Shown here piece after piece: positions 1 to 64,000 of a DNA stretch of 64,000 nucleotides. Made by a program: the position numbers and the translations under genes. Each line of letters begins with the position of its first letter. The stretch's first letter is position 1. The DNA comes from Candidatus Poribacteria bacterium (GTDB lineage: Bacteria > Poribacteria > WGA-4E > WGA-3G). Under the pieces are notes generated by a model. It was not told the origin of the DNA. It searched no databases and was given only the letters and a program-made list of their open reading frames with translations. The stretch covers positions 1,472,001 to 1,536,000 of the forward strand of contig OZ240248.1 of assembly GCA_965198235.1 (NCBI GenBank). The letters are read 5' to 3'.

Positions 1-87
1 AATAGTGTTATCAATAAAGCCAAGTTGTACTTCAAAGATCCGAAAAGATATAACCAAGCGATTCGGGAAGCCATAGAGGATGGATAA
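1..87 (+). CDS. 3' end of an unidentified ORF entering from outside the window
   Basis: Frame 1 is open from base 1 (NSVINKAKLYFKDPKRYNQAIREAIEDG*) to TAA at 85-87; too short to identify. Confidence 0.3.
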   Translation, partial: NSVINKAKLYFKDPKRYNQAIREAIEDG

Positions 88-437
88 CAATGATGCATAA
101 AGCATGACCAGTCGATTCTCATCTTGGTTATTATAACGCAGGTTGCCATCTTTGTAGCATAATCTTTTAGATTGTGCCTGCGTGTGTCGCAAATTAAATG
201 AAGTTTAAAAAAATATTTCGGTAATCATAGAAGACCGATTCCCAATCAAGAAACGTCTGTAATCCTGTAAATCACAGAATCACAGAAATCACAGTTCAGA
301 CAATGGACCCTCCACATTACCGAATTAAAAAATTAATCTTCATACAGTTTACGCTACAAAACCCCGCGGATACCCAACGGCTTTCAATAAACCGAAGACC
401 GGCTACCATTCCTCAACTTTGAAGAGCTGTTCTATTT

Positions 438-2303
438 TCACGTAAACAGTGGAAATTCGAGTTGTTGTGGTTCTGTCTGTGTAGGCTTCGGTTGCCGGAT
501 CTGTTCTGTTTCAGTTTTAGGCACGGTGTATGTTTCCGGTTTTTGCATCGGTTTCGGATAGGAGCCTGTATCTTTTCTATATCCATACCTATATCCATCG
601 CGATGTCTGAAGCGTCTTAATTGGCTGAGGTTACCTGATTCACGTTTGTCTTTTGTATCTTTATAAAAATTATTTACACGGCATTCTTGCGGTTTCCCTG
701 GAGGGGTCTTCTCAAAGCAGTTAATTACACCTTCTACGCGCCCGCTCTTCTTTGTTAGATAGACATGGTCGCCTCTGTGAAAACCGTTAATGTGAGATGC
801 TTTGAAAATTTTCTGACGGAACCCTGGAAATTTTCCGCCTTTGGTACACCCAAAGCGATATTTGAGGTTATTCCGGCTTCCGTAGCCAAGGGCATGTATC
901 ACAAATACAGGGACTTTCGCACAGGCTTCTTGTGGTGTGTTTTCAACGGCGGCTGCATCATAATAATGTGTCTTCGGCAGCCCAGCACTGTTACGGTTGT
1001 AGGCTGTCCGTCCTCCAGAACCACAAAATACAGGGAGTTGTGTCGCCTGTAGGGTCTCTACAAGTTTCCACCGAATCGTATTCACTGCCGCCGCGTCTGA
1101 TAACGAGAATCCGCGCTTTGATTTTGATAATACCGTCTTTTTTATTTTCTTTGCAATCTCTGGATGCCGCTTTTCTAATTCTTTACCCCAAAGTCCACCC
1201 TTTTTCTGGTTACACGTGTGACATGCCATCGTGAGGTTGTCGAGCCTGTCTGAACCGCCAAGGGCTTGTGGATAAATGTGTTCTATCTCTAAACGCTGCC
1301 CACCTTTGCCACAATAAGCACATTTTCGCTTCGTTAATTCCAATAAATACTCTCTCTTTTCACGTCTATATAAGGGCCCCCGTTGATATTCAATACCGTG
1401 AATATCGGGGTTCTCTAACAGTTGCATATCAAACTTGACTTCCTCAATAGCTAGACGTTTTATCGAATAGAGATTTGTCAATCTGCGTGTCCATGTTTCT
1501 AAGTTGAATACACGAGACATAAGACTCGGTGCAATCCAGCCGTTATCAGCACGTTTTTTGTGTCCAATACGCTCACGTTTCCAACGATACTTCGTGGGTG
1601 GCGTATTCTTCAACTTTGCTTTCAGGGCACTTCGTAAGAACCCTAACGTTTTCGACATCAGGGCATCGCGTTCCGCTTTTTTATCACGCATCATGATATG
1701 GTGAATCAGCTCGTCTCTTGTAAGACGTGCGACCTCTGCGTTCGTCATCTCAGGCATGAATTCTTTACGGGTACGGGATTTGATACGAGTATAACGATAC
1801 CGCTTGTCTTTCAATTGCGCAGACGACACTCTCACAAACTTGTTCTTCGTTTTTGACGAGTCTTTCGATAGATCGGACTCGTCTTCAGCACGTCTGTACC
1901 TCCATCCTTCAGTTTCCGTGAGAACAGGCACTTTACGTCCACGATTCGCCCAGCGCGCTGGCCGGTGTCGTAAATTTCGGGTTCTCCGCCCACGACGAAA
2001 GCCCGCTCTCTCTTTCAAAGCCTTCTTTATCTGGATCCCCCGATGATGAAGTTCTGCCTTCATGACAATGTTGTTCTCATTGTCTAAAATCGCAATCCCT
2101 GATGTTCGGGAACCTGGGTCCCAATTTAGAGAATAAACACCCGTTACGATCTCGTCCTCTGGTATCACGCGCTTGAGGATAATTGCAAACGGATATTTGC
2201 ACCATACTGCCGCCTCCCCATCACGAAGCAAACGACGGGCAACTGCGGGATGGCAGGGTTCCAAGACTTTCTTTTCAGAATCTATAACCGCAACTTTAAA
2301 CAT
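438..2303 (-). CDS. iscB: IscB RNA-guided endonuclease (RRXRR/PLMP-like N-terminus, split RuvC, HNH), large variant with an insertion after the bridge helix
   Basis: N-terminal VLEPCHPAVARRLL (PLMP-like); RuvC-I WDPGSRTSGIAI (D62); Arg-rich bridge helix RAGFRRGRRTRNLRHRPARWANR; GWIAPSL; RuvC-II IEEVKFD (E287); HNH CAYCG..EHIYPQALGGSDRLDNLTMACHTCNQKKG (H342); RuvC-III KTHYYDA (H446/D449). Confidence 0.95.
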   Translation of the reverse strand: MFKVAVIDSEKKVLEPCHPAVARRLLRDGEAAVWCKYPFAIILKRVIPEDEIVTGVYSLNWDPGSRTSGIAILDNENNIVMKAELHHRGIQIKKALKERAGFRRGRRTRNLRHRPARWANRGRKVPVLTETEGWRYRRAEDESDLSKDSSKTKNKFVRVSSAQLKDKRYRYTRIKSRTRKEFMPEMTNAEVARLTRDELIHHIMMRDKKAERDALMSKTLGFLRSALKAKLKNTPPTKYRWKRERIGHKKRADNGWIAPSLMSRVFNLETWTRRLTNLYSIKRLAIEEVKFDMQLLENPDIHGIEYQRGPLYRREKREYLLELTKRKCAYCGKGGQRLEIEHIYPQALGGSDRLDNLTMACHTCNQKKGGLWGKELEKRHPEIAKKIKKTVLSKSKRGFSLSDAAAVNTIRWKLVETLQATQLPVFCGSGGRTAYNRNSAGLPKTHYYDAAAVENTPQEACAKVPVFVIHALGYGSRNNLKYRFGCTKGGKFPGFRQKIFKASHINGFHRGDHVYLTKKSGRVEGVINCFEKTPPGKPQECRVNNFYKDTKDKRESGNLSQLRRFRHRDGYRYGYRKDTGSYPKPMQKPETYTVPKTETEQIRQPKPTQTEPQQLEFPLFT

Positions 2304-2328
2304 AAATGTTCTCTCAATAAGGTATAAT

Positions 2329-2542
2329 TCTTCTACTAAAAGCAGAAGATATTGACCTTTAGAGGTAAAGTGAGCCTCGTCAATGTTATCCGTGCTTTAT
2401 TCAGGGTTGACAGCGTATTGTAAAGCCATTTACATTGCACCCGACAGAGCTTTAGGCTGGCGTCATGCACCCAAAGGTGTCTATATCACCGGTAACGTAG
2501 TTGAAAACTTAGACTAGATACCACTTGAGCATGGAGTTGCAA
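2329..2542 (-). ncRNA. omegaRNA/HEARO-like scaffold with a 5' anti-repeat (tracrRNA-like)
   Basis: Minus strand reads ...TAGTCTAAG..AACTACGTTA..GACACCTTTGGGTGC..GCCAGCCTAAAGCTCTGTC..AACATTGACGAGGCTCACTTTACC, the motif order typical of HEARO/omegaRNA upstream of iscB. Visible pairings: GACA/TGTC, CTTTGGG/CCTAAAG, pseudoknot AGTCT/AGGCT, and 3' hairpins. Exact ends uncertain. Confidence 0.85.
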
Positions 2543-2636
2543 ATTTGCCGTCAATCTCCCGGTGAATTCACACTATCGGAGGTCGACAGCAAAATTCTTA
2601 AGAGGATTGCCGGTGACACCTACATTCTTGCATAGC

Positions 2637-3210
2637 GTTGCAACGCAAACATGCCCAAGCGATAACTGCATCTCGATGTGATAGTCGCGCCCGACATCAG
2701 AGTTGCAACGCAAACATGCCCAAGCGATAACTCACAACGATGTAGATCGCTTTCTTCGGCTGATAGGGTTCCAACGCAAACATGCCCAAGCGATAACTGA
2801 CGATATGATTAGACAAACTGGCAATGTAATCACGTTCCAACGCAAACATGCCCAAGCGATAACTCTTTCTCTGGATCGTATTGGGAATCGAGGTACGTAG
2901 GTTGCAGTTCAAACAGGCCCATAGGTGTCAATTTTAGAAAATATATCCGTCTTTTATGGGACTTGCGTGCTATATCTTGTCTGAATCACGGATGACACGG
3001 ATTTCGCAGATTTCGCAGATTTTGGAGTTCTCTGTCCGTGCGAGGTCTTTAGTAAGTGTTGGGTTTCACTGAGTATGTCTGTGATGGCAAGTATATGAAC
3101 GGTGGCTTAGTTTTCTATGAGTTGAAAGCATTTGTGGTTATCCGTTCAACCCAACCTACGATACTAAATTGACACCTATGGTTGCAACGCAAACATGCCC
3201 AAGCGATAAC
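2637..3210 (-). CRISPR. CRISPR array; repeat (minus strand) GTTATCGCTTGGGCATGTTTGCGTTG(C/G)AAC, 5 full repeats plus 1 degenerate partial repeat, 4 unique spacers
   Basis: 30-bp repeats at 2637-2666, 2702-2731, 2768-2797, 2834-2863 and 3181-3210; degenerate partial repeat at 2901-2921; unique spacers of 35, 36, 36 and 37 bp. Orientation inferred from G-U-compatible pairing with the anti-repeat. Confidence 0.93.
2919..3181. mobile_element. MITE/REP-composite non-autonomous element inserted in the CRISPR array
   Basis: Terminal inverted repeats CCATAGGTGTCAATTT (2919-2934) and AAATTGACACCTATGG (3166-3181); internal GTAGGTTGGGTTGAACGG...GTGAAACCCAACACT is shared with the copy at ~63673-63806. 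Confidence 0.75.
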
Positions 3211-3290
3211 GAGCGTAGGGGGCAAGGCTGGTTCTATAATGGACACTACACATCACCGTATTTGTGAAAGCAGTTGAGACCTCCCAAATC
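3211..3290 (-). promoter_or_regulatory. Putative CRISPR leader
   Basis: Non-repeat sequence between the outermost repeat and the stop of the upstream acetamidase gene, on the 5' side for minus-strand transcription; no clear consensus promoter. Confidence 0.4.
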
Positions 3291-3294
3291 CAAG

Positions 3295-4224
3295 CTACCC
3301 CCAAACGCCGATGTCCTGTAATATCGACTTTTTGATTTTGCAGACCATCGTATACGCCGGATCGAAGACGTTCCCCATATCGTATTCTACCGCTTGCCCT
3401 AAAAGGATGTGTGCGGCACGTTTTTCTAAACCGAGTTCACCCAACCACCGAAGAAGTTCCGTCGTGGCGTGTTGCACCGCTTGATCCAACGGACGTGCAT
3501 TTCCCGCTGCTAAAATATAATCGCTGTTTTCCGCACGGGGCCAGTTGATGCTTTTTCCTTTAAGCACTTCAACCGTAAACTGCACATCGAAAGAGATTTC
3601 GATCCCAGTCCCGACGATTTCGCCATCACCCTGCACGGCGTGTCCATCACCGAGATGAAAGAGCCCACCGGGGACGAAAACCGGGAAGTAGACGGTAACA
3701 CCCTCCTTGAAACCGCGATAATCCATGTTTCCGCCGTGTGTAGAGGAAGTCGCCGTTGAAATCGCTTGTCCTCGCGGCGGTGCCACCCCGAAACATCCCA
3801 CCATCGGTTCAAGCGGCAGCGTGAGTTTACCCAACTGCGTCACTGAGGTCATCAATGTCGCCGTCCATTTTTCCACATCGACATGCCACTCTGCGAGACC
3901 ACGACCACCTTCCGGCATCTCGGACGCTACATAGTCGGGATCGAGGACATTGGGAGCAACGGTCATAGCCGTCCGTCCGATCGAGCGATTCGGAACTATC
4001 CGATCGAAATGAACTGCTAACGTATCCCCGGGTTCTGCCGATTCAATATAAAAAGGACCTGTTTGTGGGTTGCCTCTTTCAGTTACCTGTGTATCGTTGG
4101 CATCGTAGCCCGCGTTATCCACGGTTGTTGTGAAAACGGTGTCGCCGCTTTCAATATGGAGCACCGGTTCGTGCGCGCCAATTGCTGTATAATAGACCGT
4201 CGGTTCAAAGTGATGTGTCGCCAT
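3295..4224 (-). CDS. Acetamidase/formamidase family protein
   Basis: NPQTGPFYIESAEPGDTL, HGGNMD and LGDGHAVQGDGEI motifs. Confidence 0.9.
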   Translation of the reverse strand: MATHHFEPTVYYTAIGAHEPVLHIESGDTVFTTTVDNAGYDANDTQVTERGNPQTGPFYIESAEPGDTLAVHFDRIVPNRSIGRTAMTVAPNVLDPDYVASEMPEGGRGLAEWHVDVEKWTATLMTSVTQLGKLTLPLEPMVGCFGVAPPRGQAISTATSSTHGGNMDYRGFKEGVTVYFPVFVPGGLFHLGDGHAVQGDGEIVGTGIEISFDVQFTVEVLKGKSINWPRAENSDYILAAGNARPLDQAVQHATTELLRWLGELGLEKRAAHILLGQAVEYDMGNVFDPAYTMVCKIKKSILQDIGVWG

Positions 4225-4312
4225 TTTTTAATTTTTCCTTGCGGTTCGTTCAGGTGGATTGGATAAATAACGTTACCCGCCGTATATCCGCCTGCGCCGT
4301 TGTTGCAGGCTA
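4225..4312 (-). repeat. Dispersed repeat family A (...GATATACGG...GAACCGCAAGGAAAATTAAAAA), directly before the acetamidase ATG
   Basis: Homologous to units at 15448-15718, 17379-17789, 26394-26490, 28669-28760 and 29500-29570. Confidence 0.7.
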
Positions 4313-4736
4313 CAATTTTGCTTTATTTTTTCCAAGATAAAAGAAACGTCAAAATTCCGAAGCATCGTTGAGACTTAAACAGAAACCTGCCCGTAATGGA
4401 ATGGAGGGGTTTTTGCTTGGGTGTTTCTTTGCCCAGGAGCAATAAATTAAAAAGCAATGTGAATAATATATCACGTTCGAGAGGCATCGTCAAGATAAGA
4501 ACATTAACCCATACGACGATTGGATATTGAGCGGTTTTCATAGTCGGGTTCCCTAAAATCCGCGAAATCTGTGTAATCCGTATAATCCGCGATTCAGACA
4601 ATTAACACCCGACACGAGCCACTTAATCCTTAAATTTCATGTAATCATGCCGACTTTGCTGACTGCTGATGGAAACCGACAGCCAATTACTGATAACTGA
4701 TAATCGGATACCTCTACAGGTCTCCCGAAAAATGAT

Positions 4737-4765
4737 TTGACATCCCTAAACCCTTGTGTTAAACT
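4737..4765 (+). promoter_or_regulatory. Sigma70-type promoter
   Basis: TTGACA-17 nt-TAAACT upstream of the protease RBS (GAAGGAG) and ATG at 4798. Confidence 0.55.
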
Positions 4766-4797
4766 CTTTAAAAATTCAAAGTCGAAGAAGGAGCATC

Positions 4798-6258
4798 ATG
4801 AAACAAACCTTTAAAAATGTAATAAAAAACCGAACAAGTAGGACAGTCTTAACTATTTTTTTATTTCTTATTTTCGTTGTAAACGCCAATGCCGCACACA
4901 ACTGGACAGAACAAATTGCCGCCTTCAAACCGATGGTGGTGAATGTCGAAACCTCCTCTGAGATAGTCTTTGAGACAGAGGCAAAAGGCACGAGTTTCGC
5001 TACTGGTTTTGTTGTAGACGCAGAACGTGGAATTATCGCCACAAACCGACATGTCACCGGTAGCAGTCCCGCCTATGTCAAAATCAACTTTCACGATGGT
5101 AGTTTTACGGAAGCGCGTATCCTTTACTACGATCCAACCCACGACTTCGGGTTTTATCAGATTGATCCCACTGAGGTTGATTTTGAACTCCAAGCCGTTG
5201 AACTCGGTGAATGGAGCGAACTTGCCCTCGGTGATGAGCTTCTACTCATCGGCAACAACGAGAAAGAGGAGTATTCAATCAAATTCGGGACGATCGCGAA
5301 CCTCAACGTCAACAAAGGCGACCGTCACTCCAGTTATATCCACACCACATTCGACCGGACGGGTGGCTCAAGCGGGAGTCCTGTGTGGAATACCAAAGGT
5401 GAGGTCATCGCTATTCACGCACGCGGCACGGATACTTCCAGTTTTGAACTGCCGATTGATTACCTCTACGATGCCCTTGAATTGATTCGCAACAAAACGT
5501 CAATCCAGCGCGGCGAGATCGGTGTTGATTTAGAACTTATCTCTATTGGAGAAGCCATCAAACACTTCAATTTCCCAACTGCTTTACGAAAAGAGATAGG
5601 TCCCTCCAAAGCTGGAACGCCCAAGGTTATTCAGATTGAATCCATTGTCCCGCGGACAACAGGCGAGACCATCCTCCGCGCATCCGATATTATCTATCGT
5701 ATTGATAATGAGCTTATCAGGGATGACCTCTATACCTTTGATGCTATCCTGAACCGGAATGTCGGAGAGAGCGTCAACTTGGAAATCTACCGGAACGGCG
5801 AGAACCTGAAACTTGATGTGCCTGTGGAGGCCTTAGAGGCGAAGAAGGTGCGGCGATTCGTCAGATTCGGCGGGGCTGTCTTTCACGATATTACGCCGCA
5901 GCTCCGACGGATACTCTTCTTAGAAGCCGATGGTGTCTATTTACCGCACGCCGCTGCGGGCAGTAGCTTCTCACGTGTCGGTTTACAGGAGCGGAACGGG
6001 AACTCTAAGGTAGTGATTCTTGATATAAACGGAAAACAGATTCGCAACCTCGATGATTTCATTGAGGCGTGCAAAACCATTATTGATGGACAGCACACCT
6101 ACGTTGTCGTCCGAGATTTCAATCTGTTCGATAGTTCGCCGACCCCGAAAAGTTTGACGGTCAACCTCAAATTTGGTCCATTGCAGCAGTTTGAATGGAA
6201 TCAAGAGGCATTGGATTGGGAAGAGGTGGTTGCTGATGGCTATTCTACTGAAAATTGA
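4798..6258 (+). CDS. Secreted trypsin-like serine protease with PDZ domains (HtrA/Nma111-like)
   Basis: Signal peptide; ATGFVVDAERGIIATNRHV (His), YDPTHDFGF (Asp), GGSSGSPV (Ser); PDZ-like C-terminal half; start moved to the ATG with RBS. Confidence 0.88.
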   Translation: MKQTFKNVIKNRTSRTVLTIFLFLIFVVNANAAHNWTEQIAAFKPMVVNVETSSEIVFETEAKGTSFATGFVVDAERGIIATNRHVTGSSPAYVKINFHDGSFTEARILYYDPTHDFGFYQIDPTEVDFELQAVELGEWSELALGDELLLIGNNEKEEYSIKFGTIANLNVNKGDRHSSYIHTTFDRTGGSSGSPVWNTKGEVIAIHARGTDTSSFELPIDYLYDALELIRNKTSIQRGEIGVDLELISIGEAIKHFNFPTALRKEIGPSKAGTPKVIQIESIVPRTTGETILRASDIIYRIDNELIRDDLYTFDAILNRNVGESVNLEIYRNGENLKLDVPVEALEAKKVRRFVRFGGAVFHDITPQLRRILFLEADGVYLPHAAAGSSFSRVGLQERNGNSKVVILDINGKQIRNLDDFIEACKTIIDGQHTYVVVRDFNLFDSSPTPKSLTVNLKFGPLQQFEWNQEALDWEEVVADGYSTEN

Positions 6259-7081
6259 TAGCCACTCCAATGAAATCAGATGCGGAATGCTTCTCGAAAA
6301 TTCGGGCATAATTGGCGTGAATCCCTTTCCACGTAATACCTATTCCACCTGTTAGTGCCCCATTTGAGATACCGAGACGGATAGGGAGTATCGGGAAAGG
6401 ATGCCATTCCGCGCCGGTGTATAATTCTGGAGTCCTGCCTTCGGTAGAAAGGGCGAAATCAACTGAAAATTCGCAGGGCGTGCTTTGCAACCAGTGATCC
6501 GCGTAACGATAGGAGATACCGAGTGTCAACCATTGGATGCCATAACCTTCCAGATTCTGCGCGAGGCACCCGAACTTGAGATTCGGACGTGGTTTGAAAA
6601 GCAAACCGAGATCATACGACATCTCGTAGCCGAAGAATTGATAGACATCGGATGGGTGTCTTCGTTTAAACTTGAGACTTAATCCCGCGGCGGCATACGG
6701 ACCGAGTTGACGCGCAATGCCATAATAATTGAAATCGGGAACACCGCTGTCGACACCGATAGCGATTTTGTTTCCCCAAAATAGACTGTAATCGCGGTAA
6801 CTATAAGCGATACCCTTCGGGTCGAATCGGTAATCGCTTCGGTCGTGAAGCTTGTTGACTGCAAAGAGTTTCACACCCTGCCACTGAATGAGTCCCGCTG
6901 GGTTCCAAAAGCCTGCACTGGCATCGTCGGCGACAGCAGTAAAGGCATTGCCCATCCCTAATGCACGCGCACCGACATAGAGCGGTCGCGCCGATTCAAA
7001 GGGTCTTTTATCAGGGGATGTCTCCGCACATACTGGGACTATCAACCAGAGAAGACATAGAGTAGCGTAGGTCGTTTTCAT
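6245..7081 (-). CDS. PorV/PorQ (UPF0164)-like outer-membrane beta-barrel protein
   Basis: Signal peptide, GARALGMGNAFTAVADDASAGFWNPAGL motif, amphipathic beta strands, aromatic residue near the C-terminus. Confidence 0.7.
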   Translation of the reverse strand: MKTTYATLCLLWLIVPVCAETSPDKRPFESARPLYVGARALGMGNAFTAVADDASAGFWNPAGLIQWQGVKLFAVNKLHDRSDYRFDPKGIAYSYRDYSLFWGNKIAIGVDSGVPDFNYYGIARQLGPYAAAGLSLKFKRRHPSDVYQFFGYEMSYDLGLLFKPRPNLKFGCLAQNLEGYGIQWLTLGISYRYADHWLQSTPCEFSVDFALSTEGRTPELYTGAEWHPFPILPIRLGISNGALTGGIGITWKGIHANYARIFEKHSASDFIGVAINFQ

Positions 7082-7221
7082 TCTGGGTAATTTAGCATGA
7101 AATACGCAATATCGCAAGGGAATGGTATCGGTTTTGATCCCAACTCGGCTCCAATACAAAGCTTAAAAGCACGAGTTGCGGGTCAAAATTTGCCTTGCAG
7201 TAAGAGTTAACAGAGAAACAA

Positions 7222-7315
7222 TCTTAAAACCGTACATGTCCCCAACTCGGTCGCGATTCACCGAAAACCATCGTGGAACGTAGTGGAACGATGCCCAGGA
7301 GCCTAATAGTTAAAG
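7222..7315 (+). repeat. Dispersed repeat family B (CTTAAAACCGTACATG...ACCGAAAACC...GCCCAGGAG..ATAGTTAAA)
   Basis: Homologous copies at ~16228-16355, ~49741-49882, ~62408-62468 and ~37505-37560 (minus). Confidence 0.7.
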
Positions 7316-7319
7316 AAAA

Positions 7320-8018
7320 ATGAACACGCCACCCGGCACGCTTTACCTCGTTAGCACACCAATCGGAAATTTAGAAGATATTACCTTGCGCGCACTACGT
7401 ATCCTCAAAGAGGTGGACCTCGTCGCCGCTGAGGATACCCGTCAAACACGTCGACTGCTAACGCATTACAATATTCGAACACCGCTCACAAGTTACTTTG
7501 AGGCTAACCAGCAGGTGAAAGGAGACAAACTGATCGAACGTCTGAAGGCAGGTGAGACAATCGCGCTCGTTTCAGATGCTGGCACGCCGATCATTTCTGA
7601 TCCGGGGTATCCGCTCTTACGCGGATGCATCGAGGCAGAAATTCCAATCATTCCTATTCCTGGGGCATCGGCGGTCGTCACAGCGGCATCCATCTCCGGG
7701 CTACCCCTACATAACTTTACTTTTGAAGGTTTCCTCTCTCCAAAATCTGGGAAAAGAAAACGTCAGTTGCGTGTACTCGCTGATGAAGAAAGAACGTTAA
7801 TTCTCTTTGAATCCCCGCATCGGCTCCGACGTTTCCTTGAAGATGTCCTTGAAGTGATGGGTGAACGGGACATTGTCATCGCACGCGAGTTGACAAAACG
7901 GTTTGAAGAGGTATTTCGTGGGAATGTTAGTAAAGCGCTGGAGAAATTCCGAAATACCGAGCCGCGAGGGGAATTTACCATTGTTATTTCCGGCGTAAGG
8001 AGAAAAGATGACAACTGA
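7320..8018 (+). CDS. rsmI: 16S rRNA (cytidine(1402)-2'-O)-methyltransferase
   Basis: LYLVSTPIGNLEDITLRAL, AAEDTR, VSDAGTPIISDPG, FESPHR, ARELTK..EE. Confidence 0.95.
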   Translation: MNTPPGTLYLVSTPIGNLEDITLRALRILKEVDLVAAEDTRQTRRLLTHYNIRTPLTSYFEANQQVKGDKLIERLKAGETIALVSDAGTPIISDPGYPLLRGCIEAEIPIIPIPGASAVVTAASISGLPLHNFTFEGFLSPKSGKRKRQLRVLADEERTLILFESPHRLRRFLEDVLEVMGERDIVIARELTKRFEEVFRGNVSKALEKFRNTEPRGEFTIVISGVRRKDDN

Positions 8019-8946
8019 TACAATCGCACAAATCGCAGTTATCGGTGCAGGACTGATGGGACACGGCATCGCGCAGGAGTTTGCAAGCGCGGGATACCGC
8101 GTCCATTTGCACGATGTCACCAACGAGCAACTCGAAATCGCTCTCACCCAAATTGAGCAAAATCTAAATGTACTCGCTGCAAATGCCATTATTCAAGAGG
8201 ACGGTATTTTCCAAACCCTACAGCGAATTCAGACCTCTACAGAACTCGAAGCAGTCGCAGAAGATGCAGACTTTGTAGTGGAAGCCATTACTGAGAATTT
8301 GGCACTAAAACAGCAGATATTCGGTAAATTAGACACAATATGTCCACCGCACACAGTTTTGGCGAGCAATACGACGGCATTAATGCCGAGCCAAATCGGT
8401 GTAGACGCGAAACGCAAGGATCAGATACTCAATACCCACTATTTTAATCCACCTTATCTGATTCCGCTCGTCGAACTAATTCGTAGTCCTGATACATCTG
8501 ATGAAACGGTTGAAGTGACGTTTGAACTCCTAACAACGATCGGTAAAACACCTGCAATTATTGAAAAAGAAGCACTCGGTTTCGTTGGACCGCGACTGCA
8601 AGCCGCTTTGATTCGGGAAGCGTTCGCTATTGTGGAGCAAGGTATCGCCAGCGCAGAGACCGTGGATCTCGTTGTACGCAACAGTTTTGGACGAAGACTC
8701 AGCGTCGCCGGTCCCTTTGAGGTCTTTGAACTCGCAGGGTGGGACCTCGTCCTTGCCGCTTTTGAAGAACTCTATAAGGATCTCAACAGTTCATCTGACA
8801 TCAATCCGCTCCTCCGACAGATGGTTGAATCCGGTAAACTCGGCGTAAAATCTAAGAAAGGCTTCTACAGTTGGACGGATAAGGAGATACAGCAGCTTCG
8901 GGAACGAATGAATCATGCTTTGATACAGCAAGCAAAAGATGCGTAA
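8008..8946 (+). CDS. 3-hydroxyacyl-CoA dehydrogenase family protein
   Basis: GAGLMGHGIA Rossmann motif, VEAITE, LASNT, HYFNPP. Confidence 0.9.
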   Translation: MTTDTIAQIAVIGAGLMGHGIAQEFASAGYRVHLHDVTNEQLEIALTQIEQNLNVLAANAIIQEDGIFQTLQRIQTSTELEAVAEDADFVVEAITENLALKQQIFGKLDTICPPHTVLASNTTALMPSQIGVDAKRKDQILNTHYFNPPYLIPLVELIRSPDTSDETVEVTFELLTTIGKTPAIIEKEALGFVGPRLQAALIREAFAIVEQGIASAETVDLVVRNSFGRRLSVAGPFEVFELAGWDLVLAAFEELYKDLNSSSDINPLLRQMVESGKLGVKSKKGFYSWTDKEIQQLRERMNHALIQQAKDA

Positions 8947-9646
8947 GGTAGCAGACAAACTCCACTCGATTTCTGTCCACAAAAAGCGTCGCGTTATATT
9001 ACTGCTTGTGGTGCTGATTGGGTTAGTCCTTGGTGGAGTCTATCATAGACAAGTTTGGGAATATTTCCTCGAGCTCATCGCAGCTTTTCAGAGTATCGAG
9101 ACAGCGCGAGCGTACATCGCGAGTTATGGCGCACTCGCGCCTGTTGTATCGGCGATACTCATGGTCTTTCAGAGCGTGATTGCGCCTTTGCCAGCGTTTT
9201 TGATTACCTTTGCAAACGGCACACTCTTTGGGTTTTGGTGGGGTTCACTTTTGTCATGGAGTAGTTCGATGGTTGGCGCGGCGTTCTGCTTCTATATTGC
9301 CCGCTATCTCGGTATTCAACGTGTTACGCAACTCATCAGTCAACCGGCAGTTGAAAAGGCAAATGATTTCGTTGAAAAATATGGCATTTACGCTATTCTT
9401 ATTGCTCGCTTAATTCCGTTCATCTCTTTTGATGTTATCAGCTATTTTGCAGGAGCAACCCGGATGCGGTTTCTCGGATTTTGGGTTGCCACTGGGATCG
9501 GTCAAATGCCAGCCACCTTGGTTTATTCTTACCTCGGTGAGAGTGCATCGCCACACATCAAATGGATTCTTTTCGTTTTTGGTATCGTCATCGCGATCTC
9601 AATTGTAAGATGGCTCCTGAAAACCCGAACTTTTAGGGAAGATTAA
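8939..9646 (+). CDS. TVP38/TMEM64 (DedA/VTT) membrane protein
   Basis: FQSVIAPLPAFLITFANG and ARLIPFISFDVISY motifs; hydrophobic. Confidence 0.88.
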   Translation: MRKVADKLHSISVHKKRRVILLLVVLIGLVLGGVYHRQVWEYFLELIAAFQSIETARAYIASYGALAPVVSAILMVFQSVIAPLPAFLITFANGTLFGFWWGSLLSWSSSMVGAAFCFYIARYLGIQRVTQLISQPAVEKANDFVEKYGIYAILIARLIPFISFDVISYFAGATRMRFLGFWVATGIGQMPATLVYSYLGESASPHIKWILFVFGIVIAISIVRWLLKTRTFRED

Positions 9647-9768
9647 GTGGGAGGGCTTGGAAACCCCTCCCACAAAGATTTGAGGTGGAGTCATCGGAGT
9701 TGGAAACCCCTCCCACAAAGATTTGAGGTTAAACCCTCTCCTACAACCATTACCAAAGGAGATTCAAA

Positions 9769-10743
9769 ATGGTTCGCATAGGTGTAGTCGGAGTCGGTGG
9801 CATGGGAAACGCCCATTGCAACTCGCTCCCTAATGTTGAAAATTGTGAATTTGTAGGTGTAGCAGATCTCCGCTTGGACGCAGCAGAGGCTGTCGCCCAA
9901 CAGCATCAGATTCGCGCGTTCCAAGACTATCACAAATTATTTGATGTTGTGGACGCTATTGTTGTCGCAACACCGCCTATCGCACATACACAGGTAGTCG
10001 TTGATGCCGCTGAAGCAGGAGTGCATGCTTTCTGCGAAAAACCGCTCTCATTGACGCTTGCCGAGGCAGATACGATGATTGAGGCATCGGATAAGGCGGG
10101 GACGCACCTGATGGTAGGGCAGGTGTTACGCTTTTATCCTGTCCACGAACTCGGTAGACAGATGGTCGATGCTGGCGATATTGGCGACATTACCTATATC
10201 GAAACCGATTACACGGGTCCCTATAATGCCCCGCGCAATCGTCCCGAAAGTTGGTACGGCACTGTCGGTGGACTTCTGGAAAACGGCATCCACAAATCCG
10301 ATCTGATTAATTGGTTCGGTGGCACTGCACTCACTGTTGCTGCCGAGGTGGGCAGCTTCTCTGGGCATGACGATTGGGAAGATTACACCGTCTCGCTCAT
10401 CCGTTACGATTCCGGAGCGGTGGGGATTTTACGATGGGGCGGCTTCCTCGGCGCACGAGGCACCAACGAAACCATTATTGACGGCTCCGAAGGCTCGCTC
10501 CGCTTAGATATGGCAGCCGATCTCGCCTATCACAAAAAGCGAGGCGACGAGTGGAGAGAAATCGTTCCTGACCGAGATGGACCGCACGGGGTCGTCGGTG
10601 AATTAACCCATTTTGTCAACTGTGTCCGAGATAACAAAACGCCTATGATTGACGGTAGGGGTGGAAAACACGCCGTAGAGGTCGTTTTGGCGACCTATCA
10701 ATCTGCGAAAGAGAAAACCAAGGTTGCTCTGCCGATGCAGTAA
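9769..10743 (+). CDS. Gfo/Idh/MocA oxidoreductase
   Basis: GVVGVGGMG, CEKP, GGLLENGIH. Confidence 0.9.
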   Translation: MVRIGVVGVGGMGNAHCNSLPNVENCEFVGVADLRLDAAEAVAQQHQIRAFQDYHKLFDVVDAIVVATPPIAHTQVVVDAAEAGVHAFCEKPLSLTLAEADTMIEASDKAGTHLMVGQVLRFYPVHELGRQMVDAGDIGDITYIETDYTGPYNAPRNRPESWYGTVGGLLENGIHKSDLINWFGGTALTVAAEVGSFSGHDDWEDYTVSLIRYDSGAVGILRWGGFLGARGTNETIIDGSEGSLRLDMAADLAYHKKRGDEWREIVPDRDGPHGVVGELTHFVNCVRDNKTPMIDGRGGKHAVEVVLATYQSAKEKTKVALPMQ

Positions 10744-10906
10744 GAGTGTTGGGCTATTGGCTTTCAGTATTCTGCCATCCACGGTTTCTGTTTTTCAATA
10801 ATGGAACCATCGGTTATCAGTTGCCAGTGGGGTCGTGAGGCTTAGCGGGCATCAGGGACTTCTTTAACCGATAACTGACCGCTGATAACTGACTACTATA
10901 TTAAAA

Positions 10907-11776
10907 ATGCTCTTCCTTATTCTCAATATTGTCCTGCTCTCCGGATTCGGGCTCTTTCTCAAACATGCCAAAGATAATCAACAACGCTTAAACCCAATCG
11001 GTTTTGTCAATTACCTCAGTGCTTTTTTCATCAGCGTCTGGGTCCTGTCACAGGAACAGGATTTTGAGTTCTCAAAGTTAACCTTCGTGTTAGGTATATC
11101 AAACGGTGTGACGTACGCTGCCGGGTTTGAGTTGTTTACGCTTGGGATCCGACTCAGTGGGATTGTCGTCACCGCCGCGCTCGTCAGACTATCCATCGTG
11201 ATACCGATTTTGGTGTCGATGCTGTTCTGGAAAGAGATTCCCAATCTGTGGCAAACTGTAGGGCTTCTCTTAACTTTCGTGGCGATTCCACTCCTCAGCC
11301 AGCGGGAAAAAGAACCGACTTATAAATTTACACCTGACAGACCGGAAGTGAATCAAGGTTTGGGATTCGCCGTCGTTATCACTATTCTGGTTATCACCGG
11401 CATTTCGCGACTCACCATGAAAGCCTTCAACGAGATGTGTCCTGTTGATGAGAAATCGCTCTATATGAGTCTGCTTTTCGGTGTCGCCACACTTATTTAT
11501 TTCGGGATATGCCTCTATCAGAGAACATGGCCGAATTGGTGGGAGGTCTTCTACGGTACGTTGATAGGTATCTGTAATGTCGCTGGAAGTTGGGCACTCC
11601 TCATCGCACTGGACAAGGTGAGCGCGTTGATTGCCTTTCCGATGTCAAGTTCCGGGGGCGTGCTGTTTACGATGTTCGTTGGCATGGTATTCCTCCGTGA
11701 GCGGTTGGGGCGAATTCCTCTCATCGGCGCGGTACTCGCAATGATCGCACTGATTTTCGTCAATTTGAAGCTCTGA
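10907..11776 (+). CDS. DMT/EamA family transporter
   Basis: About 10 TM helices in two repeats; ends FLRERL. Confidence 0.8.
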   Translation: MLFLILNIVLLSGFGLFLKHAKDNQQRLNPIGFVNYLSAFFISVWVLSQEQDFEFSKLTFVLGISNGVTYAAGFELFTLGIRLSGIVVTAALVRLSIVIPILVSMLFWKEIPNLWQTVGLLLTFVAIPLLSQREKEPTYKFTPDRPEVNQGLGFAVVITILVITGISRLTMKAFNEMCPVDEKSLYMSLLFGVATLIYFGICLYQRTWPNWWEVFYGTLIGICNVAGSWALLIALDKVSALIAFPMSSSGGVLFTMFVGMVFLRERLGRIPLIGAVLAMIALIFVNLKL

Positions 11777-11849
11777 CTCACGGTCTTGAGGATCTCACAA
11801 TCCAGAATCCGCTTCTACCTCGAATTAAGGCTGTAGAGCAAAGACAAAT

Positions 11850-11878
11850 TTGACTTTGGACGCAAAATGTGGTATCAT
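11850..11878 (+). promoter_or_regulatory. Sigma70-type promoter
   Basis: TTGACT-17 nt-TATCAT with TG; near-identical copy at 46397-46425. Confidence 0.6.
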
Positions 11879-11906
11879 TTATCAAAAATAGGGATTCTGA
11901 AGAAGA

Positions 11907-12383
11907 ATGCGAGAGAGCGTAGAGCTTGTCATCCGAGGTGTCCATCTGATAGCGGCGATAGTCTGGTTCGGGGGTGTTATCTTTTCTACCTTCGTCGCGA
12001 TACCGATTCTACAGCGCAACTTACCGCCGCAAAACCTGTTAGCAATTCACAATCGTTTTCGGGTCTTAATACGGTTGATGATTCATGTTCTACTGACGAC
12101 GGGCGCGATGGTATTTTTTATTGTTGCATGGAATAATGGCTTTTTTGCAGGGGATAGTGATGGTAATTTCAGATCCTATATGTTAGCTTTTGTCGCGAAG
12201 CTTGCGGCGTTTGGCGTAATGACACTCTTTTGGGGGGTGTACAGCTCGGTCTATCGGCGGCACCTCGAAATCACCCCGCCTGATGCAGATGCGCAGTCTC
12301 ATCATAATCCCTATATCAACGTCTGGAAAAGTCTGATGTTGGTAGCAGGCTTAATTGTTTTCGCACTCACATTGCTATTGTAG
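11907..12383 (+). CDS. CopD/DUF4149-like four-TM membrane protein
   Basis: RGVHLIAAIVWFGG N-terminal motif; four hydrophobic helices. Confidence 0.6.
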   Translation: MRESVELVIRGVHLIAAIVWFGGVIFSTFVAIPILQRNLPPQNLLAIHNRFRVLIRLMIHVLLTTGAMVFFIVAWNNGFFAGDSDGNFRSYMLAFVAKLAAFGVMTLFWGVYSSVYRRHLEITPPDADAQSHHNPYINVWKSLMLVAGLIVFALTLLL

Positions 12384-12482
12384 TTTCGACGGAGCCTTTA
12401 ATTATTAAGTAGTGTGTTGATATACATCGAAAACCCGTTTTTGACATCGGAAAAAACGGAGCAAAAACCAGTCGTTAAAAAA

Positions 12483-13847
12483 ATGCAAAATACAAAAGTT
12501 CAGGCAGTTTCATGGAATATTACCCGATTGTGTAATCTAAAGTGTACACACTGCTATCTTCCAGCCGGATTTGTTGATACAAACGAGTTGGCAAATGGAG
12601 ACTTCCACCTATCCGATATTCAAGGCTCACATGAATACTCCAGGGATGCGGAATTAAGCCAGGCACAATGTTTTCGCGTTATTGATGAAATCGCCGAAAT
12701 CAATCCGCACATCCTCCTTATTCTCACTGGTGGTGAACCTCTATTACGCCCGGATATCTTGGAGATATCGAAATATGCCTCCGATACCGGGTTTCTTGTT
12801 GTAATGGGTACAAACGGTGTTTTGTTGAACGATAGCGTCGTTGAAAAGATGCAGCAGCACGGTGTCACCGGTGCAGGCATTAGTCTTGACTCTATCCAAC
12901 CTACGAACCACGATCGGTTTCGAGGGATGGAGGGTGCGTGGAAAGCGACGATGAACGGTGTAGAGGCACTCAAACGCGCACAACTCGATTTCCTCGTTCA
13001 GACCTCCGTAACGCAGTGGAATTACGATGAAATTCCAGAAATTGTGGAGTTCGCGTATCAACTCGGTGCGAAGGTGCTAAATCTCTACTTCCTTGTCCGA
13101 ACCGGAAGGGGTAAGACGGTGATGGACATTACACCAGCGCAATATGAGAAGATGCTTGAGACACTTTTCAAGTTGCAGGCAGCTTATGCTGGAAAAATGC
13201 TCATCGCCGCGAAATGCGCACCGCACTACAAACGCGTCATCTATGAACAACAGTCTGACTCTGCGTTTCTTCAGGGATACCCCAGTGGTACCTGCCCATG
13301 TGGAATTTACTACTGCCGTATCACACCTGAAGGCGAACTGACCCCTTGTCCCTATCTACCTGTTAGCGTCGGTAACCTCAAGGATGAGAGTTTTGTCAAA
13401 CTCTGGAATGCGTCAGAAACCTTCCAAAACTTACGGAATCGAGATTTGCTTGAAGGGAAGTGCGGCGCGTGTGAATTCAGAGAGGTGTGCGGCGGCTGTA
13501 GGGCACGTGCCTATGCAACGACCGGCAACTATCTCGCCGAAGACGCGTCGTGTGAATATCAGCCCGGACAAAGAAGCGAGGTTTCAAACCTCGCCAGCGT
13601 CACACCGCCTGTTCAAATAGAGAAAAAGATTGCTTTCGCAACGGAAATCGATTACGATTTACAGTGGATGCCGGCAGCAGAAGAGAGATTGAAGCGGGTA
13701 CCCTCGTTTGCACGTGGGATGGTAGTCAAAAGCGTTGAAAGATACGCACGCGAACACGGTCATCGCGAGGTTACCCCTGAACTGATGCAAGCTGTCAAGA
13801 AACGATTTGATAAAACCGGTATTCCATCCTTCAGACCGAAACGCTAA
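12483..13847 (+). CDS. Radical SAM/SPASM protein (NirJ/AhbC/AhbD-like) with a C-terminal PCP_red-like domain
   Basis: WNITRLCNLKCTHCY (CxxxCxxC), TGGEPL, SPASM CGACEFREVCGGCRARAY, C-terminal W..AAEERLKRVPSFARGMV; start moved past the upstream repeat. Confidence 0.85.
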   Translation: MQNTKVQAVSWNITRLCNLKCTHCYLPAGFVDTNELANGDFHLSDIQGSHEYSRDAELSQAQCFRVIDEIAEINPHILLILTGGEPLLRPDILEISKYASDTGFLVVMGTNGVLLNDSVVEKMQQHGVTGAGISLDSIQPTNHDRFRGMEGAWKATMNGVEALKRAQLDFLVQTSVTQWNYDEIPEIVEFAYQLGAKVLNLYFLVRTGRGKTVMDITPAQYEKMLETLFKLQAAYAGKMLIAAKCAPHYKRVIYEQQSDSAFLQGYPSGTCPCGIYYCRITPEGELTPCPYLPVSVGNLKDESFVKLWNASETFQNLRNRDLLEGKCGACEFREVCGGCRARAYATTGNYLAEDASCEYQPGQRSEVSNLASVTPPVQIEKKIAFATEIDYDLQWMPAAEERLKRVPSFARGMVVKSVERYAREHGHREVTPELMQAVKKRFDKTGIPSFRPKR

Positions 13848-13904
13848 TGTAAGATAGTAGGCACACTCCGTTGTGCCGTCGCAACAACCATAGAGGAAAC
13901 TTAT

Positions 13905-14630
13905 ATGCTCACAACGGAACAGATAACATTTTTTCAGGAACATGGATACCTGATTCTTGAAAACTTCATTGATTCGGAGATAGTTGATGGATGGCGGACA
14001 CAGGTATGGGAGCATTTTAATTCCAGCTTGGAAACGCCGGAGACGTGGCCCAACGACTATGAGATTCAGGGATTCAGCTTCTCGCCGTTATTTGGACACC
14101 TACCTGTGATGCAGGAGATTACCGAGCAACTCGGTGGTGGACAATTTTTTACAGGCGGTGGCGGCTCACCAATTATCAAGTGGCCCAATCCTGAAGAAAA
14201 GTGGGCAATGCCCACGGACGGACACATCGATGCGTATGGTGCTGTCGCTGGCTGGAGTCCCTTTATGCTGGGTGCAACAACCTATCTCTATGATGCTGAA
14301 CCCAAGGGTGGTGCGTTCATCTTTTGGCCCCGAAGTCACCAGTCAACGCACAAGTACTTCCTCCAATATCCGGAGCAGATAGACGGCAGTTTCTACGATA
14401 TTGAGGGTTGGGATTGGCACGTACTTGCGGATTTATCCCCAGAGGGACCTCATGAGTTTATCGGTGCTGCGGGTGATGTTGTGCTGTGGCACGCGTTTCT
14501 CTGCCACACCGGGTCAGCAAATGTGAAAGATGTTCCTCGTTTTGGTCTCTTCGCACGGTATGCACATGAAAAACGGGAGGAGATTAAATACGAAATTCCA
14601 GAAGACCTCTGGAAATATTGGGCAATTTAA
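13905..14630 (+). CDS. Phytanoyl-CoA dioxygenase (PhyH) family
   Basis: LTTEQITFFQEHGYL, HID, WPRSH, GDVVLWHAFLCH. Confidence 0.85.
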   Translation: MLTTEQITFFQEHGYLILENFIDSEIVDGWRTQVWEHFNSSLETPETWPNDYEIQGFSFSPLFGHLPVMQEITEQLGGGQFFTGGGGSPIIKWPNPEEKWAMPTDGHIDAYGAVAGWSPFMLGATTYLYDAEPKGGAFIFWPRSHQSTHKYFLQYPEQIDGSFYDIEGWDWHVLADLSPEGPHEFIGAAGDVVLWHAFLCHTGSANVKDVPRFGLFARYAHEKREEIKYEIPEDLWKYWAI

Positions 14631-14683
14631 GGAGTGGTTGTCAGTTATCAGCCATCAGCCCTTTACTGGTAGAGGAAATTTGT

Positions 14684-15403
14684 ATGCTTACAGCAGAACA
14701 GATAGCATTTTTTCAGGAACATGGGTACTTAATCCTTAAAGGTTTAATCGATCCTGAAGTAATTGATAGATGGCGGACACAGGTATGGAAGCATTTTAAT
14801 TCCAGTTTGGAAACACCGGACACATGGCCCAACGATTACGTGGTGCAGAATTTCAGTTTCTCGCCATTGTTTGGACAACTGCCTGTGATGCAGGAGATTA
14901 CCGAGCAGCTCGGTGGCGGGCAATTTACAGGTGGTGGTGGTTCACCGCTCGTCAAATGGCCCAACCCTGAAGAAGAGTGGACAATGCCCGGTAGTGGACA
15001 CATCGATGCTTACGGTCCCGGTGGCTGGAGCCCTTTTATGCTGGGGGCAACAACCTACCTCTATGATGTCGAACCCGGCGGCGGTGCGTTCATCTTTTGG
15101 CCCCGAAGTCACCAGTCAACGCACAAGTACTTCCTTCAATATCCGGAGCAAATTGATGGCAGTTTCTACGATATTGAGGATTGGGGATGGCATGTGCTTT
15201 CGGATTTATCACCAGAGGGACCTTGTGAGTTTATCGGTGCCACGGGTGATGTTGTGTTGTGGCACGCGTTTTTGTGCCATACCGGTTCAGCGAATGTCAA
15301 AGATGTTCCCCGTTTTGGAATCTTCGCACGCTACTCCCATAAAAAACGGGAGGAGATTAAATACGAAATTCCAGAAGACCTCTGGAAATATTGGGTTATT
15401 TGA
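14684..15403 (+). CDS. PhyH family dioxygenase, tandem paralog of 13905-14630
   Basis: Near-identical sequence to the preceding gene; start at the ATG after GAGG. Confidence 0.85.
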   Translation: MLTAEQIAFFQEHGYLILKGLIDPEVIDRWRTQVWKHFNSSLETPDTWPNDYVVQNFSFSPLFGQLPVMQEITEQLGGGQFTGGGGSPLVKWPNPEEEWTMPGSGHIDAYGPGGWSPFMLGATTYLYDVEPGGGAFIFWPRSHQSTHKYFLQYPEQIDGSFYDIEDWGWHVLSDLSPEGPCEFIGATGDVVLWHAFLCHTGSANVKDVPRFGIFARYSHKKREEIKYEIPEDLWKYWVI

Positions 15404-15447
15404 GCAATGGCTGTCAGCCATTAGTTATCAGTTCTTGATCAGAGGGC

Positions 15448-15718
15448 GTAAGCCCAAGCAACGCGCCGGGCTGGATATACGGGAAGGAACGTTCTCGTAA
15501 AATCCATCCTCACCGAACCGCAAGGTAAGTTAGAAGAATGTAAGCCCAAGCAACGCGCCGGGCTGGATGTCCGGGAAGGGGCGTTCTCGTAAAACCCGTC
15601 CTCACCGAACCGCAAGGTAAAATAAAAAAATGTAAGCCCAAGCAACGCGCCGGGCTGGATGTCCGGGAAGGAACGTTCTCGTAAAACCCGTCCTCACCGA
15701 ACCGCAAGGTAAATTTAA
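15448..15718 (+). repeat. Three tandem 92-bp copies of repeat family A
   Basis: Units start at 15448, 15540 and 15632 (GTAAGCCCAAGCAACGCGCCGGGCTGGAT...ACCGAACCGCAAGGTAA). Confidence 0.9.
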
Positions 15719-15732
15719 AATAGGAGTGAAAA

Positions 15733-16146
15733 ATGAACGAACAAACAAATTCACACGAGCGGCTTACGAATGTAGAAGAACGCTTGACACGTCTGGAAAG
15801 TCTGCTCGTCAGTATCAACGAAAAGTTGGAGCAGCGTTCCGATGTCGGTGAAGTTGATACCGAGAAGGCTGAAGAGTTCAGGCAGTGGGTGACGAATTAC
15901 GTCTCGATGCGACTGCAGCAACTCGTGCCAGAGACCTGCGACCACCCTGATGAAGTCTCACTTCAGGACGGTCCTTTCCTTGATAACACCACAGTGCCTT
16001 GTACGGAGGAAGTCGAGCATCGGGTTAAGCGGATACCAATTCCGTTTGTCCGTGAGATGGTTGTCCAGCGTGTCGCTGAAAATGCACGACAAGCCGGTAT
16101 TGAACGTGTGGATATTGAGTTTTTCGAGAAAGCGGCGACATTTTGA
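15733..16146 (+). CDS. Coiled-coil protein with a C-terminal PCP_red-like domain
   Basis: RBS AGGAG; N-terminal heptads; C-terminal RVKRIPIPFVREMVVQRV. Confidence 0.65.
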   Translation: MNEQTNSHERLTNVEERLTRLESLLVSINEKLEQRSDVGEVDTEKAEEFRQWVTNYVSMRLQQLVPETCDHPDEVSLQDGPFLDNTTVPCTEEVEHRVKRIPIPFVREMVVQRVAENARQAGIERVDIEFFEKAATF

Positions 16147-16359
16147 CAATGCGAAGCCACGGAGGAGTTTCCTCTGCCCAATTTTGATTGGAAGGACTTC
16201 TTAAAGGCACCACTGTAGAGAGAACAATCTTAACCGTACATGTTCCCAACCCTGTTGCGATTCACCGAAAACCATCGTGGAACGAAATTATGCCTTAAAT
16301 GGCATAATTTGTCTTTGCTTTACATTTGGAACGATGCCCAGGAGACCATAATTAAAAAA

Positions 16360-16740
16360 ATGGAATGGGTTTTCAACACCTTCTCAGAATATCTTGAGAA
16401 TGACTTTAAAAAACGCATCGGGAAACTGGATCCCACTGTTGCGGACCTTTGGCAAGCCTTTCAGGTGCTTTTTCCTGCTACGTCGGCACAGTTACTCGTG
16501 CAAGAACCTGTCGGCAATACAGTACGGTTTAAACCGCTCGCCTTCTATCACGCAGACGAAATGGGTCCGTTGATTGAAGCCCCGTTGGAGTATCTCAGGA
16601 AAAATTTCGGGGGCGGCAAATTCAAAATCAACTTCTATCACGGTATGCAGTTCATCGCGACCATTAATTTCAAACCAGAGGGCCCTGAAATCTGGCGCGA
16701 GCTACCTGAGTTGGAAGGAAACCCCGTTTCCGATCAATAA
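16360..16740 (+). CDS. Hypothetical protein
   Basis: Protein-like ORF; the first 40 codons of the ORF-track call come from a repeat, so start moved to 16360. Confidence 0.6.
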   Translation: MEWVFNTFSEYLENDFKKRIGKLDPTVADLWQAFQVLFPATSAQLLVQEPVGNTVRFKPLAFYHADEMGPLIEAPLEYLRKNFGGGKFKINFYHGMQFIATINFKPEGPEIWRELPELEGNPVSDQ

Positions 16741-16916
16741 CGCTAACGAAGTTCCGCTACTGAAGCACAATTTATCTTTCTATTACATTCTGCAACTACG
16801 GTTAGAAATCGGTAAACCTGATTAACAACTGATGTTATGTCCACCACGGCGTACATCACGAGGACAATAGACGAAATTGTGCTACTCAAACACAATTTCT
16901 CTTTGCTATACATTTC

Positions 16917-17351
16917 ATGAGCCAGCAACAGGAATTTGGGGCATGCCCCTCGTGTGGAAATGCGAACCTCCGTCGGTTGGATGATAATTCATGGTTCTGT
17001 TTGGATTGTGACTGGGATAACTTAAATGTCATTTCCAAAGGGAACGACGAATTGCTCTCCTCTCTCCTTCACGGAGACATCCATTCGCGGCGGCTCGCCG
17101 CGCAGGCGTTGATTAATATCGGCGACGCTGACCGACATCTTGCCTCTTCAACGGATACAAATGCACTACTGGAAGCACTGGACGACGAAGATGCCGATGT
17201 ACGCTACTTCGTCGCGGTTGCCCTCGGTAAACTGGAAGTGAGCCTCAGTCTCAGCAAACTTAAACAACTCGCCCGAGACGATGCCTCCGCACTCGTGCGG
17301 GAAGGGGCTAAGACCGCTGTTGAGTTGATAGAATCGCGCCAGTTGTCTTAA
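16917..17351 (+). CDS. Zinc-ribbon plus HEAT-repeat protein
   Basis: CPSCG...CLDCDW, followed by LLEALDDEDADVRYFVAVALG HEAT repeats. Confidence 0.8.
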   Translation: MSQQQEFGACPSCGNANLRRLDDNSWFCLDCDWDNLNVISKGNDELLSSLLHGDIHSRRLAAQALINIGDADRHLASSTDTNALLEALDDEDADVRYFVAVALGKLEVSLSLSKLKQLARDDASALVREGAKTAVELIESRQLS

Positions 17352-17378
17352 AGGCTATCGGTTATCGGCCATCAGCCC

Positions 17379-17789
17379 TTGGCGAGAGCGCGAAAACCCA
17401 ACCAACGGGCCGGGTTGGATATACGGAAAGGATCGTTCTTGAGACAACCCGCCTAACTGAACCGCAAGGGAAATTAAAAAAAGTGGAGATGCCAAAAGGA
17501 GTTATCGGCTGTCAACTATTAGCCATGAGCCTTTGGCGAGAGCGCGGAAACCCAACCAACGGGCCGGGTTGGATATACGGAAAGGATCGTTCTTGAGACA
17601 ACTTGCCTAACCGAACCGCAAGGGAAATTAAAAAAAGTGGAGATGCCAAAAGAAGTTATCGGCTGTCAACTATTAGCCATGAGCCTTTGGCGAGAGCGCG
17701 AAAACCCAACCAACGGGCCGGGTTGGATATACGGAAAGGATCGTTCTTGAGACAACCCGCCTGACCGAACCGCAAGGAAAATTAAAAAG
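17379..17789 (+). repeat. Three tandem ~154-bp copies of repeat family A
   Basis: Units start at ~17379, 17533 and 17687 (TTGGCGAGAGCGCG..CCCAACCAACGGGCCGGGTTGGATATACGG..GAACCGCAAGG); the last unit abuts ATG 17790. Confidence 0.9.
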
Positions 17790-18854
17790 ATGGAAAAAAT
17801 TCGACTTGGTTATATTGGCTGTGGGTTCATGGCACAGAAGGTCCACATCCCAAATTTTACGAGCATCCCGGACTGTGAACTCATCGGGCTCGCAGAGGTA
17901 CGTACTGCGCTCGGGAAAAAAGTCCAAAGCCGTTTCAGTATTCCCCAACTTTACCGGGACCACGGTGAACTTGCACAAAACGCCGATATTGAAGCAGTTG
18001 CGGTATCTGCTGACTTCGCATTGCAAGGTGAAATCGCGAAGGATCTCCTTTTAGCAGGTAAGCACGTCTTCATGGAGAAACCCATGGCTGTCTCCGTTGA
18101 ACAAGCCGAGGCTATTGTGGCGGCATCACAAAAGTCTGGCAAAAAGTTGATGGTCGGCTACATGAAACGCTATGATGCCGGAAACGAGATCGTCAAAGCA
18201 AAAGTCACTCAATTCCGAGAAACGGGTGAACTCGGACGCTTGACGTATGCCCGAAATCACGGATTCGGTGGGGATTGGGTGTGTAATCTCGATACTCACA
18301 TGGATGGGACAACAGAAACAAAACCGAGCGCGCCTGTCAAAACCCCAGAGTGGATACCCGAACAGTGGCGCGGCTCTTATTTGGGATACCTACAACAGTA
18401 TACGCACAATATCAATCTGATGCGTTGGTTTCTTGATGCTGGCGACAAAGTGAGCATCAGAGTCGTTGATTTGGACGCGAACGGATATTCTGGTGTTGTT
18501 ATCTTCGATATGGATGGCATCCGTGTAACGTTAGAAACTGGACATGTCTCTCATTACCGCTGGGATGAGCATAGTCAAATCTACTTTGAGAACGGATGGG
18601 TTCATACGTGGGCACCGCCGTTGCTCTTGAAAAACACGCCTGCAGAGGTCGAAGTCTACCGCGCCGGAGAAGAACAAGAAATCACCCGTCCGATTCCGAG
18701 ACCGAGTTGGACCTGGGCATATCACAGAGAGGCGGAGTATTTTGTAGCGAACGTTCGCAACGATGAACCCTTCCGCTCTTCAGCCGAAGATACACTCACA
18801 GATGTCAGACTTTTTGAGGACATCTACCGGATCTTCATCGAACAGCAAAAATAG
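17790..18854 (+). CDS. Gfo/Idh/MocA oxidoreductase
   Basis: GYIGCGFMA, MEKP, VGYMKRYD. Confidence 0.9.
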   Translation: MEKIRLGYIGCGFMAQKVHIPNFTSIPDCELIGLAEVRTALGKKVQSRFSIPQLYRDHGELAQNADIEAVAVSADFALQGEIAKDLLLAGKHVFMEKPMAVSVEQAEAIVAASQKSGKKLMVGYMKRYDAGNEIVKAKVTQFRETGELGRLTYARNHGFGGDWVCNLDTHMDGTTETKPSAPVKTPEWIPEQWRGSYLGYLQQYTHNINLMRWFLDAGDKVSIRVVDLDANGYSGVVIFDMDGIRVTLETGHVSHYRWDEHSQIYFENGWVHTWAPPLLLKNTPAEVEVYRAGEEQEITRPIPRPSWTWAYHREAEYFVANVRNDEPFRSSAEDTLTDVRLFEDIYRIFIEQQK

Positions 18855-19274
18855 TTATGGATTATCAGTTATCGGTTACTAAAGTTTGGGCAATTTGGAT
18901 GATATTCTTGCGGACTTATCAAGGTGTGATGCCTGCTCTAACTCAAAAACCTATTTAATATCCTGCGTTTTTATTTTTTTACAGACATCTGGCAGAAAAA
19001 GGTGTTTCGATGGCAGCAAAGGGCAGCCCCAGCGGGGCGGCATGTGTATAGAAATGCTGTCTGCCCCAAGAATAAAGCCCCAGCGGGGCGGCATGTGTAT
19101 CTAAAAATCTTAGATCAATGTCCAAAGTATTTCCGTTGAATCGGACCCATCACACGAGAACCCTTAAAAAATTGTCCAAAGTTTAGTATCAATTAAAGAG
19201 GTCTCGGTTAAACAACAGCGTTTTTCACTTGGATAGAAGCCACCTCTTAACTGAAAACTAGTAACTGGAAACCC

Positions 19275-21596
19275 TCATTTGCGCAGTAAAATTTCCGTTT
19301 CATTAATGTTCACCGCGAGTTCATAGTTCGCCTGCAAGTATGCCGCGATCAGCGGATGCCGTTCCTCGACGGGGATATCGTCAACAGCGTCGAACCAACC
19401 TCCCGTTTTAAAGATCACTAAACGTGTTTTGTCCTTTTCGAGGGCTGAGATAACCTCCTGCTGCATTGCCGGTGTCGATGCGTATGAGGCTTGATGGAAT
19501 CGGGTAACGCTCAGTCGGTCTGCGAAGAAGTAGTAGGCACCCTGACTCGTAAAATCGAAAATCTTTTCGTTCTGTGCTGTATTTTCCTGAATATAAGCGA
19601 CTACCTTTTGAACCTGTTCAACTTGATCGTCCGGGATGTCCACCTTTCCTGCGCGTGCTAATTCCTGCGTTACAACGCCTTGTTTGAACGGATTCTGACG
19701 CAACCTTTGCCATTTCTCACGAAAACCTACCAACGGCTGATGGGCTTCCCCAACATACCAACAGAATATTGCTGTCGGAATCAGCACCCACGCTGCCTTC
19801 AATGCGGACTGCCAATGTCCGCCGCCTCTTAAAAACGATAGACCCGCACGGAACATTCTGAAAATGCCTCTCTCTAACGGAAATAGACAGAGCAGCCATA
19901 AAAAGGTTGCACCGTAAATCAGATGTCCGCCATCTGAACGTCCCAATGCAGTTCGGAAGAATGCGATGCCACCGAGCAATAGAAGTAGAAATTTCATCGC
20001 GTTCGGTTCCGACGCAGTACCACATAAGCACCGATATGTCAGGTAAGCTGCGACAATCAGAAAAATACAAACGGGCAGATACCATCGAAATCCTTCGTTG
20101 AAGACGAAAGCGTGCCAACCCTCTGTTGACAATAGGGCAAGTGTTTCGGATAGAGATGGAAAAGCGAGTCCCCATGTTATGAGTTGATAGCGACACTGGA
20201 TATAGGAATTCCAAATTACATCATCCAAGGCACCGTGCAATAGAAAATAGATACCTACCGAGAGAAAGCCTAACAACACTCCGCTGCCATAACTGATTAA
20301 GGGTAGCAGATATTCTTTTTTATTTTTTTCCCGCTGGCTTCGCCTGCTTCCACTCTCTGTTCCAAAGCCGCCTTGGAACACATATATAACCAGGAACAAT
20401 CCGATGGCACCCAGCGTATAGAGCCCGATTTCAGTGCTATACCAGAACGCTAAACTCGTGAAGAGTCCAGCGAGGAGCAACTTCCATACAAATGTAGGGA
20501 CCTTGTTCGTGCGAGTCCTTTGGAAGTGCGTAAGGGAATTCGCTACGAAGGCGAAACTAATTAAGCCGAGGCTATGCCTCGGAGATACCCAAAATTCCGT
20601 TCCAGAGGCAATAAGCACACAGATAAAGGCAGTAAAGAATCTACCACGGAATACTTGCAAACCGAGCAGGTAGAGCGCGATATAGCCAAGCGGATCTAAT
20701 ACATCTTCCATTGAACGCACACCGAACAGGGTCGGTTCAAAGAGTTGACTACCAAACCATGCCAAGTAAGCGTTTTGAAAAAGTCCGTGCTGGATATAGA
20801 TGTCACGAAACGGCACCCCGCCGTGCAGCATTTCATTGAGAGGGACGAGCCGCTCGCCTTCGTGGAATAAATCTATTTTACCGTGGATGTCTCCAGAGTA
20901 GGTAAGGAGATAGATGAAAATCGGGAGGATAATGTATTCAAGTCCACCGCGCCAAACCTTTGTGGTTCTATAGCTTCCAGAAGCGGAGGCACTGTCCTTT
21001 TCGCTGGAAAGGTTTGCCGCGTTTTCGCTGGCGAGGTTTGGAACCTCGCCCGTGCTAGAAGTCCATAGCCCTGGGAAGTACCGCTTATACAGCAACACCA
21101 ATTTGAACAAAATGGATAAACTAATCGGTAGGAGTAAGCCTGTTAGCATGCCCTGACCGATGTGGTAGACCTGTAACCAACAGAGCCACAACGGGATGGA
21201 TGCCAATACGTTTGCTTTCAGGACACGCTGTATCGGTTGGGCGGTTCGTTCAGCGCACCAGCGCGAATAGATACACCACGCGAGCCAGTACAGATATATT
21301 GCCGCTGGGATGCCAAGCAGTGCCAACAGATAGTAAAAGTATTCCTGTTGTTTCGGATACGCATTAACACTGAGCCAGCCGACGACACCGGAATTCGAGC
21401 GGTATTCAAAAACAAGATTTCTGCTGAGGGTTACCCCGATGGCGATTGCGAGGGAAGCGGCGGAAAACGTAAGAAGTCCAACGTAGGACCTGAAGGCATG
21501 GGCTTTGACAACGCGCATGTCCGGCATAAATTGCTGGCATTTGTAGAGCAAGTTTTGGTTTGCAAGCTGCACCAAAAGAACTCGCAAGCGTTGCAT
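19275..21596 (-). CDS. Multi-pass membrane protein, possibly GT-C glycosyltransferase-like
   Basis: More than 12 TM helices, DLFHEGE/GGVPFRDIYIQHG loop, periplasmic C-terminal domain; start uncertain. Confidence 0.6.
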   Translation of the reverse strand: MQRLRVLLVQLANQNLLYKCQQFMPDMRVVKAHAFRSYVGLLTFSAASLAIAIGVTLSRNLVFEYRSNSGVVGWLSVNAYPKQQEYFYYLLALLGIPAAIYLYWLAWCIYSRWCAERTAQPIQRVLKANVLASIPLWLCWLQVYHIGQGMLTGLLLPISLSILFKLVLLYKRYFPGLWTSSTGEVPNLASENAANLSSEKDSASASGSYRTTKVWRGGLEYIILPIFIYLLTYSGDIHGKIDLFHEGERLVPLNEMLHGGVPFRDIYIQHGLFQNAYLAWFGSQLFEPTLFGVRSMEDVLDPLGYIALYLLGLQVFRGRFFTAFICVLIASGTEFWVSPRHSLGLISFAFVANSLTHFQRTRTNKVPTFVWKLLLAGLFTSLAFWYSTEIGLYTLGAIGLFLVIYVFQGGFGTESGSRRSQREKNKKEYLLPLISYGSGVLLGFLSVGIYFLLHGALDDVIWNSYIQCRYQLITWGLAFPSLSETLALLSTEGWHAFVFNEGFRWYLPVCIFLIVAAYLTYRCLCGTASEPNAMKFLLLLLGGIAFFRTALGRSDGGHLIYGATFLWLLCLFPLERGIFRMFRAGLSFLRGGGHWQSALKAAWVLIPTAIFCWYVGEAHQPLVGFREKWQRLRQNPFKQGVVTQELARAGKVDIPDDQVEQVQKVVAYIQENTAQNEKIFDFTSQGAYYFFADRLSVTRFHQASYASTPAMQQEVISALEKDKTRLVIFKTGGWFDAVDDIPVEERHPLIAAYLQANYELAVNINETEILLRK

Positions 21597-21643
21597 GGTT
21601 CTCGCCTCAAGGAAGGTCGTGATGGAAAATCGCTTCTACCGTG

Positions 21644-22108
21644 TTAGGTTTCCCCAAGCGGGCCGTCAACCTCAATAAAATCTTTCGCTGTTGCATCCCA
21701 GGCGAAAGCCTTCACCGCGCGTATTTCGGTGTCGTAAACTGAGATAACCAAATATATGGCTTCCGGATAAGCGGGTTCACCCCATACGGTTGCATCTGCC
21801 TTGTCTTTTTCGGAGAAGTACGCCTTGTGGTTTGGGTGTGAGTGGTAGAACGCCTTAATCTGCCGTTGCTGTGTATCAGCCTCTTTGTGAACGGCGATTA
21901 AATCGTCAGGGTGTATGACGTACGCTGTGCGGGCATCGCGCGGATATGTGTCAGGATCTTCCTGATGCAATTCGTTCTGTATGTTCCGGCATTTCCGGAC
22001 AAATTCTTGTGCCTCAGCTCCCAAAATGACACCACAGCATTCATTGGGAAACTCCGATTTCGCGTGGTCACAAATCGCGCTGAGGATTTCTGGTTTCAAA
22101 GTTAACAT
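21644..22108 (-). CDS. JAB/Mov34 (M67) metallopeptidase, Mec-like
   Basis: PNECCG and YHSHP..AYFSEKD JAMM motif; adjacent to a sulfur carrier gene. Confidence 0.9.
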   Translation of the reverse strand: MLTLKPEILSAICDHAKSEFPNECCGVILGAEAQEFVRKCRNIQNELHQEDPDTYPRDARTAYVIHPDDLIAVHKEADTQQRQIKAFYHSHPNHKAYFSEKDKADATVWGEPAYPEAIYLVISVYDTEIRAVKAFAWDATAKDFIEVDGPLGET

Positions 22109-22250
22109 TTTTTAACGATTATGTCTGAACGGGGTGTCTGCTGTCCACCCCGTTCTAAAATTGTTAAGAAACTTACCTTGGGTTATGAAAGGTCCTTTAC
22201 TGATTTTATATCTGCAAGGGCATCGGACGCAGCAGCTCAGAAGCAGATAG

Positions 22251-22532
22251 TTAAAAAAGTCCGCCAGCGATCGCGGGAATAATTGAGATTTCAGCATCAT
22301 CACCGACAGCGGTTGTTTTTCCATCGAGGAAGCGGATATCTTCATCGTTGAGGTAGATATTTACAAACCGACGGATGTTTCCGCCTTCATCACAGAGACG
22401 CTCTTTCATCCCTGGATAGTTTACTTCAAGGTTATCAATAATGCCTTCAATATTGGCACCTTTTGCTTCAACCTCTGCCAAGTTTTGGGTCAAGCGTCTC
22501 AGCGGGGTTGGAATACGGACTGTTACAGACAT
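22251..22532 (-). CDS. MoaD/ThiS (CysO-like) ubiquitin-fold sulfur carrier
   Basis: VRIPTPLR..RRFVNIYLNDEDIR..IIPAIAGG-LF. Confidence 0.9.
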   Translation of the reverse strand: MSVTVRIPTPLRRLTQNLAEVEAKGANIEGIIDNLEVNYPGMKERLCDEGGNIRRFVNIYLNDEDIRFLDGKTTAVGDDAEISIIPAIAGGLF

Positions 22533-22645
22533 GAAATATATTTTCTCCTTTCTGAGTGGCATTCTCAGCAGTCAGAAACCTTCAGCCAGCGAAGGAGGAG
22601 GACTTCCGTTTTCAGCTGGAGTCTCTTGTTGACGGCTGATAGCCT

Positions 22646-23452
22646 TTAAATTGAGTAATGCAATCCACACTCTTTGGTGTTTTCTTCTGTAGACGGCGCG
22701 TTCTGCCAACGCCACCGTCCCGCACGCTTCGGTTCTCCCGGCTTTATTGGTGTTGTGCAGATGATGCACCCCAGTGATTCATAATACTGACCCTGGGTAT
22801 CCGCTTCAAGCAATGGATTCACAGGAATTTCGTTCTCACGGACAAACTGCCACACCTCGTCAGTTGTCCACTGAATAAGTGGACTGACCTTAAGCACCGG
22901 ATGTGTCGTTGAGGATATGATTTCCGATCTTCGGAGTTGTTGTCTCGCATCCGACTGATCTCGCCGTAAACCCGTTATCCAGACATCCAATGTTTCCAAG
23001 AGCCGTTGCATCGGACGAACTTTTCGGATGTGACAACAGTATTCCTGCTTCGCTTTACTGTCAAAAAACAGATATTCGCCATGCTCTGTCACTATCTGAT
23101 GTACTTCTTGCGGATCAGGCTGAATCTGTTCAATCTGGATACCGTAACGCGCTTCCACTTCTTCAAGGAAGGTGTACGTTTCGGGGAAGAGTCGAAGCGT
23201 ATCAAGCGTACAGACCCGGAACGGCAATTGGTTTTCAGCAGCCAAGTGAATCAACACCATACCCGAAAGTTGTCCGCTTGTGACAATGGCGGCGCGCTCG
23301 TTGAATCGCTTAAACAGAGAGAAAAGAATTTCTTGGGGATCCTCCGTCAAGGCAATTTCTTGACAGAGAGCGTGATCTACTGAATAGTTCAATTCTTCGT
23401 CAATTGGCTTCTCGATGATTGCCAATCCTTTTTGGCGCAGCTTGCAAGCCAA
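22646..23452 (-). CDS. cysH: APS/PAPS reductase
   Basis: LDTLRLFPETY, CCHIRKV, WITGLRRDQS, YESLGCIICT, RAGRW, KECGLH; start uncertain. Confidence 0.9.
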   Translation of the reverse strand: MACKLRQKGLAIIEKPIDEELNYSVDHALCQEIALTEDPQEILFSLFKRFNERAAIVTSGQLSGMVLIHLAAENQLPFRVCTLDTLRLFPETYTFLEEVEARYGIQIEQIQPDPQEVHQIVTEHGEYLFFDSKAKQEYCCHIRKVRPMQRLLETLDVWITGLRRDQSDARQQLRRSEIISSTTHPVLKVSPLIQWTTDEVWQFVRENEIPVNPLLEADTQGQYYESLGCIICTTPIKPGEPKRAGRWRWQNAPSTEENTKECGLHYSI

Positions 23453-23520
23453 AACTTGCTCTACGAAAGAAGTGTAGGGAATCGAGGCACACAGCTGGGT
23501 TTCCCTACAGTTGGGACAGT

Positions 23521-24471
23521 TTAAGGGAGTGCCTCCATGATGTCCGATTCGATTTCAAAGTAACGACTCAAACTGAAATAACGTTCCCCTGTGTCGGGGA
23601 GAATAGTAACGACAGTTTTATCCGGTCCTTGGTCTTTGGCAATCTGTAAGGCAGCGTACACATTCGCGCCCGACGACATACCGACTAACAAACCCTCGCT
23701 CGTTGCAATTAATTTCATCGTTTGATAAGCTGCTTCCTCGGAGACCGTGATGACTTCATCAATGACATCTACATTGAGCACTTCGGGGATCATTCCCGCA
23801 CCAAGACCATCGATTCGCGTCGGATTCGGAGGACCACCGGAAAGCACGGCTGAAACCCGCGGTTCCACTGCGACAACTTTCACATGCGGGCATTCTGTCT
23901 TCAACACTTCCCCAACGCCTGTCAATGTACCACCTGTTCCAACCCCCGTAACGAAAAAATCGATGTCGCTACCGATTGATTTGAGAATTTCGACTGCAGT
24001 CGTACGCCGGTGGATCTCTGGGTTCGCCGGGTTCGTGAACTGGTTCGGCATATAGTGCCGCGAGTGCCGTCTGACAATCTCTTCTGCCTCCCAAATGGCA
24101 CTTGCCATACCACTGTGTTCTGGCGTTAGCACAATTTTCGCACCGAAGGCGGAGAGGAGTTCGTATTTCTCACGACTGACGTTTTCTGGCATCGTCAAAG
24201 TGACAGGATAGCCTTTCGCTATACCGACGATAGAGAGTCCTAAACCCGTGTTGCCAGCTGTAGGTTCAACGATAGTATCGCCTTTTCTAAGGAGGCCGCG
24301 TTCTTCGGCATCAACTACCATCGCATAACTAATCCGGTCCTTGATACTGCCACCGGGGTTGTAGGCTTCCAATTTCGCGAAAATAGTCGCATCATCCTTA
24401 CCGGACAAGGCATTCAGACGGATCGTTGGTGTATTCCCGATGAGGTCAGTCAGATTTTTAGCGATTCTCAT
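23521..24471 (-). CDS. cysK: Cysteine synthase A
   Basis: KLEAYNPGGSIKDR PLP lysine, GVGTGGT, GMSSGA, LPDTGERY. Confidence 0.9.
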   Translation of the reverse strand: MRIAKNLTDLIGNTPTIRLNALSGKDDATIFAKLEAYNPGGSIKDRISYAMVVDAEERGLLRKGDTIVEPTAGNTGLGLSIVGIAKGYPVTLTMPENVSREKYELLSAFGAKIVLTPEHSGMASAIWEAEEIVRRHSRHYMPNQFTNPANPEIHRRTTAVEILKSIGSDIDFFVTGVGTGGTLTGVGEVLKTECPHVKVVAVEPRVSAVLSGGPPNPTRIDGLGAGMIPEVLNVDVIDEVITVSEEAAYQTMKLIATSEGLLVGMSSGANVYAALQIAKDQGPDKTVVTILPDTGERYFSLSRYFEIESDIMEALP

Positions 24472-24551
24472 TTTTCAGGCACATAACAATACACGATACC
24501 GCTGCCACATCCCTATTTTAAGCGTAATTACCTTAAAAAATTCCACTTTAA

Positions 24552-24580
24552 AGTATAACATATACACAGCAAAAAGTCAA
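24552..24580 (-). promoter_or_regulatory. Sigma70-type promoter for the cysK cluster
   Basis: Minus strand TTGACT-17 nt-TATACT with TG. Confidence 0.6.
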
Positions 24581-24652
24581 ATTTTTCACAGACGGAACAG
24601 GACAATCTGTTTTCGGATATGCGCTATAACGGGGCGTTATTTTTGTCCTTTC

Positions 24653-25459
24653 TTACTTCTGATTTTCACGCCATTTCGCAAAGTCTGCCTCGATCTCCTC
24701 CGACCATTTCCGATCTATTTCGCCTGGCGTGTACACACCTTCGCGTAGCCGTTGATGCCCGAACCGATCTCGGAGCGCCACCTCTTCGCCTTGCTCAACG
24801 ACCTGTTGCACGAAGTGCGGTGGAATAAAAATGACCCCGCCACGCCGCCCTAAAACCACATCTCCCGGTAAAACTGTCGCTTCCGCGATACGAATAGGGA
24901 TATTGATACCGGTAAGTGTGACGTTCGCAATGCCTGTTGGATCTACACCCCGCACGAACGTCGCGAAATCAGGCAATTCGTAGATGCCATCCAGGTCCCG
25001 GATGCCACCCTCAATTACCACGCCTGTCCCTGTTTTCGCATAGATGGAATTGCCGAGATTATCACCAGCGAAGGTGCCGTCTTTAACTTTGCCAAAGAGG
25101 TCAACGACGATGACATCATCGCGGACGAGCGTATCGATCACCCATGAGTTTTGACCGCCGACACGTCCCTCTTTTTCACCTTGTGCAGAGATAGCATCGT
25201 TGAAGTCAGGACGGATCGGCACAAATGCACATGTCACTGCTCTACCGACAAGAATCCGATCGGGATGAAGATTCATCCAATCGCCAGCGAATTGAAACTT
25301 ATAGTTGTTACCATTCAGGACACCCCACGCCTGCTCGATACTAATAGCCTTCATCCGTTGAAGAATATCATCGGGGACGCGCGGTCGTCCATCAGGAAAC
25401 CGGTCGCCTTCCCATAAATGTGTCATCGCGAGGATGCTTTCTTTGTGGATAAGTTGCAT
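24653..25459 (-). CDS. RraA family / HMG aldolase-like protein
   Basis: GRAVT, GDNLG, EGGIRD, VLPGDVVLG. Confidence 0.8.
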   Translation of the reverse strand: MQLIHKESILAMTHLWEGDRFPDGRPRVPDDILQRMKAISIEQAWGVLNGNNYKFQFAGDWMNLHPDRILVGRAVTCAFVPIRPDFNDAISAQGEKEGRVGGQNSWVIDTLVRDDVIVVDLFGKVKDGTFAGDNLGNSIYAKTGTGVVIEGGIRDLDGIYELPDFATFVRGVDPTGIANVTLTGINIPIRIAEATVLPGDVVLGRRGGVIFIPPHFVQQVVEQGEEVALRDRFGHQRLREGVYTPGEIDRKWSEEIEADFAKWRENQK

Positions 25460-25538
25460 ATCACGTTCCTTCTCTGAAACAACCTCGCGATACCGAGATT
25501 GTCGTAGGGGCGAGGTCACCTCGCCCTACAGACCAGCC

Positions 25539-26393
25539 CTACAGACCAGCGTTTTCCCACACCTGATCCAGTGATTCCGCAGTAGCTTTCGCCGCGTCTG
25601 CGGGTTCCATGCCGTTCACCTTTTGGCTAAACGGTTCCGGGGTCACGGGTCCCTCATAGCCGATGTCCGTCAGGATTTGCATCAGTTCAGTAAGCGGGAT
25701 TACCCCGGTTTCGGCGGGAAGACACCTGATATTGTCGATCTGGTCATCTGGGTCAATGCCGGCAGGCGCATCGTTAATGTGGACGTAAACGACATCCGAT
25801 ACAGAGAGTTTGCGAACGTCGTCAGTCGTCGAACGGCAGGTGTACCAGTGCCATGTATCGAACAGCAGTCCTACGTTTCCTGTACCGACAGCGGCGGCAA
25901 GCCCTAACATCGCATCCATCGAATAGGCGAAGAGGTACTTGGAACCTGTGCGACTCGTTGCCGGTCCAATGAACTCAAGCCCGATGGAGTGTCCATGTTC
26001 TTTGAGAATCTCGGCGATAGGACGCAGCCGTTTGACAGAGAAATCCCAATTTTCCTGATACGTCATGTCGTTGGAAGCAGGTCCCACAACAGTGGTTGAC
26101 CGATAGCAACCGAGTTCTGCGGCGAGTGCTGCGCGTTCGGGCAGCTGCGCTAAACCGGCGTAGTAGTCAGCATCGGGACCACGCCAATTCACACCGAACC
26201 CCCATCCGCCCATAGCAACGCCTGCTTCTGACCAGAGGTCTTTGACGTATTGGGCAGAGTGTTCCTGTGCGAGTTGGTTGGCTTCGTCAATGTTCAGGTC
26301 GAGACCTTCAAAACCGGCATTTTTTGCTAACGTTAAGCCTTCTGTCATATTTGCCCGGATGCCGATTGCACCGGTACTCAGATTTTTAAACAT
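25539..26393 (-). CDS. Sugar phosphate isomerase/epimerase (xylose isomerase-like TIM barrel)
   Basis: LEF, DTWH, HIND, GYEGPVTPE metal-binding motifs. Confidence 0.85.
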   Translation of the reverse strand: MFKNLSTGAIGIRANMTEGLTLAKNAGFEGLDLNIDEANQLAQEHSAQYVKDLWSEAGVAMGGWGFGVNWRGPDADYYAGLAQLPERAALAAELGCYRSTTVVGPASNDMTYQENWDFSVKRLRPIAEILKEHGHSIGLEFIGPATSRTGSKYLFAYSMDAMLGLAAAVGTGNVGLLFDTWHWYTCRSTTDDVRKLSVSDVVYVHINDAPAGIDPDDQIDNIRCLPAETGVIPLTELMQILTDIGYEGPVTPEPFSQKVNGMEPADAAKATAESLDQVWENAGL

Positions 26394-26880
26394 ATTTTAA
26401 TTTTTCCTTGCGGATAAGTCATGGCATCCGCGAGTTTAACGGCTTGTGTGTTCGAGTCGCCCGCGCCGTTGTTGCGGGCTTGCGGTTCGATTGTAGGGAA
26501 AAACTGGACAGATGCTCAAACCCATTTTTGATTTACCTTGCGGATAAGTAACACTGTCTGGCTATTGGCGTTTTCCGTGTTCGAGTCGTCTGCACCATTG
26601 TTGCAGGCGAGGTAACCTCGCCCCTACGATTCTGATGCTGTGCCGTACATATCCTTATTTCAGTCCCAACCTCAGCAGAAACCCGCTCGTAATGAAATGG
26701 AGAGCGGCCCAGGTGGCCATAGATTATAGTGAAACCCGAAAATAAGTGAATACTTGTAGGGGCCGGTCTTGTGCCTGCCCAAAACACTCGCTAACCTGGT
26801 CCTCCGTGTCCAAATAATTGTGGGCTTTACTATAAAAGCCTGCGCGTAAGCGTAGCGGAGCGCAGTTCAGAGGACCATAG

Positions 26881-27591
26881 TTAAAAAAACGATTTTTCGC
26901 CCCTTAAAACTTTCGCAGCAACAGCCCACGGATAATCGGTGTCTTCCGCGTTTGCGTCGCGATACGTGGGGATCCAGACCCAGCGTTCTTCGCCGGATGT
27001 GTTAGGATGGCTGGAATGAAGCGTCAAATCGTGGAAAAAGACGGCACCGCCTGCTTCAATCTCCGCTGTGAAGGCAAGACTTTCGTCAATTGCACCCGGA
27101 CGGAGTCGGTTCCCGAACCCGTGTCCGTCACTGGCATCGCCATCGTGAACAATGGCAGATTTATGGGAACCCGGAAAGAGTTTGAGACACCCGTTTTTAA
27201 CGGTCGCATCGTCAAGGGCGACCCAGATCGAGAGTTTGTGTGCCCCGTACCAATAGGACCAATCTTGGTGCCAGGGGCTAGCGAAGGTCGTCGTCTCGCT
27301 CTTAAAAACGACCTTATCGCTCAGGAACTCAATATCCGGCGCGAGGATACCTTCTAAAATATCGAGTATCCGTGCATCACCGACTGCGACTTGGAAGACC
27401 GGACTCCGTGCAGCTAAACCGACGTAAACACCGTGTCCAGCGACTGCACCTGTTTCTGCCTTAACAGCTTCCAGAATGTCAATACACTCTAATTTGAGCC
27501 GTTGGACTTCACTTCGCGAGAATAAATTTGGTGCGATAGCAAAACCGTCTCTTGAGAAATCGTCGCGGAGCGTTGTGAGGTCGAGGGTCAT
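26881..27591 (-). CDS. PhyH family dioxygenase
   Basis: PWHQD, WVALDDAT..NGCL..PGSH, LHSSHPN. Confidence 0.9.
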   Translation of the reverse strand: MTLDLTTLRDDFSRDGFAIAPNLFSRSEVQRLKLECIDILEAVKAETGAVAGHGVYVGLAARSPVFQVAVGDARILDILEGILAPDIEFLSDKVVFKSETTTFASPWHQDWSYWYGAHKLSIWVALDDATVKNGCLKLFPGSHKSAIVHDGDASDGHGFGNRLRPGAIDESLAFTAEIEAGGAVFFHDLTLHSSHPNTSGEERWVWIPTYRDANAEDTDYPWAVAAKVLRGEKSFF

Positions 27592-27594
27592 TTT

Positions 27595-28668
27595 TTAAAC
27601 CTCTCCAGCGTCTTCAATCTGAACTTCACGTCCCGTCTCAGCACTTGTGAGTAGACCTTCCATCATCTGCTGAACAATCAATCCGTGGCGGAGGGGTGCC
27701 TTGCACTTTACGTCGTCTAAGATAGATTCAATGAAGTGATCGGCGATCGCATCCCACGCTTCGTTGTATTTACCCGGTGGCAGATTGACGCTTATATCCT
27801 CAGACGTGCCGGATTCGTCCGTACGGTAGAGCTGCAAAGGACTCATCGTCGCACCGGCTTCTGTGCCGAAGAGTTCTATCTGGAATTCATCGGGTTGATG
27901 CGATGCCCAGAAGCTTTCCACCTGTAAGCCGAGTCCGTTTTCAAACGTAATAAACCCGCCTGCGTAGTCGTCTGACTCGTACTGTTCGTAGGTTTCTTTT
28001 GGGGGTCGGCTACGATTCCAGTACCCACGACCCCGCGGTCCAAATTTCGCACCGGCGGCACCGAGCACTGCGATCGGTTTCGGCAGTCCGAGAATCCACC
28101 ACGCTGCGTCAAGGACGTGGACACCCATATCACGGAAGGCACCGCCTCCCTGCTTAATAAAACCGAGATTCCATGCAGGGATACCGTTGCGGCGGACACT
28201 CCGGGCACGGGCGTAGTAAAGTTCACCAAAATAATTATCGCGTGCGAGGTTGCCGAGGTATTGGCAGCTATCTCCGAAACGCGTGGAAAGCGACATCATA
28301 TTGACAACGCCTGCTGCTTCTGCTTCCGTAACGAGTTTTTGCGCGGCTTCCTCGGAATCGGCGAGTGGTTTCGTTACCATGACGTGTTTGCCGTTCCGTA
28401 CTGCTTCCAATGCTATCGGCACGTGCCACTGATTCGGTGTGCCAACAAATACCGCGTCGATATCGGCGGCTTTACACATCTCTTTGTAATCTGTGTAGAA
28501 TTTAACCTCGCTCGGTAGATCCTTGGCGAAGGCTTTCATCCGGTCTTCAAGCAAGTCACAAAGCGCGACAACATTGCCTCGCGGGTTTCTGGCGAGCGCC
28601 GCTCCATTGGGTCTACCTATACCCATACCGACGACGGCGATTCGGACAGGGTTTTTTGCTGCTGCCAT
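27595..28668 (-). CDS. Gfo/Idh/MocA oxidoreductase
   Basis: AVVGMG, TKP, GGGAFRDMGVH. Confidence 0.9.
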   Translation of the reverse strand: MAAAKNPVRIAVVGMGIGRPNGAALARNPRGNVVALCDLLEDRMKAFAKDLPSEVKFYTDYKEMCKAADIDAVFVGTPNQWHVPIALEAVRNGKHVMVTKPLADSEEAAQKLVTEAEAAGVVNMMSLSTRFGDSCQYLGNLARDNYFGELYYARARSVRRNGIPAWNLGFIKQGGGAFRDMGVHVLDAAWWILGLPKPIAVLGAAGAKFGPRGRGYWNRSRPPKETYEQYESDDYAGGFITFENGLGLQVESFWASHQPDEFQIELFGTEAGATMSPLQLYRTDESGTSEDISVNLPPGKYNEAWDAIADHFIESILDDVKCKAPLRHGLIVQQMMEGLLTSAETGREVQIEDAGEV

Positions 28669-28774
28669 TTTTTTAATTTTCCTTGCGGTTGGTTCAGAGA
28701 GGTTGTGTGAAAAACAGTCCTTTCGGTATATCCGCCTTCCACTTCGTTTCAGGCTACGCGTTTTTTAATTTTCC

Positions 28775-29338
28775 TTAATACGGACGACCCCGTGAATTCA
28801 AAGGCGAACTCACTTCGTTTTTGACAGACTTAATTGTCCTGAGATACGCCCAGATCGCCTTCAGATCTTCATCGTTCATTTGGGCGTAATGCTTCGTCGG
28901 CATCGGCGGAAAGATCTTCCGATTGCCTGCCACGCCTTGATGGAGTCCAGTACGCATCGCTTGGATGAACATTGTCTCTGTCCATTCACCCAATCCTGTT
29001 TCATTGTCCGGGGTCAAATTTGAAGCGAAGCTCGTTCCAAACGGACCGGAGAATGCTGTCATTTGCGTTGATGTAAGAATGAAGATGCCTTGTTGCATCA
29101 TGCTGAAATTGTAGCGTGGATAAGACGCGTTCGCTGGATGCCCCGCGAGGTACATGTCCATGTTATATTCAGCACCAGCGCGTGGTGTATGGCAATGCCC
29201 GCACGCACCCACCGTGTCCACGAGGTATTTCCCGCGTTGCACCATATCGCTTTGGCTTTGAACAGAGTTGATGCTCAGCGCAATAATGCTACCTACAACG
29301 AGCAACGTCGCGCAAAAGATTAAGAAATTTCGGTACAT
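28775..29338 (-). CDS. c-type cytochrome
   Basis: Signal/anchor, RGKYL, CGHCH, NLTPD..GLGEW, PPMP. Confidence 0.88.
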   Translation of the reverse strand: MYRNFLIFCATLLVVGSIIALSINSVQSQSDMVQRGKYLVDTVGACGHCHTPRAGAEYNMDMYLAGHPANASYPRYNFSMMQQGIFILTSTQMTAFSGPFGTSFASNLTPDNETGLGEWTETMFIQAMRTGLHQGVAGNRKIFPPMPTKHYAQMNDEDLKAIWAYLRTIKSVKNEVSSPLNSRGRPY

Positions 29339-29570
29339 TCAGGAACTCTCCTTTGGATTCAAACCTGAACCTAATTTAGCAAATTCCGCAAATAGATGCA
29401 ATAAAAATAAAAATGGCGCGGTTGAAAACCGCGCCTGTACCTTAAGGTAAAATTAAAAAGTAGTCCGTAATGAAATGGAGGGGTTTTTGCTTGGGTGTTT
29501 CTTCAGATATACGGGAAGGCACGTCATAGATCCCAACCCACTTGACCGAACCGCAAGGTAAAATTAAAAA

Positions 29571-32360
29571 TTAGAAACTATAAGATAACTTCGCGTAGTA
29601 AAGTCCACCATTGAAACCGAAAGGTGCAGACCTTCTGGAGTATGTGAAAACGCCAGGCGAGTCCGCAATGACGTGTCCTGTGCTATCCTCTAATTTTCCA
29701 CTACGCGACTGACCAATTTCATTAAGGTCGGGCAGCTGATCAAACAGATTATTCACACCAATAGTCAACGAAAGCCCTTCATTGAGTTGATAGTTACTCT
29801 GGACATCAGTAAGCCATTTTCCATCATAAGTTTGCCGTGCCGGATCGGCACCACTTCCTTCTTGAACGGTGTAACTCCCGAAGTAGCGCAAGGCACCCCC
29901 TATAGTGAGATCGCCGATGATGTAATCCGCGCTCAGGTTAAGCCGGGTGTTCGGCTGCCACTCCTCAATCATGGAGCGATCCTGCGAAGGGAAGAGGATC
30001 TCCTCAAGCCCGATAAGGATTTCTGGTGCATCCACATCACCGATAACTTCGGTATCTGCCCATGTGAACGCAACCTTCAAATTGAGAAGGGATTCGTTGG
30101 TGAACGCATGTAGATAACCCGCGGCAACATCAACGCCTTGTGTACGAGTCTGTGCCACGTTTGTGAACGCCTGTGCACTGCTCGCCCCTGCAGCAACTAA
30201 GGTAGGGATGTTATCGGCACTGAAATTGCCACTGAGGACGATACGATCATCAATTTGGATGAGAAAACCGTCTACAGTGAGCCACATCTTCTCAAATGGT
30301 TTCAACACGAAACCACCCGAGACGTTGAATGCCGTCTCCTCTTTGAGTTCAGGTATACCGAGTGCACGTGCGGCATCGCTGTCGTTACGGAACGTGCCGA
30401 GTTCGCGGGGTAACACTTCAGTAGTATCTCCGTCACCATCAAGATCCGTCGCATCTACCAAGAATTGCGTGCTAATGTTATTGAAGTAGAGTTGTTGCAG
30501 TGAAGGCGCACGGAAACCGGTGCTGCCCGCCGCACGGACCGCAACCTGTTTCGTCAAATCGTAACGAGCCGTCGCTTTTCCTGTGACGGTGGCACCGAAG
30601 TCGCTATACTGCTCACCGCGCACCGCTGCACCAACGAGTAAACCTGTTCCCGGTTGTCCACTGAGATAGGATTCAAAATCAGCATAACCTGCTATATTTG
30701 TCCTACTTTCGTCCACTTCGTTGTCTGGCCGGAAACCGGGGAATACTTGGATACCGCCAGTGGCACCCGGTGCCCCAAGTCCGGCGTTAATCCATGAGAG
30801 GGGTTCGCCAGCGTGGATACCGTAACCTTCCCGACGGAACTCGATACCGCCTGCGAGGTTCACCAGCGAGGACTGATAGTCAAGAGGATAGGTGACATCC
30901 AAGTTAAACGCCGTTTGCGAAAGCTCAAATCCGCCAGCATCCGCGGAAGTCGGACTGCTCGCACCGTAAGAGGCGTTCAGAGAGTTGGAAATGAAAAAGT
31001 CGAATGTATTCAAGCCGTAATTAATGCTGGCATCGACATTCAAATCGGTCACCTCATGCGTCCATGCCATACCTAAGGCGAGAGAGGTGTCACCAATATC
31101 AGTGTTGATTTCTGGTAGGAATCCATCCGGATAGATTTCGGTGACAGTCCGCGATGCTTGGTTGGCTCTGCGATAAAAACCGGCACTGTTGTTTTGGCGT
31201 GAAGAGTGTCCGCCAAAGGAGTAGAGTTCTAAACCCGCAGCGAGCGGGAGTCCGAAATTATAAAATCCAATTTTTTGTGACGAATCGGAATCTCCAACGC
31301 GGAAGTTCTGACGTTCAAAGGTGTATTCGCGCGGATCGAACCATACCGGTTTCCTGGTTACAGTCCCATCATCATTTTCGATTTCAAGCATCTTATCCGG
31401 GGGACTCCCTTGGTCGACATCTATCCAGTCATACTGGCGTTCGCCTGTGAGACCTGCACGGTTGGTCCGTTCTCTATCACGCCATTCAGCAGTGAGATTG
31501 AGGAAACCGGATTCACCGACTTTCATACCGTAGTTGGCGTTCCCGTTCCGTGTGTCGCCATCGCCTTCATAGGTTTGTCCCCAATAAAGGTCAGCATTGC
31601 CTATATTAACATCGTCTTTCAGCACAATATTGATGACACCCGCGATAGCATCCGAACCGTACTGTGCCGCCGCACCGTCGCGGAGTACTTCAATACGCTC
31701 TATCGCCGCGGACGGAATCGCGTTAAAGTCTGTGCCAGCGGTGCCTCGTCCCACCGACGTGTTTACGTGCAACAAGGCACTTTTGTGCCGACGTTTGCCG
31801 TTGACAAGCACAAGTGTCTGATCGGGTCCCAAGCCACGCAGTGTTGCGGGACGTAGGGCATCTGTGCCATCGCTAATGCTTGAACTTGAAAAATTGAAGG
31901 AGGGGACTAACATCTGAAGGACGCGACCCGTTTCAGATTGACCGGTAAGGCTGAGTTGCTCTCTGTTAACGACTTCTATTGGAACAGGGGCTTGTAAAGC
32001 TCTCCTGCCTATACTGCGTGTCCCGACTACCACGACGGATTCAATGGTTTGAATGGGAGCAAGACTGACTATTGCTTCGGCTTGTCCCGCAGTGGTATTA
32101 ATGCGTTTGCTCGAAAATCCGATTGCTGTTACAATCAGCGACTGCGCGCCTGTCACATCGCTGAACAGAGCAGCTCCGGATGCGTCGGTTTTTTGTTCTT
32201 GGTTTCCGATTTGTACTTTCGCTTCTGATATAGCATTTCCATTCTGATCTTGAACGACTACCTTGAGTGTATCTGCACTGACAGCCATCGGTATCACTGA
32301 TGCGATGCCGAATAAAATGGCGACAATGTATAAGAAATACCGTTTATTTGAAATTGCCAT
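29571..32360 (-). CDS. TonB-dependent receptor
   Basis: Signal peptide, plug LRGLGPDQTLVLVNGKR, IERIEVLRDGAAAQYGSDAIAGVINI, C-terminal YSF. Confidence 0.95.
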   Translation of the reverse strand: MAISNKRYFLYIVAILFGIASVIPMAVSADTLKVVVQDQNGNAISEAKVQIGNQEQKTDASGAALFSDVTGAQSLIVTAIGFSSKRINTTAGQAEAIVSLAPIQTIESVVVVGTRSIGRRALQAPVPIEVVNREQLSLTGQSETGRVLQMLVPSFNFSSSSISDGTDALRPATLRGLGPDQTLVLVNGKRRHKSALLHVNTSVGRGTAGTDFNAIPSAAIERIEVLRDGAAAQYGSDAIAGVINIVLKDDVNIGNADLYWGQTYEGDGDTRNGNANYGMKVGESGFLNLTAEWRDRERTNRAGLTGERQYDWIDVDQGSPPDKMLEIENDDGTVTRKPVWFDPREYTFERQNFRVGDSDSSQKIGFYNFGLPLAAGLELYSFGGHSSRQNNSAGFYRRANQASRTVTEIYPDGFLPEINTDIGDTSLALGMAWTHEVTDLNVDASINYGLNTFDFFISNSLNASYGASSPTSADAGGFELSQTAFNLDVTYPLDYQSSLVNLAGGIEFRREGYGIHAGEPLSWINAGLGAPGATGGIQVFPGFRPDNEVDESRTNIAGYADFESYLSGQPGTGLLVGAAVRGEQYSDFGATVTGKATARYDLTKQVAVRAAGSTGFRAPSLQQLYFNNISTQFLVDATDLDGDGDTTEVLPRELGTFRNDSDAARALGIPELKEETAFNVSGGFVLKPFEKMWLTVDGFLIQIDDRIVLSGNFSADNIPTLVAAGASSAQAFTNVAQTRTQGVDVAAGYLHAFTNESLLNLKVAFTWADTEVIGDVDAPEILIGLEEILFPSQDRSMIEEWQPNTRLNLSADYIIGDLTIGGALRYFGSYTVQEGSGADPARQTYDGKWLTDVQSNYQLNEGLSLTIGVNNLFDQLPDLNEIGQSRSGKLEDSTGHVIADSPGVFTYSRRSAPFGFNGGLYYAKLSYSF

Positions 32361-32702
32361 TTAGTTTTTCCTTTGCTTGTGGTTTGGAAGGGTGGAAGAT
32401 TGGAAGCGTAGGCATCCCTATCCTTCCATCCTTCAATATCTGCTTTGTGCCCAAGTCCTGACAGTTTAATTATGTATTGTTTTTTCGTAAAATGCAAATT
32501 AAAGTTGCGAAAATGTGGAATATCAGTTTTTTTAACCACAAACTCTGCTTTTATGCTAAAATGAATATGAATTCTAACAATTTTTGACCCTAATAGACAG
32601 AATTTCTGTACAGAGTATGATTGTTTCCAGTTCCCTTGATACGTATCGAAAACCCGTTTTTGACAACGGAAAAAACGGAGCGAAAACTTAATCGTTAAAA
32701 GA

Positions 32703-34335
32703 ATGCACGGCTTGATGATGAACTATCCATTGACGCTTGCGCAGATTTTGGAACATGCGCACCGTATACACGGCAGTAAGCGAGTTACCACACTCCTACC
32801 CGATCAGACGTTCCATGGTTACAACTACTACTGAGTTGTATGAGCGCGTGAAGCGGTTGGCGAACGCTATCACGCAATTGGGTGTTATACAGCCGAGTGA
32901 CAGAGTTGGGACGTACGCTTCCAATACTTATCAGCATCTGGAACTCTACTATGCGATTCCGTGCATCGGTGCTGTGCTTCATCCGCTCAATGTTCGTCTC
33001 ACTGCCGTTCAATTGGCGCAGATCGTGCACGAGGCAAAGGACAAGGTTATTTTTGTAGATGGCGCATTTGCCGAGCAGTTTGAGGAACTACGAGAGAAAA
33101 TTGAATGTAAGCAAGTTGTCCACTTTAATCCGAGTTCCACGCATTCTGGTGTTGCTTATGAGCAGCTGCTCTCTGAAATCGAGCCAGTCTATTCATGGAA
33201 TATCCGTGACGAAAACTTGGCAATGGGGCTTTGTTACACCAGTGGGACGCAAGGGGAGCCTCGCGGTGTGCTCTACACCCATCGCTCCATGTTTCTTCAC
33301 ACGCTTGCTGTGAATCAAGCCGATGTCTTCGGATTAACAGAGGCAGATGTCGTGATGCCGCTTGTCCCGATGTTCCATGCGATGGCGTGGGGACTGCCTT
33401 ATGCATCTATGTTCGCTGGTGCAGATATAGTGCTTCCCGGTGCTAAGCCCGCGTGCCTCGCAGACCTCATTGCTGAGACAGGTGTCACCGTCGCTGCAGG
33501 AATTCCAACGGTCTGGGCAAAGGTTTATCCTGAATTATGCAGAAGGAAGCGGGATGTCTCCACGTTGCGACGATTGATAGTTGGGGGTGAGGCGATGCCA
33601 CCTACACTCATTGAAGCCTACGAAAAGAATCTCGGTGTTGAGATTTGCCACGCTTGGGGAATGACCGAGATGTCGCCAACGGGTACGTTCTCGAAACTGC
33701 GTGGGGCACATCAAAATTTGTCAGATACTGAAAAATGGCGGATTAAAGCGAAGCAAGGAAGGCCAATACCGGGTGTTGAACTCCGCCTCGCAGCTGAAAC
33801 ATCTAACGGTTTCACGAAACTCCCTTGGAATGGCGAGGCAGTCGGGGAACTGCAAGTGCGGAGTCCATGGACAGCAAGCCGTTACTACAACACTGAGCCT
33901 ACTACAGAACATTTCACTGCCGACGGATGGTTACGCACGGGGGATGTTGCCACTATTGACGTAGACGGTTACATGCAGATTGTGGACCGCGCGAAAGCAC
34001 TCATCCGAAGTGGCGGAGAGTCTATTTCAAGTGTTGCCTTAGAAACTTCACTCCTAAAGCACCCGTCCGTTCTTGAGGCGGCAGTTATCGGTGTGCCTCA
34101 TGAACAGTGGGGTGAACGTCCACTCGCTGTCGTTGCACTTTCACAGCGGATAGATACGGACATCTCAGATGACCTTGAGCAACACCTCTCTGTTGAGTTC
34201 CCAAAGTTTTGGATTCCTGACCGGTTTGTCGTTGTTGATGAAATCCCGAAAACAAGCGTCGGAAAATCTGATAAGCGAGCCCTTTTGGCGCAGCTTGCAA
34301 TGCCGGGGTCCCCGCCCGTTACTGGGAAGGGGTAA
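32703..34335 (+). pseudogene. Medium/long-chain fatty-acid-CoA ligase (AlkK-like) with a +1 frameshift near 32829
   Basis: N-terminus MHGLMMNYPLTLAQILEHA starts at 32703 and stops at 32832-32834; the body (YTSGT, WGMTE, GWLRTGD) continues in the +1 frame. Confidence 0.75.
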
Positions 34336-34522
34336 ACTTGCTTGAGAAGAGACAAGTGTCCGCGCCTACGTGTAAAAATTAGGGGTTACGCATTATGCAT
34401 CGCCAAAAAGTTTAATCATAACCAATGTGCTGAAACTTATCGAAAGCCCGATTTTGACAGGCTTCCCTTTATGGAAAGGGAAAATCGGAGCGAAAATCCA
34501 ATCGTTAGAACGGAGAATTCTC

Positions 34523-35560
34523 ATGAAAATGAAAGCCGCTATCTACACAGGCATTGAAGAGATTGAAATTCGTGAGGTCGAACGGAACGAACCACCTCCG
34601 GGCTTTGTACTCGTTGACACAAGACAGACCGGTATTTGTGGAAGTGACCTGCACAGTTATTTTGGGCATTGGGGACAATCGCATGAACATGCCGCAGGGC
34701 ATGAGACATGTGGCATAGTCGTGGCACTCGGCGATGGTGTAACGGAATTTGACATTGGCGACAGGGTCGCCGTGGAATGTTTTGCACACTGCGGCACCTG
34801 CAAGTATTGCGAAACCGGCCAGTACAATCTCTGCTTCAATAGAGCCGGGATCTCTCCGAGTATGCACGGCGGATTCGCTGAATACACGTCGACGCACCAT
34901 TCCGGGTTGTTTAAAATACCGAAACAGATGACGTTTGAGCAGGGAGCACTCGTTGAACCGCTCGCTGTTTCACATCGTGCTATAGCGCGGACAGGTGCCA
35001 ATTCCAGAGACACAGTCGCAATTATCGGCGGCGGTACTATCGGACAATTCTGCTTGGCGGATGCAGTTGCCGCCGGTCTGAAAGAGACGTTGATTACTGT
35101 CAAGTATGAACAACAGGCAGAACTGGCAAAAGCACTCGGCGCGGATCACGTCGTGAACATCAGCGACACCGACGCGCGAGAATACGTCAAGGATGTCACA
35201 AACGGTATCGGTTTTGATGCAGTGGTTGAAACAGTAGGAGGGGCAGAGAATTTCGACACTGCCATGACTATCGTTAGAAAACAAGGGGCTGTTGTCCTCG
35301 TTGCAGGATACTACAAACCGCTTGAGGTGAATCTCTCTACTATCGTCTGGTCGGAGGCAACCATTACGGGTTCTAACTGCTACGGTTATAGTGGGATGGA
35401 GACCGACTTTGAGGCGGCAATTGAGTTGATTGACTCCGGCAAGGTCGATGCTACAAAATTGGTGACACACTACTATCCGCTTGAAGAGATTGCTGAAGCG
35501 TTCCGGGTGTCTGCCGATAAGACCTCCGGCGCAGTTAAAGTGCATGTCTCTCAGGAATAG
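34523..35560 (+). CDS. Zinc-dependent alcohol/threonine dehydrogenase family
   Basis: GICGSDLH, GHE, CGTCKYC..C, GGGTIG. Confidence 0.9.
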   Translation: MKMKAAIYTGIEEIEIREVERNEPPPGFVLVDTRQTGICGSDLHSYFGHWGQSHEHAAGHETCGIVVALGDGVTEFDIGDRVAVECFAHCGTCKYCETGQYNLCFNRAGISPSMHGGFAEYTSTHHSGLFKIPKQMTFEQGALVEPLAVSHRAIARTGANSRDTVAIIGGGTIGQFCLADAVAAGLKETLITVKYEQQAELAKALGADHVVNISDTDAREYVKDVTNGIGFDAVVETVGGAENFDTAMTIVRKQGAVVLVAGYYKPLEVNLSTIVWSEATITGSNCYGYSGMETDFEAAIELIDSGKVDATKLVTHYYPLEEIAEAFRVSADKTSGAVKVHVSQE

Positions 35561-35697
35561 TATCGCGTTGATTTGCTGGTGGGTTTAGAATTCCACCAGC
35601 AAAAGCGAAGGCACCCCTGGTAGGAGAGGTTTCCAACCTCACCGGTTCACAGTATATCAGTAATTGTGAAATTTACTATAAAAGGATTTTATACAAA

Positions 35698-36423
35698 ATG
35701 CAGAATGGAAATCACGCATTGAACACCGAAGAAAGGGAACAGTTTTGGCGACAGGGCTACCTCGGTCCTTACAAGCTCTGTAGTTCTCAAGAGATGCTCA
35801 ACACGCATTCGGAAATCGAGAAAGTACTTGAGACTGCGCCGCCGGATCACAACCAATTGGAGCATAACCGCCATCTTGATTCTGTATTAATTCATAATCT
35901 CGCCACGCATCCGGCTATCATCAAACGGATGGCATCTCTCTACGGGCCCGATCTTCTGCTCTGGCGAACGAACTTTTTCATCAAGGAACCCGGCGCGAGA
36001 GAGATTCCGTGGCATCAAGACTTCAACTACTGGCCCCTTGAACCACCTATTATTATTTCTGCCTGGATTGCTGTCGATTCCGCAACATTAGAAAATAGTT
36101 GTCTCCAAATCGTTCCCGGTTCACACCGTAAAGTCGTCCCGCACGTGAAAGCAACCTCGGATATGGCGTTCAATCAGATGGGTGACCTCGGGTTCATTGA
36201 TACCACCACTATTGCCAACCTTGAGATGCAACCGGGCGAATTTATCCTCTTTAATGAGCGCACCTTGCATCACTCGGAGGCAAATCGCTCTGATAAACGG
36301 CGTATCGGTTTAGCTGTTCGGGTCATCCTGCCGATTGTTAAAGTTTTCGATTGGGATGCGCCCGAGCACAAACTCATTGTCGTTCACGGTGAAGATCCCG
36401 TGCAATTTAATCACAGGGATTAA
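35698..36423 (+). CDS. PhyH family dioxygenase
   Basis: PWHQD, NSCLQIVPGSH, LHHSEANRS. Confidence 0.9.
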   Translation: MQNGNHALNTEEREQFWRQGYLGPYKLCSSQEMLNTHSEIEKVLETAPPDHNQLEHNRHLDSVLIHNLATHPAIIKRMASLYGPDLLLWRTNFFIKEPGAREIPWHQDFNYWPLEPPIIISAWIAVDSATLENSCLQIVPGSHRKVVPHVKATSDMAFNQMGDLGFIDTTTIANLEMQPGEFILFNERTLHHSEANRSDKRRIGLAVRVILPIVKVFDWDAPEHKLIVVHGEDPVQFNHRD

Positions 36424-36495
36424 ACAACGCGCTTTATGCTTATTCATCTATGGAATCAAGTGTTGTATTATTGATTAAAAAGGAGAAACGTTAAA

Positions 36496-37503
36496 ATGAA
36501 TCGTCAAATTACCCTCGCTTCCCGACCCGTAGGGTACCCAAAGGAGTCGGACTTTAACTTGGTTGAGGTACCGATTCCAACACCTGAAGATGGAGAGGTG
36601 TTGGTACAGACTCTCTACCTCTCGGTTGATCCATATATGCGGGGACGGATTAATGCAGCGAAATCTTACGCCGCCAACGTGGAAATTGATGAGGTTATGA
36701 TCGGTAGTGTGATCGCTCAGGTTGTCGCATCGAAGCATCCCAATTTTGAGGTGGGTGATATCGTCAACGCGGGTATCGGATGGCAGGAATACGGTGTTGC
36801 TACCGGCGATGGCTTAAGGAAGATTGATCCGACAATCGCACCTATCTCAACGGGTGGAGGGATTCTCGGTATGCCCGGTCTAACAGCCTACTTCGGCTTG
36901 CTTGAAGTTGGGAAGCTTCAAGAACGGGAGACCGTGTTTGTCTCTGGTGCCGCTGGCGCAGTCGGTTCCGTCGTCGGACAGATCGCAAAAATTAAGGGAT
37001 GTCGGGTTGTCGGTTCCGCCGGAACCGATGAAAAAGTCGATTATATCGTCGATGAACTCGGATTTGATGAGGCTTTTAATTATAAAGAGGTTACCGATTA
37101 TCACGAAGAACTCCAAAGACTTCTTCCTGATGGCATTGATGTCTATTTTGATAACGTCGGTGGAGTTATCACGGATGCCGTTTTCCCCAATTTAAGAATC
37201 AAAGGACGCGTCGTCATCTGTGGGCAGATTTCACAGTATAACTTAGAGAAACCGGAGACAGGACCCCGTTTCCTCTGGAATATGATCACCAAACGCGCGA
37301 GAATCGAAGGTTTCCTCGTCTCTGAGTTCGCTGATCGGCACGCAAAAGCACTCGTTGAGATGGCAGAGTGGTTACGACAGGGCAAGTTGAAATACCATGA
37401 GACGATTGAAGAAGGTGGAATCGAAAGCGCACCCGCGGCGTTCATTAGCATGCTCAAAGGCGGCAATATTGGAAAGCAACTCGTTAAAATCGCTGATTTT
37501 TAA
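36496..37503 (+). CDS. NADP-dependent oxidoreductase (CurA/prostaglandin reductase-like MDR)
   Basis: LSVDPYMRG, GMPGLTAYFG, SGAAGAVG, DNVGG. Confidence 0.92.
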   Translation: MNRQITLASRPVGYPKESDFNLVEVPIPTPEDGEVLVQTLYLSVDPYMRGRINAAKSYAANVEIDEVMIGSVIAQVVASKHPNFEVGDIVNAGIGWQEYGVATGDGLRKIDPTIAPISTGGGILGMPGLTAYFGLLEVGKLQERETVFVSGAAGAVGSVVGQIAKIKGCRVVGSAGTDEKVDYIVDELGFDEAFNYKEVTDYHEELQRLLPDGIDVYFDNVGGVITDAVFPNLRIKGRVVICGQISQYNLEKPETGPRFLWNMITKRARIEGFLVSEFADRHAKALVEMAEWLRQGKLKYHETIEEGGIESAPAAFISMLKGGNIGKQLVKIADF

Positions 37504-37651
37504 TTTATGGGCTCCTGGGCACCGCTCCATTCCATTACGCGGTGGTTTTCGGTGAATTAAAAAACCTGATTTAGATTGGAAATGGTTTCTTAACGATTGG
37601 AAATCTGCCCGTAATGGAATGGAGGGTAGCTCAGAAATAATCAATTAAAAA

Positions 37652-38596
37652 TTAATATCCTTTTTCCTTATCAATCACACTCAGAAGCGGTTTCCCAACG
37701 AGGAGCCGTTCCAGATTATCACAGAAAAGCTCAACACTCCGGTCCAAACGGATCGGTGAGCCACCCGCAACGTGTGGTGTAATAATTACGTTCGGCAGAT
37801 CCCATAACGGGCTGTCGGCAGGCAATGGCTCTTCAGGCGTGACATCCAACCCCGCACCGCCGATACTTCCTGAAGTGAGCGCACGGAGCAGTGCCGGTCC
37901 GTCCACAATCTTACCGCGCGTGACGTTAATAAGCAGCGCATGCGATTTCATCTGTTCAAACGCCGCATCATCGAACATACCCTGCGTCTCTGGGGTCAAT
38001 GGTGCACAGATGGCAACGATGTCTGATGCCGCCAGGAGTTCATGGAATCGATCCATCTTCCAGACTTTATGAACAAACGAGGGTGCCTCAACGGTCTCTG
38101 GATCCACAGCGATGACGCGCATATCGAACCCTTGTGCGCGGCGCGCAACGTCAATCCCCGTGCCACCGAGTCCGACAATCCCTAACGTCTGTTCGCTTAA
38201 CTCCCACGTCGCCAGACGGATCGACATCCGATTATCCCACGTCCGCTCGCGGACCGAACGTCCGACACCTCGGAGGAGACCGAGGAGTAAAGCCCATGTC
38301 TGATCTGCCAGATGTGGACCAACAAACCCTTTCGCGCTCGTTAGGATAACATCGCTTTCAACAAACTCCGGAAACAGCAAGCCATCAACACCAGCCGAAA
38401 GCACTTGTACCCATTTCAGTTGTTTCGCATTTTCAAAAAGTGAGCGATTGAACCCACCGAGCACAATGTCGGTATCCACAATTTCGCGCAGTGCCGCTTC
38501 TGAATTCTGTGGGGGCACAAGCGAAAGGTCGTTAGAAACCGATTCGATCTGCTGCTGTTGTTCGGGCGTAATATCGGTGTTAATCAAAATTTTCAT
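37652..38596 (-). CDS. D-2-hydroxyacid dehydrogenase
   Basis: GLGGTG, INVTRG, DVTPEEPLP, TPHVAG. Confidence 0.9.
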   Translation of the reverse strand: MKILINTDITPEQQQQIESVSNDLSLVPPQNSEAALREIVDTDIVLGGFNRSLFENAKQLKWVQVLSAGVDGLLFPEFVESDVILTSAKGFVGPHLADQTWALLLGLLRGVGRSVRERTWDNRMSIRLATWELSEQTLGIVGLGGTGIDVARRAQGFDMRVIAVDPETVEAPSFVHKVWKMDRFHELLAASDIVAICAPLTPETQGMFDDAAFEQMKSHALLINVTRGKIVDGPALLRALTSGSIGGAGLDVTPEEPLPADSPLWDLPNVIITPHVAGGSPIRLDRSVELFCDNLERLLVGKPLLSVIDKEKGY

Positions 38597-38690
38597 TTGA
38601 CATCTCTCCTGTATCGTGGTATTCTATATACAATACAAAACAACGAGATTCCTACTAAAAACACATTTCTCAAAAAAGGAGAATCCTGTC

Positions 38691-39236
38691 GTGATTGCTT
38701 CATCTTTTATACATACGCGTAAAAGATACGTACATTCCGTTTCTATTCCTATCTTCGCCATGAGTCTCTTTCTCACTGCGATCTTCATTGCCAGTTGCGG
38801 CGACGAAGGCGACATCACTGAAGACACCGCCGGTATGACGGATGTCCTCCAACCCACTACAACGCCTCCTACTGCTCAGACACCGGTACCTCCAGGAGAA
38901 CCGGGGGGTGTTGAGCAACCAGTCATCGAAGAGCCTGTTGTTCCAGATCTACCGAAAACTTCCTTCAAGGATGACATTCAGCCTATACTCGCTGAACGCT
39001 GTGCCATTGCAGGGTGCCACGCCGCACCCGGTGCCGCGGGGCTTGACCTCAGCAAATACGATACCTTCAAGAAGGGTGGCGCGAACGGTCCCGCATTCGT
39101 CGCTGGCAATGGTAACGGAAGTCTTGTCGTCAAACGCATTGATGGCGGTGGCATGCCCCTCATTCCCCCACCTTTAAACGCTGACCAGGTCCAACTTTTC
39201 ATTGATTGGATTGATGAAGGTGCCGGGAATAATTAA
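38691..39236 (+). CDS. Lipoprotein with a planctomycete-type cytochrome c domain
   Basis: Lipobox IASC, Pro/Thr linker, F..DIQPIL..RCAIAGCH, MP..WIDEGA; start uncertain. Confidence 0.75.
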   Translation: MIASSFIHTRKRYVHSVSIPIFAMSLFLTAIFIASCGDEGDITEDTAGMTDVLQPTTTPPTAQTPVPPGEPGGVEQPVIEEPVVPDLPKTSFKDDIQPILAERCAIAGCHAAPGAAGLDLSKYDTFKKGGANGPAFVAGNGNGSLVVKRIDGGGMPLIPPPLNADQVQLFIDWIDEGAGNN

Positions 39237-39816
39237 TATTACAGTAGCATAGCATTTCTACTCCCTTCTGTCAAGTCGAAAAATGGATATAGGACTTACG
39301 CAATTTTCTTATGAGGATCTACGTGCCACACGCCGCCGACGAGGTTTCTTGGGGAAACACCCCAGCAAAAACACCTCGCCAGCAAAGGACACTGCGTAAG
39401 TCCTGTGGATATTAGGGTCATTTCAGAGGCATTCAGTTCCCCTGAAACGCTCTTGTGGGAGGGGTTTGTAACCCCGATTTTCCCGTAGATGGGGCACGAG
39501 GGTTCCCCAAAAATCCGAAATCCGTGTCATCCGCGATAATCCACGATCAGATCTCGCTGTTGCCGGAAACGTCCTCTATATCGGCACAGAACACCGTGGG
39601 CTCCTACGTTTATCGCTGCACAGCCTTTAATTTCAGGACTTACGCACAACGCGAATATTGAAGGATGGAAGGATGGGGACTTCCTCACGCTTCCAATCTT
39701 CCAGTCTTCTGATCCCGGAAGTAAACGAACGGATTTTGCGTAAGTCCTATTGATGTTTTTTAGAACTGAATGCGGATTACCCTACCACCGAAGTTAATGT
39801 TCCCAATTTATTTTTA

Positions 39817-39845
39817 TTGACAGAAATATGCATTTTTGCTATATT
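39817..39845 (+). promoter_or_regulatory. Sigma70-type promoter
   Basis: TTGACA-17 nt-TATATT with TG. Confidence 0.55.
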
Positions 39846-39964
39846 TTAGACAACGATTTCGCCAGAAATCGTCCTATTTGTGGAAGTCTGTCTTTGCAAG
39901 ACGGAAATGAATGTGGCACAGACGACTTAACTTGCGGAAAATCAACCAATAAAGGAGTAAAATA

Positions 39965-40789
39965 ATGACAAGAACCCACCTTATGGTGTTCATCGCGCTT
40001 TTTTCAATCATGCTGATTAGCCACGCGAGCGCACAGATAATTTTCTATGCTGATTTTGAAGTAAGCGGCTCTAAAGCAATCCCGGATGTCAGCGTTAATG
40101 ACCCAGGAAATTGGGAATCAGAAAACGCTGGAACCATTTGGGCGACATCAGATGAGTTCCCTGATGGCAGTGGTGCCTTGCATCAAACTGCCGAAGGATG
40201 CGGCATCTCTGGTAATACACCTTTACCCGGTGTCGACAACTTCTCCGACGGTATCATCCAAGCAGTTTTTTCATGGCAAGATGATGACGGCGTTGGTTTC
40301 CAACTCCGGCGTGTCGGCGACGACAGCGGCTATCTCGTCGCGTTCGGCTATAACGAAACACCCCAAATTATCATCGGAAGCCTCGCTGATGGATGCTGTC
40401 CTTCCGGAGAATGTCTCGACCAATGCACCTGCGAAAACGGCGGAAATGAACTCGTCGGGGTTGACCATGGCTTAGGGGGAGACCTCTCTCAAGACAACAG
40501 TGTCGCATATTTTGCACGCGTTGAAGTCACTGGAAGCCTCATCCAGGTCTGGTATATGGAACTTGACGATGCACCCGGTCTCTTTGTGGCATCTGATGAA
40601 CTCGGTGACCCCGTCGCTGAATACGACGGCGCAGATGATTTGGGACCCGGCACCGTCGGTGTCTGGCACGAAAGTTGGGGCAATGGAAGAGTCGGTAGCG
40701 TTCTCGTCACCGGTCCAGGCGGCACCACTGATGTCGACCCACACGCCAAACTCTCCACGACGTGGGGCGACGTTAAAAGCAGCTATTAG
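39965..40789 (+). CDS. Secreted beta-sandwich (ConA/TSP-C-like) protein with a Cys-rich loop and KLSTTWG tail
   Basis: RBS AAGGAG, signal peptide, DDDGVGF motif, C-terminal VDPHAKLSTTWGDVK. Confidence 0.7.
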   Translation: MTRTHLMVFIALFSIMLISHASAQIIFYADFEVSGSKAIPDVSVNDPGNWESENAGTIWATSDEFPDGSGALHQTAEGCGISGNTPLPGVDNFSDGIIQAVFSWQDDDGVGFQLRRVGDDSGYLVAFGYNETPQIIIGSLADGCCPSGECLDQCTCENGGNELVGVDHGLGGDLSQDNSVAYFARVEVTGSLIQVWYMELDDAPGLFVASDELGDPVAEYDGADDLGPGTVGVWHESWGNGRVGSVLVTGPGGTTDVDPHAKLSTTWGDVKSSY

Positions 40790-41045
40790 TCTCCTTCCTT
40801 GATATAGACTGATACCGTAAAATCAACCTGCGTTGCAGGGCGAGGTTACCGTACCTCAGTCTCCCTGCACCGCACTACTCATCTTTGTCGGGTGAGGTCA
40901 ATGCCTCACCCAACACCACTTTAGTTTTACGATGAGGCATCTTTGGTGATACAGGTACCTAAGCAATACCCTATAGCCTCGTCACTATGCTGTTGCTTGC
41001 GAATAAACGGCAACACAACCCTTTATGAAAGCGGAGGAGACATTC

Positions 41046-41873
41046 ATGAAGACACGTTTTTTTCTCTTGATCCTTGTTTTGGGTCTACTTGTTTCATTTC
41101 ACGCCAGCGGGCAAGTTGTGTTTTATGCCGATTTTGAGCCGGGCTCCAAGGAGGCAAAACCGGATGCGGGTGTGAACGATGTCAAAAAATATAAACCGGA
41201 AAACGCCGGCACCATCTGGGGTGAGGCGGATTTCAACGGTGGCAAAATCGGTGGTAAAGGAGCGATGGCGCAAACCGCTGAGGGATGCGGCATCTCCGGT
41301 AACACAGCACTCCCTGGCGTGAAAAACTTTACCGACGGTATCATCCAAGTCGTCTTCTCGTTTGGTGATGATGATAGTTTCGGTGTGCAGTTCCGCAGAA
41401 AAGGGGACGATAAAGGGTATCTCGTCGTCTTCGGCTATAATGAGACTGCGTCCGTCCTTATCATGAGTCTGGAAGACGGGTGCTGCCCCTCTGGACAATG
41501 CCTCGATCAGTGTGGTTGTGAGAATGGCGGTAAAGAAATAGACAGTGTCCCACACGGCTTAGGCGGTGGACTCGACCAGACGAATGCTGTCGCTTATTTC
41601 GGACGCGTTGAGGTCCAAGGCAACAACGTTAAAGTCTGGTACATGAAACTTGAAGAAGTCAAAGATCTGTTCGCACCTTCCGAGGACCTCGGGGACCCAA
41701 TACTTGAATCTGACAAAGCCACTACCAAAGGGGCGGGCTCTGTTGGTGTTTGGCACGAAAGTTGGGGAATGGGCAGAATCGACAGTATTCTCGTTACAAA
41801 TGCCAACGGTTTTGATATCGATGTCAAAAACAAACTCACAACTTTATGGGGCGAGATTAAAGTCGCGTATTAG
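41046..41873 (+). CDS. Paralog of 39965-40789
   Basis: Shares EGCGISGNT, GCCPSGxCLDQCxCENGG, GVWHESWG and the KLTTLWG tail. Confidence 0.7.
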   Translation: MKTRFFLLILVLGLLVSFHASGQVVFYADFEPGSKEAKPDAGVNDVKKYKPENAGTIWGEADFNGGKIGGKGAMAQTAEGCGISGNTALPGVKNFTDGIIQVVFSFGDDDSFGVQFRRKGDDKGYLVVFGYNETASVLIMSLEDGCCPSGQCLDQCGCENGGKEIDSVPHGLGGGLDQTNAVAYFGRVEVQGNNVKVWYMKLEEVKDLFAPSEDLGDPILESDKATTKGAGSVGVWHESWGMGRIDSILVTNANGFDIDVKNKLTTLWGEIKVAY

Positions 41874-42060
41874 TATATAATAGGGCGAGGGAGAAGGTTT
41901 TATCCAATCCCTCGCCCTTTTCAATTCTTACGAATTTCATGCGGAGTCTCTGCGCATCACCAGAGCCGTTCAGTTCTTCTGTAGGAGCGATCTCCCGATC
42001 GCGACGCTTATCCACCGCCGCTGGCGAGGTTTCCTAACCTCGCCGATAAGGAGTCTATCC

Positions 42061-43332
42061 ATGAAAGTCACGAACGTTGAACGTGTAATTGTAGATGTCC
42101 CCTTCACCCCGCGCCAACAACAGATTACGACGCAAAGTGTATCAACCGTTTACAACTGGTCGCTCCTTGAATTGTGCAAGGTCACAACCGATACTGGGCA
42201 TGTCGGTTGGGGTGAAACCGTCGTTCATTATACCTATTCCCGGGTCAGCGATGCCAGCGTCGAACGTGTGCTTGGACGAAGTCCTGCCGAACTCATGAAT
42301 GATGATTCACTTGGTGCAGGTTTACAGATGGCACTCTTCGATGTCGTCGGCAAAATTTTAGAGGTCCCGGTCTACCAACTCCTCGGCATGCAGTGTCGCG
42401 AGGCCGTTCCAATTTCGTGGTGGTGTATCGATGCCTCTCCTGAGAACTGGGCTGCGGAAGCCGCAGATGCCGTGGAAAACGGTTATACCAGTTTCAAAAA
42501 CAAGCCGCGTCCGTGGTGGGATATCACCGCACAGGTAGAGACGGTCGCGGAAGTCGTACCATCGGACTTCAAACTCGATCTCGATCCAAACAGTTCTTGG
42601 CGCGACGCAGAAACGGCTATCCCGATCCTGCAGAAACTCGCTACACACCCAAACGTGGCGATGTTTGAGACCCCCATTCCGCAGAGCGATGTTGACGGAA
42701 ACAAGCAGATTCGCCAAGATGTCGGTTGTCAGGTCGCTATGCATTTCGGATCACCACCCTATACCACCTGTGTGCGGGAGGACGTATGCACTGGGTTTGT
42801 CATCGGTGGTGGCAAGGCGCAGGTGATGCGTGAGGGACAACTCAGCGCAGCAGCGGATATGCCGTTTTGGCTTCAAATCGTTGGAAACGGCTTGACAACA
42901 ACTTGGGCAGGACATCTCGGAAGTGTCCTAACACATGCGACATGGCCCGCAATCACCTGTATTAATCTCTACAGCGACCATCTGCTCACACAACCGATAC
43001 AAGTCACAGATGGATGCCACAAGATCCCTGATGCCCCTGGATTAGGCGTTGAAGTCGATGAAGATGCAGTTGAACGCTTCCGCGTGCCTGATAATAAGTT
43101 AGATGCTGACGGCTACACAATTCATCCTGTCCCGCGCATCATCAAAACCGCTGTTTATCCTGATGGGAGTTGCATCCACATGTCTGGTGATGGTTTGAGT
43201 TATTTTAATGCCGGCAACGGTGAGGCACAGGTGGAAGGTGCGCGTCTGGAGCTAACCTTCGACGACGGCACTGCTGAATGGGCAGACCTCTTCGAGAAAG
43301 CACGCGAGACCCCTGTGCATGGAAAGTCGTAA
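42061..43332 (+). CDS. Mandelate racemase/muconate lactonizing (enolase superfamily) enzyme
   Basis: GWGE, MALFDVVGK, KNK, DPN, ETP, PGLGVE. Confidence 0.85.
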   Translation: MKVTNVERVIVDVPFTPRQQQITTQSVSTVYNWSLLELCKVTTDTGHVGWGETVVHYTYSRVSDASVERVLGRSPAELMNDDSLGAGLQMALFDVVGKILEVPVYQLLGMQCREAVPISWWCIDASPENWAAEAADAVENGYTSFKNKPRPWWDITAQVETVAEVVPSDFKLDLDPNSSWRDAETAIPILQKLATHPNVAMFETPIPQSDVDGNKQIRQDVGCQVAMHFGSPPYTTCVREDVCTGFVIGGGKAQVMREGQLSAAADMPFWLQIVGNGLTTTWAGHLGSVLTHATWPAITCINLYSDHLLTQPIQVTDGCHKIPDAPGLGVEVDEDAVERFRVPDNKLDADGYTIHPVPRIIKTAVYPDGSCIHMSGDGLSYFNAGNGEAQVEGARLELTFDDGTAEWADLFEKARETPVHGKS

Positions 43333-43549
43333 ATCTTTAGCCGTTCAAAAAAAGTAGGTGCGATTCTCTTTAAAACGGTAGGCGAGGTTTATAACCTCGC
43401 CGAGGTCACCGCCCGTTACAAAAAAGGAGTTTGTAAACCCAACTTTTCTCGAATATCCTTGCCGCATTCTCACAATTCACTTGCGTGTACGCTGCGTGTC
43501 TGCTACAATCAAGGGGACATCCTACGGATTTGACAGAGGCGGATTAACA

Positions 43550-45472
43550 TTGACTTCTCTCCCCCAACAGCGTGCCTTGACATGGCGCGTCCTATGCATC
43601 TTCGCCATTAGCGCACCGATCAACTGCTATTTTCTCATCCAGATGGAACTCGTGCGCTATACCTTTCCGACCTGGGTAGTCCCGCTGTCCAATGTCATTT
43701 TCATCCTCACCGCAGTGATGCTGATTAACGGTGTCATCCGCCTTCTAAACAGCAATGTTGCCCTTGGACAAGGCGAATTGCTGTTTTTGTATGTGACACT
43801 TAGTTTCGCCACGAGCTTGGCTGGATGCGATGTCTTTCAGGCGATCCTCTCTGTCCTTGGACATAGTTTCTGGTTTGCAACCGAAGAGAACGAGTGGCGC
43901 ACCCTATTTTGGCACCACCTCCCGGAATGGCTCACTGTTTCAGATAGAGACGCGCTCCGCGGCTATTACCTTGGGGAATCGAGCCTATATCGTCCCCTTC
44001 ACTTACGGGTTTGGGTGCCGGTGGTGGGGGCATGGTTATTGCTGTTTTCGGTGATAGCGTTCATCTTTCTCTGCCTCAACACGATCCTCCGTCGTCAATG
44101 GGCACAGCGAGAGCGTCTCACCTTCCCGATTATTCAACTCCCGCTTGCAATGACGAATCCCACGTCCGGTTTCTTCCGAAACAAGCGGATGTGGATCGGC
44201 TTCGCGATCGCCGCTGGTATTAGTCTTTTCAATGGATTGAGCCATCTCTATCCTGTAATTCCGCATATTCCGGTGACACGCCGTTTTTTCTCGTTTCACG
44301 AACCACCTTTGAGCCTCTACGGCACCATCATCACCGCCTTTTACCCGTTTGCCATCGGCATTATGTTCCTTATGCCGTTAGATGTCCTCTTTTCGACAAC
44401 CCTCTTCTATTTTCTCTATCGAAACGAAGTCGCTTTAGCGAAGGCGGTTGGGTGGAGTAGCATCCCGCGTTTTCCTTATCTTAACGAACAGACCATCGGT
44501 GCTTTCGTGGGACTCTGTTTTTTCTTCGGTTGGACAGGCAAACGGCATTTCACAGCCGTTTTGAGAAGCGCGCTACCGTCGCGCGGACGAGAGCCGCCAA
44601 TCCAGCAGCACGACGAACCGATGTCCTATCGGGTGGCTGTCTGGGGCTTTGTGATCGGTACCCTGCTGTTTGCGTTTCTCCTCTATAAAGCAGGTATGGC
44701 GGTCTGGCTTGCGCTCACCTTCGCTGTCCTGTTTCTCATAACGCCGTTGGTGACAACACGCATCCGCGCCGAGTCCGGCATTTTTGTCCACGCCTACCAC
44801 TGGCAGGCACCCCGATACATCTTAAACACTATCTTAGGAACGCACCATCTCGGCGCACGGAACTTAACGGCACTCTCCGTCTGCTTTTTCAACCGAGATT
44901 ACCGTCCACAGCAGATGCCGCATCAGTTGGAGGCTTTTAAAATCGCCGAACTCGCCAATATTAACCAACGCCGGATGCTCTTGACAGTTATCATCGCCAC
45001 TATTTTCGGTGTGATTGTCGCTTTCTGGGTGCAACTGCATTTCTATTACAAATTCGGTGCAGATTCCGGCTACTTTGGACCGTGGGCACTCGGTTACGGG
45101 AGAGAATACTTCGGACGGTTGACGAACTGGATTACCTATCCGCTCAGCACGGACTGGCTTGGCGTGATATTCATGGGTATCGGATTTTCTGTGATGATGG
45201 TGCTTACATATCTTCGTGTCAAGTTTTTTTGGCTCCCGCTGCATCCTCTCGGTTATGTGATGGCGAGCAACCAAGAGATGTCCGACCTCTGGATTCCGTT
45301 GCTGATTGCCTTGACATTAAAATGGCTTATCCTCCGGCACGGCGGTATCCAAAGTTATCGGCGCGCCATCCCCTTCTTTTTGGGGTTAGTCCTCGGCGAT
45401 TACCTCATGGGGAGCACGTGGAGCCTCCTAAACATTCTTCTGAACACCACGATGTATCAGTTCTACCCATAA
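43550..45472 (+). CDS. Large polytopic membrane protein (DUF6785/DUF6784-like putative transporter)
   Basis: Many TM helices; LRRQW..ERLTFP, RIRAESG, WLPLHPLGY, PFFLGLVLGD; start uncertain. Confidence 0.7.
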   Translation: MTSLPQQRALTWRVLCIFAISAPINCYFLIQMELVRYTFPTWVVPLSNVIFILTAVMLINGVIRLLNSNVALGQGELLFLYVTLSFATSLAGCDVFQAILSVLGHSFWFATEENEWRTLFWHHLPEWLTVSDRDALRGYYLGESSLYRPLHLRVWVPVVGAWLLLFSVIAFIFLCLNTILRRQWAQRERLTFPIIQLPLAMTNPTSGFFRNKRMWIGFAIAAGISLFNGLSHLYPVIPHIPVTRRFFSFHEPPLSLYGTIITAFYPFAIGIMFLMPLDVLFSTTLFYFLYRNEVALAKAVGWSSIPRFPYLNEQTIGAFVGLCFFFGWTGKRHFTAVLRSALPSRGREPPIQQHDEPMSYRVAVWGFVIGTLLFAFLLYKAGMAVWLALTFAVLFLITPLVTTRIRAESGIFVHAYHWQAPRYILNTILGTHHLGARNLTALSVCFFNRDYRPQQMPHQLEAFKIAELANINQRRMLLTVIIATIFGVIVAFWVQLHFYYKFGADSGYFGPWALGYGREYFGRLTNWITYPLSTDWLGVIFMGIGFSVMMVLTYLRVKFFWLPLHPLGYVMASNQEMSDLWIPLLIALTLKWLILRHGGIQSYRRAIPFFLGLVLGDYLMGSTWSLLNILLNTTMYQFYP

Positions 45473-45662
45473 CCTAAGTTACTACTAATAAATTTTGGTG
45501 TTTTTGCTTGGGTGTTTCCCTGCGGATTTCGGCAAGGTTTTCAGGCACTTTCCCCACCCCGTAGGGGTGCTATGTCTGTAGAGAACGGTGTATTCAAGCG
45601 ACTGCACCCCGCAGGGGTGCTATGTCTATAAATAGGTGGCAATTTGCGTTATCCATAGATTA

Positions 45663-46082
45663 TCAGAGATCGAAAATAACCTGAGCAAACCAACTGTTAT
45701 CATTCCTTTGCACAACCTGTAGTTGATGATACGTGACGCTCTTAATTTCAGTATAAACCTCGTGTTTATCGAAATTTGCCGGTTCACCGTAAACCGTCGC
45801 TAATACCTCCGTTTCGCTGCACCGCTGGATGTCGGCGCGTTTAAAGAAGGTTTCTTTTGTCTCGTGCTGAAAGATGAGTTCATCGAGCCACGCCACAAAT
45901 AGGTCTTCCACAGACTCAGCAGTAAGGTGGATCTCGACCAAGTCTGTTTCATCGACAGTATCCACGACCGCTATCGTTTCGAAGAGTCCCTGTGCCGCGT
46001 TTTTCAGAAGCTCGGACAAACTTTTCCCCCTAACCAGCAGTCCCATATCAGCCGTATGTTCAAGGTATTCATAAGGTTTCAT
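45663..46082 (-). CDS. Archease
   Basis: YEYLEHTADMG, EIKSVTYH, VIFDL. Confidence 0.9.
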   Translation of the reverse strand: MKPYEYLEHTADMGLLVRGKSLSELLKNAAQGLFETIAVVDTVDETDLVEIHLTAESVEDLFVAWLDELIFQHETKETFFKRADIQRCSETEVLATVYGEPANFDKHEVYTEIKSVTYHQLQVVQRNDNSWFAQVIFDL

Positions 46083-46544
46083 GCAATTCTCCATCGTCAC
46101 GGTTTTTTTCCTCATCTCCGTAACATCATACCCCGAAAATCCGAACCTGTCAATTCTCAAATCTTCCTGTAGGAGCGACTTTTCCCAGAACCCACGCCCT
46201 ATCTAAACACTGATTCCTGTAGGAGGGGGGAAATTGAGGAAACGCCCTATCAATACGCAGAAATACCCAAGCAAAAACACTCCGATTCCTGACTGACTTC
46301 TGTGACATTTTTCCCTTGACTTTACATCCATTGTAGGCTATGCTATAATGTGGACTCTCTCGTAAAAAAAAGGCGTTTACCCTATAAAAAATAAATTTGA
46401 CTTTGGACGCAAAATATAGTATACTATGTATAAAATAATCTACATATCATAACATATTATGGTATAGGTTCCATCTCGGCGCACTCCGAAAGTATCTGCC
46501 GTGGTAATGTGCTATGACCGGGACAACGAATTTGAGGTTATCCG

Positions 46545-46736
46545 ATGAAACGCAGATTGGAAATGGAATTAGACTTTGTAACAGATCTATCACCCTTGGA
46601 GTTTGCCTCGAAGATTACGCCGCTTATGCGAGAGGCTATTGAGGCGATGAAACAGGCACTCGGGTCGGAATTGAAGTTCGATATTTTCCTCGTACTGGAT
46701 GGACACGAGGTTCGCCTTCTGATGGAGCCAGTGTGA
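46545..46736 (+). CDS. Small hypothetical protein
   Basis: GAGG RBS and a strong promoter at 46397-46425 upstream; protein-like composition. Confidence 0.45.
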   Translation: MKRRLEMELDFVTDLSPLEFASKITPLMREAIEAMKQALGSELKFDIFLVLDGHEVRLLMEPV

Positions 46737-46959
46737 CGCACAGTAACATTGTATTTCACGTTTTATGGATAGAGGGACGAAGTAAAATGTTACACTTTCC
46801 ACCAAATTATTTTTTCTCAGCGAGAAATCGGAAAACAAAAGCCTATAAACCCTTACAGTCACTGGGTTCTACCCGATAATCTCTGCACACCTAATGTTAC
46901 ACCAGTGTAACATTTTTAAGACTCGCTGGTTGCTGAGGACTGACCGCTGATAGCCAATT

Positions 46960-47070
46960 ATGAACAAACTCTACTTCGGTGACAACCTCGAAATCCTCCG
47001 CGAAATGCACAACGAACGCGTCCACCTCATCTGCCCTAATCCTCAAAATAAAGCGCGAATATGCTTATGA
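46960..47070 (+). pseudogene. N-terminal remnant of an N4/N6 DNA methyltransferase
   Basis: MNKLYFGDNLEILREMHNERVHLIC then diverges; near-identical to the start of 48026-48391. Confidence 0.75.
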
Positions 47071-47720
47071 ATAACCAATATGAATATGCTGAAAAGTCTC
47101 TCACACCGAAAATAGCGCAACATCTCATCCAGGAACTATTTGCAGGACAGACTGTTCAAAAACAGGAAATGATGCGTATTGTAGATGAAACGCATCGTGA
47201 ACGGGGTGGGTTGCTATCACGTGCTCAATTTAACAACCCTGTCACGCTTGCACTGTACAACATGAAGCGAGAGGGGCAAGCAAGCAATTCTGGTCAAGGT
47301 AATGATTGGTTGATCTCTTCAAGTACTCAGGACGACGACAGCGTGGATGCCGAACCTAACAATTTAGAACCCGAAAAGATCATCGGTTCTGGCAAACAAT
47401 CAGTCTATCTTTATTATTACCCGGTGTATCGACGTTTAGCTGAATTGCAGAGTAAGGAGGTATGGGCATGCAAGATCGGCAAGGCTAGAAACGATCCTCT
47501 CATCAGAATTAGTTCGCAAACGCGCACAGCACTCCCAGAATACCCCAAAGTCGGCCTCATTATTAAAACAGACGAATTCGCGTTGATGGAGACAACAATA
47601 CAGAATATTCTAAAACTTCGAGGCAAGCACATGCAGAATGCACCTGGAACAGAGTGGTTCCTTACTTCTCCCAGCGAAGTTGAAACGGTGTCCGAAAACA
47701 ATTTTGGGAATTTCGAGTGA
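47061..47720 (+). CDS. GIY-YIG/T5orf172-like nuclease-domain protein
   Basis: SVYLYYY..CKIGKA..RI..E..GTEWF pattern in the C-terminal half. Confidence 0.7.
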   Translation: MLMNNQYEYAEKSLTPKIAQHLIQELFAGQTVQKQEMMRIVDETHRERGGLLSRAQFNNPVTLALYNMKREGQASNSGQGNDWLISSSTQDDDSVDAEPNNLEPEKIIGSGKQSVYLYYYPVYRRLAELQSKEVWACKIGKARNDPLIRISSQTRTALPEYPKVGLIIKTDEFALMETTIQNILKLRGKHMQNAPGTEWFLTSPSEVETVSENNFGNFE

Positions 47721-47795
47721 ACAAACTCTGTATTTCACATATAAAGGTAGGTCTCGGTGTCTGCCGGACATCACAAATAGCCATGAAGGAGAACA

Positions 47796-48029
47796 ATGAT
47801 GTACATCGTGACGGATGACTTGGAAATCATAAACTTCTATCAGTACCAAAATTTGAGTGTAGAAGGGGAGGACCCTGGCAAAGGTCAACTCGTCTTAACA
47901 GCTCAGGATGGATCCAAACGCGTCATTGCTGAATTTGCTGAATTTGAGAAAGCATACAATCTCTTTGCGGACATCCGTGATGCCCTCGCTGCAGGGGAGA
48001 CATACTATAGTCTAGAGGCAAGTCAATGA
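47796..48029 (+). CDS. Small hypothetical protein
   Basis: RBS GAAGGAG; 77-aa acidic ORF; stop overlaps the next ATG. Confidence 0.6.
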   Translation: MMYIVTDDLEIINFYQYQNLSVEGEDPGKGQLVLTAQDGSKRVIAEFAEFEKAYNLFADIRDALAAGETYYSLEASQ

Positions 48030-48391
48030 ATAGACTCTATTTCGGGGACAACCTCGAAATCCTACGCGAAATGGACGACGAACGCGTCCACCTCATCTGT
48101 ACCGACCCACCCTTCAATAGCGGACGCGACTACAACGCCTTCATCGGGGGCTCCCTTAACAAAGGCGACATCGTTCTCGATCCCTTCTGCGGCTGCGGCA
48201 CGACGATTGATGCGGCACAAACCCTCAACCGACAATGGATGGGGATAGACATAACAATCCTCGCCTTGGATCCCATGCGTCAACGGTTGGCAGACCGACA
48301 CGGATTACAGCCGTCTGTTGACTACCAGATTGAAGGCTATCCGACGAACATGCAGGAGGTCCGCAGACTGCTGATTGCTATTCTTCTGTAG
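48026..48391 (+). pseudogene. Internally deleted, truncated beta-class DNA methyltransferase
   Basis: DPPF motif joined almost directly to VLDPFCGCGTT (the intervening region is missing); C-terminus runs into repeat sequence. Confidence 0.75.
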
Positions 48392-48739
48392 GAGCGAGTG
48401 TTTTTGCTTGGGTGTTTCCCCATGCTCACGACTCCTTTCTCACTTGTGGAATTTCATAGCAACCTTCCAAGAATCCCCCTACAAAAATCGCCAAAAACCC
48501 AGTCGTAGCGCGGATTTACAACCCTTTTAATAATCTATCACTTTTCGGGTTTTGCTATGAAAACTGTGAAAATATTAGTAAAATCTGAAGATATATAGGC
48601 ACCTCGCGAAAAAAGACCCTGCCCCAAACTCACTACTGAAGTTTCCGATACCCAACACCCTTTCCTCCTACAACTAAAAACTGACAACTGATAACTGTTA
48701 ACTCATAAACCGAATACCTCCATCCAAAACACAAATCCG

Positions 48740-48768
48740 TTGACAGAAAAGGATTTTTAGGGTATAAT
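48740..48768 (+). promoter_or_regulatory. Perfect consensus sigma70 promoter
   Basis: TTGACA-17 nt-TATAAT. Confidence 0.7.
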
Positions 48769-48895
48769 TATCAAATGCCTTGGTTTCGGAATAGCACCTG
48801 CTATGCCGTTTACATTACAAAACTGAACCCACGCGCACCGCAGACAGTATTGAACAGCAGATTTTGATTTGCAAGCTGCGCTAAAAAAATGAGGG

Positions 48896-49609
48896 ATGAC
48901 AATGTCAGCAGCAAATTTGAAACAACGGATACATAACGGAGAACTCATCTATGGCGCCAACGTCTCTATGGCAGCATCTGCCGACGCGCTCGTCGCCAAA
49001 ATCGAAGAGGACGGCTACGATTTCGTCGCCGTGGATAGCCAACATTCTCCATACAACGAGGACCGGCTCGTCGCCTTCTGTAATATGGCGAATGAACTGG
49101 GGATTCTGGTCAACTTTCGGATTAAGCATACCCGAAACGCATATCTCATCGGCAACTACCTTGATTTAGGTCCCTCTGGCATTGAGGTGCCACAGGTCGA
49201 ATTAGACGAAACCGTAAACGAAGCAGTCGCTGCTTTCTACTACCCGCAACAGGGGATCCGGAGTTGGGGCGGTGTCGCCCGAGTGAATTCCGAAGGCAAA
49301 GAACGGCTTGAGTACGCCGATTGGTGGAACTCCAATGGTATCCTTTGGATGCAAATCGAGTCCATAGAAGCCGTCACACATGCGCGATATCTCGCCAAGC
49401 CGGGTGTTGACTGTCTCTCCTTTGGTCCTGCTGATCTGACATTCAGCATTGAGGGCCACCCGAATCATGCACTCCAAACCGTGGATGCCTGTGTGGAATA
49501 CGTCGCAAGAGCTTTGGAGGGAACCACAACCGCTGTCTGCTTTAGGAACGGCAACCCCAGCACCCGTCAAAAGTATGCCGACATGGGCGTTACCGTCTTT
49601 TTAGAATAG
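48896..49609 (+). CDS. HpcH/HpaI aldolase family
   Basis: DSQHSP, YYPQQGIRSWG, MQIES, FGPADL. Confidence 0.85.
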   Translation: MTMSAANLKQRIHNGELIYGANVSMAASADALVAKIEEDGYDFVAVDSQHSPYNEDRLVAFCNMANELGILVNFRIKHTRNAYLIGNYLDLGPSGIEVPQVELDETVNEAVAAFYYPQQGIRSWGGVARVNSEGKERLEYADWWNSNGILWMQIESIEAVTHARYLAKPGVDCLSFGPADLTFSIEGHPNHALQTVDACVEYVARALEGTTTAVCFRNGNPSTRQKYADMGVTVFLE

Positions 49610-49885
49610 TCCGAGCTAACTGCTATTAAAAAAATTGTTAGGTTACCTGCTCAATTGAAGAGGTGGTGGTCGGGCATTGTGGCAGTAGTCCAAATTATAA
49701 TTGTGACAATTCAGAGCGGTGTCAAGGTTAACAAAGTCTTCTTAAAACCGCACAGATCCCCAATTGTGCCGGAATTAACCGAAAACCCGCTCGTAATGAA
49801 ATTATGCCTTAAATGGCATAATTTTGCTTCGCAGTGAGAATGCTTTACATTTGGAGGGCGGCCCCGAGGCCCATAGTTAAAAGAG

Positions 49886-51238
49886 TTGAATTATGGATTG
49901 GTAAGCACAGCAATAGCGGAAGATCGGGAGCGACTACTTGAGGGTGTCCGACTGTTAGCAGGAATCGCGCACAAACACGGTATACCCATAACATGGGCAA
50001 TCGATACCAAATCTGCTCCAGTCGTCGCGAAATTGCTCACAACATTCCGCACAGAGAGCGATGACGCTCCTTTGTTGATCCTCGACATCAGACAGATATG
50101 GGAAACAAATTGGGAGGCGGAAAGAAACGCAAATCCAGGTGCCAGCACAGAAGCCATGGCATCGCACCTCGTCAAGATGCGAGAGAAGTTGCCGGAATAC
50201 ATAACCAAGGAGCGGGAAAGACTCACGCGCGCAATGCCTTGGGCGGAACTCAACATCGCAGGGGCAGTTTTCAAAAATGATGCTTTCCTACGGGCACTTG
50301 AACAGACTGGGTTCCGGGGACTTTGGGGTTACCACTGGAATCCGCAGGATGTTAATGATACAGACCCGAACGTTCCCGAAATTGAAGCCGACCGCGGCGG
50401 TTTTGGATGTTTTTATCCGCTTGAGGCTTCAGCGTCTCTTGATGCTATTGTCGCACGAGGGACCCCTGATACAGATCTTGCAGAATCATTTGAGAAGATT
50501 GTTGGTGTCCCCTACCATACCGCTGGTCACCTCACCGAAGACACACATAATCTCCGCGCAGCACTCTTAAACGGAACAGCGCAACAGCATTATGATGTCT
50601 ATGTAGAAAGCACAGCGTGGAATCAGTGGCTGGGTTATGTGGAACATATCGACCCGCTTACCGTTGTGCACCTCGGGCAAGAGGGGTTGGAACGACTGGA
50701 TGCATACTTCGCACACGTTGTTAGTATTGAAAACACAAAACCGCTGCTCCTTTCTCAAATGGTTGACGATTACATAAAACATTGCCAGAAAACCGAACCG
50801 ACAGCTGTTGTAGGGGCAAGTACGGAGATTCAAGGGGAAACTACGAAGCCGAAGTCTACGTTAAAAATGTATTATTACGACGCGGCATGCGAATTCACTT
50901 TTGTTGAAGGTGTTATGGATCCCGTTGAAATCAAAAACTATACCGGGGTCCCCGCCCGTTACTGGGGAGGGGGCGAACGGGTGTTACAATCCGAGGCGAA
51001 TAAGCCTGTCTTAACGGGCTTTTTACCAACGCGACACCGAATGCAACTACACATCGCTATTGTGGTAGAGTCAACGAGGGCGATGCCTTACGGGATAGTA
51101 GTCTGGGGTGACCACGAAGGTTTACAATTAACCGAGTCCAACGTCGATGATGTCAGATGGATAGGGGAACATTCGCTTTTTATTCGCCTCACATTACAAT
51201 CCGGAAAGAACGAATTTAGCGTTAAGTTGACAATCTAA
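49886..51238 (+). CDS. Hypothetical protein (possibly glycoside hydrolase/deacetylase-like barrel)
   Basis: 450-aa ORF; 'AHKHGIPITWA' resembles NodB-like folds; function not established. Confidence 0.6.
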   Translation: MNYGLVSTAIAEDRERLLEGVRLLAGIAHKHGIPITWAIDTKSAPVVAKLLTTFRTESDDAPLLILDIRQIWETNWEAERNANPGASTEAMASHLVKMREKLPEYITKERERLTRAMPWAELNIAGAVFKNDAFLRALEQTGFRGLWGYHWNPQDVNDTDPNVPEIEADRGGFGCFYPLEASASLDAIVARGTPDTDLAESFEKIVGVPYHTAGHLTEDTHNLRAALLNGTAQQHYDVYVESTAWNQWLGYVEHIDPLTVVHLGQEGLERLDAYFAHVVSIENTKPLLLSQMVDDYIKHCQKTEPTAVVGASTEIQGETTKPKSTLKMYYYDAACEFTFVEGVMDPVEIKNYTGVPARYWGGGERVLQSEANKPVLTGFLPTRHRMQLHIAIVVESTRAMPYGIVVWGDHEGLQLTESNVDDVRWIGEHSLFIRLTLQSGKNEFSVKLTI

Positions 51239-51503
51239 TCATTTAACGATCACCTCCGCTGGCGGGGTTTTTAACCCCGCCAATCTTTTGGTGTATAAGT
51301 GATTGTGGATTGGCAATAAACGGGGACAGACTGAAAATTTTTGAAACCCCTTAATCTACTCTAGGGCGTTCAAATTCATTGAAAACTCGATTTTTTATCA
51401 CCACCTCGATGCCAAACATAATAGAGAAAGGCATGAGTTGCGGGTCAAACGGAAAAATTGACGTGGAAACCCAATTGTAAAAAAATTGAAAAGGAAGAAA
51501 GCA

Positions 51504-52736
51504 ATGGAAAAAGTATTAGGGCTCAAATGCCGCGAATGTGGTGAGAAGTATCCCAAAGAACCTCTTCACGTTTGCGAATTCTGTTTCGGGCCCCTGGAAG
51601 TAGACTATAACTATAAAGAGATACAAAAATCTATTTCAAGGCATTCAATAGAAAACGGGCCAGAAAGTATGTGGCGTTATGCAGATCTCCTGCCGGTCGA
51701 TGGTGAGCCCACAGATGGCACCAACACTGGATTTACACCTCTCATTCGAGCTAAAAATCTCGGAGACGCGATCGGAGTCAAGCAACTCTATATCAAAGAT
51801 GACACTGTCTGCCATCCGACGTTTTCTTTCAAAGATCGGGTGGTAGCAGTCGCCTTGAGCAAAGCAAAAGAATTCGATTTTGACACCGTTTCTTGTGCCT
51901 CCACCGGCAACCTCGCCAATGCTGTCGCCGCACAGGCTGCCATCGCGAAACTGAATTGCTTCATTTTCATCCCCGCAGATCTCGAAGTTGGCAAGGTCGT
52001 CGCATCCCTCGTTTATGGGCCTACAGTCGTCGGTATCACCGGCAATTATGACGATGTCAACCGACTCTGCAGTGAAATTGGCGGGGTCTATCCGTGGGCA
52101 TTTGTTAACATCAACATCCGTCCTTTCTACGCTGAAGGCTCGAAAACCCTCTGCTTCGAACTGATCGAACAACTCGGTTGGAAGGCACCCGCACATATCG
52201 TCGCACCCGCCGCCGGTGGTTCTCTCATCACAAAGATTGGCAAAGCTTTAAAAGAATTTCACATTTTGGGATTAATAGATAAACCGAACACTAAAATCCA
52301 TGTCGCCCAAGCGGAAGGCTGCGGTCCCATCGTCAATACATACAAAGAGAATGGCGATTTTGTAAAGCCTGTTAGACCCAACACAATCGCTAAATCCCTC
52401 GCTATTGGAAATCCTGCAGATGGCATCTATGCTGTTGATACAGTCCGGAACTCCGGCGGTGTCGGCGAGCACGCCACCGATATTGAGATCGTGGACGCCA
52501 TCAAACTCCTCGCTTCCACTGAAGGTATTTTCACCGAAACCGCTGGTGGGGTCACACTCGCCGCCGCGAAAAAATTGATAGAGAGCGGACACATCGGACC
52601 CAATGAGCCAACGGTTCTTGCCATCACAGGCAACGGACTCAAGACCGTTGAAGCACTTGAGAACAAAACGGATACATCACATATCATTGCCCCGCAACTC
52701 AACGCTTTCCGGAAACTGATGAACGAAATTGAATAA
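51504..52736 (+). CDS. thrC: Threonine synthase (fold-type II PLP enzyme)
   Basis: N-terminal Zn ribbon, PTFSFKDR, CASTGN, EGSKT, ITGNGLK. Confidence 0.88.
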   Translation: MEKVLGLKCRECGEKYPKEPLHVCEFCFGPLEVDYNYKEIQKSISRHSIENGPESMWRYADLLPVDGEPTDGTNTGFTPLIRAKNLGDAIGVKQLYIKDDTVCHPTFSFKDRVVAVALSKAKEFDFDTVSCASTGNLANAVAAQAAIAKLNCFIFIPADLEVGKVVASLVYGPTVVGITGNYDDVNRLCSEIGGVYPWAFVNINIRPFYAEGSKTLCFELIEQLGWKAPAHIVAPAAGGSLITKIGKALKEFHILGLIDKPNTKIHVAQAEGCGPIVNTYKENGDFVKPVRPNTIAKSLAIGNPADGIYAVDTVRNSGGVGEHATDIEIVDAIKLLASTEGIFTETAGGVTLAAAKKLIESGHIGPNEPTVLAITGNGLKTVEALENKTDTSHIIAPQLNAFRKLMNEIE

Positions 52737-52994
52737 ATTAACCCAAGTTGTTACATAACGGGTTATAGATGTTTGAATAAGTCTTCAGACCCTTTCATCA
52801 CCCCGTAGGGGTGCTATGTCTATAGAGAAACGGTTTTTCAATCCTCCGCACCCCGTAGGGGTGCTATGTTGATAAAAAGGTGGAAACTTGCGTTAAATTA
52901 CTACGCATCGACGGGTGGTTGACCTTTCCCTTCAAACATCTTTCGGCTTTAGTCAGGACAGGGTAACCTCGCCCTATATGGGGGGATTAAAAGC

Positions 52995-53564
52995 ATGAAG
53001 CTACAAGAAATCCACGAAGTTGAGCAAGGAATACGTCCGCCAGAAAGTGTCAAGATGACGTTAGAGGAGTTTCTCGAGCATGATATAGAGGGATATGAAT
53101 ATGTTAAGGGAGAATTAGTACCAATGGCACCACCGTCGAGAGAACACGGTGAAATTAGTATCAATGTTATTAGATACCTGGATGCGCATGTGTATCAGAA
53201 TAAAGTGGGTCGTTTGTACACTGCGGAGACCACGTTTCAGGTTGCGGAACGTATAATGAAACCTGATGTCGCATTTGTTTCGACTGCACAGTTGACGGGC
53301 GACAGAACAAAGGGGTTTCCTATACCACCCGATCTGGCAGTTGAAGTTGTTTCTCCCTCGGATGTCCAATCTCGTATTGCCGAGAAGGCACTTGCATATT
53401 TGAACGCGGGAACCCGCCTCGTCTGGGTGCTTGAACCTGTTTCCCAAACCGTGACGGTATATCGTTCTGAGACGAATATTGAGACGCTCACGCGTGATGA
53501 TACACTCACTGGTGAGAATGTCATACCGGGTTTTACCTGCCCAGTCGCGCACCTATTTGAGTAG
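52995..53564 (+). CDS. Uma2 family PD-(D/E)XK endonuclease
   Basis: YEYVKGEL, PDVAFV, PDLAVEVVSPS, AGTRLVWV. Confidence 0.9.
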   Translation: MKLQEIHEVEQGIRPPESVKMTLEEFLEHDIEGYEYVKGELVPMAPPSREHGEISINVIRYLDAHVYQNKVGRLYTAETTFQVAERIMKPDVAFVSTAQLTGDRTKGFPIPPDLAVEVVSPSDVQSRIAEKALAYLNAGTRLVWVLEPVSQTVTVYRSETNIETLTRDDTLTGENVIPGFTCPVAHLFE

Positions 53565-53696
53565 TTCGATCTATTTATCGTCTTAAAAACTTAGCCAGAG
53601 ACGGCAGCCTATAGCCGAAGGCGAAAGGCGGATTTTTGGAAATTGCCGTCCAATGCCAATGTGTCCCGACAGCTCCCGTTAGGGCTAAATTAAAAA

Positions 53697-56135
53697 ATGG
53701 AAACGCTACAGGGTATACTTGAACGCATCGTCTATGAACACCCTGACACCGGCTATACAGTCGGAAGACTTTCCGCGCGCGACCATGCCGAACTCATCAC
53801 TGTTGTCGGCAATTTGGCATCTATTAACCCGGGTGAGAGCCTTCTCCTACAGGGACAGTGGGTAGATAACGCCAAATACGGCAGACAGTTCCAAATCGAG
53901 AAGTATGAAACCATCCTCCCCGCAAATGTAGTCGGATTAAGAAAATATCTCGGCTCAGGTCTCATCAAAGGCATCGGGCCCAAGATGGCGACACTCATCG
54001 TCCGTAAGTTCGGGATGGACACGATGGATGTCATTGAAAACGAGCCTGAAAAATTAGCACGCGTCCCCGGTATTGGGCGGAAGCGGGTACAAATCATCAA
54101 AGAAGCGTGGGAAGCGCAACGCGAAATAAAAAACGTCATGCTCTTCCTGCAATCGCACGATGTAAGCACGGCGCACGCCGCAAAAATTTACAAAACCTAT
54201 GGAAACGACGCAATCCCGATCGTCACAGAAGACCCGTATCGTCTCGCAGATGACATTTACGGTATCGGCTTTGTAACGGCAGACACAATCGCACAGAAGC
54301 TTGGTATTGATAAGGATGCCCCGCAGCGGGTACAAGCCGGTATCAAATATGTTCTCAGCCAGAAGGCAGATGATGGACACGTCTTCCAACGCCGTGCGGA
54401 ACTTATTGAGGCGTGCCAAACCATACTTGAGCAGGAAACGGAAGCGGTTGAACAAGGTATCTCCGTCCTCGTCGAAGAAAAGGAAATTATTAACCCCAGT
54501 TTTACAGACTTAGCGAGTTCCGACGAACAGACAAGTGTGAGTGAGGCACAGGATGCATACGAGATTAGCAATCAGCAACCAGCAGCCAGTAAGGAAAAAG
54601 GAATTTCCGATGCACATCAGGAACCTCCTTTAACTGACAACCGACAACCGATAACTAATAACCATTCCGCCATCTATCTCGCACCCTTTTACTACGCCGA
54701 ACTCGGAGTCGCAAACCAGTTTTTGAGGCTCTTGGCGTCCGATCAAGGGAAACCAAGCACCGTTCCGCTGTTACCTAACAGTACGCCGTCCCTCACCCAA
54801 TTGGAGCGCGAGATGGGTATCCGTTTCGCGCTCCAACAACGCGAGGCGATCCATACCGCCATGACGACACGCGCACTGATCCTTACTGGCGGACCCGGCA
54901 CCGGTAAAACGACGACTGTTGTCGGCATGATTCGTCTGTTTGGAGCAGAAGGCAGACGCATCACCCTGACAGCACCCACCGGACGAGCGGTAAAACGTCT
55001 CAGTGAGACAACAGGCAGCGAAGCCAAAACCATTCATCGGCTCCTTGAATTCTCGCCACAAATCAACGGATTTAAGCGGAATCGACAGAACCCTTTAGAC
55101 ACAGATGTCGTCATTGTTGATGAAACATCTATGGTGGACCTCGTCCTGATGAACCGTTTGATGCAGGCAATCCGTCCGACGACGACTGTCATCCTCATCG
55201 GAGACACCGATCAGCTTCCCTCTGTCGGCGCAGGCAATGTCCTCAGAGAACTCATTGATTCCCAAAGGATATCCGTCATTCAACTCACCGAGATATTCCG
55301 CCAAGCGCAGGAGAGTATGATCGTCACCAATGCCCATCGCATTAATAAGGGCGATTTTCCAGAACTCACTGGCGACACAGATCGGAACTTTTTCTTCATG
55401 GAGGAGGAAGACCCCGAAGCAATTACCGAATTAATATGTTCCATCATTGCTGATCGGTTACCACGGCACTACGATTACCATCCAGTAGACGATATCCAAC
55501 TCCTATGCCCGATGCGACGCGGGACACTCGGCACTGAAAACCTCAACAAACGCCTCCAGGAGGTGTTGAACCCGGAATATGCTGCTCCAGTATCCCATCC
55601 CTTAGAAAAATCGAGGTTCTCGGAAGCACGCCATCATGATGATCGTGATCGCGTGACTTCCGAAGGCGTTCGGACTTACAAACGGATGTCAGAGCCCGCT
55701 GATCGATCTCAGACCGCAGGTGGGTTCCGCATCGGTGATAAGGTGATGCAAGTCCGCAACAACTACGACTATGACGTGTTCAACGGCGATATCGGAAGAG
55801 TCGTTGCAATTGAGCACATTGACAAAAAGGTGTACATCCAGTTCCCGGATAAACAGGTCGCTTACGATACAGCAGACCTTGGGGAGCTTGTTTTGGCTTA
55901 CGCTACGACTATCCATAAAGCACAAGGCAGCGAATATCCCGCCGTTGTTATTCCCTTACACACACAACACTATCTCATGTTACAACGGAATCTGCTTTAC
56001 ACCGGCATCACCCGTGCGAAGGAGCGCGTCGTGATAGTCGGGACCAAACGCGCACTCGGAATTTGTATCCGTAACAATCAAGTTATGCAACGCAACAGCT
56101 ACCTCGCCGAACGCCTTCAAGAGAGTGGAAATTAA
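53697..56135 (+). CDS. recD2: ATP-dependent RecD-like DNA helicase with two low-complexity insertions
   Basis: YLGSGLIKGIG HhH, GGPGTGKT, APTGRA, DETSM, HKAQGSE, LYTGITRA. Confidence 0.92.
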   Translation: METLQGILERIVYEHPDTGYTVGRLSARDHAELITVVGNLASINPGESLLLQGQWVDNAKYGRQFQIEKYETILPANVVGLRKYLGSGLIKGIGPKMATLIVRKFGMDTMDVIENEPEKLARVPGIGRKRVQIIKEAWEAQREIKNVMLFLQSHDVSTAHAAKIYKTYGNDAIPIVTEDPYRLADDIYGIGFVTADTIAQKLGIDKDAPQRVQAGIKYVLSQKADDGHVFQRRAELIEACQTILEQETEAVEQGISVLVEEKEIINPSFTDLASSDEQTSVSEAQDAYEISNQQPAASKEKGISDAHQEPPLTDNRQPITNNHSAIYLAPFYYAELGVANQFLRLLASDQGKPSTVPLLPNSTPSLTQLEREMGIRFALQQREAIHTAMTTRALILTGGPGTGKTTTVVGMIRLFGAEGRRITLTAPTGRAVKRLSETTGSEAKTIHRLLEFSPQINGFKRNRQNPLDTDVVIVDETSMVDLVLMNRLMQAIRPTTTVILIGDTDQLPSVGAGNVLRELIDSQRISVIQLTEIFRQAQESMIVTNAHRINKGDFPELTGDTDRNFFFMEEEDPEAITELICSIIADRLPRHYDYHPVDDIQLLCPMRRGTLGTENLNKRLQEVLNPEYAAPVSHPLEKSRFSEARHHDDRDRVTSEGVRTYKRMSEPADRSQTAGGFRIGDKVMQVRNNYDYDVFNGDIGRVVAIEHIDKKVYIQFPDKQVAYDTADLGELVLAYATTIHKAQGSEYPAVVIPLHTQHYLMLQRNLLYTGITRAKERVVIVGTKRALGICIRNNQVMQRNSYLAERLQESGN

Positions 56136-56422
56136 CGCATCCTTGCTAAGGCGATCACTTTAGCGATACTGTCATGAAAGGAATTACTAAAGTTTGAACA
56201 ATTTGTATGTTATCATGGGGTACTCTCAAGAAGATGCCCAGTTCTTGTTGAGGATCTGGTTAATGTTCTGTAGTTTCGTTTTTTCAAGAGAATTCTTAGA
56301 AAAGGAACATTTCGGTATCAGTATACAGCAGCCCCAGCGGGGCGAAATGTGTGTAGAACTTGCGTGCCACCGCACTTGAAGCCCCAGCGGGGCGAAATGT
56401 GTTAGTTTAGAGAGACTATTCT

Positions 56423-59400
56423 ATGCAATTTAAACACCTATTTTTTACGATAACGTTTTTATTAAATCTTTTACTCACCAGTTTCGCACAGGAACCAACG
56501 CTTCTTGACCATGGCGGTGGTGTGCGAACGGTAGTATTTTCCCCTGTGAATAGCCAACTTATTGCGAGTGCTGGTGAAAGCAACGTTATCAAGTTATGGA
56601 ATCTGCAGAACGATACCGTGCAGACACTCAGAGGACACACAGGTATCGTCAATTCGATAGCATTTTCCCCGAATGGACGGTTACTTGCGAGCGTAAGCGA
56701 CGACAGAACCATCAAACTCTGGAACGTCCACAATCAACAAAATATTACGACGTTACAAGACGGGACACCCTATCGCTCCATTGCCTTTTCTCCGAATGGG
56801 CAACTGCTCGCCACAGGCGGCTGGATACATGTAAAGTTATGGGACGTGCGTCGCCGAGCGGAGATAGCGACACTTCAGCACGACGAGTCGGTTCAGACGG
56901 TAGCCTTCTCACATAACGGTCAACTCCTTGCTGCTGGAGATGCCTCCAGAGACGGTCCCGGTACAGTGAAGGTGTGGGATGTTCAGAATCGGCAAGTTAT
57001 CGCTACACTAAAAGACGATCTGGTGGTTGTCCGGGCTGTCACATTTTCGTCAGATGACCGATACTTAGCGAGCTCCCATTACAATGGGGAAGTCAAGGTG
57101 TGGGATGTATTGACTTGGGAACTTCTGCACACAATTCCACAGGCGGGGGACTATGATATTGCGTTTTCTCCCGATGGGAAAATGATCGCTGGCACAGGTA
57201 ACGGGTACGTAAATCTCTGGTGGGTTGAAGACGGAACAAAAGTTGCCCAGTTGCCAGGACCTACTGATTGGATGCATCCTGTTGATTTTTCGCACGATGG
57301 AACCTTTCTTGCTGTTGGTGCTGAAGATGGATTTGTTCGTCTCTATAATATTGAAGATATTGAGGAAGATATCGAGAGTCGTTCGCAAGCATTACAGCAA
57401 CCAGAAATGGTACGTCTTATCTACTTTTTGCCGAGTGACCGCCCTGCCCGGCCAGACAGAGTAACAGCACTCCGTCAGTTGGTTAGAGACACCCAACAGT
57501 TTCACGCCGACGAGATGGAACGCCACGGATTCGGCAGAAAAACCTTTCGTGTTGAAACCGATGAAGCGGGTGAGGTTCTGGTGCATCATATTGTTAGCGA
57601 GTTCAACGAGCAATATTATCATAAACAACCTTCTCGCGAAGTCTGGAATGAAATCGTCTGGGATAAAATCCGTGAACAATTTTACGCACCACAGCACGTC
57701 TATCTTGTTGCAATAGATGTCAATCACCAACTTATTGAATGGTGTGGGGGAGGTGACCCCGTTTGGATAGATGGTGGACTAGAGATAATCATGCCTGCGT
57801 CGGGGCACTGTTTTAACATTGGTCTCGTTGCTCATGAGCTCGGACACAGTTTTGGATTGGCGCATGATTTTCGTGACGATGCCCACGTTATGTCCTACGG
57901 AGCTATCCGGAACGAATTATCGTCTTGTGCTGCTGAATGGTTGAATGCCAGTCGCTTCCTCAACGCGAGCCAGAGCGTTTCCAATACTCCTATTCAAATC
58001 AACAATAACACAACGGTTAAGATGCTTCCACCGATCGAAACTCCACCGAATGCGATGCGTCTGCGTTTTGAAGTGAAGGATCCAGATGGACTGCATCAAG
58101 CACAGTTATATATCCCAACAACTGCTAAAGACCCTGTAGAAGGATCGGGTTTTAAATTACATAGTTGTAGGTCTTTAAGTCGCGAAGCCAAGACACTGGA
58201 GTTTATTACAACCGAGTTACCGAAGGAAAATGCATTCGCGCGCCTCCGAGTTATGGATGTACGAGGAAACTTCAGATGGTGGGAACACTATTTTCCGATT
58301 CAAGCGACTGACATCTTACGAAAGTCTGCCAACCGTGTTGGAGCGATTGATGCGGCAGGCAGTGTCCCAGAGACGTTGCAGAAAATCTCAGGGAATAAAC
58401 AACGCGGTTTCCTAAACAAGCGTCTCGCGAACCCATTCGTAGTTTCAGTCCGAGATGCTGACAACGAACCTGTTGCAGGAGTTCAGGTCATGTTTCGGGT
58501 GACTGTAGGCGGCGGGAGCCTTTCTGTCACAAAGCCTTGGACTGATTCTAACGGACGTGCTGAGACTTTTCTAACTCTTGGGCGTTCGCTGATAAATAGT
58601 GTTGAGGCAAATGTTTCTGGTGTGTCTGACCGAGTAACTTTTAGCACCTATTCGGAGCCACAAGTGCTAGTCGCTCGGTCTCAGCGTCCTCCCATGTATT
58701 GGATAGACACAAATGTAGGTACGCTCCACCGCCTTGTCGGTGCAAAAGTGGAAACCCTTGTGCCGGGCGTACAGAATGCCACCAGTCTCGCTGTTGATAT
58801 GATGAGTGAAAAACTATACTGGACCGAGAAGTCAAGTGATAGAACTGGCAAAATCCGCCGCGCAAACCTTGATGGCACGAACGTGCAACTCGTCAAGAAC
58901 TTAACAAGCGTCTCTCACAGTATTGCTATTGACACTACCAATGACAAACTCTATTTAACAAACGCTTGGGGTAAAATCCAACGGATCAATTTCGATGGAT
59001 CAAACTTTGAACCCAATCTTATCACAGGTTTGGATGTGCCAAAGCATTTTGCCTTGGATGTGGTAGAAGGTAAACTTTACTGGACGGAAACAGCAGGGCG
59101 AATCCAGCGAGCAAATCTTAACGGCTCAAACACCGAAACACTCGCAACTGACTTAGGAACACTCGGCGGTATCGCTATCGCTGATGGTAAACTCTACTGG
59201 ACAGAGCAGACTGGTGAGAGTATAGGTAGGATCCAATGTGCTAACCTTGATGGCACAAATATTCAAACGCTCACCTCATTACAGAGCGTACCTCTTGGAA
59301 TTGCCGTTGACGCTACGGGACGTAAGTTGTACTGGACAAACTCGCGTGGAAAAATCCAGCGTGCTGACCTCAATGGATCAAGCGTCCAAAATCTTGTTGC

Positions 59401-60634
59401 TGATTTAAATTCTCCTACTGGCATTACCTTGGGCATCGCACGAGATGACGTCGCCGTTACTGAAACATCTCTGGAGAAGATTACCGGTCCGTGGCTCTGG
59501 ATGATTGCCCCAACCGAAGCCGGCCAAGGTGGCGCAAAATCCAACAATGTTGATTCGCTTGCCGCTGCTAGTGGTGGAAGTGTGACGGAAGCGGACGTTG
59601 CAGCAAACGGTGCCAGAGAAGGTGACGCAGTTGGCAATTATGTGTGGACCTTTGGGGAGATTGCTGAAACCGGTGGTAATAATGTCAATGACCTCCTGAA
59701 TAAAATCGGCTTGGGCAGAGGCGATGTGGATGACCATTCGTCTTACGCACTCATCACACTTGAGTCCGCGATCGCTCAGTCAGGTGTGACAATGCGAACC
59801 GGTAGTGATGACGCTATCAAGATATGGCTCAACGGTAAAGTCGTCCATAACAACTCTATTGACCGCGGGGCGGAGGATTATCAGGACAGGTTCAAAGTTG
59901 ATTTGAAACAGGGTGATAACCTCTTACTGGTGAAAGTATCTGAACGAAGGGGTTGGTGGAGCATGTTCGTCGGTATCGATGCCGATGTCAACGCCGTCTA
60001 TAAACGTCCACCAGCACCGGTAGTGTCTTCAGATGTCAATGGCGACGGTATCGTGAATATCTTGGATCTGGTATCGGTATCGGTAAACTTTGGGAAGACT
60101 GGGCAGAGTCCGGCTGATGTCAATGGCGATGGGATCGTCAATATTATAGACCTCGTCAAAGTTGCCGGTGAGATGGGTGCTGGTGCCGCCGCTCCTTCAG
60201 CACATCCGCAGACGCTGGAGATCCTTACTGCCGCAGACGTACAACACTGGCTCACCCAAGCACAGCATTTGGGACTTACGGATGCGACCTCTCAGCGCGG
60301 TATTCTGAGGCTTCAGCTGCTGCTGGCGGCACTCATCCCAAAAGAAACCTCTCTCTTACCGAACTACCCGAATCCGTTTAACCCTGAGACGTGGATACCC
60401 TATCACTTGGCGAAACCGGCAGAGGTGACTTTATACATCTATGGGGTAGACGGTTCGTTGATTTGGAGACTCACATTGGGGCATCAGCCCGCGGGAATGT
60501 ATCATAGCAAAAGCCGCGCGGTATATTGGGATGGGAAAAATGAAGCCGGTGAGGCTGTTGCAAGTGGTATATATTTTTATACTTTTTCCGCGGGCGACTT
60601 CACGTCGACGCGTAAGATGTTAATTCTGAAGTAA
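56423..60634 (+). CDS. Secreted mosaic protein: WD40 propeller, HExxH metallopeptidase, Ig-like, LDL-receptor class B (YWTD) propeller, dockerin-like and FlgD/T9SS-type C-terminal domain
   Basis: Signal peptide; WD repeats; AHELGHSFGLAH; KLYWTE repeats; DVNGDGIVNILD x2; LLPNYPNPFNPETW..ASGIYFY. Confidence 0.88.
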   Translation: MQFKHLFFTITFLLNLLLTSFAQEPTLLDHGGGVRTVVFSPVNSQLIASAGESNVIKLWNLQNDTVQTLRGHTGIVNSIAFSPNGRLLASVSDDRTIKLWNVHNQQNITTLQDGTPYRSIAFSPNGQLLATGGWIHVKLWDVRRRAEIATLQHDESVQTVAFSHNGQLLAAGDASRDGPGTVKVWDVQNRQVIATLKDDLVVVRAVTFSSDDRYLASSHYNGEVKVWDVLTWELLHTIPQAGDYDIAFSPDGKMIAGTGNGYVNLWWVEDGTKVAQLPGPTDWMHPVDFSHDGTFLAVGAEDGFVRLYNIEDIEEDIESRSQALQQPEMVRLIYFLPSDRPARPDRVTALRQLVRDTQQFHADEMERHGFGRKTFRVETDEAGEVLVHHIVSEFNEQYYHKQPSREVWNEIVWDKIREQFYAPQHVYLVAIDVNHQLIEWCGGGDPVWIDGGLEIIMPASGHCFNIGLVAHELGHSFGLAHDFRDDAHVMSYGAIRNELSSCAAEWLNASRFLNASQSVSNTPIQINNNTTVKMLPPIETPPNAMRLRFEVKDPDGLHQAQLYIPTTAKDPVEGSGFKLHSCRSLSREAKTLEFITTELPKENAFARLRVMDVRGNFRWWEHYFPIQATDILRKSANRVGAIDAAGSVPETLQKISGNKQRGFLNKRLANPFVVSVRDADNEPVAGVQVMFRVTVGGGSLSVTKPWTDSNGRAETFLTLGRSLINSVEANVSGVSDRVTFSTYSEPQVLVARSQRPPMYWIDTNVGTLHRLVGAKVETLVPGVQNATSLAVDMMSEKLYWTEKSSDRTGKIRRANLDGTNVQLVKNLTSVSHSIAIDTTNDKLYLTNAWGKIQRINFDGSNFEPNLITGLDVPKHFALDVVEGKLYWTETAGRIQRANLNGSNTETLATDLGTLGGIAIADGKLYWTEQTGESIGRIQCANLDGTNIQTLTSLQSVPLGIAVDATGRKLYWTNSRGKIQRADLNGSSVQNLVADLNSPTGITLGIARDDVAVTETSLEKITGPWLWMIAPTEAGQGGAKSNNVDSLAAASGGSVTEADVAANGAREGDAVGNYVWTFGEIAETGGNNVNDLLNKIGLGRGDVDDHSSYALITLESAIAQSGVTMRTGSDDAIKIWLNGKVVHNNSIDRGAEDYQDRFKVDLKQGDNLLLVKVSERRGWWSMFVGIDADVNAVYKRPPAPVVSSDVNGDGIVNILDLVSVSVNFGKTGQSPADVNGDGIVNIIDLVKVAGEMGAGAAAPSAHPQTLEILTAADVQHWLTQAQHLGLTDATSQRGILRLQLLLAALIPKETSLLPNYPNPFNPETWIPYHLAKPAEVTLYIYGVDGSLIWRLTLGHQPAGMYHSKSRAVYWDGKNEAGEAVASGIYFYTFSAGDFTSTRKMLILK

Positions 60635-60742
60635 AAACGGGCTGTAGCGTAAACTGTTAATTTGCGCAAAGTAGACACAAACTAACAGTTTATGCTACGA
60701 GACCCTTTTGTCAAATTCACCTCAATTACAAGGAGCAACGAT

Positions 60743-62284
60743 ATGAAGCGATTAATGCTATTTTTTATCGGTTTCCTATTACTCTTCACACAACCCCTCG
60801 TGCATGCCGAGGTTACATTGCCGCGTGTCATCGGTAGTAACATGGTGTTACAACGCGATATGCAAGTCCCCATCTGGGGCTGGGCATCCGCAGACGAGAA
60901 AATCACGATAACCCTCAGTACCGAAGACGAAGGTGCCGAACTGCTTTTCTCGACTACTGGAGTTGCTGACTCGGAAGGCAACTGGCGAATCAAACTCCCC
61001 GCGCAGCAAGCCGATGGTCCCTATACGCTTCGTGTCACTGGAAATAATGCACTTGAACTCACGAACGTCCTCTTCGGGGAGGTTTGGGTCTGCTCCGGAC
61101 AATCAAATATGGAATGGTCGGTCCGTGCCTCGAAAGACAGCGATACAGAAATCGCTGCAGCAGACTATCCAACAATCCGACTGTTTGACATTCCGCACAT
61201 ACCATCGGGACTGCTTCAGCAAGACGTAGAAGCCGACTGGTCCGAAACCACCCCAAAAACAATCGAGAATTTCTCTGCTGTTGCCTACTATTTCGGGAGA
61301 AAACTCTACAAAAATCTCAATGTACCGATTGGATTAATAAGTACCAATTGGGGCGGCACCCGTATTGAACCGTGGACACCGCCTATCGGTTTCGCAACCG
61401 TCCCTGCCCTTGAATCCATATCTAAAGAGATTCAAGAAGCCGACGCGAACTATCGCGAGCAACTTCCGCAAAAAATGAAAGAGATTGAAGCGTGGATAGC
61501 GGAAACGCGGGAGACGTTAGAAACCGACGCTCGCCTTACACAGATACCTGAAAATAGACACCCTTTGAGGCATCACGCTAGACCAACCGGGCTCTACAAC
61601 GGCATGGTACATCCGATCGTCCCTTATGCTGTCCGTGGAGCAATCTGGTACCAAGGCGAGTCGAATCTTCAGGACGGAATGCTCTACCATGAAAAGATGA
61701 AGGCACTTATCAGTGGATGGCGCGAGGTTTGGGGACAGGGAGATTTTCCCTTCTATTTCGTGCAACTTGCCCCGTTTAACTACGGTTGGGGAGCCAGCCC
61801 ATTTTTTCTACCGGCAATTTGGGAAGCACAAGCTGCGACGTTATCCGTGCCACATACCGGTATGGCTGTAACAACAGATGTCGGTAACCTCAAGGACATC
61901 CATCCTCGAAATAAGCAGGAGGTTGGCAGACGGCTTGCCTTGTTGGCACTTGCGAAAACGTACGGCAGAGAGGATGTAACCTACTCCGGTCCGCTTTACA
62001 AGTCGATGTCGATAGAAGGGAACACAGTCCGACTGAATTTTGACTTTGTCGGTAGTGGCTTGATGGCACGAGACGGACAACCGCTGACATGGTTTGAAAT
62101 CGCAGGCGAGGACAAGCAATTCGTTGAGGCGGAAGCAACAGTTAATGGCGATACAATCGTCGTCTCCAGCGATGCCGTTGCGAATCCGGTCGCAGTTCGA
62201 TTTGGTTGGCATCAAAGTGCGGAACCGAATCTCGTGAACAAGGAAGGGTTACCTGCATCACCGTTTCGTACACATCCGTGGTAA
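60743..62284 (+). CDS. Sialate O-acetylesterase family
   Basis: GEVWVCSGQSNME, WGGT, WYQGESN, DIHPRNK. Confidence 0.9.
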   Translation: MKRLMLFFIGFLLLFTQPLVHAEVTLPRVIGSNMVLQRDMQVPIWGWASADEKITITLSTEDEGAELLFSTTGVADSEGNWRIKLPAQQADGPYTLRVTGNNALELTNVLFGEVWVCSGQSNMEWSVRASKDSDTEIAAADYPTIRLFDIPHIPSGLLQQDVEADWSETTPKTIENFSAVAYYFGRKLYKNLNVPIGLISTNWGGTRIEPWTPPIGFATVPALESISKEIQEADANYREQLPQKMKEIEAWIAETRETLETDARLTQIPENRHPLRHHARPTGLYNGMVHPIVPYAVRGAIWYQGESNLQDGMLYHEKMKALISGWREVWGQGDFPFYFVQLAPFNYGWGASPFFLPAIWEAQAATLSVPHTGMAVTTDVGNLKDIHPRNKQEVGRRLALLALAKTYGREDVTYSGPLYKSMSIEGNTVRLNFDFVGSGLMARDGQPLTWFEIAGEDKQFVEAEATVNGDTIVVSSDAVANPVAVRFGWHQSAEPNLVNKEGLPASPFRTHPW

Positions 62285-62469
62285 GGAAGAGCAATCAGCC
62301 TTCAGCGTAATAGACATCGGCAAAGAGCAGTTTGCGGCGGAAATGAAGTAAGTAACTGCCGCACGCCCTACTGAAAACTATTCCGCACAAGTTCCAAAGC
62401 CCATGTGAATTAACCAAAAACCTGCCCGAAACGAAGTGGAGGGCAGAGCGGAGGCCCATAGGTAAAAAT

Positions 62470-63612
62470 ATGAAAATCACCGCGATCAAAACCTTTATGG
62501 CACAATTTGGCAATCGACCCCGCGGCCTCATCAAAGTCGAAACAGACGAAGGGCTTTACGGATGGGGCGAAGCCTATTCCACAGGTCCCGACCTCTCTGT
62601 TGAACCAATTGCTGACTACATCTTTGAAATGATTCAAGGGGACGATCCGAGGCGAATTGAATATATAATGATGAAACTGCATCAGCAGTTCCGTTTCCCG
62701 GCGGGCGGTGCCGGACTTGCTGTCATTTCCGCTGTCGATCATGCCCTCTGGGATATCAGTGGAAAAGCAGCGGGCTTACCGGTGTACATGCTCCTCGGTG
62801 GGCACGCTCGGGACCGCATCCGTGTCTACCGTGGCATCGGCGGCAGGGATGGCATTGAAGCTGCGGATCAGGCGCACAAACTTCACGAAGATTGGGGATT
62901 CACCGCTTTCAAAACGAGTCCCTACCAGCTCGATCCCGATGTAAGTCGCTGGGGACGCGTCTGCGATGCAGCCGCTACCTATTTTGAGCAAATTCGGGAT
63001 AGCACACCCTCGGAATGGGAGTTCGCCTTCGATCCGCACGCCAAAATCTTCGAGCCGATTCGTGCACTCCAACTCGCAAATGCCCTCGCTCCCTACGATC
63101 CGTATTTCTACGAGGAACCGCTCCGACCCGAGCACATGCCAGCGTGGGCACGTCTACGCGCCCAAATGCAAGTGCCACTCGCAACGGGGGAATCCCTCTA
63201 TACACGCTTTGAGTTTCTGGATGTTATTGCGGCACAAGGTGCTGACATCATTCAACCGGACATTTGTGTCTGTGGCGGACTGCTGGAGATGCGGAAGATC
63301 GCTGCAATCGCCGAAGCGCACTACGTCAGTATCGCACCCCATAACCCGATGGGACCCCTCGCGACGGCTGTTAATGTCCACTTCGCCGCCGCAACCGCGA
63401 ATTTCAAAATCCTTGAGTATCTCCTACCCACCGAGACAGAATGGAACGCGTGGGTAGACGAACCTTATCTACCAAAAGACGGTTATCTGGAATTGCGAGA
63501 CCGTCCGGGTTTAGGTGTAGAGGTGAACGAATCCGCAATCACCGACAATGAATACATCCATTGGCAGCGCACCTGTCCCATCCGACCCGATGGCTCAACA
63601 GGATATATTTAA
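62470..63612 (+). CDS. Galactonate dehydratase-like enolase superfamily enzyme
   Basis: GWGEA, DHALWDISGK, EEP, TGE, QPD, PHNP. Confidence 0.85.
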   Translation: MKITAIKTFMAQFGNRPRGLIKVETDEGLYGWGEAYSTGPDLSVEPIADYIFEMIQGDDPRRIEYIMMKLHQQFRFPAGGAGLAVISAVDHALWDISGKAAGLPVYMLLGGHARDRIRVYRGIGGRDGIEAADQAHKLHEDWGFTAFKTSPYQLDPDVSRWGRVCDAAATYFEQIRDSTPSEWEFAFDPHAKIFEPIRALQLANALAPYDPYFYEEPLRPEHMPAWARLRAQMQVPLATGESLYTRFEFLDVIAAQGADIIQPDICVCGGLLEMRKIAAIAEAHYVSIAPHNPMGPLATAVNVHFAAATANFKILEYLLPTETEWNAWVDEPYLPKDGYLELRDRPGLGVEVNESAITDNEYIHWQRTCPIRPDGSTGYI

Positions 63613-63644
63613 TTGGCTTTCAGTTGTTGACTTTCAGTAGGACA

Positions 63645-63806
63645 TAGGTTGGGTTGAGCGTCTGTGAAACCTATAGGTGTCAATTTGAGAAAGGACTTCA
63701 TCGTAGGTTGGGTTGAACGGGTATTATTGACACCCTAATAAGTCAGAGAAAATGATTTTTCATCCATACCCATTCCATCGCGGAGATACGGAGTGAAACC
63801 CAACAC
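63645..63806. repeat. REP/MITE composite related to the element inside the CRISPR array
   Basis: ATAGGTGTCAATTT at 63673, ATCGTAGGTTGGGTTGAACGG and GTGAAACCCAACACT match the reverse complement of ~3050-3181. Confidence 0.75.
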
Positions 63807-64000
63807 TCAAAACACGTCCATTTGCTCCGTAGGAGCGGCATGTCTATAGTTACCACGATAGGTGTGAGGCTATGTTTCTCCGTTTGTAGTAGGGCGATTC
63901 ATCGCCCGTTGCGAGGCACAAACGCGCAATGAATTGCGCTACTACAAACAAAATTATGTCTCATCCTCATTTATGGTGAATTATAGAAATAACTCTCACT

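Follow-up and report, generated by a model that had tools for sequence, protein, structure and literature searches.

A probable CRISPR-associated IscB of a Candidatus Poribacteria-type genome, with an array repeat that matches one strand of the first omegaRNA stem

Introduction

When an iscB gene lies behind a CRISPR array on a bacterial chromosome, it has to be asked whether protein, array and non-coding RNA belong to one RNA-guided system, and how such a system stands to Cas9. The locus analyzed here lies in a stretch of 64,000 nt (hereafter, the window), and its host is a sponge-symbiont genome of the Candidatus Poribacteria type. A first-pass annotation of the window had proposed a CRISPR-associated IscB with a split guide RNA, had described such IscBs as reported but rare, and had seen in it a candidate intermediate between IscB and Cas9. 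We examined the protein, the RNA elements, the neighborhood and the related loci.

Results

Layout of the locus and identity of the protein

All stranded elements of the locus lie on the minus strand, in the order 84-nt flank, CRISPR array, 49-nt linker, HEARO/omegaRNA scaffold and IscB. The features are as follows.

3211..3294, minus strand: conserved flank 5' of the first repeat, candidate promoter or leader of the array; near-invariant in the window and three syntenic relatives (L024, L025 and L026), with differing spacers
3181..3210, minus strand: distal CRISPR repeat, perfect copy; same anchor position in L024, L025 and L026
2918..3181, no strand assigned: MITE-like dispersed element within the distal array, with 16-bp inverted ends (2918-2933 and 3166-3181)
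about 2899..2917, minus strand: repeat remnant, truncated or degenerate, adjoining the inserted element; read from the sequence
2637..2898, minus strand: four regular array units, with repeats at 2834-2863, 2768-2797, 2702-2731 and 2637-2666
2864-2898, 2798-2833, 2732-2767 and 2667-2701, minus strand: spacers of the regular units, 35-36 nt
2588..2636, minus strand: conserved 49-nt linker from the last repeat to the scaffold; aligns across 11 loci
2365..2587, minus strand: omegaRNA scaffold, HEARO (RF02033), 68.4 bits, E 8e-13, under the gathering score of 83
2516..2543, minus strand: anti-repeat, lying where the first omegaRNA stem has its 3' strand; from duplex energy, covariation and cis fold
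438..2303, minus strand: iscB, intact ORF of 621 aa, from NCBIfam and Pfam matches, catalytic residues and fold

This is the order given by the first-pass annotation, with two corrections: the anti-repeat is not directly fused to the repeat, but lies 93 nt from the last repeat, a distance made up of the 49-nt linker and two hairpins, and the array is interrupted in its distal part, as described below.

The protein begins with a PLMP-like N-terminus, followed by RuvC-I, a bridge helix (RRXRR), an insertion at the REC site, RuvC-II, HNH, RuvC-III, a C-terminal domain resembling a TAM-interaction domain, and a disordered tail. It scored 334.2 bits against the NCBIfam model guided_IscB (NF040563), for which the equivalog cut-off is 175, and 335.8 bits in the genome search, in which neighboring stretches of the frame were added. 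The Pfam matches were RRXRR (8e-50; model positions 1-119 on residues 4-125) and HNH (3.5e-11). The RuvC residues D62, E287, H446 and D449 and the HNH residue H342, which had been picked out on first reading, were invariant in a 40-sequence alignment, as was N365. The best folds found with Foldseek were IscB and IsrB (E 1e-17 to 1e-14), and VIA-align gave Z scores of 18-21 for IscB/IsrB versus about 9-10 for Cas9. Structural alignments covered the model from residue 1-2 onward with IscB/IsrB, and from residue 50-57 onward with Cas9. The N-terminal domain is of the PLMP type, which Cas9 is not known to have. The insertion at the REC site comprises ~130 aa (about residues 124-253) and includes a predicted helical module at 186-232 (pLDDT about 91-95). 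Identity as a Cas9 or Cas9d was considered and rejected, with 45.2 bits against CRISPR_Cas9d (cut-off 375) and 30 against cas_Csn1 (TIGR01865; cut-off 100); matches to Cas9 family models were limited to the HNH region. Judged by sequence models and predicted fold, the protein is an IscB, not a Cas9. Six IsrB-like loci were also noted in the same genome, and an Rfam search of these found nothing.

The repeat and the anti-repeat as two strands of one omegaRNA stem

An Infernal-type check with RF02033 upheld the proposed HEARO/omegaRNA scaffold, although under the gathering score. The match spans the full length of the model, the first stem of which is poorly matched, and ends 61 nt before the iscB ATG on the same strand. 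Scores in relatives reached 76 and 83.3 bits. The anti-repeat lies inside this match. RNAduplex gave -30.4 kcal/mol for the repeat:anti-repeat duplex versus -14.6 for the reverse-complement control, and the anti-repeat started at offset 94 in four of the five loci first tested. Across 11 related loci, the pairing was present in 89.6% of 250 cells versus 29-40% in slid controls, eight of the 23 pairs showed compensatory changes on both sides, and none of 500 shuffles reached any of the five measures used. The G-U pairs of the stem fit the iscB-sense strand only. Thus, the tracr-like anti-repeat that had been proposed beside the array is backed by covariation. The MFE and centroid structures both predict that the stem forms in cis, with the 49-nt linker inside its loop; the fold of the whole scaffold was not better than that of shuffles (z -1.59). 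In the first stem of the omegaRNA, the 30-nt repeat supplies the 5' strand, and the 3' strand, the anti-repeat, stays in the scaffold.

The array, its targets and its expression

The five 30-nt repeats have 0-1 mismatch and are the only copies in the 5.17-Mb genome; a reversed-pattern control found none. They have the generic marks of a CRISPR array, namely at least three near-identical direct repeats and spacers that are even in length and mutually different. The 49 nt after the last repeat were considered as a further spacer, a reading ruled out because this stretch is conserved across the 11 loci. In the distal part, the array is interrupted by the repeat remnant, which was undetected at ≤ 9 mismatches over the full 30 nt, and then by the 264-nt dispersed element. 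A second copy of this element lies at G000:C1:2048491-2048721 (83% identity), and many partial copies are present in the genome. A promoter scan gave six promoter-like sites where 5.4 would arise by chance. It singles out no promoter, and the conserved flank has no promoter-like site above chance level.

When the spacers were searched against their own genome, only the array itself matched. No protospacer was found in cultured phages, either for this array or for the 26-repeat array of a relative. No match for one 24-nt stretch of the scaffold-proximal spacer was found in viral_contigs or metagenome_contigs, scans that covered one of the four regular spacers of the window.

In three metatranscriptome runs from two studies, contigs extend over iscB and the scaffold up to the last repeat, some of them with 0 differences. 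These contigs, which carry no information on strand, transcript ends or level and may include DNA carry-over, give a weak indication that iscB and the scaffold are expressed. They reach no further than 2665/2666, at the edge of the last repeat, which we read as an assembly break at the repeat and not as an RNA end. The contigs of runs X3 and X1 skip 2942-3140, inside the inserted element.

The interrupted array raises the question of whether the locus is a silent one in decay, in which the inserted element is eroding the array and the system no longer functions. The truncated repeat beside the dispersed element would fit this, as would the small number of regular units left, only four. However, the ORF is intact with all its catalytic residues, the scaffold and anti-repeat are conserved, the core of the protein is 97% identical to that of its nearest relative, and the RNA-library contigs cover both gene and scaffold. 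We regard decay as the least credible of the explanations considered.

Neighborhood and mobility

As the first-pass annotation had stated, no flanking tnpA, cas1 or cas2 was found: neither tnpA nor cas1 occurs in the window, and among 78 ORFs flanking 14 loci there was no Y1 transposase, cas1 or cas2. The only Cas1 of the genome lies ~1.26 Mb from the locus, next to the only other array of the genome. That array has an unrelated 37-nt repeat and units of 72-86 nt, and adaptation in trans through a shared repeat was therefore not supported. Upstream of the locus, a trypsin-PDZ protease and an acetamidase are found in the window and in L024, L025 and L026. Directly downstream of iscB lies an island with genes for a type III restriction enzyme and the matching methylase, together with a RiboL-PSP HEPN gene, a context that speaks for a role in defense. 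This IscB was not found to reside in an IS200/IS605 element, as marked by TnpA or transposon ends. The missing transposon context was not treated as excluding membership of IscB, because the link of HEARO/IscB with IS200/IS605 is sparse in general (Goltsman et al.).

These observations bear on the possibility that the locus is a mobile OMEGA element, whose IscB and RNA serve transposon retention or homing and whose repeats are tandem copies of the transposon left end. The genome does carry six Y1 transposase genes. Furthermore, in L031 and L033, two related loci with a single repeat, copies begin to resemble each other exactly where the repeat begins, as they would at a left-end boundary, and one genome has three copies. 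However, the nearest of the Y1 genes is more than 360 kb away, the neighbors at the locus are the same in four genomes, and unique spacers of even length do not fit copies of one flank. We therefore consider this explanation very improbable.

Arrays and single repeats at related loci

Linkage of the array to iscB in homologs had been set beforehand as a test. An array was present at the same place in 10 of 14 related loci from records labeled Candidatus Poribacteria; in the window and these relatives, it ends 301-544 nt before the ATG. No array was found at that place in 28 other genome loci examined. Two of the 14, L031 and L033, have a solo repeat, which amounts to an ordinary single-guide omegaRNA, and even a single genome can hold both the solo-repeat and the array form. 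A scan of metagenome_contigs for relatives gave 78 loci, none with more than 49% identity, so the clade is not represented there; candidate array-like repeats were observed at seven of these 78 loci.

In the 11 arrays, the spacers of regular units are 34-40 nt long and nearly all unique, and the window shares none with relatives whose proteins are 92-93% identical to its own. Degenerate repeats occur at the iscB-distal end in six of the 11. Four arrays have 17-28 repeats (L027, L028, L030 and L037), and these are identical except for the most distal one in two of the four. In one relative with a complete chromosome, the IscB array has nine repeats, and the chromosome gave no match to Cas1.

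From these data, it could be argued that the system is a single-guide one with a fossil array, in which the scaffold-adjacent spacer works in cis and the upstream units are unused leftovers. The predicted cis fold of the last unit on the anti-repeat, the solo-repeat members of the clade (one of which has a listed TAM with a scaffold starting at the repeat) and the decay of repeats at the distal end are all consistent with this. For DelIscB, Zhang et al. (2025; PMC12660989) state that two-RNA processing is yet to be demonstrated. Against it, arrays of 17-28 near-perfectly kept repeats are hard to explain without use or very fast turnover, and spacer length is tightly held. We consider a fossil array unlikely, less so than a mobile or a decaying locus.

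Discussion

Proposed mechanism

We consider it likely that in this Candidatus Poribacteria-type genome the locus is a CRISPR-associated IscB ("CasIscB") with a fixed chromosomal place, working as follows. The array and scaffold would be transcribed in the iscB sense, and the last spacer-repeat unit would fold back in cis on the anti-repeat, giving a natural single-guide omegaRNA. The complex of IscB and RNA would then cut double-stranded DNA at sites beside a TAM that match a spacer in its 3' part. By analogy with two tested members of the clade, this TAM is probably NGG. We infer that upstream units, once excised, would base-pair in trans with the anti-repeat on a copy of the scaffold, like crRNA and tracrRNA, and that the biological role would be defense against phages or mobile DNA rather than transposon upkeep. 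We also infer that spacers, whose uptake is not encoded at the locus, would most likely be acquired by a Cas1-Cas2 module elsewhere in the genome, with new units seeming to enter at the scaffold-adjacent end. The complete chromosome of a relative, with its array of nine repeats and no Cas1 match, counts against uptake with Cas1 in trans.

Evolution and novelty

In the phylogenetic tree, the lineage of the window is separate from two other array-bearing IscBs, in keeping with the earlier suggestion of a possibly separate lineage. The proposal of an intermediate on the way from IscB to Cas9 did not hold: by the published account, the clade is not on the line to Cas9, so that the word "intermediate" could at most describe a parallel case. 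CRISPR-associated IscBs with a repeat and an anti-repeat are already in print (PMC12660989 and PMC11610941), as is the wording "may represent an intermediate" for the step from IscB to Cas9. Nor is the find a rare one, since the CRISPR-associated IscBs KraIscB-1 and DelIscB have been published, and Supplementary Table 1 of PMC13180657 lists poribacterial members of the clade. The array-bearing IscB described here thus adds a member to an already published class, and the arrays of the clade may already be in the supplements of Altae-Tran et al. 2021 or of PMC13180657.

A more far-reaching reading, which we hold to be possible but doubtful, is that the poribacterial clade is a second, independent replay of the route from IscB to Cas9. 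Under this reading, the array would have been born by tandem repetition of a unit consisting of a guide and the first omegaRNA stem's 5' strand. The REC-site insertion would have grown in steps of about 21, 75, 100 and 130 aa. Spacers may enter scaffold-proximally, that is, downstream in the transcript, an unusual polarity, and uptake may be independent of Cas1, as the same Cas1-less complete chromosome allows.

Within one clade, the same omegaRNA stem occurs either with its 5' strand once or with that strand copied into array repeats, 4 to 28 in number. The CRISPR repeat and tracr-like anti-repeat are therefore the two strands of a single omegaRNA stem, and living relatives can be compared directly to study how a class 2 array arose from a guide-RNA gene. 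For the question of two-RNA processing left by the DelIscB paper, the clade's long arrays with their perfectly preserved repeats are suitable material. With regard to application, the protein is compact, and two relatives with the short TAM NGG were screened as editors (PMC13180657); at present, the ortholog described here offers little beyond these two.

Comparison with known systems

The closest known system is PbaIscB-3 of Candidatus Poribacteria, for which Kannan et al. 2025 (PMC13180657) list in their Supplementary Table 1 the TAM NGG and a contig marked "(CR)"; the main text contains 0 occurrences of the name. In the same table, PbaIscB-4, from the contig of L031, also has the TAM NGG, and its scaffold starts at the repeat, as for PbaIscB-3. 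PbaIscB-2 is the same protein as PbaIscB-4, listed there with a scaffold that begins after the anti-repeat and with "-" in the TAM column. The scaffold listed for PbaIscB-3 opens with a repeat of the same type as that of the window, followed by a linker and an anti-repeat. PbaIscB-3 belongs to the same clade, has the same ~130-aa insertion at the REC site, and is 68% identical to the window IscB by BLASTP, a value that becomes 69% in alignment A1. As far as its sequence is shown in the table cell, it matches the related protein P0002. In contrast, it comes from another genome, its repeat sequence and spacers are different, and the TAM-side domain is only 61% identical.

DelIscB/CasIscB reportedly goes back to Altae-Tran et al. 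2021, as cited by later papers. According to Zhang et al. 2025 (PMC12660989), DelIscB/CasIscB-1 and -2 are from Delaware and Chesapeake viral metagenomes. Like the system described here, DelIscB is by this account a CRISPR-associated IscB without adaptation genes, with an ncRNA comprising a repeat, a long loop, an anti-repeat and a HEARO-like scaffold. A natural cis form of this ncRNA can serve as an sgRNA. Unlike the window protein, DelIscB has 457 aa, no insertion at the REC site and the TAM NAC. An array-bearing viral IscB, L080, which is DelIscB-like by eye, fell in a clade separate from that of the window (SH-aLRT 100) in a tree built without DelIscB. KraIscB-1 of Ktedonobacter racemifer was reportedly the first CRISPR-associated IscB to be characterized. 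Compared by description only, the likeness is one of kind: according to a commentary (PMC11610941), its array and a non-coding region are expressed as ncRNA that binds IscB. The commentary gives ATAAA as its TAM and states that its cleavage of double-stranded DNA depends on RNA and TAM.

Among solved structures, the best sequence match was TbaIscB (PDB 9K30; E 4.6e-32), which shares the IscB fold (Z 19.7) and differs in that the clade of the window is, by the account given above, off the line to Cas9. Cas9d (type II-D) is similar in being a compact RuvC-HNH effector beside an array and tracrRNA, with an insertion at the REC site, and type II-D loci are often without adaptation genes (PMC9755519). 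The window system differs from it in keeping the N-terminal PLMP-type domain and a full HEARO scaffold. With OgeuIscB and the canonical IS200/IS605 IscB-omegaRNA systems, it shares the domain order, the HEARO upstream and the guide 5' of the first stem. The canonical systems have one flank-set guide, a short first stem and no array, whereas in the window the 5' strand of a ~24-28-bp stem is repeated with new spacers.

Structure of the IscB locus

The first-pass annotation had placed a CRISPR array, a scaffold with an anti-repeat and iscB on one strand, and this arrangement was confirmed: the array, a HEARO match and an intact 621-aa frame were all recovered, as follows.

438–2303, minus strand: iscB, open frame of 621 aa
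2587–2365, minus strand: HEARO (Rfam) scaffold, matched over the full model length (E 8e-13, 68.4 bits), 61 bases upstream of the ATG
2516–2543, minus strand: anti-repeat, pairing with the repeat at -30.4 kcal/mol vs. -14.6 for the reverse-complement control
2637–2666, 2702–2731, 2768–2797, 2834–2863 and 3181–3210, minus strand: 30-nt repeat GTTATCGCTTGGGCATGTTTGCGTTGCAAC, five copies with 0–1 mismatch
~2899–2917, minus strand: truncated repeat, between the fourth and fifth repeat copies
2918–3181: dispersed element of 264 nt with 16-bp inverted ends, between the fourth and fifth repeat copies

The HEARO search was among the checks proposed in that annotation; the score of its match is lower than the gathering score of 83, and the poorly matched portion is the first stem of the model. 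Beyond the five copies listed, no further copy of the 30-nt repeat was found in the 5.17-Mb genome (reversed-pattern control, 0). The regular spacers are 35–36 nt long and all different from one another. A second copy of the 264-nt element is present elsewhere in the genome, at G000:C1:2048491-2048721 (83% identity), along with dozens of partial copies, and most of the element is skipped by some contigs of public runs; we take it for a dispersed, MITE-like element that inserted into the array at its old end. Dispersed short repeat elements with runs of 7–9-nt tandem motifs also occur at ~145–430 and ~4220–4300, with very high depth in public runs.

The 621-aa protein matched the RRXRR family (8e-50) and HNH in Pfam, and scored 334 bits against the NCBIfam IscB equivalog, for which the cut-off is 175. 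An identity as Cas9d or Cas9 was rejected at 45 and 30 bits (cut-offs, 375 and 100), with matches in the HNH region only. D62, E287, H342, N365, H446, and D449 were invariant in an alignment of 40 relatives; all but N365 are catalytic residues previously named from the sequence. In an AlphaFold2 model (mean pLDDT, 71), the best structural matches were solved IscB and IsrB structures (Foldseek E 1e-17 to 1e-14; VIA-align Z 18–21). Cas9 chains reached a Z of only ~9–10, and because their alignments begin only at model residue 50–57, they lack the N-terminal domain. The REC-site insertion of 132 residues, modeled with beta strands plus a helical module of high confidence at residues 186–232, lies at the site defined for REC-like insertions by Kannan et al. 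(PMC13180657), whereas TbaIscB, the best PDB sequence match, has only ~25 residues there.

Pairing of the CRISPR repeat with the omegaRNA scaffold

Between the last repeat and the anti-repeat downstream of it are 93 nt. The anti-repeat falls within the HEARO match, at the position of the 3' strand of the first stem in the model. When the last unit and the scaffold were folded together, the MFE and centroid structures both contained the repeat:anti-repeat stem, which closes a loop comprising a 49-nt linker plus two hairpins; the z-score of the whole-sequence fold was only -1.59. The linker was considered as a possible spacer and rejected, because it is conserved among relatives. Across 11 loci, the 23 repeat:anti-repeat pairs were formed in 89.6% of cells, compared with 29–40% when the partner was slid by 1–3 columns, and changes on both sides were found in 8 of the 23 pairs. 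None of the 500 shuffles reached any of the five pairing measures, and the wobble pairs were compatible with the iscB-sense strand only. The pairing supports the earlier reading of the architecture, in which the guide would be split between array-derived RNA and an omegaRNA with an anti-repeat.

The search for homologous loci, likewise proposed at first pass, found an array at the corresponding site in 10 of 14 poribacterial loci, ending 301–544 nt before the ATG, as it does in the window. The remaining loci comprised one truncated contig, one without a repeat at the array site, and two (L031 and L033) with a solo repeat, i.e., a single copy upstream of the scaffold, positioned exactly at the array site; sequence similarity between the copies sets in with the repeat's first base. 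L031 and L033 represent ordinary single-guide omegaRNAs. The pairing and covariation over the 11 loci and the solo repeats at the array site show that the first omegaRNA stem supplies both partners: its 5' strand, multiplied, is the CRISPR repeat, and its 3' strand is the anti-repeat. A group II intron catalytic domain match (RF00029, 70 bits) was also noted at L031 267–343, 3.7 kb upstream of the solo-repeat iscB copy.

Distribution and probable turnover of the arrays

Across 11 arrays, regular units had spacers of 34–40 nt, with longer gaps at degenerate repeats or inserted elements. Spacer sharing over these arrays was limited to two within-array duplicates and one common 18-nt fragment, which belongs to the two most distal spacers of the relatives L024 and L025, and no spacer was common to the window and relatives of 92–93% protein identity. 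In four arrays of 17–28 repeats, all repeats were identical except the most distal one in two of them, and degenerate repeats stood at the iscB-far end in 6 of the 11 arrays. Immediately upstream of the first repeat, a stretch of 84 nt was nearly invariant in four syntenic loci. Array turnover thus appears to be fast, with new units probably entering next to the scaffold. Two further observations concern relatives: in genome G005 (L014/L018), the array linked to iscB has a 37-nt repeat and adjoins a second array with an unrelated ~37-nt repeat in at least eight copies, and extra RRXRR-family ORFs (IscB/IsrB-like) are located at L026 8981–9859 and L035 5691–6716, a few kb from the array-linked iscB.

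The nearest genome records are titled Candidatus Poribacteria and form a single clade. In a tree of 49 IscBs, excluding the fragments L029 and L051, three viral proteins identical to others, and DelIscB, the SH-aLRT was 100 for the poribacterial clade, 100 for a second clade from viral contigs, and 84 for the branch joining them, and both clades adjoin array-less lineages. Our scan, which would miss solo repeats or two-unit arrays, found arrays in 0 of 28 other genome loci and 2 of 20 viral loci, and array-like repeats in 7 of 78 metagenome loci. L080 and L083, the two viral loci with arrays, are dispersed among relatives that lack them. The repeat:anti-repeat design of the window recurs in L083, with a short loop, and L080, unlike the window, has arrays of one repeat type on either side of a HEARO-like scaffold. 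In L080, one array separates the scaffold from the ORF and a further one follows the gene. This pattern fits several separate array captures by IscB.

Genomic neighborhood and possible expression

Cas1, Cas2, Cas4, and Y1 transposase were sought among 78 flanking ORFs at 14 loci and none was found, in line with the absence of tnpA, cas1, and cas2 beside the locus seen at first pass. The sole Cas1 of the window genome is ~1.26 Mb from iscB and adjoins an array in which an unrelated 37-nt repeat occurs 56 times, and the six Y1 transposase genes are each >360 kb from the locus. In this region (G000:C1:2732009-2738055), the Cas1 frame runs to 546 aa, more than a plain Cas1 has, and the units of the neighboring array are 72–86 nt. 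Cas1 was found elsewhere in the genome for four of five relatives; no Cas1 match was found in one relative's complete chromosome carrying a 9-repeat IscB array.

Upstream protease and acetamidase genes are common to the window, L024, L025, and L026, and the locus is therefore fixed. Directly downstream of iscB (L072, G000:C1:1458001-1472500) are a type III restriction enzyme of 893 aa with its 674-aa type III methylase and a RiboL-PSP HEPN protein, and the set further includes one AAA and one DUF4325 STAS-like protein; this defense island is variable, being missing or otherwise filled in the syntenic relatives L024–L026. Elsewhere in the genome, six frames of 185–413 aa (L003–L008; G000:C1:4648442, 2947885, 4954945, 734097, 4679193, and 1584699), one with an in-frame TGA, match the N-terminal half of the IscB model only and hence lack HNH. 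They are likely IsrB-type genes, and an Rfam search found no HEARO beside them.

In three metatranscriptome runs belonging to two studies, contigs, some with 0 differences, span iscB and the scaffold as far as the last repeat. Strand and ends cannot be read from contigs, and carried-over DNA may contribute, so they give only a weak hint of expression. The locus may serve in defense, its upstream spacers may be used in trans, and new spacers may be taken up through a Cas1-Cas2 module elsewhere in the genome.

Comparison with known array-bearing IscBs

A search for papers naming both “Poribacteria” and “IscB” found none, and the PbaIscB names are absent from the main text of Kannan et al. (2025; PMC13180657). 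Supplementary Table 1 of that study includes PbaIscB-3, which comes from a contig of Poribacteria flagged “(CR)” and has an NGG TAM and a scaffold that begins with the repeat. Over the portion of its sequence displayed, PbaIscB-3 agrees with P0002, a relative's protein that is 68% identical to the window IscB by BLASTP and 69% in our IscB protein alignment A1. The listed entries also include PbaIscB-4, from the contig of L031 and with an NGG TAM, and PbaIscB-2, the same protein with a scaffold beginning after the anti-repeat and “-” in the TAM column. By analogy, the window IscB may also recognize an NGG TAM. CRISPR-associated IscBs were reported by Altae-Tran et al. (2021), according to a commentary (PMC11610941) and citing papers. 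Zhang et al. (2025; PMC12660989) describe a repeat and an anti-repeat for DelIscB and suggest that it may represent an IscB-to-Cas9 intermediate, with two-RNA processing, by their account, still open. CRISPR-associated IscBs are thus already known, and the window locus adds another example.

Follow-up and report, generated by a model that had tools for sequence, protein, structure and literature searches.

How can one IscB nuclease be supplied with several guides, and do the repeats of an array lying in front of its gene pair with the RNA of that nuclease? This question is raised by the first 3.3 kb of a 64,000-nt stretch of DNA (hereafter the window) from a Candidatus Poribacteria bacterium (GCA_965198235.1, contig OZ240248.1, positions 1,472,001-1,536,000 of the forward strand), where the minus strand carries, in this order, an array, a linker, a stem-loop, an anti-repeat, a pseudoknot element, a scaffold, and iscB (Table 1). 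Candidatus Poribacteria are sponge symbionts, and CRISPR-associated IscBs were reportedly described by Altae-Tran et al. in Science in 2021. Our results favor the interpretation of this region as a CRISPR-associated IscB locus, encoding an OMEGA-type nuclease that stands between the omegaRNA of transposons and the crRNA:tracrRNA of Cas9, and in which a single anti-repeat would serve several guides. We assign this reading a probability of about 0.7.

Organization of the locus and identity of its effector

The array repeat is 30 nt long, GTTATCGCTTGGGCATGTTTGCGTTGCAAC, and its copies start on the minus strand at 3210, 2863, 2797, 2731, and 2666, those at 2863 and 2797 presenting GGAAC in place of GCAAC. 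The minus strand from 2542 to 2516 reads UUGCAACUCCAUGCUCAAGUGGUAUCU and is followed by AGUCUAAG at 2515-2508.

Table 1. Coordinates in the window of the parts of the array, the omegaRNA-like RNA, and iscB
Feature	Position	Strand	Remarks
Array repeat 1, IscB-distal end, 30 nt	3181..3210	minus	homology of the flank to L001-L003 extends through it
MITE-like insertion in the array, ~263 nt	2919..3180		16-nt perfect terminal inverted repeats, arms 2919-2934 and 3166-3181
Repeat remnant, 3' 19 nt, left after the MITE-like insertion	2900..2918	minus	15/19 bases match by eye
Array repeat 2, GGAAC variant	2834..2863	minus	
Array repeat 3, GGAAC variant	2768..2797	minus	
Array repeat 4	2702..2731	minus	
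Terminal repeat, forming in cis the 5' arm of the guide-adaptor stem in the omegaRNA-like RNA	2637..2666	minus	
Four spacers, 36/36/36/35 nt	2899-2864, 2833-2798, 2767-2732, 2701-2667	minus	interleaved with repeats 2-4
Linker 3' of the terminal repeat, 43 nt	2594..2636	minus	partly conserved among relatives (alignment)
Embedded stem-loop, conserved, UUUGCUGUCGA ... UUGACGGCAAA around CCUCC...GGGAG	2544..2593	minus	RNAalifold columns 94-110 with 127-144
Anti-repeat, 3' arm of the first stem: distal UUGCAAC, 2-nt loop side, 18-nt proximal arm	2516..2542	minus	
Pseudoknot element AGUCUAAG	2508..2515	minus	aligned to the [[[[[ positions of HEARO
HEARO (RF02033)/omegaRNA scaffold match	2365..2587	minus	68.4 bits, E 1.1e-12
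IscB ORF, 621 aa	438..2303	minus	Pfam RRXRR and HNH

The effector presents the domains of an IscB, namely a PLMP-type N-terminus, a RuvC domain, an arginine-rich bridge helix, a REC-like insertion of ~130 aa, and an HNH domain (Pfam RRXRR, 8e-50, residues 4-125; HNH, 3.5e-11). Its N-terminal VLEPC aligns by eye with the KPLMPC of Bacillota relatives, and in the alignment the ~130-aa insertion sits after the bridge helix, at the REC site, where the size of the insertion varies within the clade. Searches with phmmer against the IscB chains of the PDB gave E-values of 4.6e-32 to 1.5e-17, and the best Foldseek matches of the AlphaFold model (mean pLDDT 68.5) are IscB-omegaRNA structures (8csz, E 7.9e-16), which outscore Cas9 structures by far. 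The locus thus unites the features of a CRISPR-associated IscB: an IscB effector, an omegaRNA scaffold on the same strand, an adjoining array, and repeat:anti-repeat pairing.

Two other classes were considered and rejected. The retained PLMP-type N-terminus, the IscB size of the protein, and a locus devoid of cas1 and cas2 argue against a Cas9 system, and a mobile IscB element of the IS200/IS605 kind is not compatible with a syntenic locus that has no linked tnpA. Six Y1 transposase (tnpA) genes are present in the genome, the nearest of them ~424 kb from the locus. The neighbors of the locus are an acetamidase-family gene and a trypsin/PDZ protease, and the flanking genes are alike in four genomes. 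Between the syntenic loci, IscB and the non-coding RNA are 92-94.5% identical, compared with 82-90% for the flanking genes.

The resemblance to type II Cas9, including the II-D Cas9d, extends to several points: the guide is placed 5' of the repeat part, the anti-repeat precedes a nexus-like scaffold, the duplex consists of a lower stem, an internal loop, and an upper stem, and the effector combines RuvC and HNH with an insertion at the REC position. In contrast to these systems, the effector of the window keeps the PLMP-type N-terminus, the IscB size, and the large omegaRNA scaffold, and its terminal repeat is covalently linked in cis, with neither a cas1/cas2/cas4 operon nor an RNase III found.

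A protein search retrieved hundreds of relatives of 450-670 aa, and the alignment of 40 of them led to 42 genome loci and 78 metagenome loci, which were fetched. Arrays were scanned for in the 84 loci whose upstream stretch measured at least 300 nt; the scan requires at least three copies of an exact 11-mer and thus misses two-copy or degenerate arrays. It excluded loci in which the start of the match was not near the N-terminus of the protein and ten loci with a short upstream stretch (L006, L022, L028, L049, L057, L066, L074, L088, L094, and L108). A same-strand array of 3-28 repeats, ending 300-545 nt before iscB, was found in 10 of the 13 related Poribacteria loci in the scan. Arrays are present in 11 of the 14 members of a Poribacteria clade with 100/100 support.

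Pairing between the repeat and the anti-repeat

The original prediction was that the anti-repeat can pair with the repeat in an 18-position proximal stem, with 17 pairs, three G-U wobbles, and one U-U mismatch, followed by a distal helix of 7 bp, and this proved exact in both letters and coordinates. The proximal pairs are A-U, G-C, U.U, U-A, A-U, U-G, C-G, G-U, C-G, U-A, U-A, G-C, G-U, G-C, C-G, A-U, U-A, and G-C; a 5x2 internal loop separates them from the distal GUUGCAA:UUGCAAC, giving the anticipated arrangement of lower stem, internal loop, and upper stem. The leading A of the duplex is the last base of the spacer. An A stands there in four of the five window copies, and the position is not conserved in the relatives (AU in four, GU in two, other in five).

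With RNAduplex, the repeat against 2545-2513 reaches -31.5 kcal/mol. When the repeat is represented by the stretch 2671-2641, which lacks its last four bases, the energy is -27.4 for the minus-strand pair, compared with -16.2 for its plus-strand counterparts. Among 42,191 windows of 33 nt, taken from both strands outside the array (mean -13.5, sd 3.8), the energy of the duplex was reached at two other places only, both G+C-rich and near 63 kb. The duplex energy by itself is thus not decisive. Both RNAs had been expected to come from the minus strand, and the scaffold and the IscB ORF are indeed located there. Moreover, G-U pairs account for 23 of the 282 pair cells in 11 loci; on the other strand they would become A.C, so that only minus-strand RNAs can form them.

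The comparison of homologous loci, which had been suggested as a check, clearly supports the pairing. The alignment comprises 11 loci, the window and ten relatives, from the last repeat to the ORF. In this alignment, the repeats are aligned without gaps yet vary in sequence among loci, and the anti-repeats vary along with them, as exemplified by GUUAUCG/UGGUAUC in the window, GUUUCCG/CGGAAUC in L004, GUUCUCG/CGAGAUC in L011, and GUUUGAG/CUCAAUC in L013. The proportion of paired cells is 82.3% of 282, compared with 28.4-41.1% after sliding the partner by 1-3 columns, a comparison in which the tested structure is favored over the slid controls since it was derived from the window. This bias is smaller for the pairs changed on both sides, which number 8 out of 26, compared with 3.2 +/- 1.3 in shuffles (0/500 reach 8) and 0-4 in the slid controls. 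The covariation score was 0.230, compared with at most 0.071 for the slid controls. RNAalifold also predicted the proximal helix and the embedded stem-loop de novo, and 10 of the 11 loci retain the U.U mismatch at repeat position 2, the remaining one, L014, being shifted by one column in the alignment. In the distal helix of L012, GUUGAAAC stands opposite GUUUCAAC, non-palindromic on both strands, which shows that the distal helix is a real pairing and not merely a shared palindrome.

Some relatives depart from the form observed in the window. In L005, L007, and L014 the duplex extends up to about 28 bp, and in L004, L011, and L013 the anti-repeat is split by a two-hairpin insertion of 55-65 nt, a kind of split that is missed by the 40-nt window used for the matrix of cognate and non-cognate duplexes. 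In this matrix, intended as a covariation test that preserves relatedness, the cognate scaffold was the best in 4 of 11 rows and that of the window ranked 6th of 11, because near-identical relatives cross-pair with fewer wobbles; the matrix is clear only for L002, L005, L007, and L014, and it is uninformative for the group formed by the window and L001-L003 and for split anti-repeats.

A chance match is untenable given the position of the anti-repeat, 94 nt downstream of the last repeat within an omegaRNA scaffold, and the covariation in relatives. The idea that the complementarity is accidental, or only a consequence of the palindromic GTTGCAAC motif without any RNA pairing, could draw on the two unrelated places of equal energy and on a palindromic distal arm that has the same sequence as the end of the repeat and is also its complement, but it is in practice refuted by the alignment, the covariation, and RNAalifold, with eight co-varying pairs, a non-palindromic compensatory change in L012, a fixed position within a homologous scaffold in 11 loci, and an independent structure prediction.

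The repeat as the 5' arm of an omegaRNA

The HEARO match covers the full length of the model (positions 1-211), with a score below the gathering score of 83, and the scaffold is conserved in ten relatives according to the alignment. The Infernal alignment locates the 3' arm and the pseudoknot positions of HEARO on 2530-2508 and leaves the 5' arm of the model without a local pairing partner, and the stem-loop at 2593-2544 is aligned to the internal hairpins of HEARO. The anti-repeat is thus found where it had been placed, at the 3' arm of the outer stem and directly before the pseudoknot element.

In contrast, two related statements of the original prediction need to be revised. The anti-repeat was placed at the 5' end of the RNA, but it is preceded on its 5' side by the stem-loop and the linker, which extend to the terminal repeat; the conserved RNA begins with the terminal spacer and repeat and not with the anti-repeat. 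The repeat was also considered a replacement of the 5' arm, but the repeat is the 5' arm. The terminal repeat, separated from the anti-repeat by the conserved embedded stem-loop, folds in cis onto it in the window, in both the MFE and the centroid structures (z = -4.1), in agreement with RNAalifold. Two loci without an array, L008 and L010, which belong to the same assembly (prefix PYIY01) as the array-bearing L012, contain a single 30-nt unit homologous to the repeat, at an equal distance from the scaffold. This unit folds in cis onto the 3' arm, enclosing the same embedded hairpins (MFE -75.6 for L008). From this single unit and from the cis fold in the window, it follows that what has been multiplied in the array, along with the guide, is the 5' arm of this guide-adaptor stem.

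The scaffold match and the identity of the first stem with the guide-adaptor hairpin are shared with the canonical omegaRNA (HEARO) of IscB, and L008 and L010 are canonical single-guide forms; in contrast, the guide and the 5' arm occur in five copies here and in 3-28 copies in the relatives, instead of one. The guide-adaptor hairpin of the omegaRNA is equated with the repeat:anti-repeat duplex of Cas9 in the work on the OgeuIscB structures (Kato 2022, PMC9640706) and also in the IsrB paper, in which the ascending strand is described as replaced by the crRNA (Hirano 2022, PMC9581776).

A similar architecture is described for DelIscB, whose non-coding RNA comprises a DR, ~100 nt, an anti-repeat, and then CAGACUAAG / ...AGACUAAG; it acts as one RNA and is still active with a GAAA tetraloop in place of the intervening part (Zhang 2025, PMC12660989). 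Both loci present an IscB behind an array and a non-coding RNA with the same order of parts and scaffold blocks that look homologous by eye, both proteins belong to the RRXRR/HNH family with many motifs recognizable by eye, and neither locus has adjacent cas genes; the likeness of the proteins and of the RNAs is a visual one. In contrast to the 457 aa of DelIscB, the protein described here has 621 aa, ~130 aa of the difference being the insertion after the bridge helix, and the repeat sequence is another one, in a locus that is syntenic and chromosomal and belongs to a group with arrays of up to 28 repeats. The architecture of a CRISPR-associated IscB has already been published, and the idea of the original prediction has precedents in the OgeuIscB, IsrB, and DelIscB papers. 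A full-text literature search retrieved no paper naming both Poribacteria and IscB. Specific to this clade of Poribacteria are the synteny, the arrays of up to 28 repeats, the lack of adjoining cas1/cas2, the lack of a detected RNase III domain, and the REC-like insertion.

Probable use of the array and maturation of its RNA

In the mechanism that we favor, the array, the omegaRNA-like scaffold, and iscB are all read from the minus strand. Each unit of the array consists of a guide, the spacer, and then the 30-nt repeat, which corresponds to the ascending 5' strand in the guide-adaptor stem; 2542-2516 is the only descending arm, the anti-repeat. The terminal spacer and repeat with the scaffold form a complete cis omegaRNA. 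The upstream units are extra copies of the guide and 5' arm that may use the same anti-repeat, either by alternative intramolecular pairing in one long array-scaffold transcript or by pairing in trans with further scaffold molecules. By either route, several guides would be offered to one IscB. The 5' guide would then pair with the target DNA, and IscB would cut next to a TAM, by homology with OgeuIscB and DelIscB, for which RNA-guided cleavage next to a TAM has been established (Kato 2022, PMC9640706; Zhang 2025, PMC12660989). In an equilibrium model of a 405-nt transcript, which ignores co-transcriptional kinetics, the anti-repeat pairs with repeat 2 with p = 0.84 and with the terminal repeat with p = 0.09, and alternative pairing is thus feasible in terms of energy.

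Metatranscriptome contigs (Logan) from four runs of two studies cover the terminal repeat and the scaffold and continue into iscB, although such contigs carry no strand, ends, or levels and may include DNA carried over. One of them, from run X1, has exactly the sequence of the window over 2368-2666. The four contigs share a stop at 2664-2666; this was rejected as a transcript end, given that a k = 31 de Bruijn graph branches at a repeated 30-mer. Contig joints at 2533/2763 and 2732/3288, whose sides measure 22-31 letters, probably come from the arrays of other strains.

RNase III matures the guides of Cas9. A search for its catalytic domain (PF14622) found none in 21 Poribacteria genomes, of which 16 combine a completeness of at least 90% with a contamination of at most 5%, whereas the same search was positive in 8 of 14 reference genomes used as a control. 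In the genome of the window, PF00636 also gave no match, and TIGR02191 matched only a 25.5-bit dsRBD stretch in a lone dsRBD protein beside rpsU. An RNase III-dependent processing test, as proposed with the original prediction, appears doubtful for the native host, whose genome, like those of 20 relatives, yielded no match to the catalytic domain of this enzyme. On the same grounds, trimming by another route is favored, and maturation is most likely independent of RNase III.

It is unlikely, in our opinion, that the locus represents a true dual-RNA system as in type II, where a scaffold transcribed from a promoter in the linker would pair in trans with every repeat of a pre-crRNA, the duplexes being cut by a double-strand-specific RNase. 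In size, the duplex of 18+7 bp, and of up to ~28 bp in L005, L007, and L014, does correspond to that of crRNA and tracrRNA, the linker that follows the last repeat shows partial conservation, and arrays of up to 28 units with one anti-repeat per transcript would need extra scaffold molecules. However, no sigma-70-like promoter was found on the minus strand at 2636-2544, in a promoter and terminator scan that was as a whole at chance level (3 found, compared with 1.8 +/- 1.3 expected) and is thus neither for nor against a separate scaffold transcript. Furthermore, the lack of a detected RNase III domain in 21 genomes, the competition for the anti-repeat by a terminal repeat present in cis, and the activity of DelIscB as one RNA all speak against such a division of the RNA.

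Maintenance of the array and origin of its units

The upstream units could also be inert, having been left behind by duplications or by earlier events at transposon ends, with the terminal unit alone working as an ordinary cis omegaRNA. The strong cis fold and the single-unit relatives in the same clade fit this possibility, as do the lack of adjacent adaptation genes, the two array-bearing genomes without an intact Cas1 (G005 and G006), and the one unit of the window already broken by the MITE. We nevertheless regard it as very improbable, since inert copies should decay. In contrast, the repeats are identical in 26/26 copies in L005 and in 20/20 in L004, with mismatches and degenerate repeats confined to the IscB-distal end; the spacers are unique and of a narrow length of 35-40 nt across loci; arrays are retained in 11/14 members of the clade; and the spacer content is fully replaced between syntenic loci, with all spacers different among the four of them and none of those in the window common to L001-L003. 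Because of these identical repeats, the regular and unique spacers, the retention of the arrays, the turnover of the spacers, and the conservation of IscB and its RNA, the upstream units look as if they are used and maintained, in agreement with a single anti-repeat serving several guides.

The array has no cas gene next to it. In this genome, Cas1 occurs only as a Cas4-Cas1 fusion, encoded at a distance of 1.26 Mb in a type I locus together with Cas3, Cas6, and Cas2, and the 37-nt repeat of that locus is unrelated to the repeat of the IscB array. Nine further genomes with an array were searched: an intact Cas1 is present elsewhere in seven of them, G005 has neither Cas1 nor Cas2, and G006 has only a fragment of Cas1. 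The degenerate repeats are distal, the only spacer fragment common between strains is distal, and the homology of the upstream flank includes the distal-most repeat, which together suggests that new units enter at the scaffold-proximal end.

A more specific scheme may be proposed from this polarity, although we hold it to be improbable. In this scheme, the array would grow at its omegaRNA-proximal end, so that each new spacer becomes the cis guide and the older spacers, displaced upstream, could still capture the single anti-repeat through alternative pairing, with no dedicated cas1-cas2, tracrRNA gene, or RNase III. The lack of an intact Cas1 in two array-bearing genomes and of RNase III in the 21-genome search would be hints of the missing enzymes. 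If true, this cycle would be a living snapshot of an omegaRNA becoming a crRNA and a tracrRNA, and it would use a maturation route, and possibly an acquisition route, not yet described.

These loci do not overturn current views; they add well-documented cases and a comparative proof of the pairing. The DelIscB paper, in its treatment of the RNA, leaves open the splitting into crRNA-like and tracrRNA-like parts and the use of multiple spacers (Zhang 2025, PMC12660989), and the Poribacteria clade is natural material for this question. It offers array-bearing and single-guide forms in one genome (L012 compared with L008 and L010), anti-repeats that are whole or split by hairpins, insertions of varied size at the REC site, and a host lineage without a detectable RNase III. 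IscBs with REC-like insertions are also of the kind sought for compact genome editors.

Regarding the origin of the spacers, blastn-short searches of 128 spacers from 11 loci against this genome and all fetched loci found no protospacers, returning only self matches and chance-level matches of 16-20 nt, and therefore no TAM was deduced; each spacer of the window occurs only once in the genome. In L001, a 52-nt "spacer" corresponds to a dispersed repeat with 77 matches. The MITE-like element that interrupts the array of the window is absent from L001-L003 and has 35 BLAST matches in the genome.

Conservation of the repeat:anti-repeat duplex

In the alignment of 11 loci (A2, last repeat to iscB ORF), three related loci (L004, L011 and L013) carry a 55-65-nt insertion that splits the anti-repeat (A2 columns about 163-245) and folds as two hairpins. 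The same three loci retain the 7-bp stem base and a 5-bp CAUGG:CCAUG segment, which indicates a junction inside the repeat:anti-repeat duplex. The U.U mismatch between repeat position 2 and window position 2518 (A2 columns 3 and 260), which adjoins the first G-C pair, is kept in 10 of the 11 loci even though the neighbouring pairs co-vary; this conserved mismatch may be a recognition feature.

The catalytic domain of RNase III was not found as PF14622 in any of 21 genomes (the window's own and 20 related ones), nor as PF00636 in the window's own genome. The only match is a 172-aa dsRBD protein adjoining rpsU (L145:1540-2058, a stretch fetched from the genome). If this negative search holds, the lineage lacks a canonical RNase III.

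Arrays, the IscB insertion and the MITE-like element

Within the insertion of the IscB protein, residues about 188-230 form a small helical bundle in the predicted model (pLDDT about 95). In relatives the insertion is shorter, different, or missing altogether (proteins of 450-475 aa). The related locus L012 presents an array without the insertion, and array and insertion are thus not strictly linked.

Short same-strand arrays are also present at more distant metagenome IscB loci (L051, L054 and L067; L065; L087). One group of distant loci has 28-nt repeats beginning with GTCACC, with a GGTGAC partner downstream, and two others have 37-nt repeats with TTGCAAC at the end. Together, these arrays suggest that the guide-adaptor arm was multiplied repeatedly and independently.

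The window's array is interrupted by a MITE-like element, beside which a 19-nt repeat remnant is left (2918-2900). BLAST retrieves 35 matches to the element in the genome, among them the window copy and a second near full-length copy at 83% identity. The element contains a sigma-70-like match on the minus strand (3117 to 3090) directed into the array, and it is absent from the closest, syntenic loci (L001-L003).

Coordinates of the features considered here (G000, the window's own genome; C1, its contig)
Feature	Position	Description
IscB insertion	protein residues about 124-250	ORF at window 438-2303
MITE-like element	window 2919-3181	within array, directly after repeat 1; 16-nt perfect terminal inverted repeats
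Type I CRISPR-Cas locus	G000:C1:2720000-2739999 (L136)	
Six further open frames resembling the IscB N-terminus	G000:C1 4648505, 1584774, 4955017, 734211, 2947996, 4679199	

Related genes and dispersed repeats in the genome

The type I CRISPR-Cas locus encodes a WYL regulator, a Cas3-type helicase, Cas6, a Cas4-Cas1 fusion and Cas2, together with four ORFs showing no Pfam match, followed by a long array of 37-nt repeats (about 4 kb). In the six further open frames, which are 185-413 aa long, similarity to the IscB is confined to its first 130-136 residues (E 1e-8 to 2e-5); they may be IsrB-like proteins or different RuvC/PLMP relatives. Six Y1 (IS200/IS605) transposase genes are present in the genome as well.

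The first "spacer" of L001 (L001:3115-3166) was rejected as such, being a 52-nt dispersed repeat with 77 matches in the window's genome. Two intergenic regions of the window, 155-462 and 4159-4466, contain many short GATTACAG/CTGTGATT-like repeats. In each of the four RNA libraries their summed contig depth is 10-100x the depth of the adjoining stretches, and numerous joints and loose ends fall within them; they probably belong to a widespread repeat family.
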